Assembly (NCBI GenBank): GCA_040880305.1 | Contig: JBBDIP010000043.1 | Location: forward strand, 12,730-76,729 | Source: Bacillota bacterium | GTDB lineage: Bacteria > Bacillota > Sulfobacillia > Fermentithermobacillales > Fermentithermobacillaceae | Direction of reading: 5' to 3' | Length of the DNA: 64,000 nucleotides | Part shown: in pieces, positions 1 through 64,000 of the stretch | Position numbering within the stretch: the first letter of the stretch is position 1 | How the letters are laid out: each line of letters begins with the position of its first letter | Made by a program: the position numbers and the translations under genes | The notes under the pieces: generated by a model | Told to the model about the DNA's origin: nothing | Database searches by the model: none | What the model saw: the letters and a program-made list of their open reading frames with translations, nothing else

Positions 1-978
<978 letters not shown>

Positions 979-1006
979 CAGAGGCCTAACATGAGATGCT
1001 GGCTCT

Positions 1007-1030
1007 AAGCCCTTTCGCGGGGCTTTTTGC
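1007..1030 (+). terminator. Intrinsic terminator after sigA
   Basis: Hairpin AGCCC-N7-GGGCT followed by a T-run, about 30 nt after the sigA stop. Confidence 0.6.
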
Positions 1031-1102
1031 TTTCCTCCAGATGCCCCGGCAGCGCGCCCCAGTGCTATAATTCGGATCGCATGCTACCAATCTCTCAGGG
1101 GG

Positions 1103-1723
1103 GTGACTCCCGGTTTGGCCGAAAAACAAGTTGGCAAGAAGGCAGCTCCCGCCGCCCTCTCTGCGGCAAGGCTGCCTGCAGTCTTCTGGAGTTTCTTCAA
1201 GATAGGCGCCTTCACGTTCGGCGGCGGCTGGGCGATGATACCGCTTATCCGCAAGGAACTGGTGTCAAAGAAGAATTGGATAGACGACACGGAATTTGTG
1301 GACCTCCTTGCCGTGGCGCAGAGCGCTCCCGGTCCCATCGCCATCAACGTCGCGGTCATCACCGGGTACAAGGTAAGGAGAATCCCCGGGGCCCTAGTCG
1401 CCGCCCTCGGCGCTTCGCTTCCGTCTTTTCTGGTGATCTTGGCCTTCGCAACGGTACTCTTGCGGTGGAAGGGTTCGCCCGCCGTCGAAGCGGTGTTCAA
1501 GGGGATGAGGCCCGCCATCTTCGGCCTCCTGATCTCGGCTGTCTGGCAGGTCGGCAAGTCCTCGATCAGGGGCAGGGTCGACATAGTCGTGGCGGTAGTC
1601 GGAGGCGTCCTTCTCCTGGGACTCGGGCTGAACCCCATAGTGGTGGTGGCGATGGCCGCGGCGGCAGGGGTCGCCCTTGGCCAGTTTGCCAAGACCGCTT
1701 CCGAAAAGCAGGAGGGGGACTGA
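1103..1723 (+). CDS. Chromate transporter family protein, short CHR half 1
   Basis: CHR motif FFKIGAFTFGGGWAMIPLI. The protein is hydrophobic (about 200 aa) and is followed directly by a paralogous half. Confidence 0.8.
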   Translation: MTPGLAEKQVGKKAAPAALSAARLPAVFWSFFKIGAFTFGGGWAMIPLIRKELVSKKNWIDDTEFVDLLAVAQSAPGPIAINVAVITGYKVRRIPGALVAALGASLPSFLVILAFATVLLRWKGSPAVEAVFKGMRPAIFGLLISAVWQVGKSSIRGRVDIVVAVVGGVLLLGLGLNPIVVVAMAAAAGVALGQFAKTASEKQEGD

Positions 1724-1729
1724 CATAGG

Positions 1730-2248
1730 ATGCTTCTTCAACTCTTCCTCTCGTTCGCCAAGATAGGCGCCTTCAGTTTCGGAGGGGGCTACGCAATGAT
1801 CCCCCTTATCTCCAGAGAAATCGTCCAGGCCAAGGCCTGGCTCTCCATGGAGGAGTTCATAGACGTCATCGCGCTTTCGCAGGCGACGCCAGGGCCTATC
1901 GCCATCAATTCGGCTACCTATGTGGGTTACAAGGTTATGGGGGTTTGGGGGTCCGTGGCTGCCACCGTCGGCGTGGTCTTCCCGTCCTTCCTCATAATGA
2001 TGGGTCTGGGATACCTCTTCTTGAAGTATCGCGACGTGGGTTTCGTGAAAGACATATTCAAGGGCATCCGTCCCGTGGTGGTCGCGCTTATCCTGTCCGC
2101 AGCCATATCGGTCGCGTCCACTTCGCTTACAGGCGCGGTGCCGGTCGTGATCGCGTGCCTTGTGATAGGGGCCATCGTGGGGCTGAACATTGACCCTGTT
2201 CTGTTGCTGCTGGGTTCTGGGATCCTCGGGTACTTCCTGTACACGTGA
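1730..2248 (+). CDS. Chromate transporter family protein, short CHR half 2
   Basis: Motif FAKIGAFSFGGGYAMIPLI. It is a paralog of the upstream gene, and a 6-nt gap suggests a bipartite CHR pair. Confidence 0.8.
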   Translation: MLLQLFLSFAKIGAFSFGGGYAMIPLISREIVQAKAWLSMEEFIDVIALSQATPGPIAINSATYVGYKVMGVWGSVAATVGVVFPSFLIMMGLGYLFLKYRDVGFVKDIFKGIRPVVVALILSAAISVASTSLTGAVPVVIACLVIGAIVGLNIDPVLLLLGSGILGYFLYT

Positions 2249-2327
2249 GGAATCTGGTAGATATAATGTGGAAGCCAGGAGGAAACCGAAGTCAGCCTGG
2301 CCAGCATAATGCGGGAGGTTACATCCA

Positions 2328-3332
2328 ATGGTAAGGGTGGGCATCAACGGCTTTGGCAGCATAGGGCGGCGTTTTTTGCGTGCCGCGATGGGAAGAGACG
2401 ACATAACGGTAGTGGCCGTCAACGACCTTACTGACCCTGGAACCCTTGCGCACCTGCTCAAGTACGATACCAACTACGGGACCCTGCCATCCGAGGTCAA
2501 AGCCTCCGAGAAGGGTTTCTCTGTGGATGGGCGCGAAGTCAGGGTGCTAGCTGAGAGGGACCCCGCGAAGCTACCGTGGAGGGACCTTGGCGTCGACATC
2601 GTCCTGGAGTCGACCGGCAGGTTCACTGAGAAGGAGAAGGCGATGGCTCACATCGATCCGGCGGGCGCCAAGAAGGTCGTGATTTCGGCCCCTGCCAAGG
2701 GTGAGGACATAACCGTCGTGATGGGCGTCAATCAGGACAAGTACGATAGCTCCAAGCACAGCGTGATATCCAACGCATCCTGCACTACCAACGGCCTGGC
2801 TCCTGTGGCCAAGGTGCTGGACGACTCGTTCGGCATTGAAGAAGGACTCATGACCACCATCCATTCCTACACCAACGATCAGGTAATCCTGGATTTCGCC
2901 CACAAGGACCTGCGCAGGGCAAGGGCTGGCGCCCTGAACATAATCCCGACCACCACCGGAGCCGCCAAGGCTGTCAGCCTGGTATTGCCCCAACTGAAGG
3001 GCAGGCTCAACGGAATGGCTTACAGAGTGCCGACGCCTACCGTCTCCGTGGTCGACCTGGTGGTAAAGCTCAGGAAGACCGCGACCGTCCAGGAGGTCAA
3101 TAAGGCTTTCGAGGACGCCTCCCAAGGCGCTCTCAAGGGCATCCTCGGGATCAACTACGAGCCCCTAGTCTCTTCCGACTACAAGGGGATGAACCAGTCC
3201 TCGGTGGTCGACGGCCTCTCCACAATGGTCGTTGGTTCTCTCACCAAGGTCGAAGCTTGGTACGACAACGAGTGGGGATACTGCTGCCGGCTGGTCGACC
3301 TCATCTCTTTCATAGCTTCCAAGGGCCTCTAA
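2328..3332 (+). CDS. gap: Glyceraldehyde-3-phosphate dehydrogenase
   Basis: [11 protein letters not shown] Rossmann start and active-site [13 protein letters not shown]-like RBS upstream. Confidence 0.95.
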
Positions 3333-3350
3333 GAGAAGAGGGAAAAGGAG

Positions 3351-4544
3351 GTGCCAGCTGTGGCAAAGTCGAGCGTCAGAGACGTCCTTGTAAGGGACAA
3401 GCGCTGTTTCGTCAGGGTCGACTACAACGTACCGATAAAAGGCGGAAAGATCGGCGACGACACCAGGATAAAGGCTTCGCTCCCGACGATCACATACCTG
3501 GTCGAGCAGGGAGCCAAGGTGATTCTGGCATCTCACTTGGGAAGGCCCGGCGGCAAGGCGGTCGACGATCTACGTATGGAACCCATCGCCGCGAGGCTCG
3601 CGGAACTCCTGGGGAGGCGCGTTGCCAAGCTTGACGACTGCGTGGGCGACCAAGTTGTCGCCTTTGTCTCGCGCATGAAGCCGGGAGACGTCGTCCTCTT
3701 GGAGAACGTCCGCTTTCACTCGGGCGAGGAGAAGAACGATCCCGAGTTGGCCAGTCAGATGGCCTCTCTTGCCGACATCTTCGTCAACGACGCCTTCGGC
3801 GCCGCCCACAGGGCGCACGCTTCCACGGCGGGTATCGCCGCCTTCATCCCGGCGTACGCCGGGTTCCTGATGGAGAAAGAAGTGGCCGCTCTGGGCAGGC
3901 TCCTTGAAGAGCCAGGAAGGCCGTTCGCGGCGGTAATCGGCGGGGCCAAGGTCTCAGACAAGCTGAAGGTGCTGGATAACCTGCTCGACAGGGTGGACGT
4001 CCTGCTCATCGGGGGTGGGATGGCCAACACATTCCTCTTGGCCAAAGGCCACAAGGTGGGAAAATCCCTGGCTGAGCCAGCAATGGCGGGTAGCGCCCGG
4101 GACATACTGACCAAGGCGGATAGGGCAGGGAAGGCAGTGCTGTTGCCGACAGATGTCGTGATCGCCACAGCACCGGAAATCGGCGCGGCGGTGAGAGTCG
4201 TGGCGGTGCAGGCGATCCCCGACGACCAAGCCGTCCTGGATATCGGCCCCCATACCCGTAAGGAGTTCGCGGATAGGATCCGCGACTCAAAGACCGTGTT
4301 TTGGAACGGGCCTATGGGCGTGTTCGAGGTCGAGCCCTTCGGAGCCGGCACCATGGAGATCGCCGCGGCGATGGCCGAGGTTTCCGGGTTCACTGTCGTG
4401 GGCGGCGGGGACTCTCTGGCTGCCATCGAGATGTCAGGCGTCGCCGGCAAGATCAGCCATCTCTCCACCGGCGGCGGCGCGTCACTTGAGTTTCTGGAGG
4501 GGAGAACCCTTCCGGGGGTGGCGTGCCTCAAAGACAGGCCCTAG
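3351..4544 (+). CDS. pgk: Phosphoglycerate kinase
   Basis: Motifs RVDYNVP, LENVRFH, GGGDS. The start may be the in-frame GTG at 3360, which has better spacing to AAGGAGG at 3345-3351. Confidence 0.95.
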   Translation: MPAVAKSSVRDVLVRDKRCFVRVDYNVPIKGGKIGDDTRIKASLPTITYLVEQGAKVILASHLGRPGGKAVDDLRMEPIAARLAELLGRRVAKLDDCVGDQVVAFVSRMKPGDVVLLENVRFHSGEEKNDPELASQMASLADIFVNDAFGAAHRAHASTAGIAAFIPAYAGFLMEKEVAALGRLLEEPGRPFAAVIGGAKVSDKLKVLDNLLDRVDVLLIGGGMANTFLLAKGHKVGKSLAEPAMAGSARDILTKADRAGKAVLLPTDVVIATAPEIGAAVRVVAVQAIPDDQAVLDIGPHTRKEFADRIRDSKTVFWNGPMGVFEVEPFGAGTMEIAAAMAEVSGFTVVGGGDSLAAIEMSGVAGKISHLSTGGGASLEFLEGRTLPGVACLKDRP

Positions 4545-4577
4545 ACTGCGCAATACATTGTCGGGAGGAAGATTCCG

Positions 4578-5363
4578 TTGCGTGTACCGCTCTTGGCCGC
4601 GAACTGGAAGATGAACAAGACTATTCCCGACGCCCTGGCCTTCGCCGGGGCGTTCGTACCGCAGATGCTGAACGTGACAGGCGGCAACGCTTGGCCCGAG
4701 GTGTTGATATGTCCTCCATTCACCGCCATCCCCGCCCTGGCTGCCGCGCTGTCGAGCTACCAGGTGGCGGTGGGAGCCCAGGACCTCCACTGGCAGGAGA
4801 AGGGCGCGTTTACCGGCCAGGTCTCCCCGGTGATGCTCAGGGATGCGGGGTGCTCCTATGCGATCGTGGGGCACTCGGAGCGCCGGCACCTGCTGGGCGA
4901 GACCGATGAGATGGCGCGTAAGAAGGTCCGCTCTGCCCTCGATTTCGGCCTGCGGCCTGTGCTGTGCGTCGGAGAGACGCTGGAGCAGCGCGAAAAGGGC
5001 GATACCTACGAGGTAGTGGAGACCATGACCCGTCAGGGTCTTCTGGCCGCAAAGCGAGACGAGCTTCCGGCGGTGGTCATCGCCTATGAGCCTGTTTGGG
5101 CCATTGGGACAGGTAAGGAGGCAAAGCCGGAAGACGCCAGGGATGTCATCGTCCGCATCAGAGCGACCATCGATTCCGTCTTCGGGCAAGGAGCGTCTGG
5201 CGATGTACGCGTGCTTTACGGTGGGAGCGTCAAGTCTGGCAACATACGTTCTTTCATCGCTCACGACGAGGTCGATGGGGCGTTGGTCGGCGGCGCGAGC
5301 CTTGACCCTGTGGAGTTCGCCAGGATGATCTTTGAATTGAGGAAGGGACGGCCGCAGGCATGA
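4578..5363 (+). CDS. tpiA: Triosephosphate isomerase
   Basis: Motifs AANWKMN, VGHSERR, AYEPVWAIGTG. Confidence 0.95.
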   Translation: MRVPLLAANWKMNKTIPDALAFAGAFVPQMLNVTGGNAWPEVLICPPFTAIPALAAALSSYQVAVGAQDLHWQEKGAFTGQVSPVMLRDAGCSYAIVGHSERRHLLGETDEMARKKVRSALDFGLRPVLCVGETLEQREKGDTYEVVETMTRQGLLAAKRDELPAVVIAYEPVWAIGTGKEAKPEDARDVIVRIRATIDSVFGQGASGDVRVLYGGSVKSGNIRSFIAHDEVDGALVGGASLDPVEFARMIFELRKGRPQA

Positions 5364-6910
5364 CACGCAAATTGGGCCCTGTCGCGCTGGTGATTTTGGA
5401 CGGTTGGGGCGTCTCTGACGTATGCCCCAACGCCTGCAGCGAGGCCCGGACCCCCAACTTTCGGCGGATCAGCGCCGAGTACCCTCATACCTGCCTGGAT
5501 GCCTCCGGCGAAGCTGTAGGCCTCATGGTGGGCCAGATGGGTGACTCAAACGTCGGCCATCTCAATATAGGCGCAGGTCGCATCGTCTATCAGGACGTCG
5601 TCAGGATCTCCAAGGAAATCCGCGAAGGGACTTTCTTCTCCAACCCCGCGCTACTCAAAACCATCCGTGCGGCGAGGGCGAAGGGTTCATCGGTCCACCT
5701 CATGGGTCTTTTGTCGGACGGCGGGGTCCACAGCCTGGAGAGCCACCTGTTCGCGCTACTAGACCTCTGCAAGCGGGAAGGCCAGAGCAAGGTGTCCGTG
5801 CACGCCTTCCTCGACGGCAGAGACGTCCCACCCCAGTCGGCATCCGCCTATCTGGAACTCTTGGAAGGCAAGATGCGCGAAATTGGGATCGGCCGCTTGG
5901 CCACCATGCAGGGACGCTTTTTCGCCATGGACCGAGACAAGCGGTGGGATCGAGTCGAGAAGGGATATCGCCTGCTTACCATCGGCGAAGGCGTTGTGGC
6001 CGCCGATTGGCGGCAAGGGATTCGAGCGTCGTACGAGAGGGGCGCAACTGACGAGTTCGTCCAGCCCACGGTCTTCGCCGGCGCTCCCGGCGAGGGGCTC
6101 GTTCGCGATGGGGATTCAATCATATTCTTCAACTTTCGCGCCGACAGGGCCAGGGAGATCACCCATGCTTTCGTGGATCGGGATTTCTCCGGGTTCGACC
6201 GCGAACCGCGCCTAGACGCCTTGTACTGCGGGTTGGTCAAGTATGAGGAGAGCCTCGGAGGAGAGTACGCCTACCTGCCGCTTACAATGGAAAACACGCT
6301 GGGCGAAGTCGTATCCAAGGCCGGGATGAAGCAACTCCGCATCGCCGAGACCGAGAAGTACGCCCACGTCACGTTCTTTCTAAATGGCAAAAAGGACGAG
6401 CCGTTCGCAGGCGAAGACAGGGTTCTCATCCCTTCGCCCAAGGAAGTAGTCACTTATGATCAAAAGCCTGAGATGAGCGCTTACGAGGTCACCTCTCAGG
6501 CAGTAGACAGGGTCAAGTCGGGATCATACGATTTCGTCGTCCTGAACTACGCGAACCCTGACATGGTCGGGCACACCGGGTCATACGACGCGGCGGTGAC
6601 AGCGTTGGAAGTAGTCGACCGGTGCCTGGGGGATTTCCTCGACGCCGTCCTTTCCGCAGGCGGCGTTGCCTTGGTCATCGCGGACCACGGCAACGTCGAA
6701 GATGTGCGTCCCGGGGCGGTCACCGCCCACACGTACCACTCGCTGAACCGCGTACCCTGCATTTTGGTGGGACGCGGCCTGGCAGGGCTCGCTCTTAGGT
6801 CGGGCGGCGTCCTCGCCGACGTGGCGCCTACGATCCTGGAACTCCTGGGGCTGCCTAAGCCCGTCGAAATGGACCGTGAGAGCCTGCTAGTACACTTCAC
6901 AAAAGGGTGA
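5360..6910 (+). CDS. gpmI: 2,3-bisphosphoglycerate-independent phosphoglycerate mutase
   Basis: Motifs LVILDGWG, HLMGLLSDGGVHS, ADHGN. ATGA overlap with the tpiA stop. Confidence 0.95.
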   Translation: MTRKLGPVALVILDGWGVSDVCPNACSEARTPNFRRISAEYPHTCLDASGEAVGLMVGQMGDSNVGHLNIGAGRIVYQDVVRISKEIREGTFFSNPALLKTIRAARAKGSSVHLMGLLSDGGVHSLESHLFALLDLCKREGQSKVSVHAFLDGRDVPPQSASAYLELLEGKMREIGIGRLATMQGRFFAMDRDKRWDRVEKGYRLLTIGEGVVAADWRQGIRASYERGATDEFVQPTVFAGAPGEGLVRDGDSIIFFNFRADRAREITHAFVDRDFSGFDREPRLDALYCGLVKYEESLGGEYAYLPLTMENTLGEVVSKAGMKQLRIAETEKYAHVTFFLNGKKDEPFAGEDRVLIPSPKEVVTYDQKPEMSAYEVTSQAVDRVKSGSYDFVVLNYANPDMVGHTGSYDAAVTALEVVDRCLGDFLDAVLSAGGVALVIADHGNVEDVRPGAVTAHTYHSLNRVPCILVGRGLAGLALRSGGVLADVAPTILELLGLPKPVEMDRESLLVHFTKG

Positions 6911-8197
<1,287 letters not shown>

Positions 8198-8229
8198 GCC
8201 AAGCAGGGTGCTAGAATTCACCGGAAAGG

Positions 8230-8466
8230 GTGAATGCTTTGGTTACATTTTTCCACGTGCTTCACTGGCTGATCACGATCGGTCTTATCGCGGTCGTTAT
8301 CCTTCAGCCGGGCAGGAGCGCAGGATTAGGCATTATGGGCGGCGGAGCCGAAACGCTCCTTGGACGGAAGAGAAAAGGGCTTGATGCTTTCCTGGGCAAG
8401 CTTACGGTTTGCCTGGCAGTCGGATTCATGGTGACATCGATCTCACTAGCGGTATTAGGTCGCTGA
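8230..8466 (+). CDS. secG: Preprotein translocase subunit SecG
   Basis: A 78-aa two-TM protein with a G-rich loop (LQPGRSAGLGIMGGGAETLLG), in the conserved position after eno. Confidence 0.85.
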   Translation: MNALVTFFHVLHWLITIGLIAVVILQPGRSAGLGIMGGGAETLLGRKRKGLDAFLGKLTVCLAVGFMVTSISLAVLGR

Positions 8467-8548
8467 GCCGATCGCAGGATCATACCGGTATCAGCAAGAG
8501 GCCATATTGTCCTATGGCTTCTTAACTTATGAAGCGGGGTGATCTCTC

Positions 8549-9100
8549 GTGGAGAGAGATGAGCTGGTTAAGGAAGTAGAGTTGCGGATACAGACCAAGA
8601 ACCTATTCAAGCACATTCTTTCAGTTGAAGCGGTAATGCGCGCACTGGCCAGCCGCTTTGGCGAAGACGAGGAACGGTGGGGCGCAGCAGGGCTATTGCA
8701 CGACATTGACTACGAAGAGACCAAGACCGATCCTGCCACCCACAGCCTGCTCTCAGGCAAGATTGCCGAGGAGATGGGATTTGACCCCGAGATCGTCGAC
8801 GCCGTCAAGGCGCACAACGAGGCTCACGGTATTCCCCGATCCACCAACATGTCGAAAGCGCTCTACTCCGGAGATCCGCTCACGGGGCTGATCGTCGCCG
8901 CAGCGCTCATCTCGCCCGAGAAGAAGCTTGCGGCCATCGACACAGCTTTCGTGGTCCACAGGATGGGCGAGAAGTCTTTCGCCAAGGGCGCGAACCGGGA
9001 CATTATCCGAGCCTGCAGCGAACTGGGGCTCAGCCTCGATGAGTTTGTGTCTATTGGGCTATCGGCCATGCAGGGTATTCACAAAGAATTGGGCTTGTAG
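8549..9100 (+). CDS. HD/HDIG domain phosphohydrolase-like protein
   Basis: The H...HD signature (FKHILSVEAV...AGLLHDIDYE) is typical of small HDIG proteins. Confidence 0.7.
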   Translation: MERDELVKEVELRIQTKNLFKHILSVEAVMRALASRFGEDEERWGAAGLLHDIDYEETKTDPATHSLLSGKIAEEMGFDPEIVDAVKAHNEAHGIPRSTNMSKALYSGDPLTGLIVAAALISPEKKLAAIDTAFVVHRMGEKSFAKGANRDIIRACSELGLSLDEFVSIGLSAMQGIHKELGL

Positions 9101-9116
9101 TACAGGAGAGTCGCTA

Positions 9117-9599
9117 ATGGATAGGCAAGAGGCCCGCAAGTTCATAGCCCAGAACCGCCGAGCGCGGCACGACTACACCATCGAAGACTCAATTGAGGCG
9201 GGCATTGCCTTGGTTGGGACCGAGGTCAAGTCGCTCAGGCTTGGCCGCGCCAACCTTTCGGACAGCTACGCCGAGATAGTTGGTGGCGACGTCATAATGC
9301 AGAACGCCCACATCAGCCAGTACGAACCTGCGTCAACCTCTAACCATGACCCTCTCCGTCCCCGGCGCCTCCTGTTGCACAAGCGCGAGATTAGAAAGCT
9401 TGCGGGAAAGGTCGCCGAACGGGGGTACACCCTGGTGCCGCTGTCCTTGTACTTTAAGGACGGCAAGGTGAAGGTCGACCTGGCGTTGGCGCGGGGCAGA
9501 AAGGCATATGACAAGCGCGATGCCTTAAGAGAAAAGGACATGCGCCGCGACTTGGATAGGAGAGACAGCCCCAAAGCCCACGATGATCGCGGGTTGTAG
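9117..9599 (+). CDS. smpB: SsrA-binding protein SmpB
   Basis: Motif ARHDYTIEDSIEAGIALVGTEVKSLR. Start moved to the ATG at 9117 within the longer ORF 8928..9599. It lies immediately upstream of tmRNA. Confidence 0.9.
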   Translation: MDRQEARKFIAQNRRARHDYTIEDSIEAGIALVGTEVKSLRLGRANLSDSYAEIVGGDVIMQNAHISQYEPASTSNHDPLRPRRLLLHKREIRKLAGKVAERGYTLVPLSLYFKDGKVKVDLALARGRKAYDKRDALREKDMRRDLDRRDSPKAHDDRGL

Positions 9600-9632
9600 G
9601 TAAGGCCTCTAAGTGTTAAGATCCAAATGTAC

Positions 9633-9980
9633 GGGGGCGACTAGGGTCGACGTCGGTAGTCGAGTCTGAGCAGCGAGCATGGGTGCCGTGCCCAACAAAA
9701 CGGCAAAACCATAACTGCCAACAACAGTTACGCACTGGCCGCTTAACTAGCGGCCACGGTGAGCGGGGAGACTTCTCTCCTATCCTCGAGTCACCGTCAC
9801 ATAGGAGAGATACTTGGAGGGGGTCGTCCGGGACCCTTCGGGGAATGAGATTCCGGGCTGGCGACACGTAAAGCCCGCTCCGGGGCGCTACGGGCTGCGA
9901 GAACAAATCCGGAGATACGCTCGTAGAGACTGAGATCCGGTTATCTTCGGACGAGGGTGCGATTCCCTCCGCCTCCACCA
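9633..9980 (+). ncRNA. ssrA: tmRNA (SsrA)
   Basis: The 5-prime GGGGGCG pairs with the 3-prime CGCCUCC-A-CCA (tRNA-Ala-like acceptor with G3:U70). T-arm GAGGGUGCGAUUCCCUC. Internal tag ORF 9702-9746 encodes GKTITANNSYALAA plus stop. Confidence 0.9.
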
Positions 9981-9987
9981 ACCTTTG

Positions 9988-10027
9988 GAACGAAGGCAGG
10001 CCACCTTGAGGCGACCTGCCTTCGTTC
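9988..10027. terminator. Long GC hairpin between ssrA and the convergent small gene
   Basis: A 13-bp perfect stem GAACGAAGGCAGG / CCTGCCTTCGTTC. There is no strong T-run on either side. Confidence 0.5.
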
Positions 10028-10051
10028 ATTCCGGAGGCGGTTTACCGGACC

Positions 10052-10234
10052 TTAGGACCGTTCACGGACCGTGGGCCTGGCCATGTCGAGAAGTCCCAGC
10101 ACGACATGGGCAAGGCCGAACCCCATGATACCTGCGCCCAGTTGAGAGGGACGCATTACCTGCCCTATTGCAGAGACAATCGCGCCTACTCCAACCGTCG
10201 TCCAGCTGGTCGTCTTTGCGTCCAACAAAGCCAC
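10052..10234 (-). CDS. Small hydrophobic hypothetical protein (60 aa)
   Basis: The ORF has two predicted hydrophobic segments. No family was recognised. Confidence 0.4.
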   Translation of the reverse strand: MALLDAKTTSWTTVGVGAIVSAIGQVMRPSQLGAGIMGFGLAHVVLGLLDMARPTVRERS

Positions 10235-10335
10235 CTCCTGTAGTTAGTCTCTCTCCGGCATTCCTTGACTAGGCGCAAAGCAGGTAATATCCTAAAAGTG
10301 GATGGATCGGCGAAACACCGGGGAGGTGCCTAACC

Positions 10336-10785
10336 GTGCCCGACGCAACAGATGAATCGGTTACCAAGATAGAGCGACTCCTAAGGCACGTAGCGTTCAT
10401 AATCAAAAAGCGCGGACGAGATATTCTCATCGATTTCGGCATAACCAGCCCGCAGTTCAACGCGTTGCTCACGCTCCGCGAGTACCCCAAGATGACCATG
10501 GGCGAACTGTGCGAGAAGCTCTTTTTGGCGTGTTCGACCGCCACGGATCTCATAGACAGGATGGAGAAAAACGGTCTTCTGGAGCGCAACCGCGATACGG
10601 AGGACCGGCGCGTGATCCGCCTCTCTACATCCGAGAAGGGCCAGCAGGTCATCAATGAGGTAATCGTGGCCCGGCGCCGCTACGTTGCATCCATGCTCGA
10701 AAAACTCACTCCCGAGGAGGCCGATCAGCTCGGCATGTCCCTCGACAAGCTGCACTCTCTCATGGTTTCAGAGAAGGTCGTCTAA
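10336..10785 (+). CDS. MarR family transcriptional regulator
   Basis: Winged-HTH segment MTMGELCEKLFLACSTATDLIDRMEKNGLLERNRDTEDRRV. Confidence 0.85.
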   Translation: MPDATDESVTKIERLLRHVAFIIKKRGRDILIDFGITSPQFNALLTLREYPKMTMGELCEKLFLACSTATDLIDRMEKNGLLERNRDTEDRRVIRLSTSEKGQQVINEVIVARRRYVASMLEKLTPEEADQLGMSLDKLHSLMVSEKVV

Positions 10786-11303
10786 TGTTCCTCGAGTATT
10801 GCCTCATCTTCTTTGCCAGGGTCATCGATGTAAGCCTCTCAACCGTTAGGATGCTACTCATCGTCCGTGGCAGAAAATATCCTGCAGCCTGCATCGGGTT
10901 CCTGGAGGCGACGATCTACATCGCCGCCCTGTCTAGGATCATGAAGAACCTGGATGATCCAGTGAAGATACTTGCCTACGGGCTTGGCTTCGCTTCAGGC
11001 ACTCTCCTCGGGGGATTCCTAGAGGAGCGCCTGGCGATAGGCCATGTGGCGCTGCAGGTTATCCCCGCTGAGGGGACAGGTGAGGAACTCCTGAAAGCGC
11101 TGCGTACGACCGGTTACGGTGTCACCGTGTTGGAGGGGCGGGGCATGACCGGGGTTAAGACGGTCCTCCTGGTATCTACGGATAGAAAGACTCTGGCCCG
11201 GCTAACTTCAATGATAGACGAGTTTTCGCCGGGTGCCTTCGTGACAGTGCTTGAGACAAGGGACGTTGTCGGGGGGATGATCCCCTACCGCAAGAGCAAG
11301 TAG
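10785..11303 (+). CDS. UPF0316/DUF2179 membrane protein
   Basis: The N-terminus [23 protein letters not shown] and the C-terminal [11 protein letters not shown] segment match the UPF0316 pattern. The start overlaps the MarR stop. Confidence 0.75.
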
Positions 11304-11319
11304 CCAGAGGAGGACGCGC

Positions 11320-12084
11320 ATGCGGATTGACGGTCGAGAGACAACGGAGCTCCGGCCAGTCCGGATTACTCCAGCATATCTAAAGTTCCCCGCCGGGTCT
11401 TGTCTGGTCGAGGCGGGGGATACCAAGGTCATTTGTTCCGCCAGCATAGAGGAGAGAGTGCCTCCGTTCGTGAAGGGGACGGCCTCGGGCTGGCTCACAG
11501 CAGAGTACTCGATGCTACCGGGCGCGACCGAGCAGAGGACGTCAAGAGAGGTTTCCCGCGGCAAGCCCGGTGGGCGGACGGTCGAGATTCAGCGGCTGAT
11601 TGGCAGGAGCCTTCGGGCGGCGGTCGACTTGACGGCTGTGGGCGAGAGGACGTTTTGGATCGACTGCGACGTCATCCAGGCCGACGGCGGGACGCGCACC
11701 GCATCCATTACCGGCGGATTCGTGGCTCTAGCCCTGGCGCTCGACTTCTTGGCGAAAAGGGAAGGTTGGCAGGCGGTACCGGTCCAAAACTACATAGCTG
11801 CCGTCAGCGTGGGCGTGGTGCAGGGCGAATCAGTCCTAGACCTGCGGTATTCCGAGGACTCCGCCGCCGAGGTTGACATGAACGTCGTAATGACAGGCTC
11901 GGGTGAGTTCATCGAGGTGCAGGGGACAGGCGAACACGCCCCGTTTGGGAAGGCCAGGTTGGAGGAACTCCTTGTTCTCGCCGAAGGCGGGATACGCTCT
12001 CTCATGAAAGCGCAGGCGGACGCGCTGGGTGAGGTGGCTTTGCGCCTCGCAAACCGGGTCGGAACCCCCGCCGGCCTTGACTAG
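11320..12084 (+). CDS. rph: Ribonuclease PH
   Basis: Motifs [15 protein letters not shown] and [18 protein letters not shown]. Confidence 0.95.
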
Positions 12085-12709
12085 CATTTTGACCCTTGTT
12101 CTGGCGACCAGGAACAAAGGCAAGGTCCGCGAGTTCCAACGGCTTTTCGCAGAGCTGCTGCCAGGCAAGCCCCTGGAGGTTACTATCGGAAGTGATATTG
12201 GGCTGGGCGATGTCGATGAGACAGGTCCCACTTTCCTGGAAAACGCGAGGATAAAGGCCACTGCCGCTGCGGCCGAATGCGGGCGCGTCTGCCTTGGTGA
12301 AGACTCCGGGCTTGAGGTCGACTTCCTGGGTGGAGCGCCGGGCGTGAAATCTCACAGATACTCTGAGAGCGGGCTGGATCAGGACAACAACCTTCTCCTC
12401 CTGGAAAACCTCAAGGGAGTGCCGCCGCCGGCCCGGGGGGCGCGGTACCGCTGCGCGATCTGCATTGCGGCATCGGATGGGATCATCGCTGAGGGCGAGG
12501 GCGTCGTCGAGGGAAGGATTGGCGAAGAGCTCTTGGGGGAGAACGGGTTTGGGTACGACCCGCTGTTTTACTCGACGGAGCTCGGAAAGACTCTGGGAGA
12601 GGCTTCGGCCGTCGAGAAGGATTCGGTGAGCCACAGGCGAAGAGCTATGGAGAAGGTAGCCCAGAGGCTAAGAGAGTCGGCCTGCGTCACGGAGGAAGGG
12701 TTTCTTTGA
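12077..12709 (+). CDS. rdgB: Non-canonical purine NTP pyrophosphatase (RdgB/HAM1)
   Basis: Motifs [12 protein letters not shown] and [11 protein letters not shown]. The start is taken at TTG 12077 (or 12089), overlapping the rph end. Confidence 0.9.
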
Positions 12710-13191
12710 TCATAGGCGTCATTTCTGATACCCACGGCGACTTGCGACGCGTCGAGGAGTGCCTTGGTCTTATGCAGGGCGCAGAGCTTCTCTTGCACGC
12801 CGGGGACTTCTACGAGGATGCGCAGAAGATCGGGTTGGGCGCGGGGCTCAAGGTGGTCGGAGTGACCGGCAACTGCGACTATATGGTCAAAGGCCCATCT
12901 GAAGAGATGCTTGCCGTCGGGGCCAAACGGATATACCTGACCCACGGACACCTCTACCGCGTGAAGCACGACTTATCACTGCTGGTGCAGCGTTCAAAGG
13001 CCCTCGGCGTAGACGTCACTGTCTTTGGGCACACCCATTGTCCTGCGGTGTTCAAGAGGGATGGGATGCTTTTCGTGAACCCGGGAAGCCCTCACAGCCC
13101 GAGGCGTGGCGACCCGTCTTGCGCGGTCCTGGACGTGTCTCGGTCCGGGATCAAAGCGAGGATCTGCACGGTACCCCAAGCGGCCTCATAG
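12706..13191 (+). CDS. YfcE/MJ0936-family metallophosphoesterase
   Basis: Motifs ISDTHGD, HAGD, GNCD, THGH, GHTH. This is the conserved rph-rdgB-phosphoesterase order. Confidence 0.85.
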   Translation: MIIGVISDTHGDLRRVEECLGLMQGAELLLHAGDFYEDAQKIGLGAGLKVVGVTGNCDYMVKGPSEEMLAVGAKRIYLTHGHLYRVKHDLSLLVQRSKALGVDVTVFGHTHCPAVFKRDGMLFVNPGSPHSPRRGDPSCAVLDVSRSGIKARICTVPQAAS

Positions 13192-13201
13192 TCCCGTCAC
13201 C

Positions 13202-13660
13202 TCACCACAAAGGCGCGGCTACGTTCACCGACCGCAGTAGAAGCGCTTTTCGCGCATCGTGGGGCAAGGCAATGACTTCCGCGTCGCTCCGCATTTCCCT
13301 TACGACGCTCCTGATCTTGGCAACGTCGCTCCGCTGCACGTAGAGGTTGACCCGCCACGGCCGGTTCTTGGAGCACTCAAGCACTTGTCGCCACGATTCT
13401 GGAAGCGGGCGCATCCCAAGCGAGCCGAAAGAGACCATCGCGACGGTCCTGACAACCTCAGGTGTGAGGCCCGGGGACGCGCTTGCCACCAAACTTGCCC
13501 TGAGCCCCGGCTTGCCCATGAGGTCATCGACTCTCTCGTCGATCAGGACGAACTGGCCAGGGTAGTAGCAGGCCGCCAACACCTCGAGGCGCTCCATCGT
13601 GTCCTCAGTAACCCGCTCTGACATGGGCTCCGGCCCCTCCCTCTGTGCCTTGTGAACCAA
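13202..13660 (-). CDS. Hypothetical protein
   Basis: Codon-biased ORF with no motif recognised. The start is possibly the internal Met (MSERV) near 13624. Confidence 0.45.
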   Translation of the reverse strand: MVHKAQREGPEPMSERVTEDTMERLEVLAACYYPGQFVLIDERVDDLMGKPGLRASLVASASPGLTPEVVRTVAMVSFGSLGMRPLPESWRQVLECSKNRPWRVNLYVQRSDVAKIRSVVREMRSDAEVIALPHDARKALLLRSVNVAAPLW

Positions 13661-13820
13661 GTCTACTAGCCGGTTCTCGGGCTCACAACGGGAACCGTGT
13701 CGAGAGGATCTGACAGGATGTGCAAAGGATTACGATAGAAGATGGTGACTAGATTCTCGCAAGAAAGTGAGCGTTATCTGTCGAATCGCGGGATCCCCTG
13801 GTCTCAAGGAGGTTTTTTGG

Positions 13821-14540
13821 GTGAGGGATCGGCGTCCGCTCTACACTCAGGTGGCTGAGAAGATAAGGTCCGAGTTCTCGGTGTCGTCCCCCAGCGAGAC
13901 AGTGCGCCTACCGGGCGAGATGGCGCTGGCGGAGCGATATCAGGTGTCCAGGACCACCATACGAGAGGCTCACAGGCTCCTAGAGCAGGAAGGCACCATA
14001 TTCGCCAGACACGGCGTGGGGACGTTCCTGTCATCCCAGTCCAAAGGCACTACTTACACCTTCGACACTCTGTCGCCGGGCGCCAGTTTGATCCGGACCG
14101 GGGCCGACGATTTGCCGGCTGTCCTGATGGGCTGCACGATGCTCCCCCTCTCCCGCACCTTGAGGACGCGTTTCGGCTGGCCGGGCGACACGCTGCTGCG
14201 GTTGGAGAGGCTCCGAAAGCGCAATCTGGATCCGATTTCTTACTCGGTCGACGTTGTGCCCGCAGCTTTTGTCGGGGGATCGGTGGAGGAAGGCTCCTTC
14301 GACAAACCGCTCCACGAGCTCCTGTCTGACGGGGGCTTTGGTCCTCACCACACGGACTCGATACTCACGGCCGTCATGGCGCCTGCAAGGGTACGAAAAG
14401 AGATGCCGGGACTCGCTGGACAGCCGGTGATCCGGTCGCAAGACGTGTTCTTCGATACGAAAGGCCAGGTATTGGCCATTTGCCTCCAGTATCTGGAGGC
14501 CTCGTCTCTATACTTCAGGATAAGGCGGCGCGCGTTCTAG
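13821..14540 (+). CDS. GntR/HutC family transcriptional regulator (UTRA-type C-terminus)
   Basis: HTH segment LPGEMALAERYQVSRTTIREAHRLLEQEG. Start set to the GTG at 13821, behind AAGGAGG. Confidence 0.85.
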   Translation: MRDRRPLYTQVAEKIRSEFSVSSPSETVRLPGEMALAERYQVSRTTIREAHRLLEQEGTIFARHGVGTFLSSQSKGTTYTFDTLSPGASLIRTGADDLPAVLMGCTMLPLSRTLRTRFGWPGDTLLRLERLRKRNLDPISYSVDVVPAAFVGGSVEEGSFDKPLHELLSDGGFGPHHTDSILTAVMAPARVRKEMPGLAGQPVIRSQDVFFDTKGQVLAICLQYLEASSLYFRIRRRAF

Positions 14541-14638
14541 ACTACGGGAAAATCGCCTGGTGAGACCTCACATTTCGTCGCGTCCTGTCGATTTATCTAT
14601 TGTGTACCTGGCTCCCCCCAGTACACGCGAATACACTA

Positions 14639-14671
14639 AAGAACCCCCGTGTAGCGGGGGTTCTTCTTTTT
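14639..14671. terminator. Intrinsic terminator between convergent genes
   Basis: A 9-11 bp stem GAACCCCCG-N5-CGGGGGTTC followed by TTCTTCTTTTT on the + strand. It sits between the GntR gene (+) and the M20 gene (-). Confidence 0.75.
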
Positions 14672-14683
14672 ACGGGGTTGCGG

Positions 14684-16045
14684 TCAGCAGTCGCCGAGTC
14701 TCGTCAGGAGCCTGTAGGTAGCGTCAGCGCCGAAGTCCAGCGCTGCGACGGGCACTCGCTCGTCGGATCCGTGGACTATGGATGCGAAGTTGAGGTCGGG
14801 AGGAAGATTCATAGGGGTGAACCCGTAGGTCTGGATCCCCAGTTTGGAGAACCAGCGCCCGTCTGTGATGGCGGAGAAGAGCATAGGGAAAGGGCGGCCT
14901 GTGGGGTCGCATTCCCGCAAGACTTCGGCCAGCGTCTCGTAGAGGCCCATGTCGGGCTCGCCCTGCGCCGGTTCCTCTCGCAGAATTTCGAATTCGGCGT
15001 CGACTCCGGTGACTTCCCTGACCTCAGCGGCGACGTCTTTCATCGAGAAGCCTGGAAGCAGGCGGCAGTCCAAGGCGATCTCCACTTGGGGCGGGACTAC
15101 GTTGACCTTGTCGCCGCCGCGGATGACTGTCGCATTGACGCTGTTGTGAAAGAGCGGGACGAACAGATTGCCTGTGGGGCCAAGCGCTGTAATTACCCGA
15201 TCCGTCAGAGCTGGCACTAGAAGGAGCTTACTCATGGACCTGAGAGGGAAGGGTAGGGCCTTGGACAGGCCTTTCACCATGAGGGCAGCGGCTTCGGTGA
15301 TGTGGACTGGGAGATTTGACCGGTCTAGGCCGGCAAGGAACTTGGCGACTCTTGCCATCGTTCCTCCCCTGCTAAGCAGAGCGCTGTGGCCGGCCGGACC
15401 TTTCACGGTGGCCTTGAGCCAGCATGCGTGTTTTTCGGAGACCATGACGGGGTACAGGCGGGTCCCGGAGATGTGGATCGCCGTCGCTCCGAACTCGCCG
15501 ATGGCGTAGCGCACGCCGTCAAACAGCGAAGGATGGTTCTCAACCAGATATCTGGCTCCGAAGTCGCTGCCGGCTTCTTCATCGGAAAGCGCGGCGAATA
15601 TCACGTCAGACGGAAGTGAGCGCCCCTCTGCCTTGACCCGGAGCAGGGCCGATATCATCATTGCGAGCGGGCCTTTCATGTCGATGGCTCCTCGTCCCCA
15701 GAGAACGCCGTCTTGAGTCCTGCCCTCGAACGGTGGGACTTGCCATACCTGGTCTGTTGTCGGCACTACGTCAACGTGCCCGTACATGAGGAAAGGCGGA
15801 GCCTTCCCCTCGCCCGCAATGCGGCATATGAGGTTGGGGCGCGCGCTATCCCGGGCCACGATGGACGTCTCGAATCCTGCTCCTTCCAGCAGGTCTTTTA
15901 TGTACATGATGCACCCGGCTTCGTTGCCGGGCGGGTTACTTGTATCAAAGCGGATTAGGTCTCGAAGGATCTGGGCAGGTCCCGGGAAGATTGGTGTCTG
16001 GTATCGTTTAGTGGGTGCGTTCAACTGCAGGCCTCCCGGGTCCAC
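14684..16045 (-). CDS. M20 family metallopeptidase (ArgE/DapE/CPG2-like)
   Basis: Motifs MYGHVDVVP, GRGAIDMKG, SDEEAGS. Confidence 0.85.
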   Translation of the reverse strand: MDPGGLQLNAPTKRYQTPIFPGPAQILRDLIRFDTSNPPGNEAGCIMYIKDLLEGAGFETSIVARDSARPNLICRIAGEGKAPPFLMYGHVDVVPTTDQVWQVPPFEGRTQDGVLWGRGAIDMKGPLAMMISALLRVKAEGRSLPSDVIFAALSDEEAGSDFGARYLVENHPSLFDGVRYAIGEFGATAIHISGTRLYPVMVSEKHACWLKATVKGPAGHSALLSRGGTMARVAKFLAGLDRSNLPVHITEAAALMVKGLSKALPFPLRSMSKLLLVPALTDRVITALGPTGNLFVPLFHNSVNATVIRGGDKVNVVPPQVEIALDCRLLPGFSMKDVAAEVREVTGVDAEFEILREEPAQGEPDMGLYETLAEVLRECDPTGRPFPMLFSAITDGRWFSKLGIQTYGFTPMNLPPDLNFASIVHGSDERVPVAALDFGADATYRLLTRLGDC

Positions 16046-16200
16046 ATTTGCGTTCGCGTGGCGGATTCATACTGTAAGTCTCGTCATGTGCATCCAAGAC
16101 TTTTAGCTCCCACCCTGAATTTCCATGTTGCAAGGCAGGAGAAAGGAGGGGGGGCAGCTAATCCATCCCCCCAATGATCTTTATGTAAGGGGGGTCCGCA

Positions 16201-17022
16201 GTGAAGAAACCGATCGTCCTCGTGATCTTCTCTTTTGTTTTGGCGGCGGCGCTTCTGGCCGTATCGTGCGCCTCTGAGCCGCCCAAGCCGGCGGCAACTA
16301 CACCGACCGCTCCGTCGACGCCCAAGCGCAAACTGGTCGCCGTAGGTGAAGCAACGTTTGCTCCTTTCGAGTTCATGGACACCACGACCAACAAGCCGAC
16401 CGGCTTTGACGTCGACCTGGTGAAGGCCATTGCCGAGGCGTCGGGCTTCGAAGTCGAGTACAAGAACCTGGATTGGAACAGCCTCATTCCAGCACTTCAG
16501 AACAAGGAAGCCGACCTAATCGTGTCCGGTATGACCATCACCAACGAGAGGGCGCTGGAAGTGGTCTTCTCTGACCCCTACTTCACATCCGGCCAGGCCT
16601 GGGCGGTGAAAGAGGGTTCCGCGATCAAGACACTGGACGATCTATCGGGCAAGACGGTGGCCGTCCAGATCAACACTACCGGCGACTTCGCCGCGCAGGA
16701 TGTGGACGCCAAGTTTACTGCGGAGAAGAAGAAGAACCTGACGATCAAGCGCCTCAAGACCGCGGCCGACGTGTTTAACGAGCTCAAGGCCGGCGGGTGT
16801 GACGCCCTCATCTCCGACCTGCCCGTGATCCAGGAGTACCTGAGGAACAACCCGCAGGACAAGGTGCTGATCCCTGAACCCGCCATCACCGTGGAGTACT
16901 ACGGCATCGCCATGCGCAAGGCGGATAAGGACATTCACGAGCTCATCAACAAGGGCCTCGCCAAGGTCAAGGCCAGTGGGAAGTACGACGAGATCTACGC
17001 CAAGTACATCGACGCAAAGTAG
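16201..17022 (+). CDS. Amino-acid ABC transporter substrate-binding lipoprotein
   Basis: Signal peptide with lipobox LLAVSC. Family-3 SBP motifs (GFDVDLVKAIA, DLIVSGMTIT). Confidence 0.9.
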   Translation: MKKPIVLVIFSFVLAAALLAVSCASEPPKPAATTPTAPSTPKRKLVAVGEATFAPFEFMDTTTNKPTGFDVDLVKAIAEASGFEVEYKNLDWNSLIPALQNKEADLIVSGMTITNERALEVVFSDPYFTSGQAWAVKEGSAIKTLDDLSGKTVAVQINTTGDFAAQDVDAKFTAEKKKNLTIKRLKTAADVFNELKAGGCDALISDLPVIQEYLRNNPQDKVLIPEPAITVEYYGIAMRKADKDIHELINKGLAKVKASGKYDEIYAKYIDAK

Positions 17023-17033
17023 AGGGACCCTAG

Positions 17034-17696
17034 TTGACGTATGACCTGTCCATCGTCGCGAAGTATCTTCCGTTCCTGCTTCTCGGCGTAGGCATCACCA
17101 TCCGGTACACAGTCCTGGCGTTCCTCCTGGGATCGGTCATGGGACTGCTTATCGCGCTGGGCAGGGTTGGCAAGAGCAAGGTTCTCCGGTACCCGTGCCT
17201 GTGGTATGTGGATTTCATCAGGGGGACTCCGCTTCTGGCGCAGGTATACCTGATTCACTTCGGGTTGCCTCAGGTGTTTGGATACAGGCCGGTGGGTACT
17301 ATCGACGCCCTGGTCGCCCTCACGCTAAACGCCGCCGCGTACATCGCGGAGATCTGGAGGGGCGGTATCGAGTCGATGGAACGCGGACAGATGGAGGCCG
17401 CGAGGTCTCTCGGGATGACCTACGGGCAGGCCATGAAGTATGTGGTCCTGCCCCAGGCATTCCGGCGGGTCATCCCCCCTCTCGGCAACGAGTTCATCGC
17501 GCTCCTAAAGGAGTCGTCGCTGGTATCGGTAATCGGTCTGGAAGACCTGATGATGAAGGCCAATATGATGGCCGGACGAAGTTTCCGCCCATTTGAGGCT
17601 TACTTCACTGTCGCCCTCATCTACCTGTCGCTGACTTTGACCTTCGCGCGGGTGCTGAGCCGCCTCGAGGGGAGGCTTAAAGTTGGTCACGGCTAG
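17034..17696 (+). CDS. Amino-acid ABC transporter permease
   Basis: HisMQ-type permease with the EAA-like segment ([22 protein letters not shown]). Confidence 0.9.
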
Positions 17697-18405
17697 GGGA
17701 TTGGAGAAGTGGTTTGGGTCGCTTCACGTCCTGCGCGGCGTGGACCTCGACGTTCATAAGGGGCAGGTCGTGGTGATTATCGGGCCGAGCGGCTCGGGGA
17801 AAAGCACGCTTCTGCGCTGCATCAATTACCTGGAGACCCCCACCTCCGGGTCCATCTCCGTGGACGGCGTGAGGCTGGATGACCCGGCCACCGATTTGAA
17901 CCAGGTGCGGCAGACGGTTGGGATGGTGTTTCAGCAGTTCAACCTGTTCCCGCACCTCACGGCCCTGCAGAACGTGACTCTGGCCCCCCGGAAGGTCCTT
18001 GGGATGGCGGCCTCCGAAGCTGAGGCGCTCGGGATGGAACTCCTGGCCAAGGTGGGTTTGGCCGAGAAGAGGGACCAGTACCCCGACCGGATCTCGGGCG
18101 GGCAGAAGCAGAGGGTGGCCATCGCGCGCGCCCTTGCCATGCGGCCCAAACTCATGCTGTTCGACGAGCCGACGTCGGCCCTGGACCCCGAGATGATCGG
18201 CGAGGTGCTTGCCGTGATGAAGCAGCTTGCTCTGGACGGGATGACCATGGTCGTGGTGAGCCACGAGATGGGCTTCGCCCGCGAGGTCGCCGACAGGGTC
18301 ATGCTACTCTCCGATGGCCTGTTCGTGGAGGACGCCCCGCCGTCCGAGTTCTTTGAACACCCAAAGCACGAGAGGACAAAGCAGTTCCTGAGCAAGATAC
18401 TCTGA
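17683..18405 (+). CDS. Amino-acid ABC transporter ATP-binding protein
   Basis: Walker [10 protein letters not shown], signature [15 protein letters not shown], Walker [13 protein letters not shown]. Confidence 0.93.
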
Positions 18406-18446
18406 CATGCGCGACCTTTCGGAGATGAAGAGACGGAGACGATGAC

Positions 18447-19355
18447 GTGGCGACTTTTGAGCAGGTGCTGACATCCGACAACGCCGACCTGTACCGCCTC
18501 ATCCTGGACATCCCGATCCCCGGCTACCGCGACTTCATCACCCCGTGGCTGATCCAGGAGACCGGCTTCGGCCTTGCCATGGGCACCGGCCTGTACAGGA
18601 CCATCTTGGTGGACCCGGGACCGGCGTGCGGGATCCCCTCGCTCCTAAGGTGCCTTGAGCGTCTTGAGGTCCGCAGGATCGACTACGTCCTGCTCACCCA
18701 CGTCCACATCGACCACGCTGGCGGAATCGCTGAGCTCACGTCTTCCTACCCTGCTCTCAAGGTCGTTGCCCATGACAGGGGCCGCGCCCACCTTGTGGAC
18801 CCCTCAAGGCTGTGGGAGGGGAGCCTCCAGACGTTGGGAGAGGTCGCCGTGGCGTTCGGCCCCATATCACCCCTTCCCGAGAACAACCTGATGCCCCAGG
18901 GTCGGGAAGTGGAAGGGGTTAGGGTCATTGACACGCCCGGTCACGCTCCGCACCACCAGTCCTATCTGTTTCGGTTCGGCGAGAAAGGTGTTCTGTTCTC
19001 CGGTGAGGCTGCCGGCGTCTACCTTAGCGGCAACTACTTGCGTCCGGCCACTCCACCCAGGTTTTTCTACGATGTTTCACAAGATTCGCTGGAGAGGCTG
19101 CGGGCCGTCGGCGCCTCCTTGGTCTGCTGCGGCCATTACGGGTGCTCGTCCGATGTCTCACGACTCCTGCGGGCAGCAGGCGACCAGCTTGCGTTGTGGC
19201 GGGACATCGTCCGAGAGGAGGCTCTTGTTGATACCTGTCTTGACCGCCTGCTGTCCCTGGACCCGAGCCTATCGGAGTTCGTTGACCTGGACTCCGACAT
19301 CCGTGACAGAGAAGTCTTCTACCTCAAGAGCAGCATAAAAGGTTTCCTGGGCTAA
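18447..19355 (+). CDS. MBL-fold metallo-hydrolase
   Basis: Motif LTHVHIDHAGG. Confidence 0.75.
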   Translation: MATFEQVLTSDNADLYRLILDIPIPGYRDFITPWLIQETGFGLAMGTGLYRTILVDPGPACGIPSLLRCLERLEVRRIDYVLLTHVHIDHAGGIAELTSSYPALKVVAHDRGRAHLVDPSRLWEGSLQTLGEVAVAFGPISPLPENNLMPQGREVEGVRVIDTPGHAPHHQSYLFRFGEKGVLFSGEAAGVYLSGNYLRPATPPRFFYDVSQDSLERLRAVGASLVCCGHYGCSSDVSRLLRAAGDQLALWRDIVREEALVDTCLDRLLSLDPSLSEFVDLDSDIRDREVFYLKSSIKGFLG

Positions 19356-19457
19356 GCGGTCTGTTCATCGCCGACCGGGGAACCTCCATCAGCTTGCTGA
19401 AGGAGTTTCATCAGTTGTGCTGGAACAATACGGAGATCTTGCCATGGAGGTCTCCAA

Positions 19458-20621
19458 GTGAGCGTAATCGTCACGGACGCGCGTTACAGGATGTCCCTCT
19501 CGGTCATCCGCTCGCTTGGGCAGGCGGGACTTCGGGTCATAGCCCAGGAAGAGCGCGGCATCTCCTCCATGGACGCCCTCGGGTTCCACTCCCGTCACGT
19601 AGCAGAGAAGGCGCTGACCGCATCGCCCGCCTCGGATCCCAGCGCGTTCGTCCAAGACCTCCTCCGCCTGGGCGAGGAAGGCGATGTCCTCATTCCCGTG
19701 TCCCTGGCCAGCATTTTCGCGGTGGCGTCCCGCATGGAGGACGTCAGACGGCGCTTTCGCGTCGCGTTGCCTCCCATTGATGTCATCCGTACCGCCAACG
19801 ATACCGACCGCCTGCTGCAGGTCGCCAGCCGGATTGGGCTGCGCGTTCCACGCACCGAGGCGCCGGTACCCGACGACGAACCTTTGACGCTGCTCCCAAC
19901 CCTCAAATTTCCGGTGGTGGTGAAGTACCGCGAAGGTGAGGCGCTCGGTCTTCCTCCCGACCGGCGCTACGCGATTGTCCGCGAGAAGGACAAGTTTGTC
20001 GAGACCTACCGGGCGATGGCCGCGCGGCAGGCGTCCCCCCTGGTCCAGGAGTACATATCCGGCGATGGGTGGGGGATGTCTGCAGTGATGGATGCCCGGT
20101 CTGAACCGGTGCTGGTGTTCTGTCACAGGAGACTGCGTGAGTACCCGGTGACGGGCGGTCCCAGCTGCTTTTGCGAGAGCGTCCGCGACCAGCGCCTGAT
20201 AGACACGGGGTTGCGGTTGCTCAAAGAGCTGAAGTGGCACGGTGTCGCGATGGTTGAGTTCAAGCGGGAGTTCACGACGGGCGAGTACGTGCTCATGGAG
20301 ATAAACCCACGGTTCTGGGGGAGCCTTCCCTTGGCCGCGGCTGCGGGCGCCAACTTTCCACTGGCTTTGTACCGCGTTGCTCGTGGGGAGGATGCAGGGC
20401 CTATCCCGGAGTACAGGGTCGGGGTTAGGATGCGGTATCTGTTCCAGGATCTGCTTTCGGTACCCGGGTACTTACGGCGGGCGCCAAGCCGGACGGCTTT
20501 TCTGGCGGGTTTCGTGAAAGACCTACTGGACCCCAGAGTGGCGGATGGCGTCTTCAGGCTGGAGGACCCGGTGCCCGGGCTTTTCTACCTGGGGCGAGCG
20601 CTCGGCAAATGGAACACATAA
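19458..20621 (+). CDS. ATP-grasp domain protein (carboxylate-amine ligase-like)
   Basis: ATP-grasp core FPVVVKYREG...LVQEYISG...MVEFK...LMEINPRFWGS. Confidence 0.75.
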   Translation: MSVIVTDARYRMSLSVIRSLGQAGLRVIAQEERGISSMDALGFHSRHVAEKALTASPASDPSAFVQDLLRLGEEGDVLIPVSLASIFAVASRMEDVRRRFRVALPPIDVIRTANDTDRLLQVASRIGLRVPRTEAPVPDDEPLTLLPTLKFPVVVKYREGEALGLPPDRRYAIVREKDKFVETYRAMAARQASPLVQEYISGDGWGMSAVMDARSEPVLVFCHRRLREYPVTGGPSCFCESVRDQRLIDTGLRLLKELKWHGVAMVEFKREFTTGEYVLMEINPRFWGSLPLAAAAGANFPLALYRVARGEDAGPIPEYRVGVRMRYLFQDLLSVPGYLRRAPSRTAFLAGFVKDLLDPRVADGVFRLEDPVPGLFYLGRALGKWNT

Positions 20622-20637
20622 CGGAGGACGCAGAGGT

Positions 20638-21435
20638 TTGAAGCTGGACTTACATACGCACTCCAAATACTCGGACGACTCGTTCGTGGAGCCGGCCGAC
20701 ATCGTCAGGCTGGCCCGGGAGCGGGGGATGGACGGAGTTGCCGTCACCGACCACCTGAGCCTGCGAGGCGGCCTTGAGGCCCGTTCTGCCAACCGCGACC
20801 CGGTTTTCCTTGTGATCCCCGGCATCGAGTATCCCACAGACGTCGGGCACGTCGTGGGCCTGTTTGTGGAAACCGAGCCCAGCGTCATCCCTTCTCGTGA
20901 GGGCCCGCCAGGGTCCCCAATCTACTTCGCCAAGGAGGTCGTCTCCGCTATCCACGCCGCGGGCGGTGTGGCGGTCCTGGCCCACCCATTTGAGTCCCGC
21001 ATCCGCCTGCCCGAAGGCATGTTCGCCGCCATAGGGCTGGACGCCCTTGAAGGGTTCAACGGTAGAGCGGGCTCTGTCCGCAATCCACAGGCTAACTTTC
21101 AGGCTCTTGAGTACGCCCGCGCAAACGGCATACCTGTGATTGGCGGGAGCGACGCCCACTTCCAATGGGAAGTCGCCCGCGCCGGATGTGCTTTCGAAGG
21201 GATCCCGCCCGGCGCCTCGCCAGATGCGGTCAGGCGGGCGATCTTGCGAGGAGAGGCCGTTCCCTTCGGAATCCCGGCGCCTCGCACGACTATCCCGATG
21301 ACAAGCCTTTCGAAGATCCGGAAGTCCCGCCGCTTTGAGAAGGTCCCCAGGGCTCTACTCAGGCTGGCGCTCACCGCGCTGGGTCCTACCGGCCTTTGGT
21401 TGGAGAACTTGGCCCGCGGTCCACTTGAAGAATAG
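20638..21435 (+). CDS. PHP domain phosphoesterase
   Basis: Motifs LDLHTHSKYSDD and AVTDH...SDAH. Start set to the TTG at 20638 after ACGGAGGA. Confidence 0.8.
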   Translation: MKLDLHTHSKYSDDSFVEPADIVRLARERGMDGVAVTDHLSLRGGLEARSANRDPVFLVIPGIEYPTDVGHVVGLFVETEPSVIPSREGPPGSPIYFAKEVVSAIHAAGGVAVLAHPFESRIRLPEGMFAAIGLDALEGFNGRAGSVRNPQANFQALEYARANGIPVIGGSDAHFQWEVARAGCAFEGIPPGASPDAVRRAILRGEAVPFGIPAPRTTIPMTSLSKIRKSRRFEKVPRALLRLALTALGPTGLWLENLARGPLEE

Positions 21436-21463
21436 GCTAACCCCCTGAGTAGGAGAGATCTCT

Positions 21464-22741
21464 ATGGATGTCCTTGAGCCCTTGAGGCTGGTTAATCGCT
21501 GCGTGAAGGCTGTGAAAAAGGCCAGAATGGGGCGCACGCTGAGCTCTGTCAGACGGATAGAACGGGTGTTTCCGCCTCCGGGGCAGTTGGTGGTGGCCAT
21601 GACCTTCGACGACGGGCCTACAGCGTCCCCCGCCACGCCCGGCAACGGGAATGGCCTCACAGAGAGCCTGCTCAACACCATGAAGGATTTCGGGGCCAGG
21701 GGAACCTTTGACGTGATAGGCAGCACCGCCTCCAATTACCCGGATAGGGAGGGTAGGACGGGGACCGCACTGTGGAGCGGCGTCAAGTACGACCACTACC
21801 CTATGTTCGGCCAGGACAGCCTGGCGGGGGTGGCTAACCAGAAGGCGCTGGCGAGGCGCATGCTGGACGAGGGGCACGAACTCACCAACCACGGCAACAC
21901 CCACGTGGACTTCGGCCCGAGCCACATTGTCTACGGTTCGCGGGGGCATTTCCGTGACAGCCAGGAGGTCTATCAGGATCTTCGGGCGCTGCACGATCTG
22001 GTGCGCGCTGAACTGGGGTACGAGATGCGCCTGGCCCGCCCGCCCCACTACATAGACGGGATTCGCGATGGCAAGAACGCTTACGATGTCTACGGCAGGC
22101 TTCGCTACAACTATCTGGCGGCCAGTCTCGACGGCGGAGGCTGGAAGGCATCGTCCGGGGACTACGCACGGGACGTCAATGCAATGGTGGACGCGGTGAA
22201 GCGGGAACTGGAGAAAGACCCAGCATCTTTGAACGGGCAGATCATTTTTCAGAAAGACGGCTACAGCATGTCCAAGCAGAGCCCCATCGTGGACGCGCTT
22301 CCAAGGCAGTTGGACCTGCTGCGCTCTTTCGGATACCGGGTGGCGACCGTATCAGAACTCCTGGATATGTCTCCTTTCACCGACGTACCGCCTTCGGCTC
22401 CCTATTTTCCCGGAGTCCGGTCGCTGGCCAAGGCCGGATACCGCGTAGCGTTCCGCGATAACTCCTTTAAGCCTGAGAGGCCTATCAGCGGGGATGAAGT
22501 CGCTGCGTTGCTTGATGGGCCGTGGCCCCAAGACGTGAGCGGTAGAGGCAGGTTGACCGCAGGATCAACAGGACGGACCGGAACTGTCAGCGCAAGGGAA
22601 GTTGCCGGAGTCTTGGGCAAGGGGCAGGAACAGGGGCGGGATAGGCTATTGAGCATGCTTCCGAGCGGGAGCGACCCTGACCGTCCGGTGTCCCGAGGCT
22701 GGGCTGCCCAAATGGCCGCGACGGCACTGGACCTTCAATAG
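21464..22741 (+). CDS. Polysaccharide deacetylase (NodB domain) with C-terminal SLH-like motif
   Basis: NodB motif MTFDDGP and HGNTH. C-terminal FTDVPPSAPYFPGVRSLAKAGYRVAFRDNSFKPERPISGDEVAALL resembles one SLH repeat. Confidence 0.7.
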   Translation: MDVLEPLRLVNRCVKAVKKARMGRTLSSVRRIERVFPPPGQLVVAMTFDDGPTASPATPGNGNGLTESLLNTMKDFGARGTFDVIGSTASNYPDREGRTGTALWSGVKYDHYPMFGQDSLAGVANQKALARRMLDEGHELTNHGNTHVDFGPSHIVYGSRGHFRDSQEVYQDLRALHDLVRAELGYEMRLARPPHYIDGIRDGKNAYDVYGRLRYNYLAASLDGGGWKASSGDYARDVNAMVDAVKRELEKDPASLNGQIIFQKDGYSMSKQSPIVDALPRQLDLLRSFGYRVATVSELLDMSPFTDVPPSAPYFPGVRSLAKAGYRVAFRDNSFKPERPISGDEVAALLDGPWPQDVSGRGRLTAGSTGRTGTVSAREVAGVLGKGQEQGRDRLLSMLPSGSDPDRPVSRGWAAQMAATALDLQ

Positions 22742-23538
22742 GAGACGCCGGGATGTCCCAGAAGTACGGCCCCCAGCGCGCCGCAAAAGGCGCCGTGCTT
22801 CAGAAAGCCAAATTCGTGGCCAAGGAAGCAGCCAATCTCCAGGAACCTTTCCCTGATTAGGGGGTGGCTGCTGGGAGATCCCGCCACCACAATGGTGCCG
22901 GTCTTGTAAGTCCGCGCCACCTGGATGGATAGCACTGCGACCGTTTCAACGACCATCTGGACGATGGCCGACGCAATATCGACTTTGCCGGCATCCTCAA
23001 AACTCCTGCGGCCAAAGTTGGCGGCTGTAAGAGCGCTGAGCACAGGGGACTCGGCCGTGTCGGGATAGAGGTCAGAGACCATAAGGTCGACCCGCTGTCG
23101 CTTGCCCTTTGACGCCAGATCCATTATCTTCACGAATTCAGGGACCGAAAGGAGCATATTGCCCAGGCCCGTAATAGTCCCTCCACCCACTCCCGTGCCG
23201 GCCGCTCGCGTGCCGGAATCGGGAGAAACGTAGAAGATGGACGTCCCCGTGCCTATGCTGGTCAGGACGAACGGCTCAGCGGCAGGGTCCTTCTCCAGCA
23301 CGAGATGCCGGGCGCCGGCGCAGAAGCTTTGGAGTTCATCCAGTACGCGGACTGGTTCCTCCAGGCATTTCGCCAGGTCCTTGGCCCCGCACCCGGTGGC
23401 ATAGATCTGTTCTCCCGGGGGCAGCGATGCCGCCACTTCTGCCGCGTCGGTGTGTTCCAGCAGGCGGTACTGCCTTTCACCGTCAGAGACCGTGACTATC
23501 TTGGTCAGGGATCCACCAACATCGATGCCTATCTGCAT
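22735..23538 (-). CDS. coaW: Type II pantothenate kinase-like (CoaW / fumble family) ASKHA protein
   Basis: Motifs IGIDVGGSLTKIV, ATGCGA, SIGTGTSI, GTGVGGGTITGL, VDLMVSDLY. The likely start is the ATG at 23538. Confidence 0.65.
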   Translation of the reverse strand: MQIGIDVGGSLTKIVTVSDGERQYRLLEHTDAAEVAASLPPGEQIYATGCGAKDLAKCLEEPVRVLDELQSFCAGARHLVLEKDPAAEPFVLTSIGTGTSIFYVSPDSGTRAAGTGVGGGTITGLGNMLLSVPEFVKIMDLASKGKRQRVDLMVSDLYPDTAESPVLSALTAANFGRRSFEDAGKVDIASAIVQMVVETVAVLSIQVARTYKTGTIVVAGSPSSHPLIRERFLEIGCFLGHEFGFLKHGAFCGALGAVLLGHPGVSY

Positions 23539-23543
23539 GTGAA

Positions 23544-24368
23544 TCAACTCCGGCCGTTTGCTTTCCTGGTAGTTCTCTCTCTTGCCCCATCGTCCCTCCG
23601 CCTGCAGAGGAACACCATCTCACCTGCGGTTTCCGATATGGGGATGTCCTCCATTATTGATCCTTGCTCATGAAAGACCTCGAAGCCTGCCGCGAAGAGC
23701 ATTGTCCTCATCTGGCTGGGGAAATAGTAGACCAGGGTTTCGCAGGTCCCTTGCGTGCGCAGGATTCGGCCCTCATCCTTCTCTTCCAACACCATATCAT
23801 TGGTTTCGGTCTGCCTCGTGAAGTCGTAGCGTGCGGTCACTCGGTAGACTAGCGTGGTGCCGGTTAGAGGGTGCTCGAACTCGAACTCTTGCTGGACGCC
23901 GTTGGCCTTCTTCATCAGGAGTATGTCGGGAACCCCGTTTTCCAGGAGGAAAGTACCCTGCGCGCCAACGTGTCGCAGCGCGCTCTGCATAACCCTGTTC
24001 CCATCCCCTGGACCCGTGAAGTAGTTGATGAAGTTGCATGGGGCAGTAACCAGGTCGAAGCGCTCCCCCAGGTCGAGGCCAAGGACGTCGGCCTTCACGA
24101 GGGTCGCCCTCGCCTGCACGTCCGCGGACTCGTACCCCAATCTCTGCCTGCATATGGACATCATATCGTCGGAGGTGTCCACGCCGGTCGCGGTGAAACC
24201 CGCGCGAGCCAGCGGGATCAGGATGCGTCCGGAGCCCGACCCCAGTTCCAGGACCCTCGGGCCGTACCTAGCGGCAAACTCCAGGTAGGCCTCCACGTCG
24301 GCGAGGCCCGCGTGGAGGATATCATAGAACTCGGCGAAGAAGCCGGCGAAACCGTCCTGACTGGCCAA
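23544..24368 (-). CDS. Class I SAM-dependent methyltransferase
   Basis: Motif I VLELGSGSGRI. Confidence 0.8.
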   Translation of the reverse strand: MASQDGFAGFFAEFYDILHAGLADVEAYLEFAARYGPRVLELGSGSGRILIPLARAGFTATGVDTSDDMMSICRQRLGYESADVQARATLVKADVLGLDLGERFDLVTAPCNFINYFTGPGDGNRVMQSALRHVGAQGTFLLENGVPDILLMKKANGVQQEFEFEHPLTGTTLVYRVTARYDFTRQTETNDMVLEEKDEGRILRTQGTCETLVYYFPSQMRTMLFAAGFEVFHEQGSIMEDIPISETAGEMVFLCRRRDDGARERTTRKANGRS

Positions 24369-24430
24369 TGAAGTCCCCCTGACCTAGGCGCACCTGATTG
24401 GATGTACCCCGTGCAAGCATATCTCAATAA

Positions 24431-25456
24431 TTGCTGATGGCGCAGACCCAATGGTACAATCCCACCCAAAGGAGGCGCTCTGACGTAGACCTTCCACTCG
24501 AGCTCAGAACGGTCATAGATACCGAGTTGGCCCAGGTACCCTCGAAGAGACTTGCCACTTTGTCCGCCGACCTCTCCGAGCGCTATCGCGCAGGACGGTC
24601 TCAAGCCGGCCGAGCCTTCCTGCGTTCTGCGGATGACATCGCAGCTTATGCAGCGTTTCGACTCCCCGCGACATTCGCGGCGGTGAAAGCGACTCTGGCG
24701 GAAATCCGTGACCAGTTGCCTCACTGGAGTCCGATGAGCCTATTGGACGTGGGGGCGGGCCCCGGCACTGCCATGTGGGCGGCGACCGAAGTGTGGCCAG
24801 ACTTGTCATCAGTCACGTCGTTGGAGCGCGAGGAGGGGATGATATCCCTCGGCAGGCGACTGGCTGCCTACTCACTTGAGGCAAGCGTCAGAGAGGCCAA
24901 GTGGATTAAGGCGGATATCACGGGAGCGTGGGATGTCCCCGCGCACGATCTGGTGATCGCCGCCTATGTGCTGGGCGAGTTGCAGGAGCCCGCAATCCAG
25001 GCGCTTGTCAGCAGGATGTGGGAGGCAACCTCCGGCGTCCTGGTGTTGATCGAACCGGGGACCATGGCGGGGTTCGCGCGCATCAAACAGGCCCGGGAGC
25101 AGGTGCTACTGCTGGGGGCCAAGACGATTGCTCCGTGTCCCCACGATGATGAGTGTCCAATTGCGGGGACCGACTGGTGCCATTTCTCGCAACGGGTGGC
25201 GCGTTCGCGCCTTCATCGACAGGTGAAGGCCGGAGAACTGGCCTATGAGGACGAGAAGTTCTCCTACGTGGCGCTATCGAGGATGCCCGCTGAGCCAATT
25301 CAGGGGAGGGTCCTCCGTCACCCGCAGATCGGCAAGGGACACATCCGCGTCGAACTGTGCACGCCCACGGGTTTGAAGAGCACCGTAGTCACCCGCAAAG
25401 ACAAGGGCACGTTCAGGAAGGCCCGCGATCTGGACTGGGGATCCGCTGTCCGCTAG
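24431..25456 (+). CDS. Rsm22-like methyltransferase
   Basis: LLDVGAGPGTA plus a C-terminal Cys cluster (CPHDDECP...WCHF), as in the Rsm22 family. Confidence 0.7.
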   Translation: MLMAQTQWYNPTQRRRSDVDLPLELRTVIDTELAQVPSKRLATLSADLSERYRAGRSQAGRAFLRSADDIAAYAAFRLPATFAAVKATLAEIRDQLPHWSPMSLLDVGAGPGTAMWAATEVWPDLSSVTSLEREEGMISLGRRLAAYSLEASVREAKWIKADITGAWDVPAHDLVIAAYVLGELQEPAIQALVSRMWEATSGVLVLIEPGTMAGFARIKQAREQVLLLGAKTIAPCPHDDECPIAGTDWCHFSQRVARSRLHRQVKAGELAYEDEKFSYVALSRMPAEPIQGRVLRHPQIGKGHIRVELCTPTGLKSTVVTRKDKGTFRKARDLDWGSAVR

Positions 25457-25543
25457 GAAGGAGCAGGAAGTAGAGGATCCCGCCGATAAGGGGTGAATTG
25501 CACCATCGACAGACTAACCCAGGCTTTTCTGGAGGGATCTGGC

Positions 25544-27134
25544 GTGACGCGGTGTGAACGTATTGCAGTGATGTTCATATTGCTCCTCGGTCTATCGGTC
25601 TCCCTGTCCTCCTGCGAACCGGCTATCGTCAAGCCACTCACAGCCGAGCAAAAGGTCGAGGACTTCCAGTACCTCTTTGCAGCTATCAAGGACAGCTACC
25701 CGTATGTCGCACTCAAGGCTCGCACTGACGGCTACGACTGGGTGGCCCATGAACAGGAATTCCTCGAAATAGTACGCAAGACGGCCAACAACGAGGAGTT
25801 CGCCAAGGCCATCTCGCGGATGCTGATGCTTCTCAATAACGGGCACACCGGCATATCTCCGGGTGGGCAGAACCGGGCATACGAGCAGATGGGCTCAGGG
25901 CCCTGGAAGGACGAGGTCGATGAGACCACGCCCGAGAAAGCGGACTACTGGGCCGGCCTGGGAGGCACTACGTACAGTACTGCCTCGCTAAAGGGCACCG
26001 AGCCCTTCGTAGCGGTGTACTCCGCGGGCGACTACGTCGTCGTGGACGTCTCACCAGACACGCGGCTGCAGGGGTGGGTCCAGGGTCATCTCCCTAGACG
26101 GCAAACCGGTCAACGAATACGTCAAAGCCCAGTACGGTGAGACCTGGCTCAAGTACGACCCGCTACGGAAAATCAACTACCAGCGGTACTTGATATTCAA
26201 GTCAGGCGTTTCGAAGGTAGCGTTCGCTGGGGCGGATGGCAAGGTGACAGAGGTGGACGTCCCCACGCCGGTCGAGCAGTGGCGGATGACTTACTCCTGG
26301 CCTCCATCCTATATCGCCGACCCCTACAGTGGCGGGGGAAACAACTTATACACAGCGCTGATCGATGGTCGCGCGGGGTACATACGCATAAGGCAGATGC
26401 TTTCAGATCCCAAAGAGGACATGGAGACGCTCAAGGACTTCATGAAGACGGCAGGGACTCTGCCTGCTCTGGTGATCGACATCCGTGGCAATGGCGGGGG
26501 CAACGACGGATACTGCTGGAATCTTGTTAGCACGCTTTCATACAAGCCCGTTGATTTGGTGATGCACATTATCTGGCGAAACAGCGATTTTGCGCGAAGG
26601 CTCGCCGACGCGAAAGGCGTCAGCAAGATGCCGGGGACGGCCAAGGCAGAGGTTGAGAAGCTGGCCGGCGAAGCCTGCCCGCCTGGCCTGCCGCCTGAGA
26701 TTCTCACTCCCGCTTTTGACGAACCCCGCACCATGAAGTACACAATCGAGCCCTCAGGGAGCGTGAACTACGCCGGCAAGATTTTCCTCCTTGTAGACGA
26801 TAATGTCTTCTCATCGGCGGAGTCCTTCGCCGCTTTCTGCAAGGGATCAGGATGGGCCACCGTCGTCGGGAGCTTTACCGGTGGAGACGGAATCGGCTAC
26901 GATCCTGCTCTTCTGACCCTGCCGAAAAGCGGGATGACCGTCAGGTTTTCATCCATGATGGGACTAAACCCGGATTGGACCGCCAATGAGGGGACCCACA
27001 CCAAGCCCGACGTCCTTGTCGAGATGAGCGCAGCCGATCTTGTTGCCTACATGAACGCAATCAGCATTGGGTTGACTGGACCGGATCCCTCGTGGGATGT
27101 TGTGCTCAGAAGATGCCTGGCTGAAGACAAGTAA
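25544..27134 (+). pseudogene. S41-family peptidase lipoprotein, paralog 1, interrupted by a frameshift near 26084
   Basis: Two ORFs (25493..26140 and 26190..27134) together align colinearly with the intact paralogs. Lipobox LSSC. Motifs IDIRGNGGGN and SSAESFAAFCKGS lie in the second frame. Confidence 0.7.
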
Positions 27135-28041
27135 GGACGTCAGTAGCAACGGCCGGCGGGGGGTACCCGAAATCATCCACGAAGTGAGAGCAAAGACCCT
27201 TCTTCAGACTCATCGGGGTCAGGGATGGTTTGGCGCTGACTACAACATGAACATCTACCGCGGTTGCCAGCACCGCTGCATCTACTGCGATTCCCGCAGC
27301 GAGTGCTACCAGATCGAGAACTTCGACGACATTCTGGTGAAGACAAACGCGGTTGACCTGCTGGAATCGGAGATCAGCCGTAAGCGTTCCAGGGGCGTCG
27401 TGGGCTCGGGCTCTATGAGCGACCCATACACGCCCGTCGAGGCTGACTACAAGCTTACACGCAGTGCTCTGGAGGTAATTGCCAATCACGGGTTCTCGGT
27501 TCATATGGTCACCAAGAGCGACATGGTTACCAGGGACATTGATATCCTGAAGCGCATGGACTGGCGTCGTCCTTCTGTGGCGTTCACGCTGACCACTGTT
27601 GACGATGAACTGGCCCGAATACTTGAGCCCGGCGCGCCGTCTCCGAGTCGTCGACTGGCGGCCATGGCCGAACTGGCCGCAGCCGGAGTCTGCGTGGGGG
27701 TCACGCTGATGCCGGTCCTCCCGTTCATTGAGGATACGGATGAAGGAATTCTGGGGATAGTCGAAGCTGCGGTCAACCACGGTGGGGAGTTCATCTACCC
27801 GGCCTTCGGGGTGACCCTCCGCGATCGCCAGCGCGGCTACTACTTTCGGAAGCTGGACGAGAGTTTCCCCGGCCTAAGCGTCAAGTACCGGGAGACCTAC
27901 GGCGATGCGTACCAGTGCATGGTCCCCGGACACCGGCATCTTCTTAGCTTGCTTCAAAAACGTTGCGCTGAGCTCCGGTTGGCATTTGAGATGGACGAAA
28001 TCGTCAACCTGATGCCATTTCGGCACGCGACCCTGTTCTGA
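27097..28041 (+). CDS. SPL-family (SplB/COG1533-like) radical SAM protein
   Basis: CX3CX2C motif NIYRGCQHRCIYCDS. The start is uncertain, as the ORF overlaps the upstream stop by 38 nt. Confidence 0.8.
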   Translation: MLCSEDAWLKTSKDVSSNGRRGVPEIIHEVRAKTLLQTHRGQGWFGADYNMNIYRGCQHRCIYCDSRSECYQIENFDDILVKTNAVDLLESEISRKRSRGVVGSGSMSDPYTPVEADYKLTRSALEVIANHGFSVHMVTKSDMVTRDIDILKRMDWRRPSVAFTLTTVDDELARILEPGAPSPSRRLAAMAELAAAGVCVGVTLMPVLPFIEDTDEGILGIVEAAVNHGGEFIYPAFGVTLRDRQRGYYFRKLDESFPGLSVKYRETYGDAYQCMVPGHRHLLSLLQKRCAELRLAFEMDEIVNLMPFRHATLF

Positions 28042-28165
28042 CTTGATCTGTAACATCCCTGCTCAAAACGGACTCAGTTCATGGGAAGGCAGGGCCCCAT
28101 CGACGTATCTGGCCTGCCTCCCGTGCGTGGGCTGGACCCCCAACCCGAAAGGAGGATCCTCGCGG

Positions 28166-30418
28166 ATGAGCGTCTGGAGCAAGCATAGGATACTCGGAAA
28201 GCACCTCGCGTTGGCCATCTCATTGTGGCTGCTGGTTGTACTCGCCGCATCGTGCTCGCCAAGCCTGGCACCTCTGCCGCTTACTACAGAGCAGCGTCTT
28301 GAGGATTTTCGCTACCTATCCGAAATCCTTGTAGACGGCTATCCGTACCTGGAGGTCAGCAAGAGGATGACAGGCTACGACTTGGCGGCCCACATACCCA
28401 AGTTTGAGGCGGAGATAGGGGCAGCAAGCAGCGATGAGGAGTTCGCCAAGGCCACTACTCGCGTCCTGAGGCTGCTCAACAACGGTCACACGGGGATTAT
28501 GTCGGGGTCGGCGATATCGCGCTATTCTCTTTTCATGAAGGCGTGGAGCAGTCAGGCCGGGAAGACCACTGGAGAGAGGGCGGACTACTGGTACGATCTG
28601 AGCGGTGCACCCGCTGGCCAACCGGGATTTCCAAGAACGGCCATCCACGCTGTGTACGCAGTCGGGCAGTACGTAGTAGTAGGAACAGCACCTGATGCCA
28701 ACCTTAGCTCCATTGTGCCTCCTGGCTCCGTGGTGACCGCGGTCGATGGGACTCCTGTGAACGAGTGCGTGCGAGAGCTGCTGGGAGAGACTTATCTTCG
28801 ATATGACCCGCTGAGAAAGACACTGTACCAGCCCATGCTGACTGCCTTCGGCGCATCCGGGCCTCATGTCAGTACGGGGAGTTCCGGCTACGATACCGTC
28901 GTTGTCACCATCCGATCCCGCGAAGGGGAACTGGTTGACGTTACGGCGCCGCGAAAGGTAAACGCGTGGGACTCCCACTACTCCTGGCCGCCCAGATACC
29001 TCCCGAGCCAAGACAGCGTCACCAGCGCAAGCGGCAATCTCTACGTGACGATGCTGGAGGGAAGTGTCGCGTATGCCCAGATCCAAAGCATGCGGCAAGA
29101 TTCAGGGGAGATCAAGAGCGACGTTGCGACCCTCAGGCAGTTCATGGAGGCCCACAACCCTGGTGCCCTGGTGCTTGACATCAGGGGGAACGGCGGCGGA
29201 AGCGACAACTACTGGCAGGCTATGGTCGCGATGCTGGCTTCCGGCACCGTCTCGTGCGCCAGTGGCGTAACTTGGCGGAACAGCCCGTTCATCCAGCCTT
29301 TCATGGCGGACAAGAGAGCGGATGCACTGCCCACGGCCCCGATGTCGGATCTCCTCGCCGCGCAGGCCACTGGCGGAGACAGGCTTCCGCCCGAAATCCT
29401 AACTCACGCGTTCGCGGAGCCGAGGGTCTGGATACGCAAGGCGGAGCCCGATAATAGCATCAACTACCAGGGAAAAGTCTTCCTCCTGGTGGACGGCTAT
29501 GTGTACTCTTCAGCCGAGTCCTTCGCGGCATTCTGCAAGGGAAGCAAATGGGCGACGGTAGTTGGTTCGTACACTGGCGGAGATGGGATCGGCTATGACC
29601 CAGCGATTGTCGTCCTGCCTAATAGCGGGATGGCGATACGCTTCCCGAGCGACATGGGGCTGAACCCCGATTGGTCCGCCAACGAGGAGTTCCACACCCG
29701 CCCTGATATGCTAGCGGAATGGGCCCCGGACGACATCCTGGGATATGCGGCGACATCGGGACGGCCTGCCCGTCCGGATCCGGCATGGGATCCCCAGTTG
29801 AGGGCCGCGCTATCCTTCGGGAATGTTAGTCCCAACGAGGCTTTGTCGCTCGAAGCAAAGATTGAGGCAGGGCTAAGCGATCCGGATCCGCTGTTACATC
29901 AGGCGTGGTCGATGATACACGGGGACATTGAGCGAAACGAGGAAACCTCCAGGCAGATATTCGCGGACAAGGGTACGAGATTCACCGATGCAGAGATAAC
30001 AACGCTCGCGTTGACTGACAGCTTCGACAGCATTCACGAGGACGCGGTCATTGAGGTCTATCTGCTGCAGTATCGTATGCTTCCCGAGGACATGTCGAAG
30101 ATAATGCTCGCCGGAGGAATGAAAGCCCGGGACGGCTGGTTGCTTAGCGTGGGCAGCATGGGAAATCCGCACCTCGTGGCAGAGGATGTTGACGGAGAGA
30201 TAGCATATGTCGGAACGATCCATCCGGAGGGCGAGGGTCAAGGGGTACTTGACGCGACGTTGGAGCTTCTGTACAGACTTGGAGCGCAGGACAGCGCCTC
30301 TGTCGCCACCTCGCCCATCGAGATAAATAGAGTTTACGCAGTGCCGAATCCTGATTTGACGCCACGGGAAGCCGCAGAGCTGCTCACGGGAGGTGTGGTC
30401 CATGCAATCGCCAGATGA
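28166..30418 (+). CDS. S41-family peptidase lipoprotein, paralog 2, with about 200-aa C-terminal extension
   Basis: RBS AAAGGAGGA then ATG 28166. Lipobox LAASC. Motifs LDIRGNGGGS and SSAESFAAFCKGS. The extra C-terminal region has no counterpart in paralogs 1 and 3. Confidence 0.8.
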   Translation: MSVWSKHRILGKHLALAISLWLLVVLAASCSPSLAPLPLTTEQRLEDFRYLSEILVDGYPYLEVSKRMTGYDLAAHIPKFEAEIGAASSDEEFAKATTRVLRLLNNGHTGIMSGSAISRYSLFMKAWSSQAGKTTGERADYWYDLSGAPAGQPGFPRTAIHAVYAVGQYVVVGTAPDANLSSIVPPGSVVTAVDGTPVNECVRELLGETYLRYDPLRKTLYQPMLTAFGASGPHVSTGSSGYDTVVVTIRSREGELVDVTAPRKVNAWDSHYSWPPRYLPSQDSVTSASGNLYVTMLEGSVAYAQIQSMRQDSGEIKSDVATLRQFMEAHNPGALVLDIRGNGGGSDNYWQAMVAMLASGTVSCASGVTWRNSPFIQPFMADKRADALPTAPMSDLLAAQATGGDRLPPEILTHAFAEPRVWIRKAEPDNSINYQGKVFLLVDGYVYSSAESFAAFCKGSKWATVVGSYTGGDGIGYDPAIVVLPNSGMAIRFPSDMGLNPDWSANEEFHTRPDMLAEWAPDDILGYAATSGRPARPDPAWDPQLRAALSFGNVSPNEALSLEAKIEAGLSDPDPLLHQAWSMIHGDIERNEETSRQIFADKGTRFTDAEITTLALTDSFDSIHEDAVIEVYLLQYRMLPEDMSKIMLAGGMKARDGWLLSVGSMGNPHLVAEDVDGEIAYVGTIHPEGEGQGVLDATLELLYRLGAQDSASVATSPIEINRVYAVPNPDLTPREAAELLTGGVVHAIAR

Positions 30419-30434
30419 TGCCTCATGCAAGGGC

Positions 30435-30848
30435 ATGAGTATTTCCGTCGAGTCCCTGCGAGAACATCTGGAGTCAGACCAGGCCATTGACATGGCCTTC
30501 CTTTTCGGTTCTGTCGCCAAGGGCACGGACACCAAACGCTCTGATATCGATGTAGCAGTACATTTCAGCGGCCCCTATGGCACTGACGATGTGTTCCGCC
30601 TGGCAGGCGAGCTCGAACGGCTGCTTAGTCGGGACGTCGACTTGATTGTGCTCAACTCCGCTCCTGCCAGCCTTGCATGGACAGCAATAAGGGGTGTTCG
30701 CCTTTTCGTCCGCAACCAAGGGGCTTATGTCCAGTACATGCTGGATGTCTCTCGTGAGGCGGAGGATTTTGGCCACTTTGCATCGGATCTATGGAAGATG
30801 AGGCGCAAGCGAAGAGCCGAAGCGGAGGCCACAGCTCATGGACACTGA
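30435..30848 (+). CDS. mntA: MNT-type nucleotidyltransferase (antitoxin of HepT/MNT pair)
   Basis: Motif LFGSVAKGTDTKRSDIDVAV (GSx10DxD). Confidence 0.8.
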   Translation: MSISVESLREHLESDQAIDMAFLFGSVAKGTDTKRSDIDVAVHFSGPYGTDDVFRLAGELERLLSRDVDLIVLNSAPASLAWTAIRGVRLFVRNQGAYVQYMLDVSREAEDFGHFASDLWKMRRKRRAEAEATAHGH

Positions 30849-31269
30849 TGTGAAGGGCAGCATCGTCAAGCGGATCGAGTTCGCAAGGTCTGAACTCAAT
30901 GATCTGTCGGAGTACGCATCGATGGATTATGCTGCCTATGGTCAAGATCGCGTTCAGCGTCGTAACGTGGAGCGGATTGTAGAGAACATCGCCAACGCAG
31001 CGTTCGATATTGGCAAGATGATCCTGTCTACTCTCGACACTCCAATGCCTGAGTCCTATAGAGGCGTTTTCATCAGGCTAGGGGAGATTCAACTTAGCGA
31101 CGCCCAACTTGTTGAGTCCCTGATTGCAGTATCACAGCTCCGGAATGTCCTGGCTCACCAGTATCGTGACATCACGTGGGACTACATCAAGCGGTTCATT
31201 GCGGAGGACGCCAAGTCCCTCGGACGATTCCTTGGGATCGCTGACGAATGGGTCGCCGCTCAAACATGA
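30838..31269 (+). CDS. hepT: HepT (DUF86) HEPN-domain toxin
   Basis: Rx4HxY motif RNVLAHQY. 11-nt overlap with the MNT gene. Confidence 0.85.
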   Translation: MDTDVKGSIVKRIEFARSELNDLSEYASMDYAAYGQDRVQRRNVERIVENIANAAFDIGKMILSTLDTPMPESYRGVFIRLGEIQLSDAQLVESLIAVSQLRNVLAHQYRDITWDYIKRFIAEDAKSLGRFLGIADEWVAAQT

Positions 31270-31300
31270 TGCTACTGTTGGATTGGCGAGCGAGAAGGAT

Positions 31301-32929
31301 CTAGTCCCCCGACGCCAGTTCAAGGCATCTCCTTAGTGCTGCGTCGTAGGTCGGGTCGGGCTGCGATACGGCTCCGGAAGCCCACTTGGACATGTACACG
31401 AGGATGTCATCGAGGTTCTGCTCCACGAACACGTGGGGCAAGGTGTGGCTTTCCTCGTTCGCGGTGAAATCGGGGTTCAGGCCCATGCCCAGTGGGAACC
31501 TCACCACCATCCCGCTATTTGGCAGGACGACCTCCGCCGGAGTGAAGCCAATGCCGTCACCGCCCGTCCATGTCCCGACGACGGTCGCGAAGCCTGACGC
31601 CTTGCAGAAGGCCGTGAAACCTTCGGCGGCGGAGTAGGAACGGTCGTCTACCAGCAGAAAGATACGGCCCCGGTAATTGACCGAGTCTCGGGGGGTGGCC
31701 CCTACCGTCAAGACGCGGGGGTTCACGAAATCGCCGGTCATGACCTCAGGCGGGATGTTGCCCGCCAGTCCACTTCCGGCCTTCTCGACCAGGGCGGTCT
31801 TTGAGAGTACCTTCAGAGGCATCAGAGCCATCTTGGCCTGCACAAACGGCTGAACGTAGTCCCCCGACCTCCACGTGAGGTAGAAGTCGCAGTCAACTGG
31901 CCCGGGAGTCAGCTGGCCGACGATATCCTGTTCCCAGTAAGAGCTCAGTCCTCCGCCGTTCCCGCGTATGTCGATAATGAGGGCTGGAAGGTGCCGGATC
32001 GATTCAAAGAACCTGCGGAGTACAGGGGCCTCAGTGCGGTCCAGCAGGCTGGCGATCCTAATATAGCCCACATTGCCGCCAGCCAAGATGTCGGTGTACA
32101 GGTTCGGAGTGGGCGAACCGGGATCCGCGTACTTCGGGGGCCAGGGGTAGGTGGCGTCCCACGTTCTACTGGCGTAAGGGACTTGGGCTTCGATGACTGC
32201 TCCTTGTGCGTCCCGCAGAGTCACGCTGAGCGACTCCTCTTCGGTCGGCAACACCAACTCGCGCTGGTATAGGCATTTCTGCGTCGGATCGTAAAGCACC
32301 CGGTACGGGTGGACCGAACCCCGTTGGGCCGCAACGTACTCCCTGACAGGGCGGTCCTCTACCCGCAGCACTGTCATGCCTACCTGGACGTAGCTCTGAA
32401 TGGCCTGTTCCGGTGCGACCCTTACAACCACATACTGCCCTCCGTTGTAGATTGCGAGGAACGGAGGGTACTTGCCCTGTGACGCGACACTCGCTGGCGG
32501 ATAGCAGAGACTGTACCAGTAGTTCATGCGGGCCTCGCTCGTCAAGCGGGCCACGTCCTTCCAGGGCTTTTCGTTCCAGCCCGCCGTGCTTTGAACGCTT
32601 GCCGCCGGCAGGACGTTCGTGTGGCCGTTGTTGACCTGTCTGAGCATCCAGGCAATGGCCTGGGCGAAGCTCGCATCGTCCGCACTCTCTCTGATCGCCT
32701 GCTCGAACTCACCTTCGTGGGAAAGCCAATCATACCCCTCGTTTCTGGCCTTAAGAGCCAGGTAGGGATGGTTGTCTTTGAGGATGCCGAACAGGAAATT
32801 GAAGTCCTCCAGCTTCTGCTCTGTAGTCAGATCCTGCCAGTTGGGAGAGCATCCCGAGAGGAGCCCTGCCAGGAGCAGGGCGAAGAGGGTCAACAGCACT
32901 GCTCGGTAGGAGAACGACCTCTTTCTCAC
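31301..32929 (-). CDS. S41-family peptidase lipoprotein, paralog 3
   Basis: Lipobox LLSGC. Motifs IDIRGNGGG and YSAAEGFTAFCKAS. Colinear with paralogs 1 and 2. Confidence 0.85.
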   Translation of the reverse strand: MRKRSFSYRAVLLTLFALLLAGLLSGCSPNWQDLTTEQKLEDFNFLFGILKDNHPYLALKARNEGYDWLSHEGEFEQAIRESADDASFAQAIAWMLRQVNNGHTNVLPAASVQSTAGWNEKPWKDVARLTSEARMNYWYSLCYPPASVASQGKYPPFLAIYNGGQYVVVRVAPEQAIQSYVQVGMTVLRVEDRPVREYVAAQRGSVHPYRVLYDPTQKCLYQRELVLPTEEESLSVTLRDAQGAVIEAQVPYASRTWDATYPWPPKYADPGSPTPNLYTDILAGGNVGYIRIASLLDRTEAPVLRRFFESIRHLPALIIDIRGNGGGLSSYWEQDIVGQLTPGPVDCDFYLTWRSGDYVQPFVQAKMALMPLKVLSKTALVEKAGSGLAGNIPPEVMTGDFVNPRVLTVGATPRDSVNYRGRIFLLVDDRSYSAAEGFTAFCKASGFATVVGTWTGGDGIGFTPAEVVLPNSGMVVRFPLGMGLNPDFTANEESHTLPHVFVEQNLDDILVYMSKWASGAVSQPDPTYDAALRRCLELASGD

Positions 32930-33065
32930 ATCGGTCCCCCTTCCCCTGGATCAAAAGGTGACTACTAGCTGGCCAGTGCTTTGTCCTTCTGACTGTCTGT
33001 GGCTTTTGTCGAACTAGTTGCTTTGCTGGGTAGAAAGGAAACCATATCCAGGGGTCGAAACTGAC

Positions 33066-33600
33066 TCCAGGAGGATACCATCGGCTTCGGCGCCAGAGAA
33101 GGCACCGAACGCCTTCCTGCTCAACGGAGTGGGGGGCAAGACTCGGGCGACGACACAGACACCGGCAACTTCCATACTGCCATCGTTGAAGGTAAAGCGG
33201 GGTACATACGCATACGGCAGATGCTCCCCAATCCCGATAAGGATATGGATGTTCTCAAGGAGTTCATGGCGACAGCGGGGTCTCTGCCTGCCCTCATAAT
33301 TGACATCCGAGGCAAGGAAACTCATACAAAGCCCGACATCCTTGTCGAGATGACCGCTGCCGATCTTGTTACCTACATGAACGCAATCAGCAAGCGCTTG
33401 ACTGGACCGGATCTCTCGTGGGATGTTGTGCTCAGAAAATGCCTGACGGAAGACAAGTAAGAACTGGGTGTTGAACGCCCACGATGACCCAAAGAGACAC
33501 TTGTCAGTAGCATCCGCCGTGGGGGGTACCCGATATCATCCACGAAGTGAAAGCCAAGGCCCTTCTTCAGGCCCAGCGGGCAAGAGAGCGATCCACATCG
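33066..33600 (+). pseudogene. Decayed duplicate of the paralog-1 S41 3-prime part plus the radical-SAM 5-prime end
   Basis: Nucleotide identity by eye to 26370-26480 and 26985-27230. The translation AGYIRIRQMLPNPDKDMDVLKEFMATAGSLPALIIDIRGK jumps directly to THTKPD...VLRKCLTEDK, so the catalytic core is deleted. Confidence 0.75.
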
Positions 33601-33626
33601 GCTGTAAACTGGGAAGGAGGATAGGC

Positions 33627-34301
33627 TTGAACCGGATGAACGGATGTCACGATTCGCAGGCGGATTCATATGACAAGCAGGTTCTGGCAGATCCCGGCGA
33701 CTACATTCGAGAGAACTATTTTGGGATATTGGACAGGGTAGCAGAGCTTATCCCGGTTGGTCGAAGCCTTCGGATTCTGGACATAGGGATAGGAACAGGG
33801 CTCCTAACAGAGCGAATGCCGCAGAAGATGGATCTCTACGGGATAGACATATCTCCCAAGATGATGGACAAAATCCGCGAAAAGGGCCTCCCAGTGCAAC
33901 TGAAGGTAGGAAGTTTTCTAGACATTCCTTTCCCTGACAGCCATTTTGACAGAATTGTGTCGACCTTCGCTTTTCATCACCTTACGCCCGAAGAGAAGGA
34001 AAAGGCCTACGCTGAAATGCACAGAGTGCTGAAGCCCGATGGGTTCATCATCATCGGCGACTTCATGTTTGAGAGTGAAGCACAAGCCGACCGGCTGTCC
34101 CAGCGGTTTCGCAGCGAGGGGCGAACGGATATGCTTGAGGAATTCGAAGAGGAGTGTTTTACCTACATAGACAGTGCTACTGCGTCTCTGAGTCGCCTCG
34201 GATACAATGTTTGCTACGAAAGAGGTTCTACACTGTCCTGGATAATCAGGGCCACGTCCACGAACTCTCAGAAACACGATGGTCGGGGAGACAGGACTTG
34301 A
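33627..34301 (+). CDS. Class I SAM-dependent methyltransferase (AT-richer gene)
   Basis: Motif ILDIGIGTGLL and post-I LKPDGFIIIGDF. The start is TTG 33627 or ATG 33636 behind GGAAGGAGG. The 3-prime end overlaps tRNA-Pro on the opposite strand. Confidence 0.75.
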   Translation: MNRMNGCHDSQADSYDKQVLADPGDYIRENYFGILDRVAELIPVGRSLRILDIGIGTGLLTERMPQKMDLYGIDISPKMMDKIREKGLPVQLKVGSFLDIPFPDSHFDRIVSTFAFHHLTPEEKEKAYAEMHRVLKPDGFIIIGDFMFESEAQADRLSQRFRSEGRTDMLEEFEEECFTYIDSATASLSRLGYNVCYERGSTLSWIIRATSTNSQKHDGRGDRT

Positions 34302-34355
34302 ACCTGCGGCCTCGTGGTCCCAAACCACGCGCGCTGCCAACTGCGCCACTCCCCG
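34280..34355 (-). tRNA. trnP: tRNA-Pro (anticodon UGG)
   Basis: Reverse complement reads CGGGGAG-TG-GCGC...CGTGG-TTTGGGA-CCACG...GGTTCAAGTCC...CTCCCCG-A-CCA. The cloverleaf was checked by hand. Confidence 0.9.
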
Positions 34356-34414
34356 ACTCATACTCACATTATACGGTTTTGCAGGAGAAGGGCAAACAGA
34401 GGATAAGAGGGGAG

Positions 34415-35812
34415 ATGTTCTCCATGGATCCCATCCAGGACAGGCTGGCGCCTGTTCTGCACCAGTTGGTGCTAGACCTTGAACATAGGTTTCCATATGC
34501 ATCCGCGCTGGTTAAGCGCAGCCGTACGCTCAGCGTTAGATCCTCGTCCAGTGAGGAACGGGTTGATGAGGTCGGGCCGACGGCGGGTGCGGTGTTTGCA
34601 GCGTGGAACGGTGAGCGCTTTTGCGAGGTAGCTACGGGCGACCTGTCAGTGAACGGGCTTGCAGCTGCCGCCAAGGAGTTGGCGGGGAGGGCAGGCCGGG
34701 TGAAGGCCGGAGACGGCGCCCTCGAAGTCCCCACCGGCCCGGCGACCAGCCTATCGTACCGGACTCCGCAGCAGATCGACCCCGATACTGTCTCTCTTGA
34801 ACAGAAGGTGGATCTCTGCCGCAAGGGGCGCGAGCGCGCAGCCTCCCTGGACCCCAGGGTCGTCGAGGCGCAGTGCTCCTACACGGAGGATCACGTCGAG
34901 AGCCTGTTTGTAAGCCGGCTCTCTGAGATGTCCCAGAGGATAGGCCGCGTGACCTTCGGCTTTAACGACGTCTTCCGCGAAGGCGGGGTGGTCCGCTACG
35001 ACGGCGAGGCCAACGGAGGCACCGGCGGCTTCGAACTGGCGACCATTGACGAATCCCAGTGGAATGACGTGGCCTCGCGAATCCTCGGCCTGCTCAAGGC
35101 TACTCCTGTCGAGCCGGGGTACTACGGCGTTGTGGTATCCCCCAGCGCGGCCGGCTTGATCGCTCACGAGGCCTTCGGCCACGGGGTGGAGACCGACATG
35201 TTTCTGAAGGGCAGGGCCAAGTCCCGGGAGTACCTGGGGAAGGCGGTCGGCTCTCTGAAGGTGAACCTGTTCGACGACCCAACCTACCCTGGAGGATACG
35301 GCGCTTACGGTTTCGATGACGAAGGGCAGCCCGCATCCAAAACTCAGATCCTGCGAAACGGCGTGTTCATCCAGGGTCTGACCGACCTGAATTCCGCGAT
35401 GCGGCTTGGGATCCCGCGCACGGCTAACGGGCGCAGGCAGGATGTTAACAAGGCGTATCCCAGGATGACCAATACCTACTTTGGAACCGGCGAAGACCGG
35501 CTAGAAGATATGATCAGCAGTATCGATCGGGGCATTTACCTGGGCCCGACGGAAAGTGGGATGGAGGACCCCAAGGACTGGGGAGTCCAGTGCATCCTCG
35601 CTTGGGGGCGCGTCATCGAGCACGGGAAGCTCACTGACAAGTTCCACCCGCAGGTCGGCCTGACCGGGTACGTCCCCGACCTCCTCGGAAGCATCGACAT
35701 GGTTGGACGGGATATCAAGTTGTACGGCGGAGGCTGCGGGAAGGGCTACAAGGAATTCGTCCGAGTGGGAATGGGTGGCCCTCACCTGAAGATGAAAGCG
35801 AGGTTGGGCTGA
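34415..35812 (+). CDS. tldD: TldD metalloprotease
   Basis: HExxxH motif AHEAFGHGVE. Start moved to the ATG at 34415, because the longer ORF runs through the tRNA. Confidence 0.9.
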   Translation: MFSMDPIQDRLAPVLHQLVLDLEHRFPYASALVKRSRTLSVRSSSSEERVDEVGPTAGAVFAAWNGERFCEVATGDLSVNGLAAAAKELAGRAGRVKAGDGALEVPTGPATSLSYRTPQQIDPDTVSLEQKVDLCRKGRERAASLDPRVVEAQCSYTEDHVESLFVSRLSEMSQRIGRVTFGFNDVFREGGVVRYDGEANGGTGGFELATIDESQWNDVASRILGLLKATPVEPGYYGVVVSPSAAGLIAHEAFGHGVETDMFLKGRAKSREYLGKAVGSLKVNLFDDPTYPGGYGAYGFDDEGQPASKTQILRNGVFIQGLTDLNSAMRLGIPRTANGRRQDVNKAYPRMTNTYFGTGEDRLEDMISSIDRGIYLGPTESGMEDPKDWGVQCILAWGRVIEHGKLTDKFHPQVGLTGYVPDLLGSIDMVGRDIKLYGGGCGKGYKEFVRVGMGGPHLKMKARLG

Positions 35813-37101
35813 TGTTGGAGGCGATCGTCCAAGCCCTCAAGGGTAACAAGGGGGTTCACGACTGGCAGATCCGGAAGGTCCGCACCGTCCAGCATGAGAT
35901 CTACCTCATCGGCGAATCGGTGGAGAGCGAGCGCTCAGTCCTAGCTGAAACCGCCGCCGTGATCCTATACCACGATCAGGATGGGAAGAGAGGCTCGTCA
36001 ACACTGACCTTTGCCTCTGGTGAGATGGAGGATTGCGCGGCCAGGATCGATCGAGCGGTGTACATGGCTTCTCTGGCCGGGAACCCTGCTCATGCCTTGC
36101 CCGGGCCGTTCGTTCAACCGGACGTCCGAGTAAGGGATGCCGCTCTCGCCGAGCGTCCAGGTGAGACCATCGAGGGGTGGCGCGGAGCGCTTCTAACCAC
36201 AGTCAAGTCCGAACCCAAGGTTAGGCTGTCGGCTGCCGAGTTCTTTGTCTATGACGACCAGATCGAGTTCCTGAACAGCCAGGGCGCCGCGTACTCATAT
36301 CCGGCGACCCGCGCCTTCATGGAGTTTGTCCTGGTCTCCCGAGATGAAGGGCTTGAGTCTGAGAACTACCACTCGTTGAGGGTACGTTCAGCCGCGGACC
36401 TGGACATGGCAGCAGTGGCGGGGGAGCGGGCGGCCTTCGCCCGCGACATGCTGCGTGTCTCTATGCCCAAGACGCAGACCGGTCCCGTAGTCATCAGCGG
36501 GGACTCGTTGGGCAACCTGTTCGATCCTTTCTTCTCCCGATCCGATGCCCGGTCGCTCTACCGCGGCATCTTCAAGACCAAGATCGGCGACAGCCTGCTT
36601 AGCCAGGAGATCAAGGGCGATGGGCTCGACCTGGCAATCGACAGGACGATTCCCTTTGGGACGCTTTCCGCCCCCGCCGATGAGGAGGGATTGCCTGCGC
36701 AGCGTGTAGAGATCCTCAAGGGTGGCCGCGTCCGGAGCATCATGGCGAACAAGAGGTTCGCCGACTACTTGGGCATTCGGGCCACAGGCACTTCCGGCAA
36801 CGTCGTGGTCGGACCCGGGACCGCTTCCGAGGCGGAGCTAATCCAGGGCCCGGGAATCCAATTGGTCTCTTTCGCTGACCTCCGAGCGAACCCAGTGACC
36901 GGCGACTTCGTGAGCGAAATCAGGCTGGGATACGAAATTGGGGCCGCCGGGACCAAGCGGCCGCTGAAGGGCGGGTCTGTCGCCGGCAACGTGCTCGACG
37001 CCTTCTGCGATTGCCGGATGAGCAGGGAAATGATGAAGTCAGGCGACTACCATGGACCGAAGTCCATCCGGTTCAACAAGCTTGTGATCTCGGGGGAGTG
37101 A
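35812..37101 (+). CDS. pmbA: PmbA/TldE protease partner
   Basis: TldD/PmbA-family size and C-terminal G-rich beta region. The start overlaps the tldD stop. Confidence 0.8.
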   Translation: MLEAIVQALKGNKGVHDWQIRKVRTVQHEIYLIGESVESERSVLAETAAVILYHDQDGKRGSSTLTFASGEMEDCAARIDRAVYMASLAGNPAHALPGPFVQPDVRVRDAALAERPGETIEGWRGALLTTVKSEPKVRLSAAEFFVYDDQIEFLNSQGAAYSYPATRAFMEFVLVSRDEGLESENYHSLRVRSAADLDMAAVAGERAAFARDMLRVSMPKTQTGPVVISGDSLGNLFDPFFSRSDARSLYRGIFKTKIGDSLLSQEIKGDGLDLAIDRTIPFGTLSAPADEEGLPAQRVEILKGGRVRSIMANKRFADYLGIRATGTSGNVVVGPGTASEAELIQGPGIQLVSFADLRANPVTGDFVSEIRLGYEIGAAGTKRPLKGGSVAGNVLDAFCDCRMSREMMKSGDYHGPKSIRFNKLVISGE

Positions 37102-37103
37102 AA

Positions 37104-38570
37104 CTAGACTCGGATCTCCTTCCACTTCCCCGTCCCAAATCGCCACCTGAACAGCAGTGAGCGCAAGATGAGATCCAGGACCATGGCGTACCATGCTCCT
37201 TGCAGGTGCAGGCCAAGAGTTCCCACCAACAGGTAGGTCAAGACCACCCGTACGCCCCAGGCGCTGGCGCCGGTAATGTACATGACCCACGCGGTGTCGC
37301 CCGCGCCACGCAGGCTGCCCGCAAGGACGTGGTTCACCGCCATGAACGGTTGCGCAATCGCTACGATTCGCACGACGCTGGCTCCCAAAGCAACAACCTC
37401 GGGGTTGTCGGGGATGAACAGCTTCACCACGACCGGAGCGAAGATGAACAGCAAGACACCGGCGCAGCCCATGGCGAGGGTGGCAATCTGTTGGGAGCGT
37501 CTGGCGGCCTTCTCCGCGTTCACATGATCGCCCGCCCCCAGGTACTGGCCCACAAGAGTAGTAGCGGTGGCCCCGAAACTAAAGCCCAGGACAAGCGATA
37601 TGGACTCGGTGCGAAGCGCGATTTGGTGCGCAGCGTAGGCGGCGGTGCCGAGGCCTGCGATTGCTCTGGTGTACACAAGCTGGGCCCCGCGAAGGGTGAG
37701 CCTTTCGCCCGAGGCGGGTACGCCAATACGCAGCACATTACCCAGCGCCTCTTTGTCGGGCCTGAAAGACCCTTTCAACCACTCCTTCAGGGGGTTCGGA
37801 CGGGTTGTAGTGATGCCGATTATCATAAGCATCCCGACGAACCTGGCGAAGGCGGTTGCCAGTCCGGCGCCTTCGGCGTCCATCTGGGGGAATCCGTAGT
37901 TGCCGCCGATGAGCAGGTAATTGCCGACCAAATTCAGGCCGTTCACGACCATCCCGACCCACATCGGCAGCTTGGTGTCGCCTGAACCGCGCAGACCTGC
38001 GGCGAAGGTCATGGTCACATACTCGAAGACCAAAGACAGGCCCTTCCACCAGAAGTACTTGGTGCCCTGCGCGATTACATCCGCCTCGGCTCCCATGAGC
38101 TTAAGGCAGGTCCCTGCGAACGCAGAGAAGATGAGGAAGGAGATGATGCCGATGACGGCCGCGATAAGCAGGGATTGTCGCAAAGTCTGTTGGGCCTCTT
38201 CGTTCCTGCCTGCGCCGACGCGCCGCGCGATGACCGAGGTCGTACCGACTCTGATAGCGTCGAAGAAGCCGGTCGCGATCATCGAGATCTGGTTGGAAAG
38301 TCCGACTGCGGCGACGGCGGCCGCGCCTACTCGCCCGACCATAGCCATGTCGGCCGAATCGACGACCGACTGGAGGAGTCTTTCAGCGATGAGAGGACCC
38401 GCGAGGAACCATATGTTCTGCTCTACGCTGCGGCCGAGTAGGTCGAGCTTCCGGACTCGTCCACGCTGCAATGGCGCAGCTTCAGCTGCGGCCTCATCCG
38501 CCGGGGGCTGGACCTGGGCCTGCGATTCGTCTTTGTAGGTGTTGTCTGGTTCCTGTTGCTCTCTAGGCAT
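37104..38570 (-). CDS. MATE family efflux transporter
   Basis: 12-TM pattern typical of MATE/NorM proteins, with a hydrophilic N-terminus. Start taken at MPREQQ (38570). Confidence 0.85.
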   Translation of the reverse strand: MPREQQEPDNTYKDESQAQVQPPADEAAAEAAPLQRGRVRKLDLLGRSVEQNIWFLAGPLIAERLLQSVVDSADMAMVGRVGAAAVAAVGLSNQISMIATGFFDAIRVGTTSVIARRVGAGRNEEAQQTLRQSLLIAAVIGIISFLIFSAFAGTCLKLMGAEADVIAQGTKYFWWKGLSLVFEYVTMTFAAGLRGSGDTKLPMWVGMVVNGLNLVGNYLLIGGNYGFPQMDAEGAGLATAFARFVGMLMIIGITTTRPNPLKEWLKGSFRPDKEALGNVLRIGVPASGERLTLRGAQLVYTRAIAGLGTAAYAAHQIALRTESISLVLGFSFGATATTLVGQYLGAGDHVNAEKAARRSQQIATLAMGCAGVLLFIFAPVVVKLFIPDNPEVVALGASVVRIVAIAQPFMAVNHVLAGSLRGAGDTAWVMYITGASAWGVRVVLTYLLVGTLGLHLQGAWYAMVLDLILRSLLFRWRFGTGKWKEIRV

Positions 38571-38699
38571 TGAAGAAGTCCCCGCTCGGATATTTAGGGT
38601 ACAAAACAATCACCAAGAATCATATTACGCCCAGCGTGCAAAGGTCAACGTGTCAGAAGGAGAGCGATCCTGCTGAGAGTCACCAAGACTGACCTCCGG

Positions 38700-38903
38700 A
38701 TGACGGCTTGGTCCAGCACCCGGTTTCCCGGGTTTGCGCTCGGCGGAATCCCCTACGGAGGGGTTGGCGTCGTCGTGATGTGTTCAACCAGGTCTCTCAG
38801 GGGGATCATACTGATCGAGACAGGGAAGAAGAAGTACGGCGTGACCCCAGCCGACGAGGCGGAGTTCCTCTCGGAATTGGAGGGGTTCTTGGAGGCGCGG
38901 TGA
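38700..38903 (+). CDS. Possible small protein coupled to the PrsW-like gene
   Basis: ORF ending in a GTGATG overlap with the next gene. The C-terminal part RGIILIETGKKKYGVTPADEAEFLSELEGFL looks protein-like. The start is uncertain. Confidence 0.25.
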   Translation: MTAWSSTRFPGFALGGIPYGGVGVVVMCSTRSLRGIILIETGKKKYGVTPADEAEFLSELEGFLEAR

Positions 38904-39604
38904 TGAACGGGATCCTCTGGGTGGCGGTAGCGGTGACCATCGTGGTCGGGGCGATTGCCGCGTGGACCTGGGATGCTTGGAGCAGGGACCGCAATATCCT
39001 GATCGCGTTCCTCATCGGGCTACCGCTCAGCGCGCTGGCGAATGTCTACGTGAAGACCCCGGTCATCACCGGCATTGAGCGTATCACCTGGCCTTCGGTG
39101 TCCGGCTCCGCTCCGTGGAGGTTCCTTTGGTTGGTGCTCTGGGTCGCGCCTTTGGTGGAGGAGGCGGCCAAACTTTTGCCCCTGGCAGTGCCCGATATCC
39201 GGCAGTCCCTTGCCTCGCCGCGGATGCCCTTTCGGTATGGGATGGCTTCAGGGTTTGGGTTTGGGTTGGGCGAAGCGTGGTACCTGGCCTGGGGGATATC
39301 CCAGAGCCGGATGGACGCCGGCCTGCCGTTTTATTACTTCACGGGCTTCATGTCCGAGCGCCTGCTTGTTGCGTTCGCTCACGGTGTCATGACTTCAGTG
39401 GCCGTAAATGGCGTCGCCTCGAGCGGCGCCTCAGCGCCAGGCGGATACGCGGGAGCGGTCGCGCTTCACGCACTGCTCAACGCCGGCGCGCTTGCATATC
39501 AGGCGGGTCTCATCGGTTCTTCTGCTTCAAACATTGCCATGCTGGTCTCCATCATCGTATTGGCAGTCGTCTTCGAGAGAATGCGGCAAGTCGTGAATGT
39601 TTAG
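38900..39604 (+). CDS. PrsW-family intramembrane protease-like protein
   Basis: Polytopic membrane protein with PLVEEAAKLLP (EExxK) and later AFAHGV / ALHALLN histidine motifs. Confidence 0.65.
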   Translation: MMNGILWVAVAVTIVVGAIAAWTWDAWSRDRNILIAFLIGLPLSALANVYVKTPVITGIERITWPSVSGSAPWRFLWLVLWVAPLVEEAAKLLPLAVPDIRQSLASPRMPFRYGMASGFGFGLGEAWYLAWGISQSRMDAGLPFYYFTGFMSERLLVAFAHGVMTSVAVNGVASSGASAPGGYAGAVALHALLNAGALAYQAGLIGSSASNIAMLVSIIVLAVVFERMRQVVNV

Positions 39605-39668
39605 CACACAGTAGGAAACAGCCCGTCCTCGGCGAAGATGTAACCGTCAGAAAGGAGTGACCCCTACC

Positions 39669-42236
39669 ATGGCGGCAAAAGCACCCTCTCCCAAGATCAC
39701 TACCCCCGAAGAGTTTTTCGGCTATAGGCTTGGTTCTGACAGGAAGATCGCGCGTTGGGACAAGATCGTCGAGTACTTCTACAAGATTCAGTCCGAATCA
39801 AACGCCGTAAAGGTGGTGGACATGGGCCCGTCCACCGAAGGCAACCCATTCCTCCTCACGATCATCTCGTCTCCCGAGAACCTTGCGAATCTGGAGCATT
39901 ACAGGGAGATCAACGGGAAGATCGCCGATCCCCGCGGCCTCACCGAGGAGGCAGTCAAGGCGCTGGTCAAAGAGGGCAAGGCGGTGGTGTGCCAAAGCAT
40001 GAGCCTTCACGCCACCGAGATCGGCGGAACCCAGATGGCTCCCGAACTTGCCTATGACCTCATTGCCGGCGACTGTGAGGACAACAAGCGGATCCTCGAA
40101 AACGTCATTTTCCTCATGGTTCCGTGCTTCAACCCTGACGGCCAGATCATGGTCACAGACTGGTACGACAAGTGGCTGGGGACAGAGTACGAGGGCGGCA
40201 ATACGCCGTTTTTGTACCACAAGTACGCGGGCCACGACAACAACCGCGACGCGTTCGCATTGAACCTTCCTGAGTCCCGCTACATGGCGAAACTTGTGTT
40301 TACCGAGTGGCACCCGCAGGCTTACCAGGACCACCACCACATGGGGCCCAACGGCGCCCGCCTGTTCCTTGCGCCCTACTCCGACGCTATCCGCCCTCAT
40401 GCCGACCCCTTGGTGTGGCGCGAGGACTCGTGGTTTGGCGCGCACATGGCGTACACCCTCGAGGAGCAAGGCAAGACCGGCATCCTCAACAACGCCCAGT
40501 ACCCCGGGTGGGGCCATTTCGGTTTCCACTGGATCACGACTCACCACAACATAGCAGGCATGCTGACCGAATCAGCCAGCGCCAGGCTCGCGACCCCGCT
40601 GTACGTGCACCCTCACCAGCTCCGCGGGGCCAGCCAGAAGACGATGCCCAAGTACGAGGCCCAGACCAACTTCCCGCACCCCTGGCCGGGCGGATGGTGG
40701 CGCCTGCGTGACATAGTTGAGCAGCAGAAGATTTCCGCGTGGGCCCTCTTGGACATCTGCGCCAGGTACAGGGAGAAAGTCCTTTGGAACGCCTACCTCA
40801 AGGCCTCGCGCCAGACGGTGCGCGGCGCCGAAGGGAAGCCTTATGCCTTTGCCATTTCGCCGTGCAGGAACAATGACCCGCTCACAGCGCTAAAACTGGT
40901 CGAGCTGATGCTCCTCCAGGGCGCGGAGGTGAAGCGGTCGAAGAAGGAGTTCAGGGTCGGCGGCCAAGTATTCCCCGAGGGCACCTACGTCCTCTTCATG
41001 GATCAGCCCAAGATGGGTGTCCTGAAGTTCCTCTTGGGGCGCACATTCTACCCGGACAGCTACTGGACCAGGAACCCCGACGGCTCGCCAATCATGTACG
41101 ATACCGCGACCGATACAATCGGGGAGTTCATGGGCGTGGACGTGGTCGCCATCGATCCCAAGTTCGCGGGCGAGTTCGAGGTCGTGACCAAGGTCTCGAA
41201 GGTACAGCCCGAGGTCAAAGACGCGGCCGGTTATCTGCTGGATCCCAGGCTCAACGACACCTTCCTGGCCGTCAACCGCCTCCTCAACAAGGGCGCCAAG
41301 ATATGGAGGCTGGACGGGCCCGTCAAGGGGAGCGAGGATGCGCACTGCTCTTGCGCTCCTCTCGTTGGCGCCTTCTACGTTGAAAGCGTCGCTGGCCTCA
41401 AGGACACCATCCTGGGTGTCTCCAAGGACTTCGGCGTGCCGTTCATCCCGGTGAGCGCAGCGCCTGACGTAACCAAGCGCGAGGTCAAGCACCTCCGCGT
41501 CGGCATGTACCAGAGGTACTGGGGCGGCAACATGGATGAAGGATGGACCCGGTATGTCCTGGATAAGTTCGAGTTCCCCTACGTGTCCATCATGGACGCC
41601 GACGTGAAAGGCGGGGAACTTGCTGATAAAGTGGACGTTCTAATCATCCCCGGCGACAGGACCAGGCTGCTGATGGGGCCGGACAACGTCCCCGAAACCA
41701 ACCCCAACGCCAGGGCATGGCCCATTCCCGCGATGCCACCCGAGTTCAAGACGGGGCTGGGCAAGGACGGGCAGAAGGCAGTCGCCGAGTTCGTGAAGGA
41801 CGGCGGCAAGCTGGTGGCGATGGATACGTCCTCGGACTGGGTCATCGAGACCTGTGGGCTGAAGGTGCGGAACGTGGTGGCTAACGCCAGTTGGAAGGAC
41901 TTCTACTGCAACGGCTCCACGCTGCACGTGAACGTCCACACCTGCGACAGGCTAGCGTATGGCATGCCCGAGCAGGCGCTGGTGTTGAACCAGGGTAGCC
42001 CGACGTTCGAGATAACCGAGATGACTAAGCCCGAGGACTACCGGATCGTCGCCGAGTATCCGGCCGGCGACCTGCTTCAGAGCGGCTGGCTCATCGGTGC
42101 CGAGAAGATGGTCGGAAAGCCATGCATGATAGCCGCCAAGTGCGGTAAGGGCGAAGTCGTCCTCATCGGCTTCAGAACCCAGTTCAGGGCCCAGGCCCAC
42201 GGGACGTTCAAGTTCCTGTTCAACTGCCTTCTGTAG
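39669..42236 (+). CDS. M14-family zinc carboxypeptidase-like protein (large, about 855 aa)
   Basis: HxxE zinc site SLHATEIGG, then MVPCFNPDGQ and AGHDNNRD. No signal peptide is evident. Confidence 0.8.
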   Translation: MAAKAPSPKITTPEEFFGYRLGSDRKIARWDKIVEYFYKIQSESNAVKVVDMGPSTEGNPFLLTIISSPENLANLEHYREINGKIADPRGLTEEAVKALVKEGKAVVCQSMSLHATEIGGTQMAPELAYDLIAGDCEDNKRILENVIFLMVPCFNPDGQIMVTDWYDKWLGTEYEGGNTPFLYHKYAGHDNNRDAFALNLPESRYMAKLVFTEWHPQAYQDHHHMGPNGARLFLAPYSDAIRPHADPLVWREDSWFGAHMAYTLEEQGKTGILNNAQYPGWGHFGFHWITTHHNIAGMLTESASARLATPLYVHPHQLRGASQKTMPKYEAQTNFPHPWPGGWWRLRDIVEQQKISAWALLDICARYREKVLWNAYLKASRQTVRGAEGKPYAFAISPCRNNDPLTALKLVELMLLQGAEVKRSKKEFRVGGQVFPEGTYVLFMDQPKMGVLKFLLGRTFYPDSYWTRNPDGSPIMYDTATDTIGEFMGVDVVAIDPKFAGEFEVVTKVSKVQPEVKDAAGYLLDPRLNDTFLAVNRLLNKGAKIWRLDGPVKGSEDAHCSCAPLVGAFYVESVAGLKDTILGVSKDFGVPFIPVSAAPDVTKREVKHLRVGMYQRYWGGNMDEGWTRYVLDKFEFPYVSIMDADVKGGELADKVDVLIIPGDRTRLLMGPDNVPETNPNARAWPIPAMPPEFKTGLGKDGQKAVAEFVKDGGKLVAMDTSSDWVIETCGLKVRNVVANASWKDFYCNGSTLHVNVHTCDRLAYGMPEQALVLNQGSPTFEITEMTKPEDYRIVAEYPAGDLLQSGWLIGAEKMVGKPCMIAAKCGKGEVVLIGFRTQFRAQAHGTFKFLFNCLL

Positions 42237-42314
42237 TCTTGGTCAAGGAGAGCTGATGGATTGGAGTGGGGCCCGATTTTGGGCCCCATGTTCAATAGAG
42301 GAGGAATCTCTGGC

Positions 42315-43925
42315 ATGGCCGATCATCAGGAAGTTATGTCCCGCAATGGCATGGTATCCAGCGCCCACCCGCTTGCCTCACAGGCCGGGGTCGGGATGCT
42401 GAGGAGCGGCGGGAACGCGGTGGACGCCGCAGTTGCCGCCGCGTTCGCCATCGGCGTGGCAGAGCCTTTCACCTCCGGTATCGGTGGTGGAGGGTTCATG
42501 CTGGTGAGGATGGCCGAAGCGAGTGCGGGACGGAACCAGACCGCTTTCATCGACTACCGCGAAGTCGCTCCCAAATCTGCCACCCCCAATATGTACGAGG
42601 TCGTTAACGGCCAGGTATTAGGCCGGGAGAACGAGATAGGACACAAGGCGGTGGCCGTGCCCGGGTCGGTGGCCGGGATGGCCAAGGCCCTTGAACTGTA
42701 CGGGACCAAGTCGCTATCCGAAGTCATTGAACCTGCCGCCGAACTTGCTGATAGAGGGATCCCTGTCGGACCCTTCCTCAAGACGGCCATGGGCCGAAAC
42801 GTCGACAGGCTGCGCAAGTTCTCTCACGCCGCGCGCATCTATCTGAAGGGGGGACAACCCTTCGAGTTGGGAGACACCCTGGTCAACCCCGATTACGCCC
42901 GCACTTTGCGGTTGATTGGGGAGAAAGGCCCCGAAGCCTTCTACCAGGGGGAGATCGCTCAGGCCCTAGCACGGGAGATGGAGGCCCACGGCGGACTCGT
43001 GAGTCTCGAGGATCTGAAGTCGTACCGGCCCGTTCTTAGGCAACCTGTTAGAGGGACATATCGGAGCTACGAGATCATATCGTCCCCTCCGCCAAGTTCA
43101 GGTGGCACACATGTGGTTGAGATTTTGAACATGCTGGAGGGTTTTGACGTGCGCGGGATGGGGCACGGTTCTCCCGAATCGCTGCACCTTCTGGCTGAGG
43201 CGTTTAGGCGCGCCTTCGCTGACCGCCAAGCGTTCATGGGCGATCCCGCTTTCGTGAAGATCCCCCTCCAAGGCTTGCTCAGCAAGGATTATGCTCGTGA
43301 CAGGATCGCAGGTTTCGATCCGGCGCGTGCTGCGAGAGGTGACGCCGGGCGCCCCTCCAACTACGAAGGCCACAGCACGACCCATCTTTCGGTCATGGAT
43401 AGCCGGGGAAACGCGGTCTCGCTCACTCAGACAGTCGAGAGTTTCTTTGGTTGCGGTGTGGTCTTGCCCGGATATGGGTTCATCTTGAACGACCAGATGC
43501 ACGACCTGGACCCCGTGCCGGGCGGTCCCAACAGCGTGGCGCCGGGAAAGAAACCGCTGTCCAGCATGTCTCCTACAATTGTACTAAGAGACGGCCGGCC
43601 ATTCCTCGCGGTGGGCTCACCAGGCAGCAAGAGGATCATCACAGCGGTTGCGCAAGTCCTCTCCAACGTACTGGACCACGGCATGGGCATTCAGCAGGCC
43701 ATCAACTCGCCGCGTATTCATGTGGAGGATGACCCGCTGTTCCTGGAAGGGCGAATCGCGGAGAGCACGCGAGAGGGACTCCGGGCAAGAGGCCACCATC
43801 TGGAGATCAGGTCCGACCTGGACTATTTCTTTGGGGGAGCGCACGGAGTACTTCTTGATGTTCGGTCCAGCGAGTTTCACGGCGGAGCGGACCCCAGAAG
43901 GGACGGCAGGGCGGTAGGGGTCTAG
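42315..43925 (+). CDS. ggt: Gamma-glutamyltransferase family protein
   Basis: Motifs GGNAVDAAVA, GIGGGGFM, and the autoprocessing site HSTTHLSV (Thr nucleophile). Start at the ATG at 42315 behind GAGGAGGA. No signal peptide. Confidence 0.9.
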   Translation: MADHQEVMSRNGMVSSAHPLASQAGVGMLRSGGNAVDAAVAAAFAIGVAEPFTSGIGGGGFMLVRMAEASAGRNQTAFIDYREVAPKSATPNMYEVVNGQVLGRENEIGHKAVAVPGSVAGMAKALELYGTKSLSEVIEPAAELADRGIPVGPFLKTAMGRNVDRLRKFSHAARIYLKGGQPFELGDTLVNPDYARTLRLIGEKGPEAFYQGEIAQALAREMEAHGGLVSLEDLKSYRPVLRQPVRGTYRSYEIISSPPPSSGGTHVVEILNMLEGFDVRGMGHGSPESLHLLAEAFRRAFADRQAFMGDPAFVKIPLQGLLSKDYARDRIAGFDPARAARGDAGRPSNYEGHSTTHLSVMDSRGNAVSLTQTVESFFGCGVVLPGYGFILNDQMHDLDPVPGGPNSVAPGKKPLSSMSPTIVLRDGRPFLAVGSPGSKRIITAVAQVLSNVLDHGMGIQQAINSPRIHVEDDPLFLEGRIAESTREGLRARGHHLEIRSDLDYFFGGAHGVLLDVRSSEFHGGADPRRDGRAVGV

Positions 43926-43979
43926 CTCGGTAGCAGCGAATTCGGTAAGGCGCGAACTTCGACACCGGGAGGGCTGTAC

Positions 43980-45326
43980 ATGGAGAAGCAAGACTGGACG
44001 GCATTTGAGCAGTACGTTCAACAGGTTATGACGGACAACCACATGGTCGGAGCGGCGGTGGCGGTAGGCGACCCAAAGGAAGTCCTGTACGCCAAGGGCT
44101 TTGGTGTCAAGAATGTGAACTTGGGGGAGCCGGTGACGCCCGAGACGATTTTTGGCTGCGCCTCCGTCAGCAAGTCCTTTACCGCGATGGCCATATCTCA
44201 ACTGGCCGACCGGGGGCTACTCTCGGTTGACGATCCGGTCACAAAGCACATCCCCGAGTTCAGCCTCACCGGCGTGGGCGACATGCAAGACGTGAAGATG
44301 CGCCACATCCTGTCCCACACCACCGGACTGCCTCCTATGAAAAGGCGCCAGGACATTACCGGTTTTGACCGGCACGTGGAGTATCTGGCCTCCGCCGAGT
44401 ATGAGCTACTGGGCAAGCCGGGTGAGTACTTCAGCTACTGCAACGACACGTTTCTTCTAAACGGCCTCATCATCCAGCGCAAGACAGGCCAGATATACAG
44501 GCGCTACATGACGGGGCACATCCTGGATGCAGCGGGGATGAACAGGTCTACCTATAACCTTGAGGAGCTGGAGAAGCTCGGGGACGTCTCGACCCCGTAC
44601 GTGTACAACAAGAAGACCGGAGCGCACGAGGAGCAGCCCTGGCCCGTTCTGGGGACTTACGAGGTGGGCGGGGGAGTGCGATCCTGCGTGCTGGACCTCA
44701 TGAAGTACGGCCAGGTCTACCTCAACGGGGGTGTTGCGGCTAACGGCACGCGCATTGTCTCGGAAGAGGGCCTCCGGCGCATGTGGACGACTCCCATGCA
44801 CAGGACTGCACGCAAGACCGACTACAATTTCGCTCTCGGTGTGACGCCTGACTACGACGGTCGCGGGATCACCCTGGTCGAGCACAGCGGTGGTCAGCCA
44901 GGTGTCTCGTCCAATTTCGGTTTTACCCCTGAGAAGGGGATAACCGCGGCGGTCCTCACCAACGTCACCGGCGTCCCGGCAGCGGCCATCTGGCTTGCGG
45001 CGGTAAACACAGTCCTAGGCCTACCCCTTTGGACTTTGAAGAGCCTCGAGACCGAGTGGTCTGCGCCTTTGGATCACGCGACCAGGTTCTGTGGCAATTA
45101 CCGGAGCGACGAGGGGGGCAACATCACGCTCGTTATGGAAGACGGCGCCCTCAAACTCACGATGGAGGGCGAGGAGTTCCCGGTTAAGGCCAGCGACGAG
45201 CGAACCCTGTTCTTCGAGGCCCAGGGCCAGCAGCAGGTGCTGCGGTTCTACTTCGACGAGAAGAAAGACTGCGCCCATCCGTGGGCTGTGTTGGCCCACT
45301 CCAGGATGCTGAGGAGTACGCGATGA
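43980..45326 (+). CDS. Serine hydrolase (beta-lactamase/PBP4-like, class C fold)
   Basis: SxxK motif ASVSKSF. Confidence 0.85.
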   Translation: MEKQDWTAFEQYVQQVMTDNHMVGAAVAVGDPKEVLYAKGFGVKNVNLGEPVTPETIFGCASVSKSFTAMAISQLADRGLLSVDDPVTKHIPEFSLTGVGDMQDVKMRHILSHTTGLPPMKRRQDITGFDRHVEYLASAEYELLGKPGEYFSYCNDTFLLNGLIIQRKTGQIYRRYMTGHILDAAGMNRSTYNLEELEKLGDVSTPYVYNKKTGAHEEQPWPVLGTYEVGGGVRSCVLDLMKYGQVYLNGGVAANGTRIVSEEGLRRMWTTPMHRTARKTDYNFALGVTPDYDGRGITLVEHSGGQPGVSSNFGFTPEKGITAAVLTNVTGVPAAAIWLAAVNTVLGLPLWTLKSLETEWSAPLDHATRFCGNYRSDEGGNITLVMEDGALKLTMEGEEFPVKASDERTLFFEAQGQQQVLRFYFDEKKDCAHPWAVLAHSRMLRSTR

Positions 45327-45700
45327 GGATGGCACGTGCCCGTGTTGAGTACTGCACGCTCTACCTGAATCTTTCTGCCGTCCGGGGCACCGTGTTCGAC
45401 GGTGGCAGGCTTCCTCCCACGATTGAAGAGTTTGACGGCGCGCTGGCGGCATACGAGCAGGGCGGCAGGACGGCTTTTGTGCCCACCTACCCCGGGTGGT
45501 GGCCCCAAGCCTGGGCTGGTTTCTTTGGTGGCTGCTGGGCGGACGAGGACGGGTCCTTCACCCCCGGCAGACCGGGAAACGTGCGGGTTGGCTCGGGTAT
45601 CTGGACAGGATCAAGGCAGCGTTTGCAGCCGTATGGTTGGGCGAGAAGAGCCCGGACCAGGTTCTACGAGCCTCCACCTAGCCTCGGTTCTGCGAGGTAG
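45323..45700 (+). pseudogene. Possible remnant of an extracellular solute-binding protein gene
   Basis: Two frames carry SBP-like text: TIEEFDGALAAYEQGG...WWPQAWAGFFGGCWADEDGSF, and in another frame YLDRIKAAFAAVWLGEKSPDQVL. The stretch is too short and frame-broken for an intact gene. Confidence 0.3.
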
Positions 45701-45788
45701 TTCCAGTAGGCCTAAAGCCCGCCTAGTCTTGACAGGGTTTGCCACCCGGGGATATAGTTCACCTAACCAGCAGTGTTTGTTTGCGCCT

Positions 45789-45905
45789 GATCGCTGAATC
45801 TCTCCTTTCGGAGGGAGCGGGGGAACCGGTTCCTTGGGGCTAATCGCTTTCGCGTAGGGCTAATCCTTTTCAGCCCGAGCCCGTCAGCTAACCTCGTAAG
45901 CGTGG
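45789..45905 (+). promoter_or_regulatory. ydaO/yuaA-type (c-di-AMP) riboswitch aptamer
   Basis: GATCGCTGAATC...GCGGGGGAACC...GGGGCTAATC...GGGCTAATCC...CCCGAGCCCGTCAGCTAACCTCGTAAGCG matches the remembered conserved core of the ydaO motif. The 5-prime CGCT pairs with the 3-prime AGCG. A GC hairpin follows at 45926-45941. Confidence 0.8.
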
Positions 45906-46060
45906 AAAGGGAAGGCGGCCTCATTGGCGGCACCTGCCGCCTCGTCTAGAGCCTCTTCCCGGCCAGTCACCGCACACGGTCTTTGCAGCTATTTCAGTCC
46001 TTGATCGTTTGCGGGTTCAAACTACCCCCTGCTGGCACTACTCCGGGGGAGGTATGTCAT

Positions 46061-47032
46061 TTGCCGCACATCTGCGTCGTCGTCAACCACAGGAGCTCGG
46101 CGTTCTACGCTCATGATCCGCATGCCAAGGAGCAGTCCCAGGTGACAACAGACGCCGTCTGCACTGCCCTGGGCGAGCTGGGCCATAAGGTCACAGTGGT
46201 CGAGGTGAGCCCGTCGCTGCTCGACCGCCTCAATACAGTGAACCCCGATGCCGTGTTCAACCTGGCTACGGGCTACCGGACCAAGAGGGACCAAGCGAAC
46301 ATAGCTGCGATGCTCGAAATGTCAGGTTTCGCCTTTACCGGCTCGGGTCCTTTCAGCCACCTGCTCGGCCTCTACAAACATCTGACCAAGGCCACCATGG
46401 GTATCTACGGGATACCTACTCCCAAGTTCAAGGTTGTCCAGGACACGGCGCTTGCCGGTCCCGAGATCACTGAGGGCCTGGATTTCCCCGTGATCGTAAA
46501 ACCTGCCGCCGAAGGGTCCAGCGTCGGCATCTCGGAATCTAGCGTGGTGTCCGACCCAGACGCTGCTCTTGCCCAGGTCAGGCTCATTGCCGAACGCTAC
46601 GGCCTGCCCGTCCTCGTCGAGGAGTTCGTGAATGGACGGGAGTTCACCGTGGGTCTCGTCGGCTATCCACAGCCGCAGGCGCTGCCGGTGGAGGAGATCG
46701 TGTTCAAGAAGGGTCGCATGTACACCTACGATGTGAAGTCGCGCGACGCTGTGGAGCCGGTATGTCCGGCGGAGATACCTCCCGAGAGCGTGGTCGAACT
46801 CCAGGACCTCGCTTTAAAGACCTTCAATGCGGTAGGCTGCACGGATTTGGCCAGAGTGGACATCCGCGTGTCGTCAGAAGGAAAACTCTACGTGCTTGAG
46901 ATTAACACCCTGCCCGGCCTCATGCCGGGCTACAGCGAGCTCCCCAGGATGGCCGGAAAGGGCGGGTTCACGTTTAGGGCTCTCGTGGAACGGATCCTAG
47001 AGGGCGCACTCAAGAGGGGGGTTGCATCATGA
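46061..47032 (+). CDS. D-Ala-D-Ala ligase-family ATP-grasp ligase (operon gene 1)
   Basis: Motifs FPVIVKPAAEGSSVGI and LEINTLPG. Start set to the TTG at 46061 behind GGGGGAGG, by alignment with the paralogs at 49857 and 60029. Confidence 0.8.
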   Translation: MPHICVVVNHRSSAFYAHDPHAKEQSQVTTDAVCTALGELGHKVTVVEVSPSLLDRLNTVNPDAVFNLATGYRTKRDQANIAAMLEMSGFAFTGSGPFSHLLGLYKHLTKATMGIYGIPTPKFKVVQDTALAGPEITEGLDFPVIVKPAAEGSSVGISESSVVSDPDAALAQVRLIAERYGLPVLVEEFVNGREFTVGLVGYPQPQALPVEEIVFKKGRMYTYDVKSRDAVEPVCPAEIPPESVVELQDLALKTFNAVGCTDLARVDIRVSSEGKLYVLEINTLPGLMPGYSELPRMAGKGGFTFRALVERILEGALKRGVAS

Positions 47033-48168
47033 ACGCGGAGAGAGTCGATATGGCAGTCGCAGGTCTTCCTGCATTCGCCGTCCTCGGGATCGGCAACGGA
47101 GGCCAGGCCATGGCCGGCTACCTTTCCCTACGTGGGTTCCCGGTGAATCTTTGGAACCGGTCGCCGGGCAAGGTGGAAGCGCTCAACGCTTTGGGCGGCA
47201 TACACCTTGAAGGCGCGATAGAGGGCGTGGGGGTCCCACGTCTGGTCACTACAGACCTGTCGTTGGCGATCCAGGATGTCCGAGTCCTCATGGTGACTGT
47301 CCCGGCGTCGGGCCACCGCGATGTGGCGAGGATGCTTGCGCCGCATCTTCACGACGGCCAGGTGGTTGTCCTAAACCCGGGAAGGACGGGAGGGGCGCTG
47401 GCCTTTAGGAGCAACCTGGAACGCGCGGGTTGCCAGGCCGACGTGACCGTGGCCGAGACCAACACGTTCATCTACGCGAGCCGCACGCTTGAGCCCGGAA
47501 AGTCGCATGTCTACGGTGTGAAGCAGCATGTGAGCTTGGCCGCTCTTCCGGCCGAGATGACCATCTCGGTCCTCCAGACAATACGGACCGCCTTTCCTCA
47601 GTTCGTGCCAGGTGAAAACGTGCTGGCTACAAGCCTGGACAACATGGGGGCCATTTTCCATCCTGTACCCGCGCTGTTCAATGTCACAAGGCTGGAGGCG
47701 GGAGAGAAGTACGAGCACTACATGGGCGGGATCTCGAGATCGGTTGCCCGTCTGCTCGAACGTCTCGACGCGGAACGCATGACCATTGCGCGGGCGCTGG
47801 GCGTGAACGCGCGTTCAGCCCTTGAGTGGCTGCGCGACACCTACGGAGTCAGCGCGGGCAGCTTGTACGACGGTATACAGAGCAACACGTCGTACCGCGG
47901 GATACTGGCGCCGGAATCCCTGGATACACGCTACATTCATGAGGACGTGCCGTTCAGCTTGGTCCCGCTGGTCCACTTGGCGGAGTTTGTCGGCCTGCGC
48001 GCCCCGGTACTCCGGTCAGTCATCTCAGTGGCGGAAGGTCTTCTGGGGCAGGACTTCTGGGGCCAGGGCAGGGACGCGCGGGAGATGGGGATCGAAGGCA
48101 TGAGCCTGGGAGATCTCAAATTGCTCGTAAAGGAGGGCGTTGCAGATTGTCCAGAAATCGCCGGATGA
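47029..48168 (+). CDS. NAD/NADP octopine/nopaline (opine) dehydrogenase family protein (operon gene 2)
   Basis: Rossmann VLGIGNGGQAMAGYL. The length and a C-terminal helical domain fit opine dehydrogenases. ATGA overlap with gene 1. Confidence 0.75.
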   Translation: MNAERVDMAVAGLPAFAVLGIGNGGQAMAGYLSLRGFPVNLWNRSPGKVEALNALGGIHLEGAIEGVGVPRLVTTDLSLAIQDVRVLMVTVPASGHRDVARMLAPHLHDGQVVVLNPGRTGGALAFRSNLERAGCQADVTVAETNTFIYASRTLEPGKSHVYGVKQHVSLAALPAEMTISVLQTIRTAFPQFVPGENVLATSLDNMGAIFHPVPALFNVTRLEAGEKYEHYMGGISRSVARLLERLDAERMTIARALGVNARSALEWLRDTYGVSAGSLYDGIQSNTSYRGILAPESLDTRYIHEDVPFSLVPLVHLAEFVGLRAPVLRSVISVAEGLLGQDFWGQGRDAREMGIEGMSLGDLKLLVKEGVADCPEIAG

Positions 48169-49829
48169 TCGGACTGTCTTTGGGTGACTGCGTGCACGTG
48201 GCGGGAGTCCTGAATTTCCTGGACTTGGCGGAGCAACAGGGCTACCGGACGGTCTTCGCCGGTGCGGCGAAATCGCCGGAGGAGGCAGCGGAAATAGCGG
48301 AAAAGGAACGGGCGGAAGTGCTTGCTGTTGGATACAGGTTGGACCCGGACGCCGCAAGGAACCTGTTTCGGAGGCTAAAAGAGGCTCTCGCGGAGCGAGG
48401 CATATCACCTGACCTCCTGTTTGGGGGAACCCCGCCTGTCGCTGAAGTAGCTGAAGCCGAAGGTATGTTCCGCGCCGTGTTTTCCGGTCGTGAGGACGTC
48501 GACGAGGTCATCGCCTTCCTCCGCGGCGTCTCTTCGGCCAAGCGGCGCGAGGATTACCCCGCTGACGTGGTCGGCCGCATCGAGAGCAAGGCGCCGTATC
48601 CGATTCTGAGGCACCACTTCGGCCTGCCATCGATGGATAACACGCTGCGAGGTGTGCGGGAGATCGCCGAGTCAGGCGTCCTGGACGTGATATCCCTGGG
48701 CCCGGACCAGAACGCGCAAGAGTGCTTCTTCCGGCCCGACGAGATGGACCACGACCAGGATGGATCGGGCGGAGTCCCGATGCGCTCTTCCGCGGACCTT
48801 GAGGCGCTGTACGAGGCCGGAAGGCGCGGCAATCACCCTTTGATGCGATGTTACAGCGGAACGCGCGACGTAATTCGCTTTGCCGAAGTGCTCCGGACCA
48901 CCATACACAACGCATGGGCCGCAGTGCCGCTGTGCTGGTATAACGTGCTGGACAGGCGAGGTCCCAGAGGCGTTGCGGAGTCGATTGAGGAAGGGCAGCG
49001 TTCGATGGCCTGGCACGCCGAGAGGGGCATACCCGTCGAAGTCAACGAGTCCCACCACTGGAGCCTTCGCGACGCGCCTGACGTGGTGGCCGTCGCGGCT
49101 TTCTACCTGGCAGCCTACAACGCGAAGAAGGCCGGCGTGCGTAACTACGTGGCCCAGTTCATGTTCAACACTCCTCCTGGCACGACCGCGGCGATGGACC
49201 TCGGCAAGATGCTGGCCAAACTGGAACTCATCCGCACGCTTGAGGGAGAGAACTTCAGGGTATGGCGACAGGTCAGGGCGGGGCTCGCTAGCTTCCCGGT
49301 CGACCTGGATCAGGCGCGAGGGCAGCTGGCTACATCCACTTTGGTGAGCATGAACCTGCGTCCCCACATCGTGCATGTAGTGGGCTACTGCGAGGGACAG
49401 CACATCGCGCAGGCGTCCGAGGTCATCGAGAGCTGCAAGATAGCCCGGGGAGTAATCCGCAATTGCCTATCCGGGATGCCCGACATGACAAAGGACACCG
49501 CGGTGCAGCGCAGGCGCGACCGGCTGGTGGAAGATGCCCGCACGCTCCTTAACGCGATAGAGGAACTGCACGACATGCGCCGCGGGGAGGCTGCAGGCAG
49601 CGACCCATTCACCGACCCCGTGACGCTGGCCCTGGCGATCCAAACCGGCCTGCTCGACGCCCCTCATCTTACGGGCAATCCGCATGCGTGCGGCGCCATA
49701 TCAACCTCTATCGTAGGCGGAGCCTGTGTCGCGGTCGACCCCGTCACGCGCGCGCCGCTGATCGAAGAAGCCAGGGTTGGGGCGATATTGGGCTCGGTCC
49801 CCGGCACCCGGCTGGCTGCCGGGCTTTAG
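48147..49829 (+). CDS. B12-binding-like domain fused to a mutase-like TIM-barrel domain (operon gene 3), function unknown
   Basis: The N-terminus IGLSLGDCVHVAGVLNFLD resembles the DxHxxG cobalamin loop with one extra residue. The C-terminal roughly 430 aa loosely recall the GlmE/KamD large subunits (WYNVLD..., GIPVEVNES...). It overlaps the gene 2 end. Confidence 0.55.
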   Translation: MSRNRRMIGLSLGDCVHVAGVLNFLDLAEQQGYRTVFAGAAKSPEEAAEIAEKERAEVLAVGYRLDPDAARNLFRRLKEALAERGISPDLLFGGTPPVAEVAEAEGMFRAVFSGREDVDEVIAFLRGVSSAKRREDYPADVVGRIESKAPYPILRHHFGLPSMDNTLRGVREIAESGVLDVISLGPDQNAQECFFRPDEMDHDQDGSGGVPMRSSADLEALYEAGRRGNHPLMRCYSGTRDVIRFAEVLRTTIHNAWAAVPLCWYNVLDRRGPRGVAESIEEGQRSMAWHAERGIPVEVNESHHWSLRDAPDVVAVAAFYLAAYNAKKAGVRNYVAQFMFNTPPGTTAAMDLGKMLAKLELIRTLEGENFRVWRQVRAGLASFPVDLDQARGQLATSTLVSMNLRPHIVHVVGYCEGQHIAQASEVIESCKIARGVIRNCLSGMPDMTKDTAVQRRRDRLVEDARTLLNAIEELHDMRRGEAAGSDPFTDPVTLALAIQTGLLDAPHLTGNPHACGAISTSIVGGACVAVDPVTRAPLIEEARVGAILGSVPGTRLAAGL

Positions 49830-49856
49830 GCGGACTGAGTAGGAGGGGAAAGTGCC

Positions 49857-50900
49857 ATGAGTTACAGTCTGCGGATCGCGGTCCTGTGGCGCCCGGGCCG
49901 CAACGTCGAGATGCAGCAAGCGTTTTCTGGCGGGGCGATTGCTGACGATGCGCAGGAAGAGGCGGAACTACTGAGGGACGGCCTGGCCGACGCTGGCCAC
50001 CACGCGTTCCTGGTCCAGTGGCGCAGAGACGATATTGCGAGAACACTTCACGATCTGCGACGCTTCTCGGTCGACCTGGTGTTCAACGCCTCGTCGGACC
50101 AGGAGGTCTGTCTGCTTCATGCAGCGGGCATCCCTTATTGCGGGTCGGGACCTGATCTGGTCACCACCAGCAAGGCTACCCGAAAGAAAATCCTCATGTA
50201 TGCCGGTCTGCGGACATCGCCGTTCGTCGTTATTGGCCGAGAGGGCAAGGTGACGGGCGGCGGATTGACTCTCGAGGATCTCCGAAGGGGATGGGAGCCA
50301 AGGAAGCCTCTCCAATACCCGCTGTTTGTCAAGCCGATCGCTGGACGGGGAAGCTCCGGGGTCTCCGACGACTCGATCGTCTACGACCTGCCATCGCTTA
50401 TCCGGCAAGTCGAGATGATCGTCTGCCGTCTGGGGCAGGGGGCCCTCGTCGAGAACTACCTCGTGGGGCAGGAGGTCACAGTGGGGATCATCGGCGATCC
50501 CCCGGTGGCGCTGACTCCGCTCGAGATCGAGTACAACGGAGCTAAGACCAATACATACGAGCACAAGATGGACAAGGAGATAATGCACTGCCCGGCACGG
50601 TTGTCCCCTCTGGCCACGACCAGGGTCCAGGATACCGCCAGGCGAGTCTTCGACGTGCTTGGAGCGCGCGACTTTGCCCGGGTCGACACCATCGTCGACA
50701 AAGAAGGATTGCCCCACGTCCTGGAGATTAACACGTTTGCGGGTCTTCACATCCTTACGGGAATCGAGAAGCGCGCGCACGCCAGTTACATCGGTGTAAT
50801 GGCCAAAGCCAGCGGGCTCTCGCGCGCGGCCCTCCTGGACGCCATCACGTCTTCGGCCATGACGCGGTCTCGGCGGTCCGCGGCAAATGCCTGCCCTTGA
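49857..50900 (+). CDS. D-Ala-D-Ala ligase-family ATP-grasp ligase (operon gene 4)
   Basis: Motifs YPLFVKPIAGRGSSGV and LEINTFAG. RBS GGAGGGG precedes the start. Confidence 0.75.
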   Translation: MSYSLRIAVLWRPGRNVEMQQAFSGGAIADDAQEEAELLRDGLADAGHHAFLVQWRRDDIARTLHDLRRFSVDLVFNASSDQEVCLLHAAGIPYCGSGPDLVTTSKATRKKILMYAGLRTSPFVVIGREGKVTGGGLTLEDLRRGWEPRKPLQYPLFVKPIAGRGSSGVSDDSIVYDLPSLIRQVEMIVCRLGQGALVENYLVGQEVTVGIIGDPPVALTPLEIEYNGAKTNTYEHKMDKEIMHCPARLSPLATTRVQDTARRVFDVLGARDFARVDTIVDKEGLPHVLEINTFAGLHILTGIEKRAHASYIGVMAKASGLSRAALLDAITSSAMTRSRRSAANACP

Positions 50901-50936
50901 CTTGGACGGTTATGAGCCTGAACAGGGCAACTTCCC

Positions 50937-50965
50937 TTGACCCTATCTACCCTTTCGGGTAGAAT
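50937..50965 (+). promoter_or_regulatory. Sigma-A-type promoter for the tRNA array
   Basis: TTGACC, 17-nt spacer, TAGAAT. It lies about 50 nt upstream of tRNA-Trp. Confidence 0.6.
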
Positions 50966-51017
50966 ATTGCATGCGGCCGGGCGACCGGCTTTGCATGTTT
51001 GGCAGAGTGCTAAGCGT

Positions 51018-51091
<74 letters not shown>

Positions 51092-51093
51092 GC

Positions 51094-51169
51094 GCGCCTG
51101 TAGCTCAGTGGATAGAGCACCTGCCTTCTAAGCAGGGAGTCGAAGGTTCGATTCCTTCCAGGCGCGCCA
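51094..51169 (+). tRNA. trnR: tRNA-Arg (UCU)
   Basis: Acceptor GCGCCTG/CAGGCGC. Anticodon loop CTTCTAA. CCA is encoded. It lies 2 nt after tRNA-Trp. Confidence 0.9.
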
Positions 51170-51190
51170 AATAGGGTTGTTGAGATGCGT

Positions 51191-51268
51191 GGTGGATGTA
51201 GCTCAGTTGGTTAGAGCGCCAGGTTGTGGCCCTGGAGGCCACGGGTTCGAGCCCCGTCATTCACCCCA
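51191..51268 (+). tRNA. trnH: tRNA-His (GUG)
   Basis: Extra G at position -1. Anticodon loop TTGTGGC. CCA is encoded. Confidence 0.9.
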
Positions 51269-51300
51269 ATTTTGATGGATCGTTCAGAGTCCCGGTTCGG

Positions 51301-51377
51301 GCGCCCGTAGCGCAACTGGACAGAGCTACAGACTTCGGATCTGTGGGTTGCAGGTTCGAGTCCTGCCGGGCGCACCA
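51301..51377 (+). tRNA. trnR: tRNA-Arg (UCG)
   Basis: Acceptor GCGCCCG/CGGGCGC. Anticodon loop CTTCGGA. CCA is encoded. Confidence 0.88.
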
Positions 51378-51383
51378 TTTTGC

Positions 51384-51458
51384 TGGGGCGTGGCCAAGCG
51401 GTAAGGCATCAGCCTTTGGAGCTGACATCCGCAGGTTCGAACCCTGCCGCCCCAGCCA
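51384..51458 (+). tRNA. trnQ: tRNA-Gln (UUG)
   Basis: Acceptor TGGGGCG/CGCCCCA. Anticodon loop CTTTGGA. CCA is encoded. Confidence 0.9.
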
Positions 51459-51463
51459 AGTTT

Positions 51464-51538
51464 GGGCCATTAGCTCAGTGGTAGAGCACCCGCCTTTTAA
51501 GCGGGGAGTCGATGGTTCGAGTCCATCATGGCCCACCA
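51464..51538 (+). tRNA. trnK: tRNA-Lys (UUU)
   Basis: Acceptor GGGCCAT/ATGGCCC. Anticodon loop CTTTTAA. CCA is encoded. Confidence 0.9.
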
Positions 51539-51569
51539 CGATTCTCCGAGAATATAATAAGGAGCAGGA

Positions 51570-51655
51570 GCGAGGGTGTCGGAACTGGCAGACGAGCTGG
51601 ACTTAGGATCCAGTGCCCTTAAGGCGTAGGGGTTCAAATCCCCTCCCTCGCACCA
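51570..51655 (+). tRNA. trnL: tRNA-Leu (UAG)
   Basis: Long variable arm. Anticodon loop CTTAGGA. Acceptor GCGAGGG/CCCTCGC. CCA is encoded. Confidence 0.9.
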
Positions 51656-51664
51656 ACAAATGAT

Positions 51665-51684
51665 GCGGCTATGCCGCTTTTTTT
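51665..51684 (+). terminator. Intrinsic terminator after the tRNA array
   Basis: GCGGC-TAT-GCCGC followed by TTTTTTT. Confidence 0.7.
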
Positions 51685-51698
51685 ACGTCCTGGGTTTC

Positions 51699-51707
51699 TG
51701 GTAATAT
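51699..51707 (+). promoter_or_regulatory. Extended -10 element upstream of tig
   Basis: TGgTAATAT, about 35 nt before the tig GTG. No clear -35 element. Confidence 0.4.
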
Positions 51708-51741
51708 AGTAAAGATTGGCTTTCCTAAGGAGGACCAAACT

Positions 51742-53145
51742 GTGGTAAAGGTCAACGTGGAAAAACTTGACGGTTCCAAAGTATCTCTCACTGTTGAAGC
51801 CCCCGCAAGTGTCGTGGACACCGCGCTCGACAAGGCATACAAGACCGTGGTCAAACGGATTAACGTCCCCGGGTTCCGTCGCGGTAAAGCGCCCAGGTAC
51901 ATACTGGAGCGTCACTTCGGTAAGGAAGTACTGTACGAGGACGCCATGAAGGAAGCGCTGCCCGAGCAGTACGTCGAAGCGGTGAAAGAAGCCAAGATTG
52001 AGCCGGTGGACGACCCCGATTTCGACGACGTCCACTTCAAGCAGGGCGAGCCCCTGACCTTCAAGGCCACGGTCTTTGTCATCCCGGAAGTGAAACTTGA
52101 CGACTACAGCGACTTATCGGTTGCCTACGAACCCCCCTTAGTCAGCGATGAGGATGTGAATGGGCAGGTCAATTACCTGCGAGAGAGGATGGCCGAACTC
52201 CGCCCGTTGGACGAAGGCCAGGTTCTGGAAGCGGGCGATTCGGCCTCTTGTCATGCAAAGGGCATCGAAGGCGGCTCGTTTAAGGCGGAGATCGACCAGG
52301 ACTTCTCCTACGTCGAGGTGGGCCGCGAGAATGCCTTAGTCCCGGGCATGGGCGAGGCTCTTAAGGGCATGAAGAAGGGCGAGGTCAAGGAGTTCACCGG
52401 CACATACCCTTCCGATGAAGTCAAGGAAGGCGAGACTAAGCAGCCCGAACAGCCCAGAGATTCAAAGTTCCAAGTAGAGGTGAAGGAGTGCCACAGGAAG
52501 CACTTCCCCTCTGAGGAAGATTTTCTCAAGAACCTCTCAAAGGCGACGATGGATGAAGTGAGGGAGGACCTGCGGGTTCGCATGCTGGCTGCCAGGACCG
52601 ACACTGCAAGGCGGCAGCAGAGCGACAAGGTTGAGGACGCCCTCCTTGCCAAGGCCACGGTGGAGATTCCCCAGGTCATGATCGAGCGCAAGCAGGAGGA
52701 GCTCTTTGAGCGGTTCGCCCAGAGACTTCAGGACGCAGGCGCCAATGTCGACTCCTACCTGCGGTCTACGGGTCGGGCTCCGGAAGACATCGCCAAGGAC
52801 TTCTTGACCGAAGCCGAAAAGGAAGTTAAGCGGGAACTGGTGCTTGACGCCGTGATTTCCAAAGAGAATGTCAAGGTCTCCGATGAGGCCGTCAATAAGG
52901 TAGTGGAGGCGCTGGCCAGACAGACCGGCAAGGACGTTGAAGCGGTGAAGACTACTCTGGAGCTTCGCGGAGCGCTGGCCGACATTGAGCACAACCTCCT
53001 GAGAGTCGAAGCTCTCAAAAAGATCGCAGTCCTCGCTGCCGAGAAAGCGGGCGTCCCTCTACCCGAGGATAAGTCTGCGGAGCCATCGGAAGAGAAGCCT
53101 GCTGAGCCGTCGGAGGAGAAGCCCGCCGAACCGGAGGCCAAATGA
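51742..53145 (+). CDS. tig: Trigger factor
   Basis: N-terminus VKVNVEKLDGSKVSLTVE and FRRGKAPR. AAGGAGG RBS. Repetitive C-terminal tail (EPSEEKPA repeated). Confidence 0.95.
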   Translation: MVKVNVEKLDGSKVSLTVEAPASVVDTALDKAYKTVVKRINVPGFRRGKAPRYILERHFGKEVLYEDAMKEALPEQYVEAVKEAKIEPVDDPDFDDVHFKQGEPLTFKATVFVIPEVKLDDYSDLSVAYEPPLVSDEDVNGQVNYLRERMAELRPLDEGQVLEAGDSASCHAKGIEGGSFKAEIDQDFSYVEVGRENALVPGMGEALKGMKKGEVKEFTGTYPSDEVKEGETKQPEQPRDSKFQVEVKECHRKHFPSEEDFLKNLSKATMDEVREDLRVRMLAARTDTARRQQSDKVEDALLAKATVEIPQVMIERKQEELFERFAQRLQDAGANVDSYLRSTGRAPEDIAKDFLTEAEKEVKRELVLDAVISKENVKVSDEAVNKVVEALARQTGKDVEAVKTTLELRGALADIEHNLLRVEALKKIAVLAAEKAGVPLPEDKSAEPSEEKPAEPSEEKPAEPEAK

Positions 53146-53224
53146 GCCCCGTCGCCGGATGCTATAATGTAAGTGGGCGGGAAAAGATAACTCTCGCCAT
53201 CTCGAAGAAACGGAGGTACGAGAC

Positions 53225-53824
53225 ATGGGTTACCTTGTTCCGATGGTTGTTGAACAGACAGGCAGGGGCGAACGGTCCTACGACATATACTCCAGGCTGC
53301 TAAAAGATAGGATAGTCTTCGTCGGGACTCAACTCGACGACCAAGTAGCCAACCTCGTCGTGGCCCAGCTTCTGTTCCTTCAGGCTGAAGATCCTGACAA
53401 GGAAGTCTCCATATACATCAACTCACCAGGCGGGTCGGTTACCGCTGGTCTGGCCATTTACGATACCATGCAGCACATCAAGTCGCCGGTCTCTACGATC
53501 TGCGTCGGCCTTGCGGCCAGCATGGCTGCCGTGCTGCTGGCGGGCGGGACCAAGGGCAGGAGATACTGCCTTCCCAACGCCAAGACCCTGATTCACCAGC
53601 CTCTCGGAGGGGTCCAGGGGCAGGCGACCGAAGTACAGATCGCCGCAAAGGAGATCCTGCGGACAAAAGAGCTCATCAACAAGATTTTGGCCAAACACAC
53701 TGGCCAGCCTCTCGATAAGATAGAGAGAGACACCGAGCGGGATTTTTGGCTGAGCGCCGATGAATCCAAGGCGTACGGTCTGGTGGACGACATACTCGTC
53801 CCGGGTGCCAAAACCGCGAAATAA
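53225..53824 (+). CDS. clpP: ATP-dependent Clp protease proteolytic subunit
   Basis: Motifs [47 protein letters not shown]. Confidence 0.95.
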
Positions 53825-53837
53825 CCGAGGTGACGGG

Positions 53838-55100
<1,263 letters not shown>

Positions 55101-55140
55101 CAGGCCAGTTACCTGTGAAGCAGTGCGATGAGCATATATG

Positions 55141-55170
55141 AACGGCCCCTCGCTAGCGCGGGGGGCCGTT
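55141..55170 (+). terminator. GC-rich hairpin after clpX
   Basis: 9-bp stem AACGGCCCC/GGGGCCGTT with an inner CGC/GCG extension. The T-tail is only short. Confidence 0.55.
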
Positions 55171-55179
55171 TCAGTCATG

Positions 55180-55373
55180 CGCCCGCCGGGGCTCCAGTGC
55201 CAATTAGATTTGCACTGACCGTCGGTTTCGGGCTTCCGGGGGGCTTCAGTGCCAATTAGATTTGCACTGACTGTCGATTTGGAGCTTCCGAGATGCTTCA
55301 GTGCCAATTAGATTTGCACTGACCCTCGGTTTCGGGCTTCCGGGGGGCTTCAGTGCCAATTAGGTTTGCACTG
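55180..55373. repeat. Tandem array (about 3.6 copies, 52-bp period) of a unit containing the palindrome CAGTGC-N11-GCACTG
   Basis: Copies start at 55195, 55247, 55299 and 55351. The inter-palindrome segments are mutually homologous (ACCGTCGGTTTCGGGCTTCCGGGGGGCTT and variants). Confidence 0.85.
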
Positions 55374-55390
55374 GATCGGCTACTCCGCGG

Positions 55391-55579
55391 TCACATCCAC
55401 TTGCACGCCCACTCGTCGGCCTGCATGCGCTTGAAGCCCAACACGTCGTATAGCCTCCACGCTGCGATGTTGCCGAGGACCACGGAAGTCTCCACCACCG
55501 CGTGTCCGCGGGCGCGCAGGACGTCACGCAGTGCTGCATAAGCGCTTGGGACAACTCCTTTCTTCCCTGCCCGCCGCAA
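55391..55579 (-). pseudogene. C-terminal fragment of a GNAT acetyltransferase
   Basis: AGKKGVVPSAYAALRDVLRARGHAVVETSVVLGNIAAWRLYDVLGFKR is a GNAT motif A/B region. There is no room for the N-terminal half before lonB. Confidence 0.5.
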
Positions 55580-55647
55580 GTCCTCTCATAATCCTCGCGT
55601 GAAAGGCAGAACCTAGCTTGTGAAGCAGAGCTTAAGGGGCCGAAAAC

Positions 55648-57306
55648 ATGCTCGATTCCGGAATCCTCGTCTACCTGCAGTTGTTCCTGGCCATCGTCAT
55701 GGGGCTGTACTTTTGGAACCTGGTGAAGTCCCAGGAAGGCCAGAAAATCGCCGTTGGGCGCGAGTCCAAAAGGGAAATGGAGCGCCTCCGCCTGATGCGG
55801 CAAGTCAGGCTGACTGAGCCACTGAGCGAAAAGACCAGGCCCGCCAACCTTACGGAAGTCATCGGCCAGGAGGAAGGGATAAGGGCGCTGAAAGCCGCTC
55901 TGTGCGGGCCTAACCCCCAGCACGTCCTCATCTATGGACCGCCAGGGATAGGGAAGACCGCCGCCGCCAGGCTGGTCTTGGAAGAAGCCAAGCGGAGCCC
56001 GCTTTCGCCCTTCAAGAAGGACGCCAAGTTCGTGGAGATGGACGCGACCATCGCCCGCTTCGACGAGCGGGGGATCGCCGATCCCCTGATCGGGTCGGTC
56101 CACGACCCCATCTACCAGGGGGCGGGGGCCATGGGCGTAGCCGGGATCCCGCAACCAAAGCCCGGCGCGGTCACAAAGGCGCACGGCGGCATCCTTTTCC
56201 TCGACGAGATAGGCGAACTCCATCCGGTTCAGATGAACAAGCTGTTGAAAGTCCTGGAAGATAGGAAGGTATTCCTGGAGAGCGCCTACTACTCCCAGGA
56301 TGACACCAATATCCCCGAGCACATACACGACATGTTCCAGAACGGGCTGCCGGCCGACTTCCGGCTGGTTGGCGCGACCACCAAGACTCCCGAGGACATC
56401 ACACCGGCTCTGCGGTCCAGGTGCCTGGAGGTGTTCTTCGGAGCTCTGTCAGCCGACGAAGTTGGAGTGATAGCCGCAGGCGCCTCCCGGAAAGCGGGGG
56501 TCAGCATCGACGACCGGGCTGTCGAGATGATAAGGAAGTATGCCGACAACGGCAGGGACGCTGTGAACCTGGTGCAACTGGCTGCCGGAGTGATCCTTGT
56601 GGAGAACAGGACGACCATCCTGCTCAAGGACATCGAGTGGATCGTCTCGCAGGGTCACCACGCGCCCCGGCCCGTGCCCAGGATTCCGCTGGGACCATCG
56701 GTCGGCGTGGTACTCGGTCTCGCGGTCTACGGTTCTGGCACGGCCTGCGTGATAGACGTCGAGGCGCAGGTTGTCCAGGACGTCCAGGGGCGGCGGGGAG
56801 ACGTCATCATCACCGGCATCATCGACGAGGAAGAGATGGGGAAAGGGGCCCACGTTGTGCGGCGCAAGAGCATGGCCCTTTCCTCGGTGGAGAACGTGCG
56901 GACCGCGCTGGCTGGCACTACCGAGCTCAACCCGTACCACTATGATATGCATGTGAACTTCCCCGGCGGGACGCCGGTGGACGGTCCGTCAGCGGGTCTC
57001 GCCATAGCTGTCAGCATGTACTCCGCCATGAAAGGCGTCCCCGTTTCTCCAGACACAGCCTACACAGGCGAGGTGTCGATCAGAGGCGAGATCTGCGCGG
57101 TCGGCGGGGTGGACCAGAAGATCCACGCCGCGGAAGAAGCCGGCCTATCTAAGGTCTACATCCCGCAAGCTAACTGGCAGGAGCGGTATTCGGCCATGAA
57201 ACTCCACGTCATACCCGTGTCGTCGCTGGCCGACGTGCTCGCCGTCTTGGACAGTCCCGCGCCTCTAAGGGTCCGAGTGGCGTCACATGCAGCGCTTGAC
57301 CAGTGA
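55648..57306 (+). CDS. lonB: Sporulation-type membrane-anchored protease LonB
   Basis: N-terminal TM segment with LYFWNLVK. LSEKTRP...VIGQEEGIRALKAALCGPNPQHVLIYGPPGIGKTAAARLVLEEAK is nearly colinear with remembered B. subtilis LonB. The C-terminus has DGPSAGLAIAV. Confidence 0.9.
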   Translation: MLDSGILVYLQLFLAIVMGLYFWNLVKSQEGQKIAVGRESKREMERLRLMRQVRLTEPLSEKTRPANLTEVIGQEEGIRALKAALCGPNPQHVLIYGPPGIGKTAAARLVLEEAKRSPLSPFKKDAKFVEMDATIARFDERGIADPLIGSVHDPIYQGAGAMGVAGIPQPKPGAVTKAHGGILFLDEIGELHPVQMNKLLKVLEDRKVFLESAYYSQDDTNIPEHIHDMFQNGLPADFRLVGATTKTPEDITPALRSRCLEVFFGALSADEVGVIAAGASRKAGVSIDDRAVEMIRKYADNGRDAVNLVQLAAGVILVENRTTILLKDIEWIVSQGHHAPRPVPRIPLGPSVGVVLGLAVYGSGTACVIDVEAQVVQDVQGRRGDVIITGIIDEEEMGKGAHVVRRKSMALSSVENVRTALAGTTELNPYHYDMHVNFPGGTPVDGPSAGLAIAVSMYSAMKGVPVSPDTAYTGEVSIRGEICAVGGVDQKIHAAEEAGLSKVYIPQANWQERYSAMKLHVIPVSSLADVLAVLDSPAPLRVRVASHAALDQ

Positions 57307-57495
57307 CAGGTTTCTCCCCCGGTAGTACTCGTGGCTCATTTTTTGAGCGCTTGGCTATCGGCTTGCCCCTCGAACACCTGCTTAGCAGGGCGTCCACCTC
57401 CGCGGACCATTGCTTACCATTAATACGCTGCAGGACTTGCCAGAGACTAACGAGAATATAAGTCTCGCGTTCTTCTAAGCCATGTCACTTCGAGT

Positions 57496-59958
57496 TTGGC
57501 GACTAATATGATATGGCTGGGACCTTTCCAGAGGAGAATGCGGGAGGTGCACGACTTGAACTCATTCAAGCAGGAAAAGAAGTCCTACCCGCTGCTGCCC
57601 CTTCGAAATATGACTGTCTTCCCTGGCACTACCATCTCAGTGGAAGTTGGCCGCCAGAAGTCTCTTCGGGCGGTGGAGATAGCTGAGGGTACCGATTCCC
57701 GTATCGTCATGTGCATGCAAAAGGACAACGATGTTACGGACCCGATCCCGTCGCAGATCCACGAGGTAGGGACGTTGGGCCACATCAGAGAGTCGGTCAG
57801 GAATGCCGCCGGGCATTACCGCGTGGTGATCGAGGGGATCTCCCGCGTAAAATTGTCTTCATTCCTCACCAGCGAGCCCTCATACATCGTCTCAGTCGAG
57901 GAACTGGCTGAGAAGTCGGTCGATGGGGTTGACCGGGACGATGTAACCAAGACCCTCATGGAGCAGTACGAGGAGTATGTGCGCGCGACCAAGAAGGTCA
58001 CCGCCGACACACTCATCTCTGTCGCTACTCTGACCGACCCCGGGCAGCTCTGCGACTCCATCGCCTCGAATATCCCGATCTCACTCCCAGACAAGCAGTT
58101 CCTGCTCGAGACCGCATCGGTCAAGGATCGCGTCAATAAGCTGGTTACGCTGCTCTCCAAAGAAATCGAGATGGTCGGCCTCGAGAAGAGGATCAACCGG
58201 CGCGTCCGCGAGCAGATAGAGCGGAGCCAGAAGGAGTATTGGCTCAGGGAGCAGATGAAGGCCATCCAGAAGGAACTGGGCGATCGGGAAGAGGCTACGA
58301 GCGAGACCGACGAGTTCAGGAAGAAGATAGAGAAGGCCGGCCTCACCAGTGAGGCCAAGGAGAAGGCCCTTCGCGAGGTCGATCGGCTGGAGAAGATGCC
58401 TCAAGCTTCGGCCGAAGCCGTGGTCGTCCGGACCTACCTTGAGTGGATGGTCTCACTCCCGTGGGGCGTCGTGACCGATGACCGGATCGACGTGGTCGGT
58501 GCGCAGAAGATACTGGATGAGGACCACTTCGGCCTGGCTGAGGTCAAGGAGAGGATTCTGGAATACCTGGCCATAAGGAAACTGGTCGACAAGCCCAAGG
58601 GCCCGATCCTTTGCTTCGTTGGACCGCCCGGAGTCGGCAAGACTTCGCTGGCCAAGTCCATCGCCCGCGCCTTGAACAGGAAGTTCGCCAGGATCTCTCT
58701 TGGCGGCGTCCGCGACGAGGCCGAGATAAGGGGACACAGGCGCACCTACATCGGCGCCCTACCCGGCCGGATCATCCAGGGCATCCGCAATTCGGGCGCG
58801 AGGAACCCGGTATTCCTAATGGACGAGATTGACAAGCTGGCTTCTGACTTCAGGGGCGACCCGGCCGCGGCTTTGCTGGAGGTCCTGGACCCCGAGCAGA
58901 ACCACACCTTCTCGGACCACTACCTTGAGGTCCCGTTCGACCTCTCAAGGGTCATGTTCATAACCACTGCCAATACCAGCCACTCTATCCCGCGCGCGCT
59001 TCTCGACCGCATGGAGGTAATCACGCTTCCGGGATACACCGAGGAAGAGAAGGCAAGCATAGGCAGTCAGTTCCTGGTCCCCAAGGAGCTGAAGGAGCAC
59101 GGGCTGACGGGCGGCGACCTTGGCATAAGCAAGGACGCTCTCAGAGAGGTGATCCGCTCCTACACCCGCGAAGCGGGAGTCCGTAACCTGGAGCGGCAGA
59201 TCGCCACCATTTGCAGAAAGACCGCCAAGGACCTGGTCTCGGGCAAGAAGAAGAAGGTCCGGGTAACTGCAAAGAACCTCGACAAGTACCTGGGCATCCC
59301 CAGGTTCCGATATGGGCAAGCCGAGAAGGAGGACCAAGTGGGCGTGGCAACCGGCCTGGCCGTGACCGACGTTGGCGGCGACGTCCTGTCGTGCGAGGTC
59401 AGCGTGGTCAAAGGCAAGGGGAACCTCACCCTCACCGGCCACCTCGGAGACGTGATGAGGGAGTCAGCGCAAGCCGGCCTGAGCTACCTGCGTTCCAGGG
59501 CCCTTGACCTGGGGTTGGGCGATAATTTCTACGAGACCGTCGACATCCACGTCCACGTCCCCGAAGGAGCGGTGCCGAAAGACGGACCTTCCGCCGGGAT
59601 CACCTTGACCTGCGCGATGGCTTCCGCCCTGACCAACAGGCCCGTGCGGCACGACCTTGCGATGACCGGCGAGGTCACATTGCGCGGCCGCGTCCTCCCG
59701 GTCGGCGGAGTCAAAGAGAAAATTCTGGCTGCCCATCGTTCGGGCATTGTGAACATCATCATTCCGGAGGAGAACCGAAAGGATTTGGAAGAGGTTCCCG
59801 CTAACATTCGCGAGGAACTCAGCGTGACTCTGGTCACTCATATGGACGAGGTGCTGTCGACCGCACTGGTGAAGGAACCCAAAGAGGAGCTTGTGAATAT
59901 CCCTTGCATAGGCGAGCCAAAAACCCGCGATCACGTGGCGATTTCCGACGTCCACTGA
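57496..59958 (+). CDS. lon: ATP-dependent protease Lon (LonA)
   Basis: LON N-domain [14 protein letters not shown]. Walker [16 protein letters not shown]. Protease site [10 protein letters not shown]. The start is uncertain (57496, 57538 or 57547). Confidence 0.93.
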
Positions 59959-60028
59959 GAATTGACTCGCCTGGTTGTCCGTGCAATAATCACTTGCGAC
60001 AACACACGCAACAAGGGAGCGTGCCCGG

Positions 60029-61060
60029 ATGGCTGTGATAGGAATTACATTCAACCTGAAGGGTGAACCGGTGGACGATGGAGAGCCTCCGGACTCACAT
60101 GCAGAGTTTGATTCAGAGTCGACCGTAAATGCTATCGCTGATGCCCTGCGTGCCTATGGTCATCATGCTGTCTTGATTGAAGGGAACGAAACCGCCTACG
60201 CGAAGCTGCGCGGTCGTCGCCTCGACATGGTGTTCAACTTGTGTGAGGGCGTGAGGGGCGAGTCCAGGGAGAGCCACATCCCCGCCGTTCTCGAGATGCT
60301 GGGGATCCCCTACACCGGCTCGGGAGTCCTGGCGCTGGCGCTCACTCTCGACAAGCCTCTCACCAAGAAGGTGCTGGCTTACCACGGGATCCCGACGCCG
60401 CGGTTCAAAGTCTTCACGTCGGAATCCGACGTAGACGCCCGCGGGCTAAGTTTTCCTGTGTTCGTCAAACCCGCCCACGAGGGGTCCAGCATGGGCATCT
60501 CGACCAGTTGCTACTGCAATAACGTCAGGGAGCTCCGGAGTGAAGTGAAGAGACTCGCGGGCCTCTACCACCAATCGGTGCTGGTTGAGGATTACCTGCC
60601 AGGGCAGGAGTTTACCGTTGCCATACTGGGCAACAAGAAGCCCGAGATCTTCCCTGTAATGGAGATCAACTTCGACGCGGTGCCCAGGGACCACGGCCGG
60701 ATCTACTCCCGCCAGTTCAAGACCGACTGGTTTGAAGACATTTACTACCTGTGCCCGGCTCCCATCTCATCCGACCTTGAGCAGCAGCTCAAGGACACCG
60801 CGCTAAAGACCTACCGGGTGCTGGGATGCCGTGACCTATCCCGCGTGGACCTCCGGTTGGATAAGAACGGCGTGCCCAATGTATTGGAGGTAAACCCGCT
60901 GCCAGGCATGGCTCCCGGGTTCTCCGATTACCCCCGGATCGCCGAAAAGGGCGGCTGGTCCTACACCGAGCTGGTCAACGGCATACTTGAGTCGGCTCTC
61001 CGCCGTCTGGGGATGACCCACCTGTCAGCCCCGGCGTTTCAAAGGCAGATAGCAGACTAG
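60029..61060 (+). CDS. D-Ala-D-Ala ligase-family ATP-grasp ligase (third Ddl-like paralog)
   Basis: Motifs FPVFVKPAHEGSSMGI and LEVNPLPG. Colinear with 46061 and 49857. Confidence 0.8.
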   Translation: MAVIGITFNLKGEPVDDGEPPDSHAEFDSESTVNAIADALRAYGHHAVLIEGNETAYAKLRGRRLDMVFNLCEGVRGESRESHIPAVLEMLGIPYTGSGVLALALTLDKPLTKKVLAYHGIPTPRFKVFTSESDVDARGLSFPVFVKPAHEGSSMGISTSCYCNNVRELRSEVKRLAGLYHQSVLVEDYLPGQEFTVAILGNKKPEIFPVMEINFDAVPRDHGRIYSRQFKTDWFEDIYYLCPAPISSDLEQQLKDTALKTYRVLGCRDLSRVDLRLDKNGVPNVLEVNPLPGMAPGFSDYPRIAEKGGWSYTELVNGILESALRRLGMTHLSAPAFQRQIAD

Positions 61061-61366
61061 GGCAAAAGCAGAGCGATAGCGGCGCTTTTGCCGCGCCGCA
61101 AGCCATACCGCTGGATGTGGCGAGTCTGCGAGCAACACCCGCGGTTTGGCGGGATGGCATTCACCTTCAGATTGTTAGGCCACCTTGGCCAGGGCCGCGC
61201 TCCCCGCGAAGGAAGCGCGGTCTTTTGATCCTAACGCCTTCTAGCGCTGGCCGAATTTACATCCCGCCCTGTGCAGGGAGAATGGTTCCCCCGTTGAAAT
61301 TTCTAAGAGACCCGCAACATTGCATCACTACAGTGCGGGGATTCTCCAGAGGAAGAGGCGCGTGTC

Positions 61367-61915
61367 TTGGCTATCGTTGAACGCAAGACTGGACCGATCT
61401 TCGCGGGCCCTCGGGTGAGGTTGCGGCCCGTAGCAGAAAGCGACCTGCCCGATCTCATGAGGTGGGACAACGACCCGGAGGTCACACGGTGGGCGGGGAA
61501 GAGGTTTGAGAACGATGAGGATGCGCGCGAGTGGTACCTCTCGGGAAGGAACCTGCAGCGTAGGACCTTCGCCATTGACGCGGATGACGTCGGGTTCATC
61601 GGAGAGATAGAGGTCATCAATATCTCATGGCGGTTGCACAGCGCGGAGCTCCGTATCTTCATAGGCGAGAAGGATCTCTGGAACCGCGGGCTGGGCGAGG
61701 AGTCGGTCAGGGCCTTAATGCAGGGCTTGTTTGAGACAACTACTTTGAACGAGGTATTCCTCAGGGTCGACGAGCACAACGAACGAGCGAAACGCTGCTA
61801 CTCAAAAGTGGGTTTCCGCGCCAAAGGTCGGATTCGACTTGGCCTCGATTCGGACGAGCCCTCCTCTTTAGTCCTCATGATACTGACCCGCCTCGGTCTG
61901 CGGATATCTACCTGA
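61367..61915 (+). CDS. GNAT family N-acetyltransferase (RimJ/RimL-like)
   Basis: VRLRPVAESDLPDLMRWDNDPEV at the N-terminus and WNRGLGEESVRAL motif A. Confidence 0.8.
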   Translation: MAIVERKTGPIFAGPRVRLRPVAESDLPDLMRWDNDPEVTRWAGKRFENDEDAREWYLSGRNLQRRTFAIDADDVGFIGEIEVINISWRLHSAELRIFIGEKDLWNRGLGEESVRALMQGLFETTTLNEVFLRVDEHNERAKRCYSKVGFRAKGRIRLGLDSDEPSSLVLMILTRLGLRIST

Positions 61916-61963
61916 TCCACGCGAGAGCAGGGATTTGTGGGTTGCCGGCAGGAGAGCGAAAGG

Positions 61964-61992
61964 TTGTTTTCGTCCGACGTGTCTGCTATAAT
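61964..61992 (+). promoter_or_regulatory. Sigma-A-type promoter for tRNA-Val
   Basis: TTGTTT, 17-nt spacer, TATAAT. It lies 12 nt before the tRNA 5-prime end. Confidence 0.5.
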
Positions 61993-62003
61993 GGCTCAAA
62001 CGT

Positions 62004-62080
62004 GGGGAGTTGGCTCAGGCGGTTAGAGCGCGTGCCTCACATGCACGAGGTCTGGGGTTCGAGTCCCTAACTCCCCACCA
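62004..62080 (+). tRNA. trnV: tRNA-Val (CAC)
   Basis: Acceptor GGGGAGT/ACTCCCC. Anticodon loop CTCACAT. CCA is encoded. Confidence 0.9.
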
Positions 62081-62775
62081 TGTACATCCCACGCAAGTCC
62101 TTTATCGAGGTCCCCATGGAGAAACGGCCCGAAATCCTTTCCTTTGCGCTAGACAGTGAGCCCGTGAGATACCTCCGGTTGCGCGACCACAGACTCGCTC
62201 GCCTCATCGACACGGTAGGCGACGTTGCGGCAGATCTGCGGGGCACTCCGTTCTCGGCGTTGGTTAGGTCCATTGTCGGGCAGCAATTGTCCGGCCGGGC
62301 GGCCGCTTCCATCTGGGCGAAACTCCAGTCAGCCTGCGGGGAGGTCTCACCCGCGCGTCTGGAGCGCCTTGACGATGGCACTCTTAGGGCCGCGGGGCTC
62401 TCCAGGCCCAAAGTGGCTTATCTGCGTGATCTGACCCACCGCACCATGTCCGGTGACCTTGACCTTGCAGCTTTGCCCTCTATGTCCGATGAGCAGCTCA
62501 TTCAACACCTCACTGCAGTGCACGGCATCGGGGTGTGGACCGCCCAGATGTTCATGATCTTCTGCCTGGGCAGGTCGGATGTCTTTGCTCCCAAGGACCT
62601 GGGCCTGCGCAGCGCGATGAAGTGGTTATACTCCTTGCCGGCCCTCCCCTCTGAGAAGGAGTCCATCCCCATAGCCGAAACCTGGCGCCCATACCGCACT
62701 GTCGCGTCCCTCTACCTCTGGGAAGCCGTCACCAGGAAGCTCACTCAGCCGGGTGGAACACTGATCCCGAGGTGA
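62080..62775 (+). CDS. alkA: DNA-3-methyladenine glycosylase II (AlkA-like, HhH-GPD)
   Basis: Motifs IVGQQLSGRAAASIW and LTAVHGIGVWTAQMF. The true start may be the internal Met at 62116. Confidence 0.8.
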   Translation: MYIPRKSFIEVPMEKRPEILSFALDSEPVRYLRLRDHRLARLIDTVGDVAADLRGTPFSALVRSIVGQQLSGRAAASIWAKLQSACGEVSPARLERLDDGTLRAAGLSRPKVAYLRDLTHRTMSGDLDLAALPSMSDEQLIQHLTAVHGIGVWTAQMFMIFCLGRSDVFAPKDLGLRSAMKWLYSLPALPSEKESIPIAETWRPYRTVASLYLWEAVTRKLTQPGGTLIPR

Positions 62776-62780
62776 CGACT

Positions 62781-63563
62781 ATGCAGTTGACTGTCCTTGG
62801 TAAGTACTCCCCTTTTCCAGCGCCAGGCGGGGCCGGTCCCGGATACTGGATCGAGAGTGGTGTGCGCGCCGGGGATGGCGGCTTGATCGCCGGGGACGGC
62901 GGCTCCACAGGTGTGCTGCTTGACTGCGGGCCGGGCGTGCTCGCGCGCTTCCAGGAGGTAGTCGGGCCGCTCCGTACCATCCGCTGGGTCATACTGTCTC
63001 ACCTGCATTTTGACCATACGTCGGATTTCCACGTCCTTCGCTACGCGGCCGTGCCAGACGGCCGGTGCAAAGACCTTCCTCAGCATGTGACGGTGTACGC
63101 GCCGCGGGAGCCGGAGCGCGAGTTCTCGCTGTTGGACTACAAGGAAGCCGTGGACGCGCGGGCTATTGAAGAAGGAAGGCAGCTCCAACTGGGGGGCCTG
63201 ACGGTGTCGTTCTTCGCCGGCAAGCACGCGCTTCCGTGCTACGCCGTGAGGATAGAGGGTCCGGATGGGGTGGTGGCCTATTCAGGCGATTCGCGGCCGT
63301 CTGATTCGCAGGTAAAGGCTGCGTCCAGGGCAGACCTATTCCTCTGCGAGGCGTCGGCCATCGAGCGTGACGCGGCTATCGCCGCTGCCGGGCATTTGAC
63401 CGCGCGCCAGGCAGGCGAAGTGGCAAGGCAGGCGGGGGTCAAGAAACTGCTGCTCACGCACTTGTGGCCTTCTTACGACGAGGGGCAGCTGCTAGAGGAA
63501 TGCCGCGAGGTCTTCCCGGATGCCGAGATCGCATGCGAGCGCTCGACGTATCGCGTGCGGTAG
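62781..63563 (+). CDS. MBL-fold metallo-hydrolase
   Basis: Motif LSHLHFDHTSD. Start set to the ATG at 62781 behind GAGG. Confidence 0.75.
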   Translation: MQLTVLGKYSPFPAPGGAGPGYWIESGVRAGDGGLIAGDGGSTGVLLDCGPGVLARFQEVVGPLRTIRWVILSHLHFDHTSDFHVLRYAAVPDGRCKDLPQHVTVYAPREPEREFSLLDYKEAVDARAIEEGRQLQLGGLTVSFFAGKHALPCYAVRIEGPDGVVAYSGDSRPSDSQVKAASRADLFLCEASAIERDAAIAAAGHLTARQAGEVARQAGVKKLLLTHLWPSYDEGQLLEECREVFPDAEIACERSTYRVR

Positions 63564-63580
63564 ACATGTCGCCTGCGCGC

Positions 63581-64000
63581 CTAGGAGGATGCGTCCTTAG
63601 CCACGGAGGGTCTTCGCGGCGACAGAGCCAGCGCTACGGGCGTGATGCATATGGCGGTGAGAAGGGCGCCTGCCACAAGCCCCAAGCGTAGCCCCAGATG
63701 GTCCCCCAGATAGCCGATTAGGGGGAAAGTGACCATCATGGAGAGGCTGAACATCATGCCTCCCGACGACAGAACTGCGGCCCTGTTTAATGACCCGGTC
63801 CGCGCATTCACCGCATCGGAGAACAGCGGGTAAAGCGTCTCCTGGACTATCGGGATCGCCACATACAGAGCAACGGCCCCGGCGCGCGGCAGCCATCCGG
63901 CGGCGCCGGGAACCAGTCCCAGAGCGACCACCAGCGCAGGGAGCGCGAAACTGCCCGCCACCACCGGCGCTTTCTGCCCAAACCTCTTCTGCAGTTTGTG
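63581..64000 (-). CDS. MFS-type transporter, C-terminal part (gene continues beyond the window)
   Basis: Hydrophobic TM-rich translation. The frame is open to the window edge. Confidence 0.55.
   Translation of the reverse strand, partial: HKLQKRFGQKAPVVAGSFALPALVVALGLVPGAAGWLPRAGAVALYVAIPIVQETLYPLFSDAVNARTGSLNRAAVLSSGGMMFSLSMMVTFPLIGYLGDHLGLRLGLVAGALLTAICITPVALALSPRRPSVAKDASS

Follow-up and report, generated by a model that had tools for sequence, protein, structure and literature searches.

The question raised by this locus is what a c-di-AMP-sensing RNA controls when the genes behind it are not those usually found under such control. The window, a stretch of 64,000 nucleotides from a Bacillota bacterium, had been read from the sequence alone as carrying a ydaO/yuaA RNA in front of an operon that could make an opine- or peptide-like small molecule. 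Our analysis supported that interpretation, each checkable element of which held: a genuine c-di-AMP-sensing RNA lies ahead of an uncharacterised operon that combines a B12-type mutase, an opine dehydrogenase and amide-forming ligases. The features are as follows.

45729–45758, plus strand: sigma-70-type promoter (TTGACA-18 nt-TATAGT)
45782–45916, plus strand: c-di-AMP riboswitch aptamer (RF00379, ydaO/yuaA class), found with cmscan
45792–45800, plus strand: aptamer core block CGCTGAATC, read in the sequence
45817–45827, plus strand: aptamer core block GCGGGGGAACC, read in the sequence
45836–45845, plus strand: aptamer core block GGGGCTAATC, read in the sequence
45874–45902, plus strand: aptamer core block CCCGAGCCCGTCAGCTAACCTCGTAAGCG, read in the sequence
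45909–45960, plus strand: two-tier hairpin, candidate expression platform (MFE and centroid folds, z = -2.25)
45951–45960, plus strand: CCUCC-like pyrimidine segment GCCUCUUCCC, complementary to the aptamer tail and the G1 Shine-Dalgarno sequence
46045–46052, plus strand: G1 Shine-Dalgarno sequence GGGGGAGG, read in the sequence 8 nt before TTG 46061
46061–47032, plus strand: G1, Ddl-like ATP-grasp ligase, 323 aa (Pfam Dala_Dala_lig_C, 150 bits)
47029–48168, plus strand: G2, NAD(P)H opine dehydrogenase of the 'mODH' subclass, 379 aa (Pfam Octopine_DH, 148.8 bits)
48147–49829, plus strand: G3, fusion of a B12-binding domain (about residues 1–130) with a GlmE-like TIM barrel, 560 aa (AF2 model and Foldseek)
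49857–50900, plus strand: G4, second, more divergent Ddl-like ATP-grasp ligase, 347 aa (Pfam Dala_Dala_lig_C, 81.6 bits)

The aptamer matched RF00379 over the full length of the model (positions 1–134 of 134) with 89.0 bits against a gathering score of 38 (E = 1.7e-19) and no non-canonical pairs flagged, which bears out the ydaO/yuaA assignment; the core blocks on which that assignment had rested are all present at 45792–45902. The promoter agrees with the consensus at 11 of 12 positions, where shuffled sequences are expected to yield 0.1 such sites. Orthologous aptamers scored 89–98 bits in L001, L002, L004, L024, L026, L037 and L038, and an equivalent TTGACA-18-TATAAT-like promoter lies about 25 nt 5' of the aptamer in the first five of these. 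Among the 8 distinct loci compared, compensatory changes occur at 8 of the 30 predicted aptamer pairs. The placement in a 5' leader behind a promoter and the covariation of orthologous leaders are both as in the known class. Its members act as OFF switches linked with K+, osmolyte and cell-wall genes, and the targets described include transporters for K+ and amino acids as well as genes for remodelling the cell wall and responding to osmotic shock (PMC7266159). However, a B12-type mutase, an opine dehydrogenase and ATP-grasp enzymes are missing from the class description given there. The operon is uncharacterised, and our literature search found no paper on G1-G2-G3-G4.

The expression platform also differs from the class, being a nested hairpin that uses the aptamer 3' tail and lacks a U-tract. 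The GGCGGC-ACCT-GCCGCC hairpin reported earlier was found at 45926–45941, and it proved to be the inner GC part of the larger two-tier structure, in whose outer stem the purine-rich aptamer tail (GGGAAGG.GGCCU) pairs with a pyrimidine-rich downstream arm (AG.GCC.UCUUCCC). The inner hairpin was rejected as a canonical terminator; no U-tract was found in the window leader, and among the leaders compared only that of L026 has a terminator-like U run. The nested architecture recurs in 8/8 leaders with differing arm sequences. Because the segment at 45951–45960 is complementary both to the aptamer tail (-17.2 kcal/mol in RNAduplex) and to the G1 Shine-Dalgarno sequence (-19.3 kcal/mol), it is a possible anti-SD. 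The G1 start was placed at TTG 46061, as it also is in the gene call on L022, a near-identical contig; an ATG at 46054–46056 is out of frame.

The coordinates of four same-strand genes and their junctions, as first described, agreed with the sequence. The G1 stop and the G2 start share an ATGA at 47029–47032, and G2, ending at 48168, overlaps G3, which starts at TTG 48147 (an alternative in-frame start at ATG 48165 would give a second ATGA overlap), whereas a 27-nt gap separates the end of G3 at 49829 from the start of G4 at 49857. A search of 49700–51100, covering the G3–G4 junction, G4 and the downstream flank, revealed no internal terminator, and the operon is linked to neither a transporter nor any other osmolyte gene. 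The proposed families (two Ddl-like ATP-grasp proteins, an opine dehydrogenase and a B12-binding/TIM-barrel fusion) agreed with profile and structure matches. None of the four proteins reached a curated equivalog model (NCBIfam) or mapped to a characterised pathway.

Comparison across genomes showed how far RNA and genes belong together. The aptamer precedes G1-G2-G3 in 8/8 distinct Bacillota loci with G1 (the seven named above and the window, counted once with L022), and it is absent from 9/9 loci that have G2-G3 but not G1. The G2-G3 pair itself occurs in Bacillota, Chloroflexi, Bacteroidota, Ignavibacteria and archaea, and is a deeply conserved unit, while the riboswitch goes with G1-G2-G3 in Bacillota. 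G4 follows G3 in the window lineage and L038 and is absent from L001, L002, L004, L024, L026 and L037, and is a variable accessory gene; the first three genes are conserved together with the riboswitch. The non-canonical platform might be taken to mean that the aptamer is a remnant, or regulates G1 only, with unrelated housekeeping genes adjacent to it downstream. This is highly improbable: the 8 loci, at 53–77% protein identity, share the promoter, the aptamer with its compensatory changes, the hairpin and the order of the genes, and the overlapping coding regions imply a single transcript.

For G2, the specificity measured for its subclass (PMC10787698) narrows the chemistry. It matched PDB 1bg6 (CENDH/ArODH) with 285.7 bits (E = 5e-84), is 39% identical to the Arthrobacter enzyme ArODH and 40–48% identical to mODH-45, -47 and -48, and retains the catalytic residues H202, R292 and D297. 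The R111/G198 and R35 signatures of the mODHs are present in G2 and in 21/21 orthologs examined (22 G3-linked G2 proteins). A 2024 study showed that the R111/G198 pair shifts opine dehydrogenases towards L-Asp, L-Glu and cysteate as partners of pyruvate, and that Arg35 goes with a preference for NADPH (PMC10787698); G2 is accordingly predicted from its residues to join pyruvate to an acidic L-amino acid. Enzymes of the mODH type have a high KM for L-Asp (15–25 mM), which suggests that their natural substrate is another acidic amino acid, related but non-canonical; 3-methylaspartate was outside the substrates tested for them (PMC10787698). The published mODHs were read-assembled and studied as biocatalysts, without genomic context or physiological role (PMC10787698), whereas here all the loci examined have the subclass next to a B12-type mutase.

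The fold of G3 was assigned from an AF2 model (pLDDT 87.9), whose top Foldseek matches in the PDB were the glutamate mutase E chains 6h9e_B and 1cb7_B (E ~1e-14, TM 0.64–0.65), followed by ornithine and lysine aminomutases and methylmalonyl-CoA mutase. A comparison of G3 with GlmE by hhalign gave a probability of 78% (E = 1.8e-5). For the N-terminal domain the matches are MutS and other B12-binding domains, although its Pfam B12-binding score (30.7) is slightly under the gathering score of 32.1, and G3 matched no NCBIfam model. The B12 motif is non-canonical, with CxHxxG for DxHxxG and YRL for SxL, yet its Gly and the cobalamin His ligand are conserved, as are the GG and FPxD motifs and the adenosyl-ribose Glu (GlmE E329/330, E416 in G3). 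In contrast to glutamate mutase (GlmS/GlmE), to which it is only 15–18% identical, G3 holds the S and E parts in one chain, and it keeps none of the four residues with which GlmE binds glutamate (in E. coli GlmE numbering, R67 is replaced by His157, R99 by Gln191, R148 by Tyr236 and E170 by Ala258). An ATP:corrinoid adenosyltransferase lies directly upstream of the G2-G3 pair in two archaeal loci, and MutL lies upstream of the pair in one Chloroflexi locus and is fused to the G3-like proteins P0267, P0269 and P0272. The model and these motifs make G3 a putative adenosylcobalamin-dependent isomerase, from a family that is still uncharacterised.

The classical role of glutamate mutase is in catabolism (PMC4682846), opine dehydrogenases are reversible, and one could serve as a sink for NAD(P)H, the part such enzymes play in invertebrates under anaerobiosis; the hosts moreover appear anaerobic by organism names (Tepidanaerobacter, Halothermothrix, Anaerolineae, Methanomicrobia). 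G3 and G2 might then degrade or redox-balance an amino acid, or cleave environmental N-carboxyalkyl amino acids, with the riboswitch as a lineage-specific add-on. We consider this unlikely. Unlike glutamate mutase, G3 has no methylaspartate ammonia-lyase partner in its loci, and no locus links it to a mesaconase, a transporter or another catabolic partner. Instead, the recurring neighbours of the pair in different phyla are ATP-consuming amide-forming enzymes (ATP-grasp or AsnB-like), and in P0255 G3 is itself fused to a GshB/RimK ATP-grasp domain, partners that point to biosynthesis rather than catabolism. Control by c-di-AMP would also be atypical for catabolism.

The best solved relative of G1 is Ddl (134 bits), and G1 and G4 share the ATP-grasp fold with the Ddl/Van ligases and keep K97, K144, E180, K215, R255, D257, E270, N272 and S281 (E. 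coli DdlB numbering). However, both are under all NCBIfam Ddl and Van cut-offs: G1 scored 193.8 and 163.6 bits with Ddl subfamily models whose cut-offs are 243 and 245.65, and the best score of G4, which is 31% identical to G1 orthologs and carries an extra 8-residue insert, was 93.5 against 243. G1 has TGYRTK(K/R)DQAN in place of the HGxxGEDG loop, lacks Y216 and has Glu or Asp for L282. True D-Ala-D-Ala ligases were therefore rejected for both on the cut-offs and the altered specificity residues.

Their nearness to D-Ala-D-Ala ligases nevertheless raises cell-wall remodelling, in which G1 and G4 would furnish peptidoglycan precursors with unusual dipeptides or side-chain additions and G2 and G3 would supply a non-canonical (e.g. 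branched, acidic) amino acid. The riboswitch class is known to regulate cell-wall enzymes (PMC7266159, PMC9960051), the window and L001 carry genes for a gamma-glutamyltransferase and a beta-lactamase/D-aminopeptidase-family protein a short way upstream, and the G3 homolog P0258 has a weak Peptidase_M15 tail. We nonetheless find it doubtful, as G1 and G4 depart from Ddl in the ways just given, the G2-G3 pair also occurs in murein-less archaea (L006, L010) and Gram-negative phyla, mur or pbp genes are not linked, and the two upstream genes precede the operon's own promoter and are syntenic in close relatives only.

A polycarboxylate amine would chelate metals, and a metallophore-like product was among the options first proposed. 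An opine dehydrogenase is the last enzyme of the staphylopine and pseudopaline pathways (PMC10787698). Such a product is very unlikely here: the operon genes examined include no CntL/nicotianamine-synthase-like enzyme, exporter or importer, G2 falls in the mODH/ArODH branch and not the CntM branch, and c-di-AMP is not a metal signal.

The reading we favour, and hold with about even confidence, is that a c-di-AMP OFF-switch governs an operon that makes an N-carboxyethyl derivative of an acidic amino acid; this would probably be an osmolyte or a counter-ion for K+. Transcription from the promoter at 45729–45758 would let the leader fold into the aptamer at 45782–45916, and c-di-AMP binding most likely turns off G1-G2-G3-G4, by analogy with characterised class members, so that the operon would be on at low c-di-AMP, a state linked to potassium shortage or hyperosmotic stress. 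Within the conserved chemical core, the G2-G3 pair, G3, probably adenosylcobalamin-dependent, may carry out a carbon-skeleton rearrangement or group shift on an acidic amino acid or its N-carboxyethyl derivative, and G2, of the NADPH type, would link pyruvate by reductive coupling to an acidic L-amino acid at its amino group, giving an N-(1-carboxyethyl) polycarboxylate. On this scaffold, amide bonds would next be formed by G1 and G4, a role apparently filled in other phyla by an AsnB-like amidotransferase, a D-glutamate-cyclase-like protein or the fused GshB/RimK-type ATP-grasp domain. The proposed product is a small organic molecule that would serve as a compatible solute or as an anionic counter-ion to K+; on this view, an acidic solute of small size, so far undescribed, may be made by some anaerobic bacteria under osmotic/potassium stress signalling. 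Counting against the osmolyte reading, most G2-G3 loci lack a riboswitch or an obvious osmotic-stress context and many hosts are not halophiles; the polycarboxylate could have roles other than osmotic. The logic has parallels. The osmolyte N-acetylglutaminylglutamine amide (NAGGN) is amino-acid-derived and assembled through an ATP-grasp ligase, an AsnB-type amidotransferase or both, and in pyrrolysine synthesis PylBCD, a radical mutase, a Ddl-like ligase and a dehydrogenase, build a small amino-acid-derived product. The operon contains no homologous gene set, acetyltransferase or radical-SAM PylB, and its likeness to both systems is one of logic only.

A whole-window scan (Rfam 15) placed a c-di-AMP riboswitch aptamer (ydaO/yuaA, RF00379) in the leader of the four-gene operon, which is laid out as follows.

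Features of the leader and operon (window coordinates)
45729-45758, + strand: promoter TTGACA-18-TATAGT
45782-45916, + strand: RF00379 aptamer
45926-45941, + strand: hairpin GGCGGC-ACCU-GCCGCC
45951-45960, + strand: CCUCC-like segment, pairing with the aptamer 3' tail
46061-47032, + strand: G1, Ddl-like ATP-grasp gene
47029-48168, + strand: G2, Octopine_DH family gene
48147-49829, + strand: G3, B12-binding/TIM-barrel fusion gene, start TTG 48147
49857-50900, + strand: G4, second Ddl-like ATP-grasp gene

The aptamer scored 89.0 bits against a gathering score of 38 (E = 1.7e-19) and matched model positions 1-134 of 134 with no non-canonical pairs flagged, bearing out the ydaO RNA proposed by the sequence-only reading, and the conserved ydaO/yuaA blocks were found where that reading had located them. 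Compensatory changes were seen in 8 of 30 predicted pairs across 8 orthologous aptamers and leaders; by its score over the whole model, its helix covariation and its same-strand position in a 5' leader, the window RNA is a member of RF00379. The promoter, which agrees with the consensus at 11 of 12 positions (expected number of such sites in shuffles, 0.1), lies 24 nt 5' of the aptamer, and G1 begins 145 nt 3' of it.

The four same-strand reading frames and their junctions were also as that reading had described. G1 starts at TTG 46061, 8 nt past GGGGGAGG, in agreement with the gene call on L022, a contig near-identical to the window, while the ATG at 46054-46056 was rejected as out of frame. 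This out-of-frame ATG stands directly 3' of the Shine-Dalgarno sequence (window 46054-46063), and its UUUGCCGCAC context is also kept in the related locus L001. In another locus, L024, the G1 ortholog carries ATGATG followed by a stop 10 codons on and has no normal in-frame start, an oddity that could be a frameshift, an assembly error or a short upstream ORF. G1 and G2 share an ATGA overlap at 47029-47032; G2 stops at 48168, beyond the G3 start codon TTG 48147, and an alternative in-frame ATG at 48165 would create a second ATGA overlap. The 27-nt gap between G3 and G4 contains a Shine-Dalgarno sequence ahead of the G4 start at 49857.

Characterised members of this riboswitch class repress when c-di-AMP is bound (PMC7266159), and for this reason the window riboswitch most likely acts as a repressor of the operon on c-di-AMP binding, so that the operon would be on at low c-di-AMP. 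The window leader has no U-tract terminator, and a canonical intrinsic terminator 3' of the aptamer was absent from the window and from four of five related leaders scanned. In the folded leaders of all eight loci, a CCUCC-like segment further 3' base-pairs with the purine-rich tail that ends the aptamer, and the GC hairpin is enclosed between the two; in the window this segment (45951-45960) is also complementary to the Shine-Dalgarno sequence of G1 (-19.3 kcal/mol). One possibility is thus a three-way exchange between tail, anti-SD and SD, which we keep at that level because the duplex energies gain only moderately over composition-matched shuffles; a degenerate terminator, as in locus L026, would be the second option.

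We compared the 17 genome loci that G3 had retrieved, along with additional contigs. G2 lies directly 5' of G3, usually overlapping it, in every locus with enough upstream sequence, and these loci span Bacillota, Chloroflexi/Anaerolineae, Bacteroidota, Ignavibacteria, Methanomicrobia and Thermococci; the G2-G3 pair is the deep core of the system. Among cultured organisms, the pair occurs in Halothermothrix orenii, Anoxybacter fermentans, Tepidanaerobacter acetatoxydans and Thermosediminibacter litoriperuensis. Only in some Bacillota, most of them uncultured, does G1 stand ahead of the pair. RF00379 was found 5' of G1-G2-G3, at 89-98 bits, in all eight distinct loci (window/L022, L001, L002, L004, L024, L026, L037 from Ca. 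Fermentithermobacillus carboniphilus, and L038) and in none of the nine fully scanned loci with the pair but without G1 (L006, L008, L010, L012, L014, L015, L016, L018 from Halothermothrix orenii, and L020 from Anoxybacter fermentans), so that among the loci compared the riboswitch tracks G1 exactly. The co-occurrence of riboswitch and gene quartet raised by the sequence-only reading thus held for G1-G2-G3 (8 of 8 loci) but not for G4, which is variable and missing in L001. In L038 all four genes are found together, in the same tRNA-array/trigger-factor neighbourhood and at 65-73% protein identity, which rules out a G4 confined to the window. Although L001 is just as close to the window, its tRNA array lies directly 3' of G3. 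Since G4 sits at the G3/tRNA junction in the window and L038 and is missing there in L001, this junction is a site of gene gain or loss. Matches shared between hit tables suggest, indirectly, that four further contigs also carry the quartet. A G1-like gene of Tissierella sp. Yu-01 (41% identity) was rejected as an ortholog, as it adjoins a DctM transporter and has neither riboswitch nor G2-G3.

Beyond G4 in the window, a promoter-like TTGACC-17-TAGAAT (50937-50965) precedes an array of seven tRNAs (Gly-TCC, Arg-TCT, His-GTG, Arg-TCG, Gln-TTG, Lys-TTT and Leu-TAG; feature span 50937-51655), with the trigger factor gene past it at 51742-53145, followed by clpP and clpX on L022 and L038. In the Halanaerobiales, a Crp/Fnr-family regulator gene lies 3' of the G2-G3 pair (L018 9635-10315; L020 9659-10345) with no riboswitch, and the pair is preceded by an EF-G paralog and 370-450 nt of unassigned upstream sequence; the pair may be under a different control system there.

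G2 matched Pfam Octopine_DH (PF02317) with 148.8 bits against a gathering score of 30, and PDB 1bg6, the Arthrobacter N-(1-D-carboxyethyl)-L-norvaline dehydrogenase (ArODH), with 285.7 bits (E = 5e-84). His202, Arg292 and Asp297 of ArODH are all kept, placing G2 in the opine dehydrogenase family. Six metagenomic opine dehydrogenases (mODHs), assembled from a 67 °C hot-spring metagenome, prefer, unlike ArODH, acidic L-amino acids (L-Asp, L-Glu, cysteate, homocysteate and 2-aminopimelate) together with pyruvate; Arg at ArODH position 111 and Gly at 198 set this specificity, double mutants swap specificities, and an Arg at position 35 goes with a preference for NADPH (Appl Microbiol Biotechnol 2024;108:101; PMC10787698). 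G2 carries the R111/G198 pair as R119 and G207, in common with 21 of 21 other G3-linked orthologs and with mODH-45, -47 and -48, and thus falls by sequence into the mODH subclass. Position 35 is Arg or Lys in G2 and the same 21 orthologs, whereas ArODH has Ala, Asn and Ile at positions 111, 198 and 35. G2 is 39% identical to ArODH and 40-48% to the mODHs, whose sequences, taken from an OCR'd supplement, contain small errors; the G2 ortholog of the Anaerolineae locus L009 is 59% identical to mODH-47. From the R111/G198 signature we predict an acidic amino acid as the substrate that G2 couples to pyruvate. The mODHs have a high KM for L-Asp (15-25 mM), and such poor kinetics suggest that the native substrate of G2 is a related non-canonical acid, for which the product of the adjacent mutase G3 is the obvious candidate; the mODH study covers neither genomic context nor 3-methylaspartate as a substrate (PMC10787698). 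The Chloroflexi locus L014 has two tandem G2 paralogs (5801-7950) between MutL and G3, both 48% identical to the window G2 and both with R111/G198.

At the N-terminus of G3 the Pfam B12-binding model scored 30.7 bits, under the gathering score of 32.1; no NCBIfam model matched, nor did Pfam PF06368 (Met_asp_mut_E) at E <= 0.01. Homologs of G3 gave weak PF06368 matches, the best scanned being P0255, a library protein with 27.5 bits against a gathering score of 26.6. An AlphaFold2 model of G3 based on 38 homologs was confident (mean pLDDT 87.9, pTM 0.82). Foldseek against the PDB returned the glutamate mutase E chains 6h9e_B and 1cb7_B as top matches (E about 1e-14), with TM 0.64-0.65 (target-normalised) over about 433 columns at 15-16% identity, followed by ornithine 4,5-aminomutase, lysine 5,6-aminomutase and methylmalonyl-CoA mutases, while the N-terminal domain matched the small B12-binding subunits 2yxb, MutS 1i9c_A and 4r3u_D. 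The model thus combines a GlmE-type TIM barrel with a Rossmann-like B12-binding domain, in accord with the mutase-like B12-binding/TIM-barrel fusion first proposed for this gene, and G3 is, as modelled, a single-chain GlmS+GlmE-type protein. HMM alignments with solved B12 domains showed that an invariant Cys15 takes the place of the Asp of the DxHxxG motif, with His17 and Gly20 kept; Y63-R64-L65 stands in for the SxL element, and the glycines of the GG motif (93-94) are retained. The CxHxxG and Tyr-Arg-Leu variant (residues 14-20, window 48186-48206, and residues 63-65) is invariant in 38-40 homologs from several phyla, and we know of no B12 enzyme with this Cys-x-His-x-x-Gly / Tyr-Arg-Leu motif.

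We further compared the G3 family with a profile of seven GlmE sequences, one taken from the annotated cluster of E. coli O157:H7 and six from plasmid records. Hhalign gave a probability of 78% (E = 1.8e-5, 387 columns), at which a register error of 1-2 residues is possible; the seven-sequence alignment was needed, since single-sequence hhalign of G3 against E. coli GlmE gave just 5.7%. A tblastn search of plasmids with G3 gave no match. G3 shares with GlmE the anchors GGVP/NGLP, PL.R.YSGT.D/PLQIRHGTPD, FPxD and G.LD.P, and keeps the adenosyl-ribose Glu (GlmE E329/330) as E416. However, in E. coli numbering, R67 is replaced by H157, R99 by Q191, R148 by Y236 and E170 by A258; we take these four GlmE residues to be Arg66, Arg100, Arg149 and Glu171 of the Clostridium cochlearium enzyme, which bind glutamate. 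Other invariant basic residues lie nearby in G3 (R155, H156, R234, R271, R274, R308 and R377). By this alignment, the cofactor side of G3 looks like that of an adenosylcobalamin (AdoCbl) mutase and its substrate pocket looks different. A true glutamate mutase (EC 5.4.99.1) was rejected, as the substrate residues are replaced and no ammonia-lyase is linked to G3.

When 1.84 billion representative proteins were searched by profile, 266 clusters (50% identity) of G3 relatives came up with E <= 1e-30. Among these library proteins, P0267, P0269 and P0272 are fusions of a G3-like protein with MutL, the glutamate mutase accessory protein, and P0255 fuses G3 to an ATP-grasp domain of the glutathione-synthetase (GshB)/RimK type. 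MutL (PF13941, 533 bits) is also encoded 5' of the pair in L014, and an ATP:corrinoid adenosyltransferase (CobA/BtuR; PF02572, 209-213 bits) directly 5' of G2-G3 in the archaeal MAGs L006 and L010. Such neighbours and fusions, together with the conserved E416, lend indirect support to a cobalamin dependence of G3. P0258 is G3-like with a weak Peptidase_M15 tail, and a sister group of 600-636 aa (e.g. P0308, P0285) matches the barrel alone and has zero Pfam matches.

Pfam Dala_Dala_lig_C matched G1 with 150 bits and G4 with 82 bits, and the nearest solved relatives of both are Ddl enzymes. However, every NCBIfam Ddl/Van cut-off was missed (Ddl models: G1, 193.8 against 243 and 163.6 against 245.65; G4, 93.5 against 243), so that neither scores as a Ddl (EC 6.3.2.4). 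Aligned to E. coli DdlB from the annotated Sakai genome, G1 and G4 keep the ATP/Mg-binding and catalytic residues K97, K144, E180, K215, R255, D257, E270, N272 and S281 invariant. In contrast, the HGxxGEDG loop, the omega-loop Tyr216 and Ser281-Leu282, which we take to be the specificity elements of Ddl, are not retained: G1 orthologs have TGYRTK(K/R)DQAN in place of the loop, lack Tyr216 and carry Glu or Asp for Leu282. As the catalytic residues are kept but the specificity elements differ, G1 and G4 are carboxylate-amine ligases rather than the housekeeping Ddl, an assignment that was rejected for both on their sub-cut-off scores and altered specificity residues. A role of the operon in the cell wall is weakened by these failed Ddl tests and by the occurrence of the G2-G3 pair in archaea as well.

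Loci without G1 often have another amide-forming enzyme adjoining the pair. Three of them encode, directly 3' of it, an AsnB-like protein with a degenerate glutaminase domain:

L008 4414-5763: AsnB-like gene
L015 9654-10997: AsnB-like gene
L010 8075-9418: AsnB-like gene

These proteins start MAGIAGI or MPGIAGI and hence lack the catalytic Cys2, and their glutaminase Pfam match is weak; they are reminiscent of the beta-lactam-synthetase-type relatives of AsnB, which form intramolecular amides. L016 has a complete AsnB-like protein beside the pair, and L010 a D-glutamate-cyclase-like protein (PF14336). That amide-forming enzymes, including the ATP-grasp fusion P0255, recur beside the pair suggests that the pathway is biosynthetic and that the G2/G3 product would have carboxylates amidated, ligated or cyclised. 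A catabolic or redox-sink role, by comparison, is weakened: partners such as a lyase, a hydratase or a transporter are lacking, and the ligases consume ATP. A metallophore of the staphylopine type (CntKLM), to which an opine dehydrogenase might also contribute, lacks its partners: no Pfam family of CntL (nicotianamine-synthase-like), an exporter or an importer was found in the operon and flanks of the window and at least 15 related loci.

Within such a biosynthetic pathway, two orders of reaction can be drawn. In order (a), G3 would make a branched acidic amino acid (compare Glu to 3-methylaspartate), to which G2 would then couple pyruvate; in favour of this order is the high KM that the mODHs show for L-Asp. 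In order (b), G2 would first make N-(1-carboxyethyl)-Asp or -Glu, and G3 would rearrange that opine, an order favoured by G3 having lost both the Arg triad and the Glu that binds the amine (replaced by Ala258). In either order, G1 and G4 would then form amide bonds. Microbial solutes include anionic K+ counter-ions in thermophiles and neutral amides elsewhere. Since a polycarboxylate or its amides would fit these solute types, and in view of the link to c-di-AMP, our best guess, held at about even chances as a whole, is that the product is such a compound with an osmotic or K+-balancing role. The product would be expected in salt- or K+-stressed cells, because expression is predicted to rise at low c-di-AMP.

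The riboswitch thus belongs to a well-known class, and the genes it regulates appear new for that class; they appear to include a B12-type isomerase family that is uncharacterised and obligately paired with an opine dehydrogenase subclass described only recently. The primary gene-association lists for the class are reportedly those of Nelson 2013 and Block 2010. Full-text searching, with these lists outside its scope, found no literature linking riboswitch, opine dehydrogenase, B12 mutase and ATP-grasp set, which agrees with the initial impression that no pathway with this gene set has been described; an earlier passing mention is possible. Few adenosylcobalamin-dependent isomerases are known, and new radical chemistry has a concrete candidate in the G3 family, with its 266 clusters in at least five phyla and its altered cobalamin motif. 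The riboswitch supplies a physiological handle that orphan pathways usually miss, and would take the c-di-AMP regulon beyond transport, into the de novo synthesis of solutes. The mODH subclass was described in 2024 with an 'unprecedented' acidic-amino-acid specificity but no biological role (PMC10787698), and the genomic link of G2 to G3 offers a testable hypothesis for its native substrate.

A more far-reaching joint reading, which we put forward tentatively and consider rather unlikely to hold in full, is that G3 founds a new class of AdoCbl isomerase, with a fused S+E architecture, a Cys-x-His cobalamin motif and an opine dehydrogenase for acidic amino acids as its obligate partner. G3 would possibly act on an N-(1-carboxyethyl) imino acid, with the Glu171-to-Ala replacement freeing space for the N-substituent. 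G2-G3 and capping enzymes of the ATP-grasp or AsnB type would jointly make a hitherto unknown family of opine-type organic solutes in anaerobic bacteria and archaea, and in Bacillota this synthesis would be wired directly to c-di-AMP. If true, this would be the first link of B12 radical chemistry to osmotic or K+ homeostasis and would give the recently described mODH enzymes a physiological role.

Several further features were recorded around the operon. Upstream, on the operon strand, window 42261-45326 holds a gamma-glutamyltransferase gene (TIGR00066, 516 bits) and a gene for a beta-lactamase-family serine hydrolase with weak matches to D-aminopeptidase and AmpH models. This synteny is also found in L001, but as both genes lie ahead of the operon promoter, a functional link to the operon is unproven. 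Between them and the promoter, window 45327-45700 is a remnant of an SBP_bac_8 solute-binding-protein gene, which is intact (391 aa) at the same place in L022, a contig sharing about 99% identity with the window; two internal segments of it (L022 2392-2719 and 2952-3437) are missing from the window, reflecting either a strain-level pseudogene or an assembly collapse. Two incidental RNAs were a tmRNA gene at window 9633-9980 (137.6 bits, tag peptide ANNSYALAA) and an FMN riboswitch on the minus strand of locus L007 (5988-6124).
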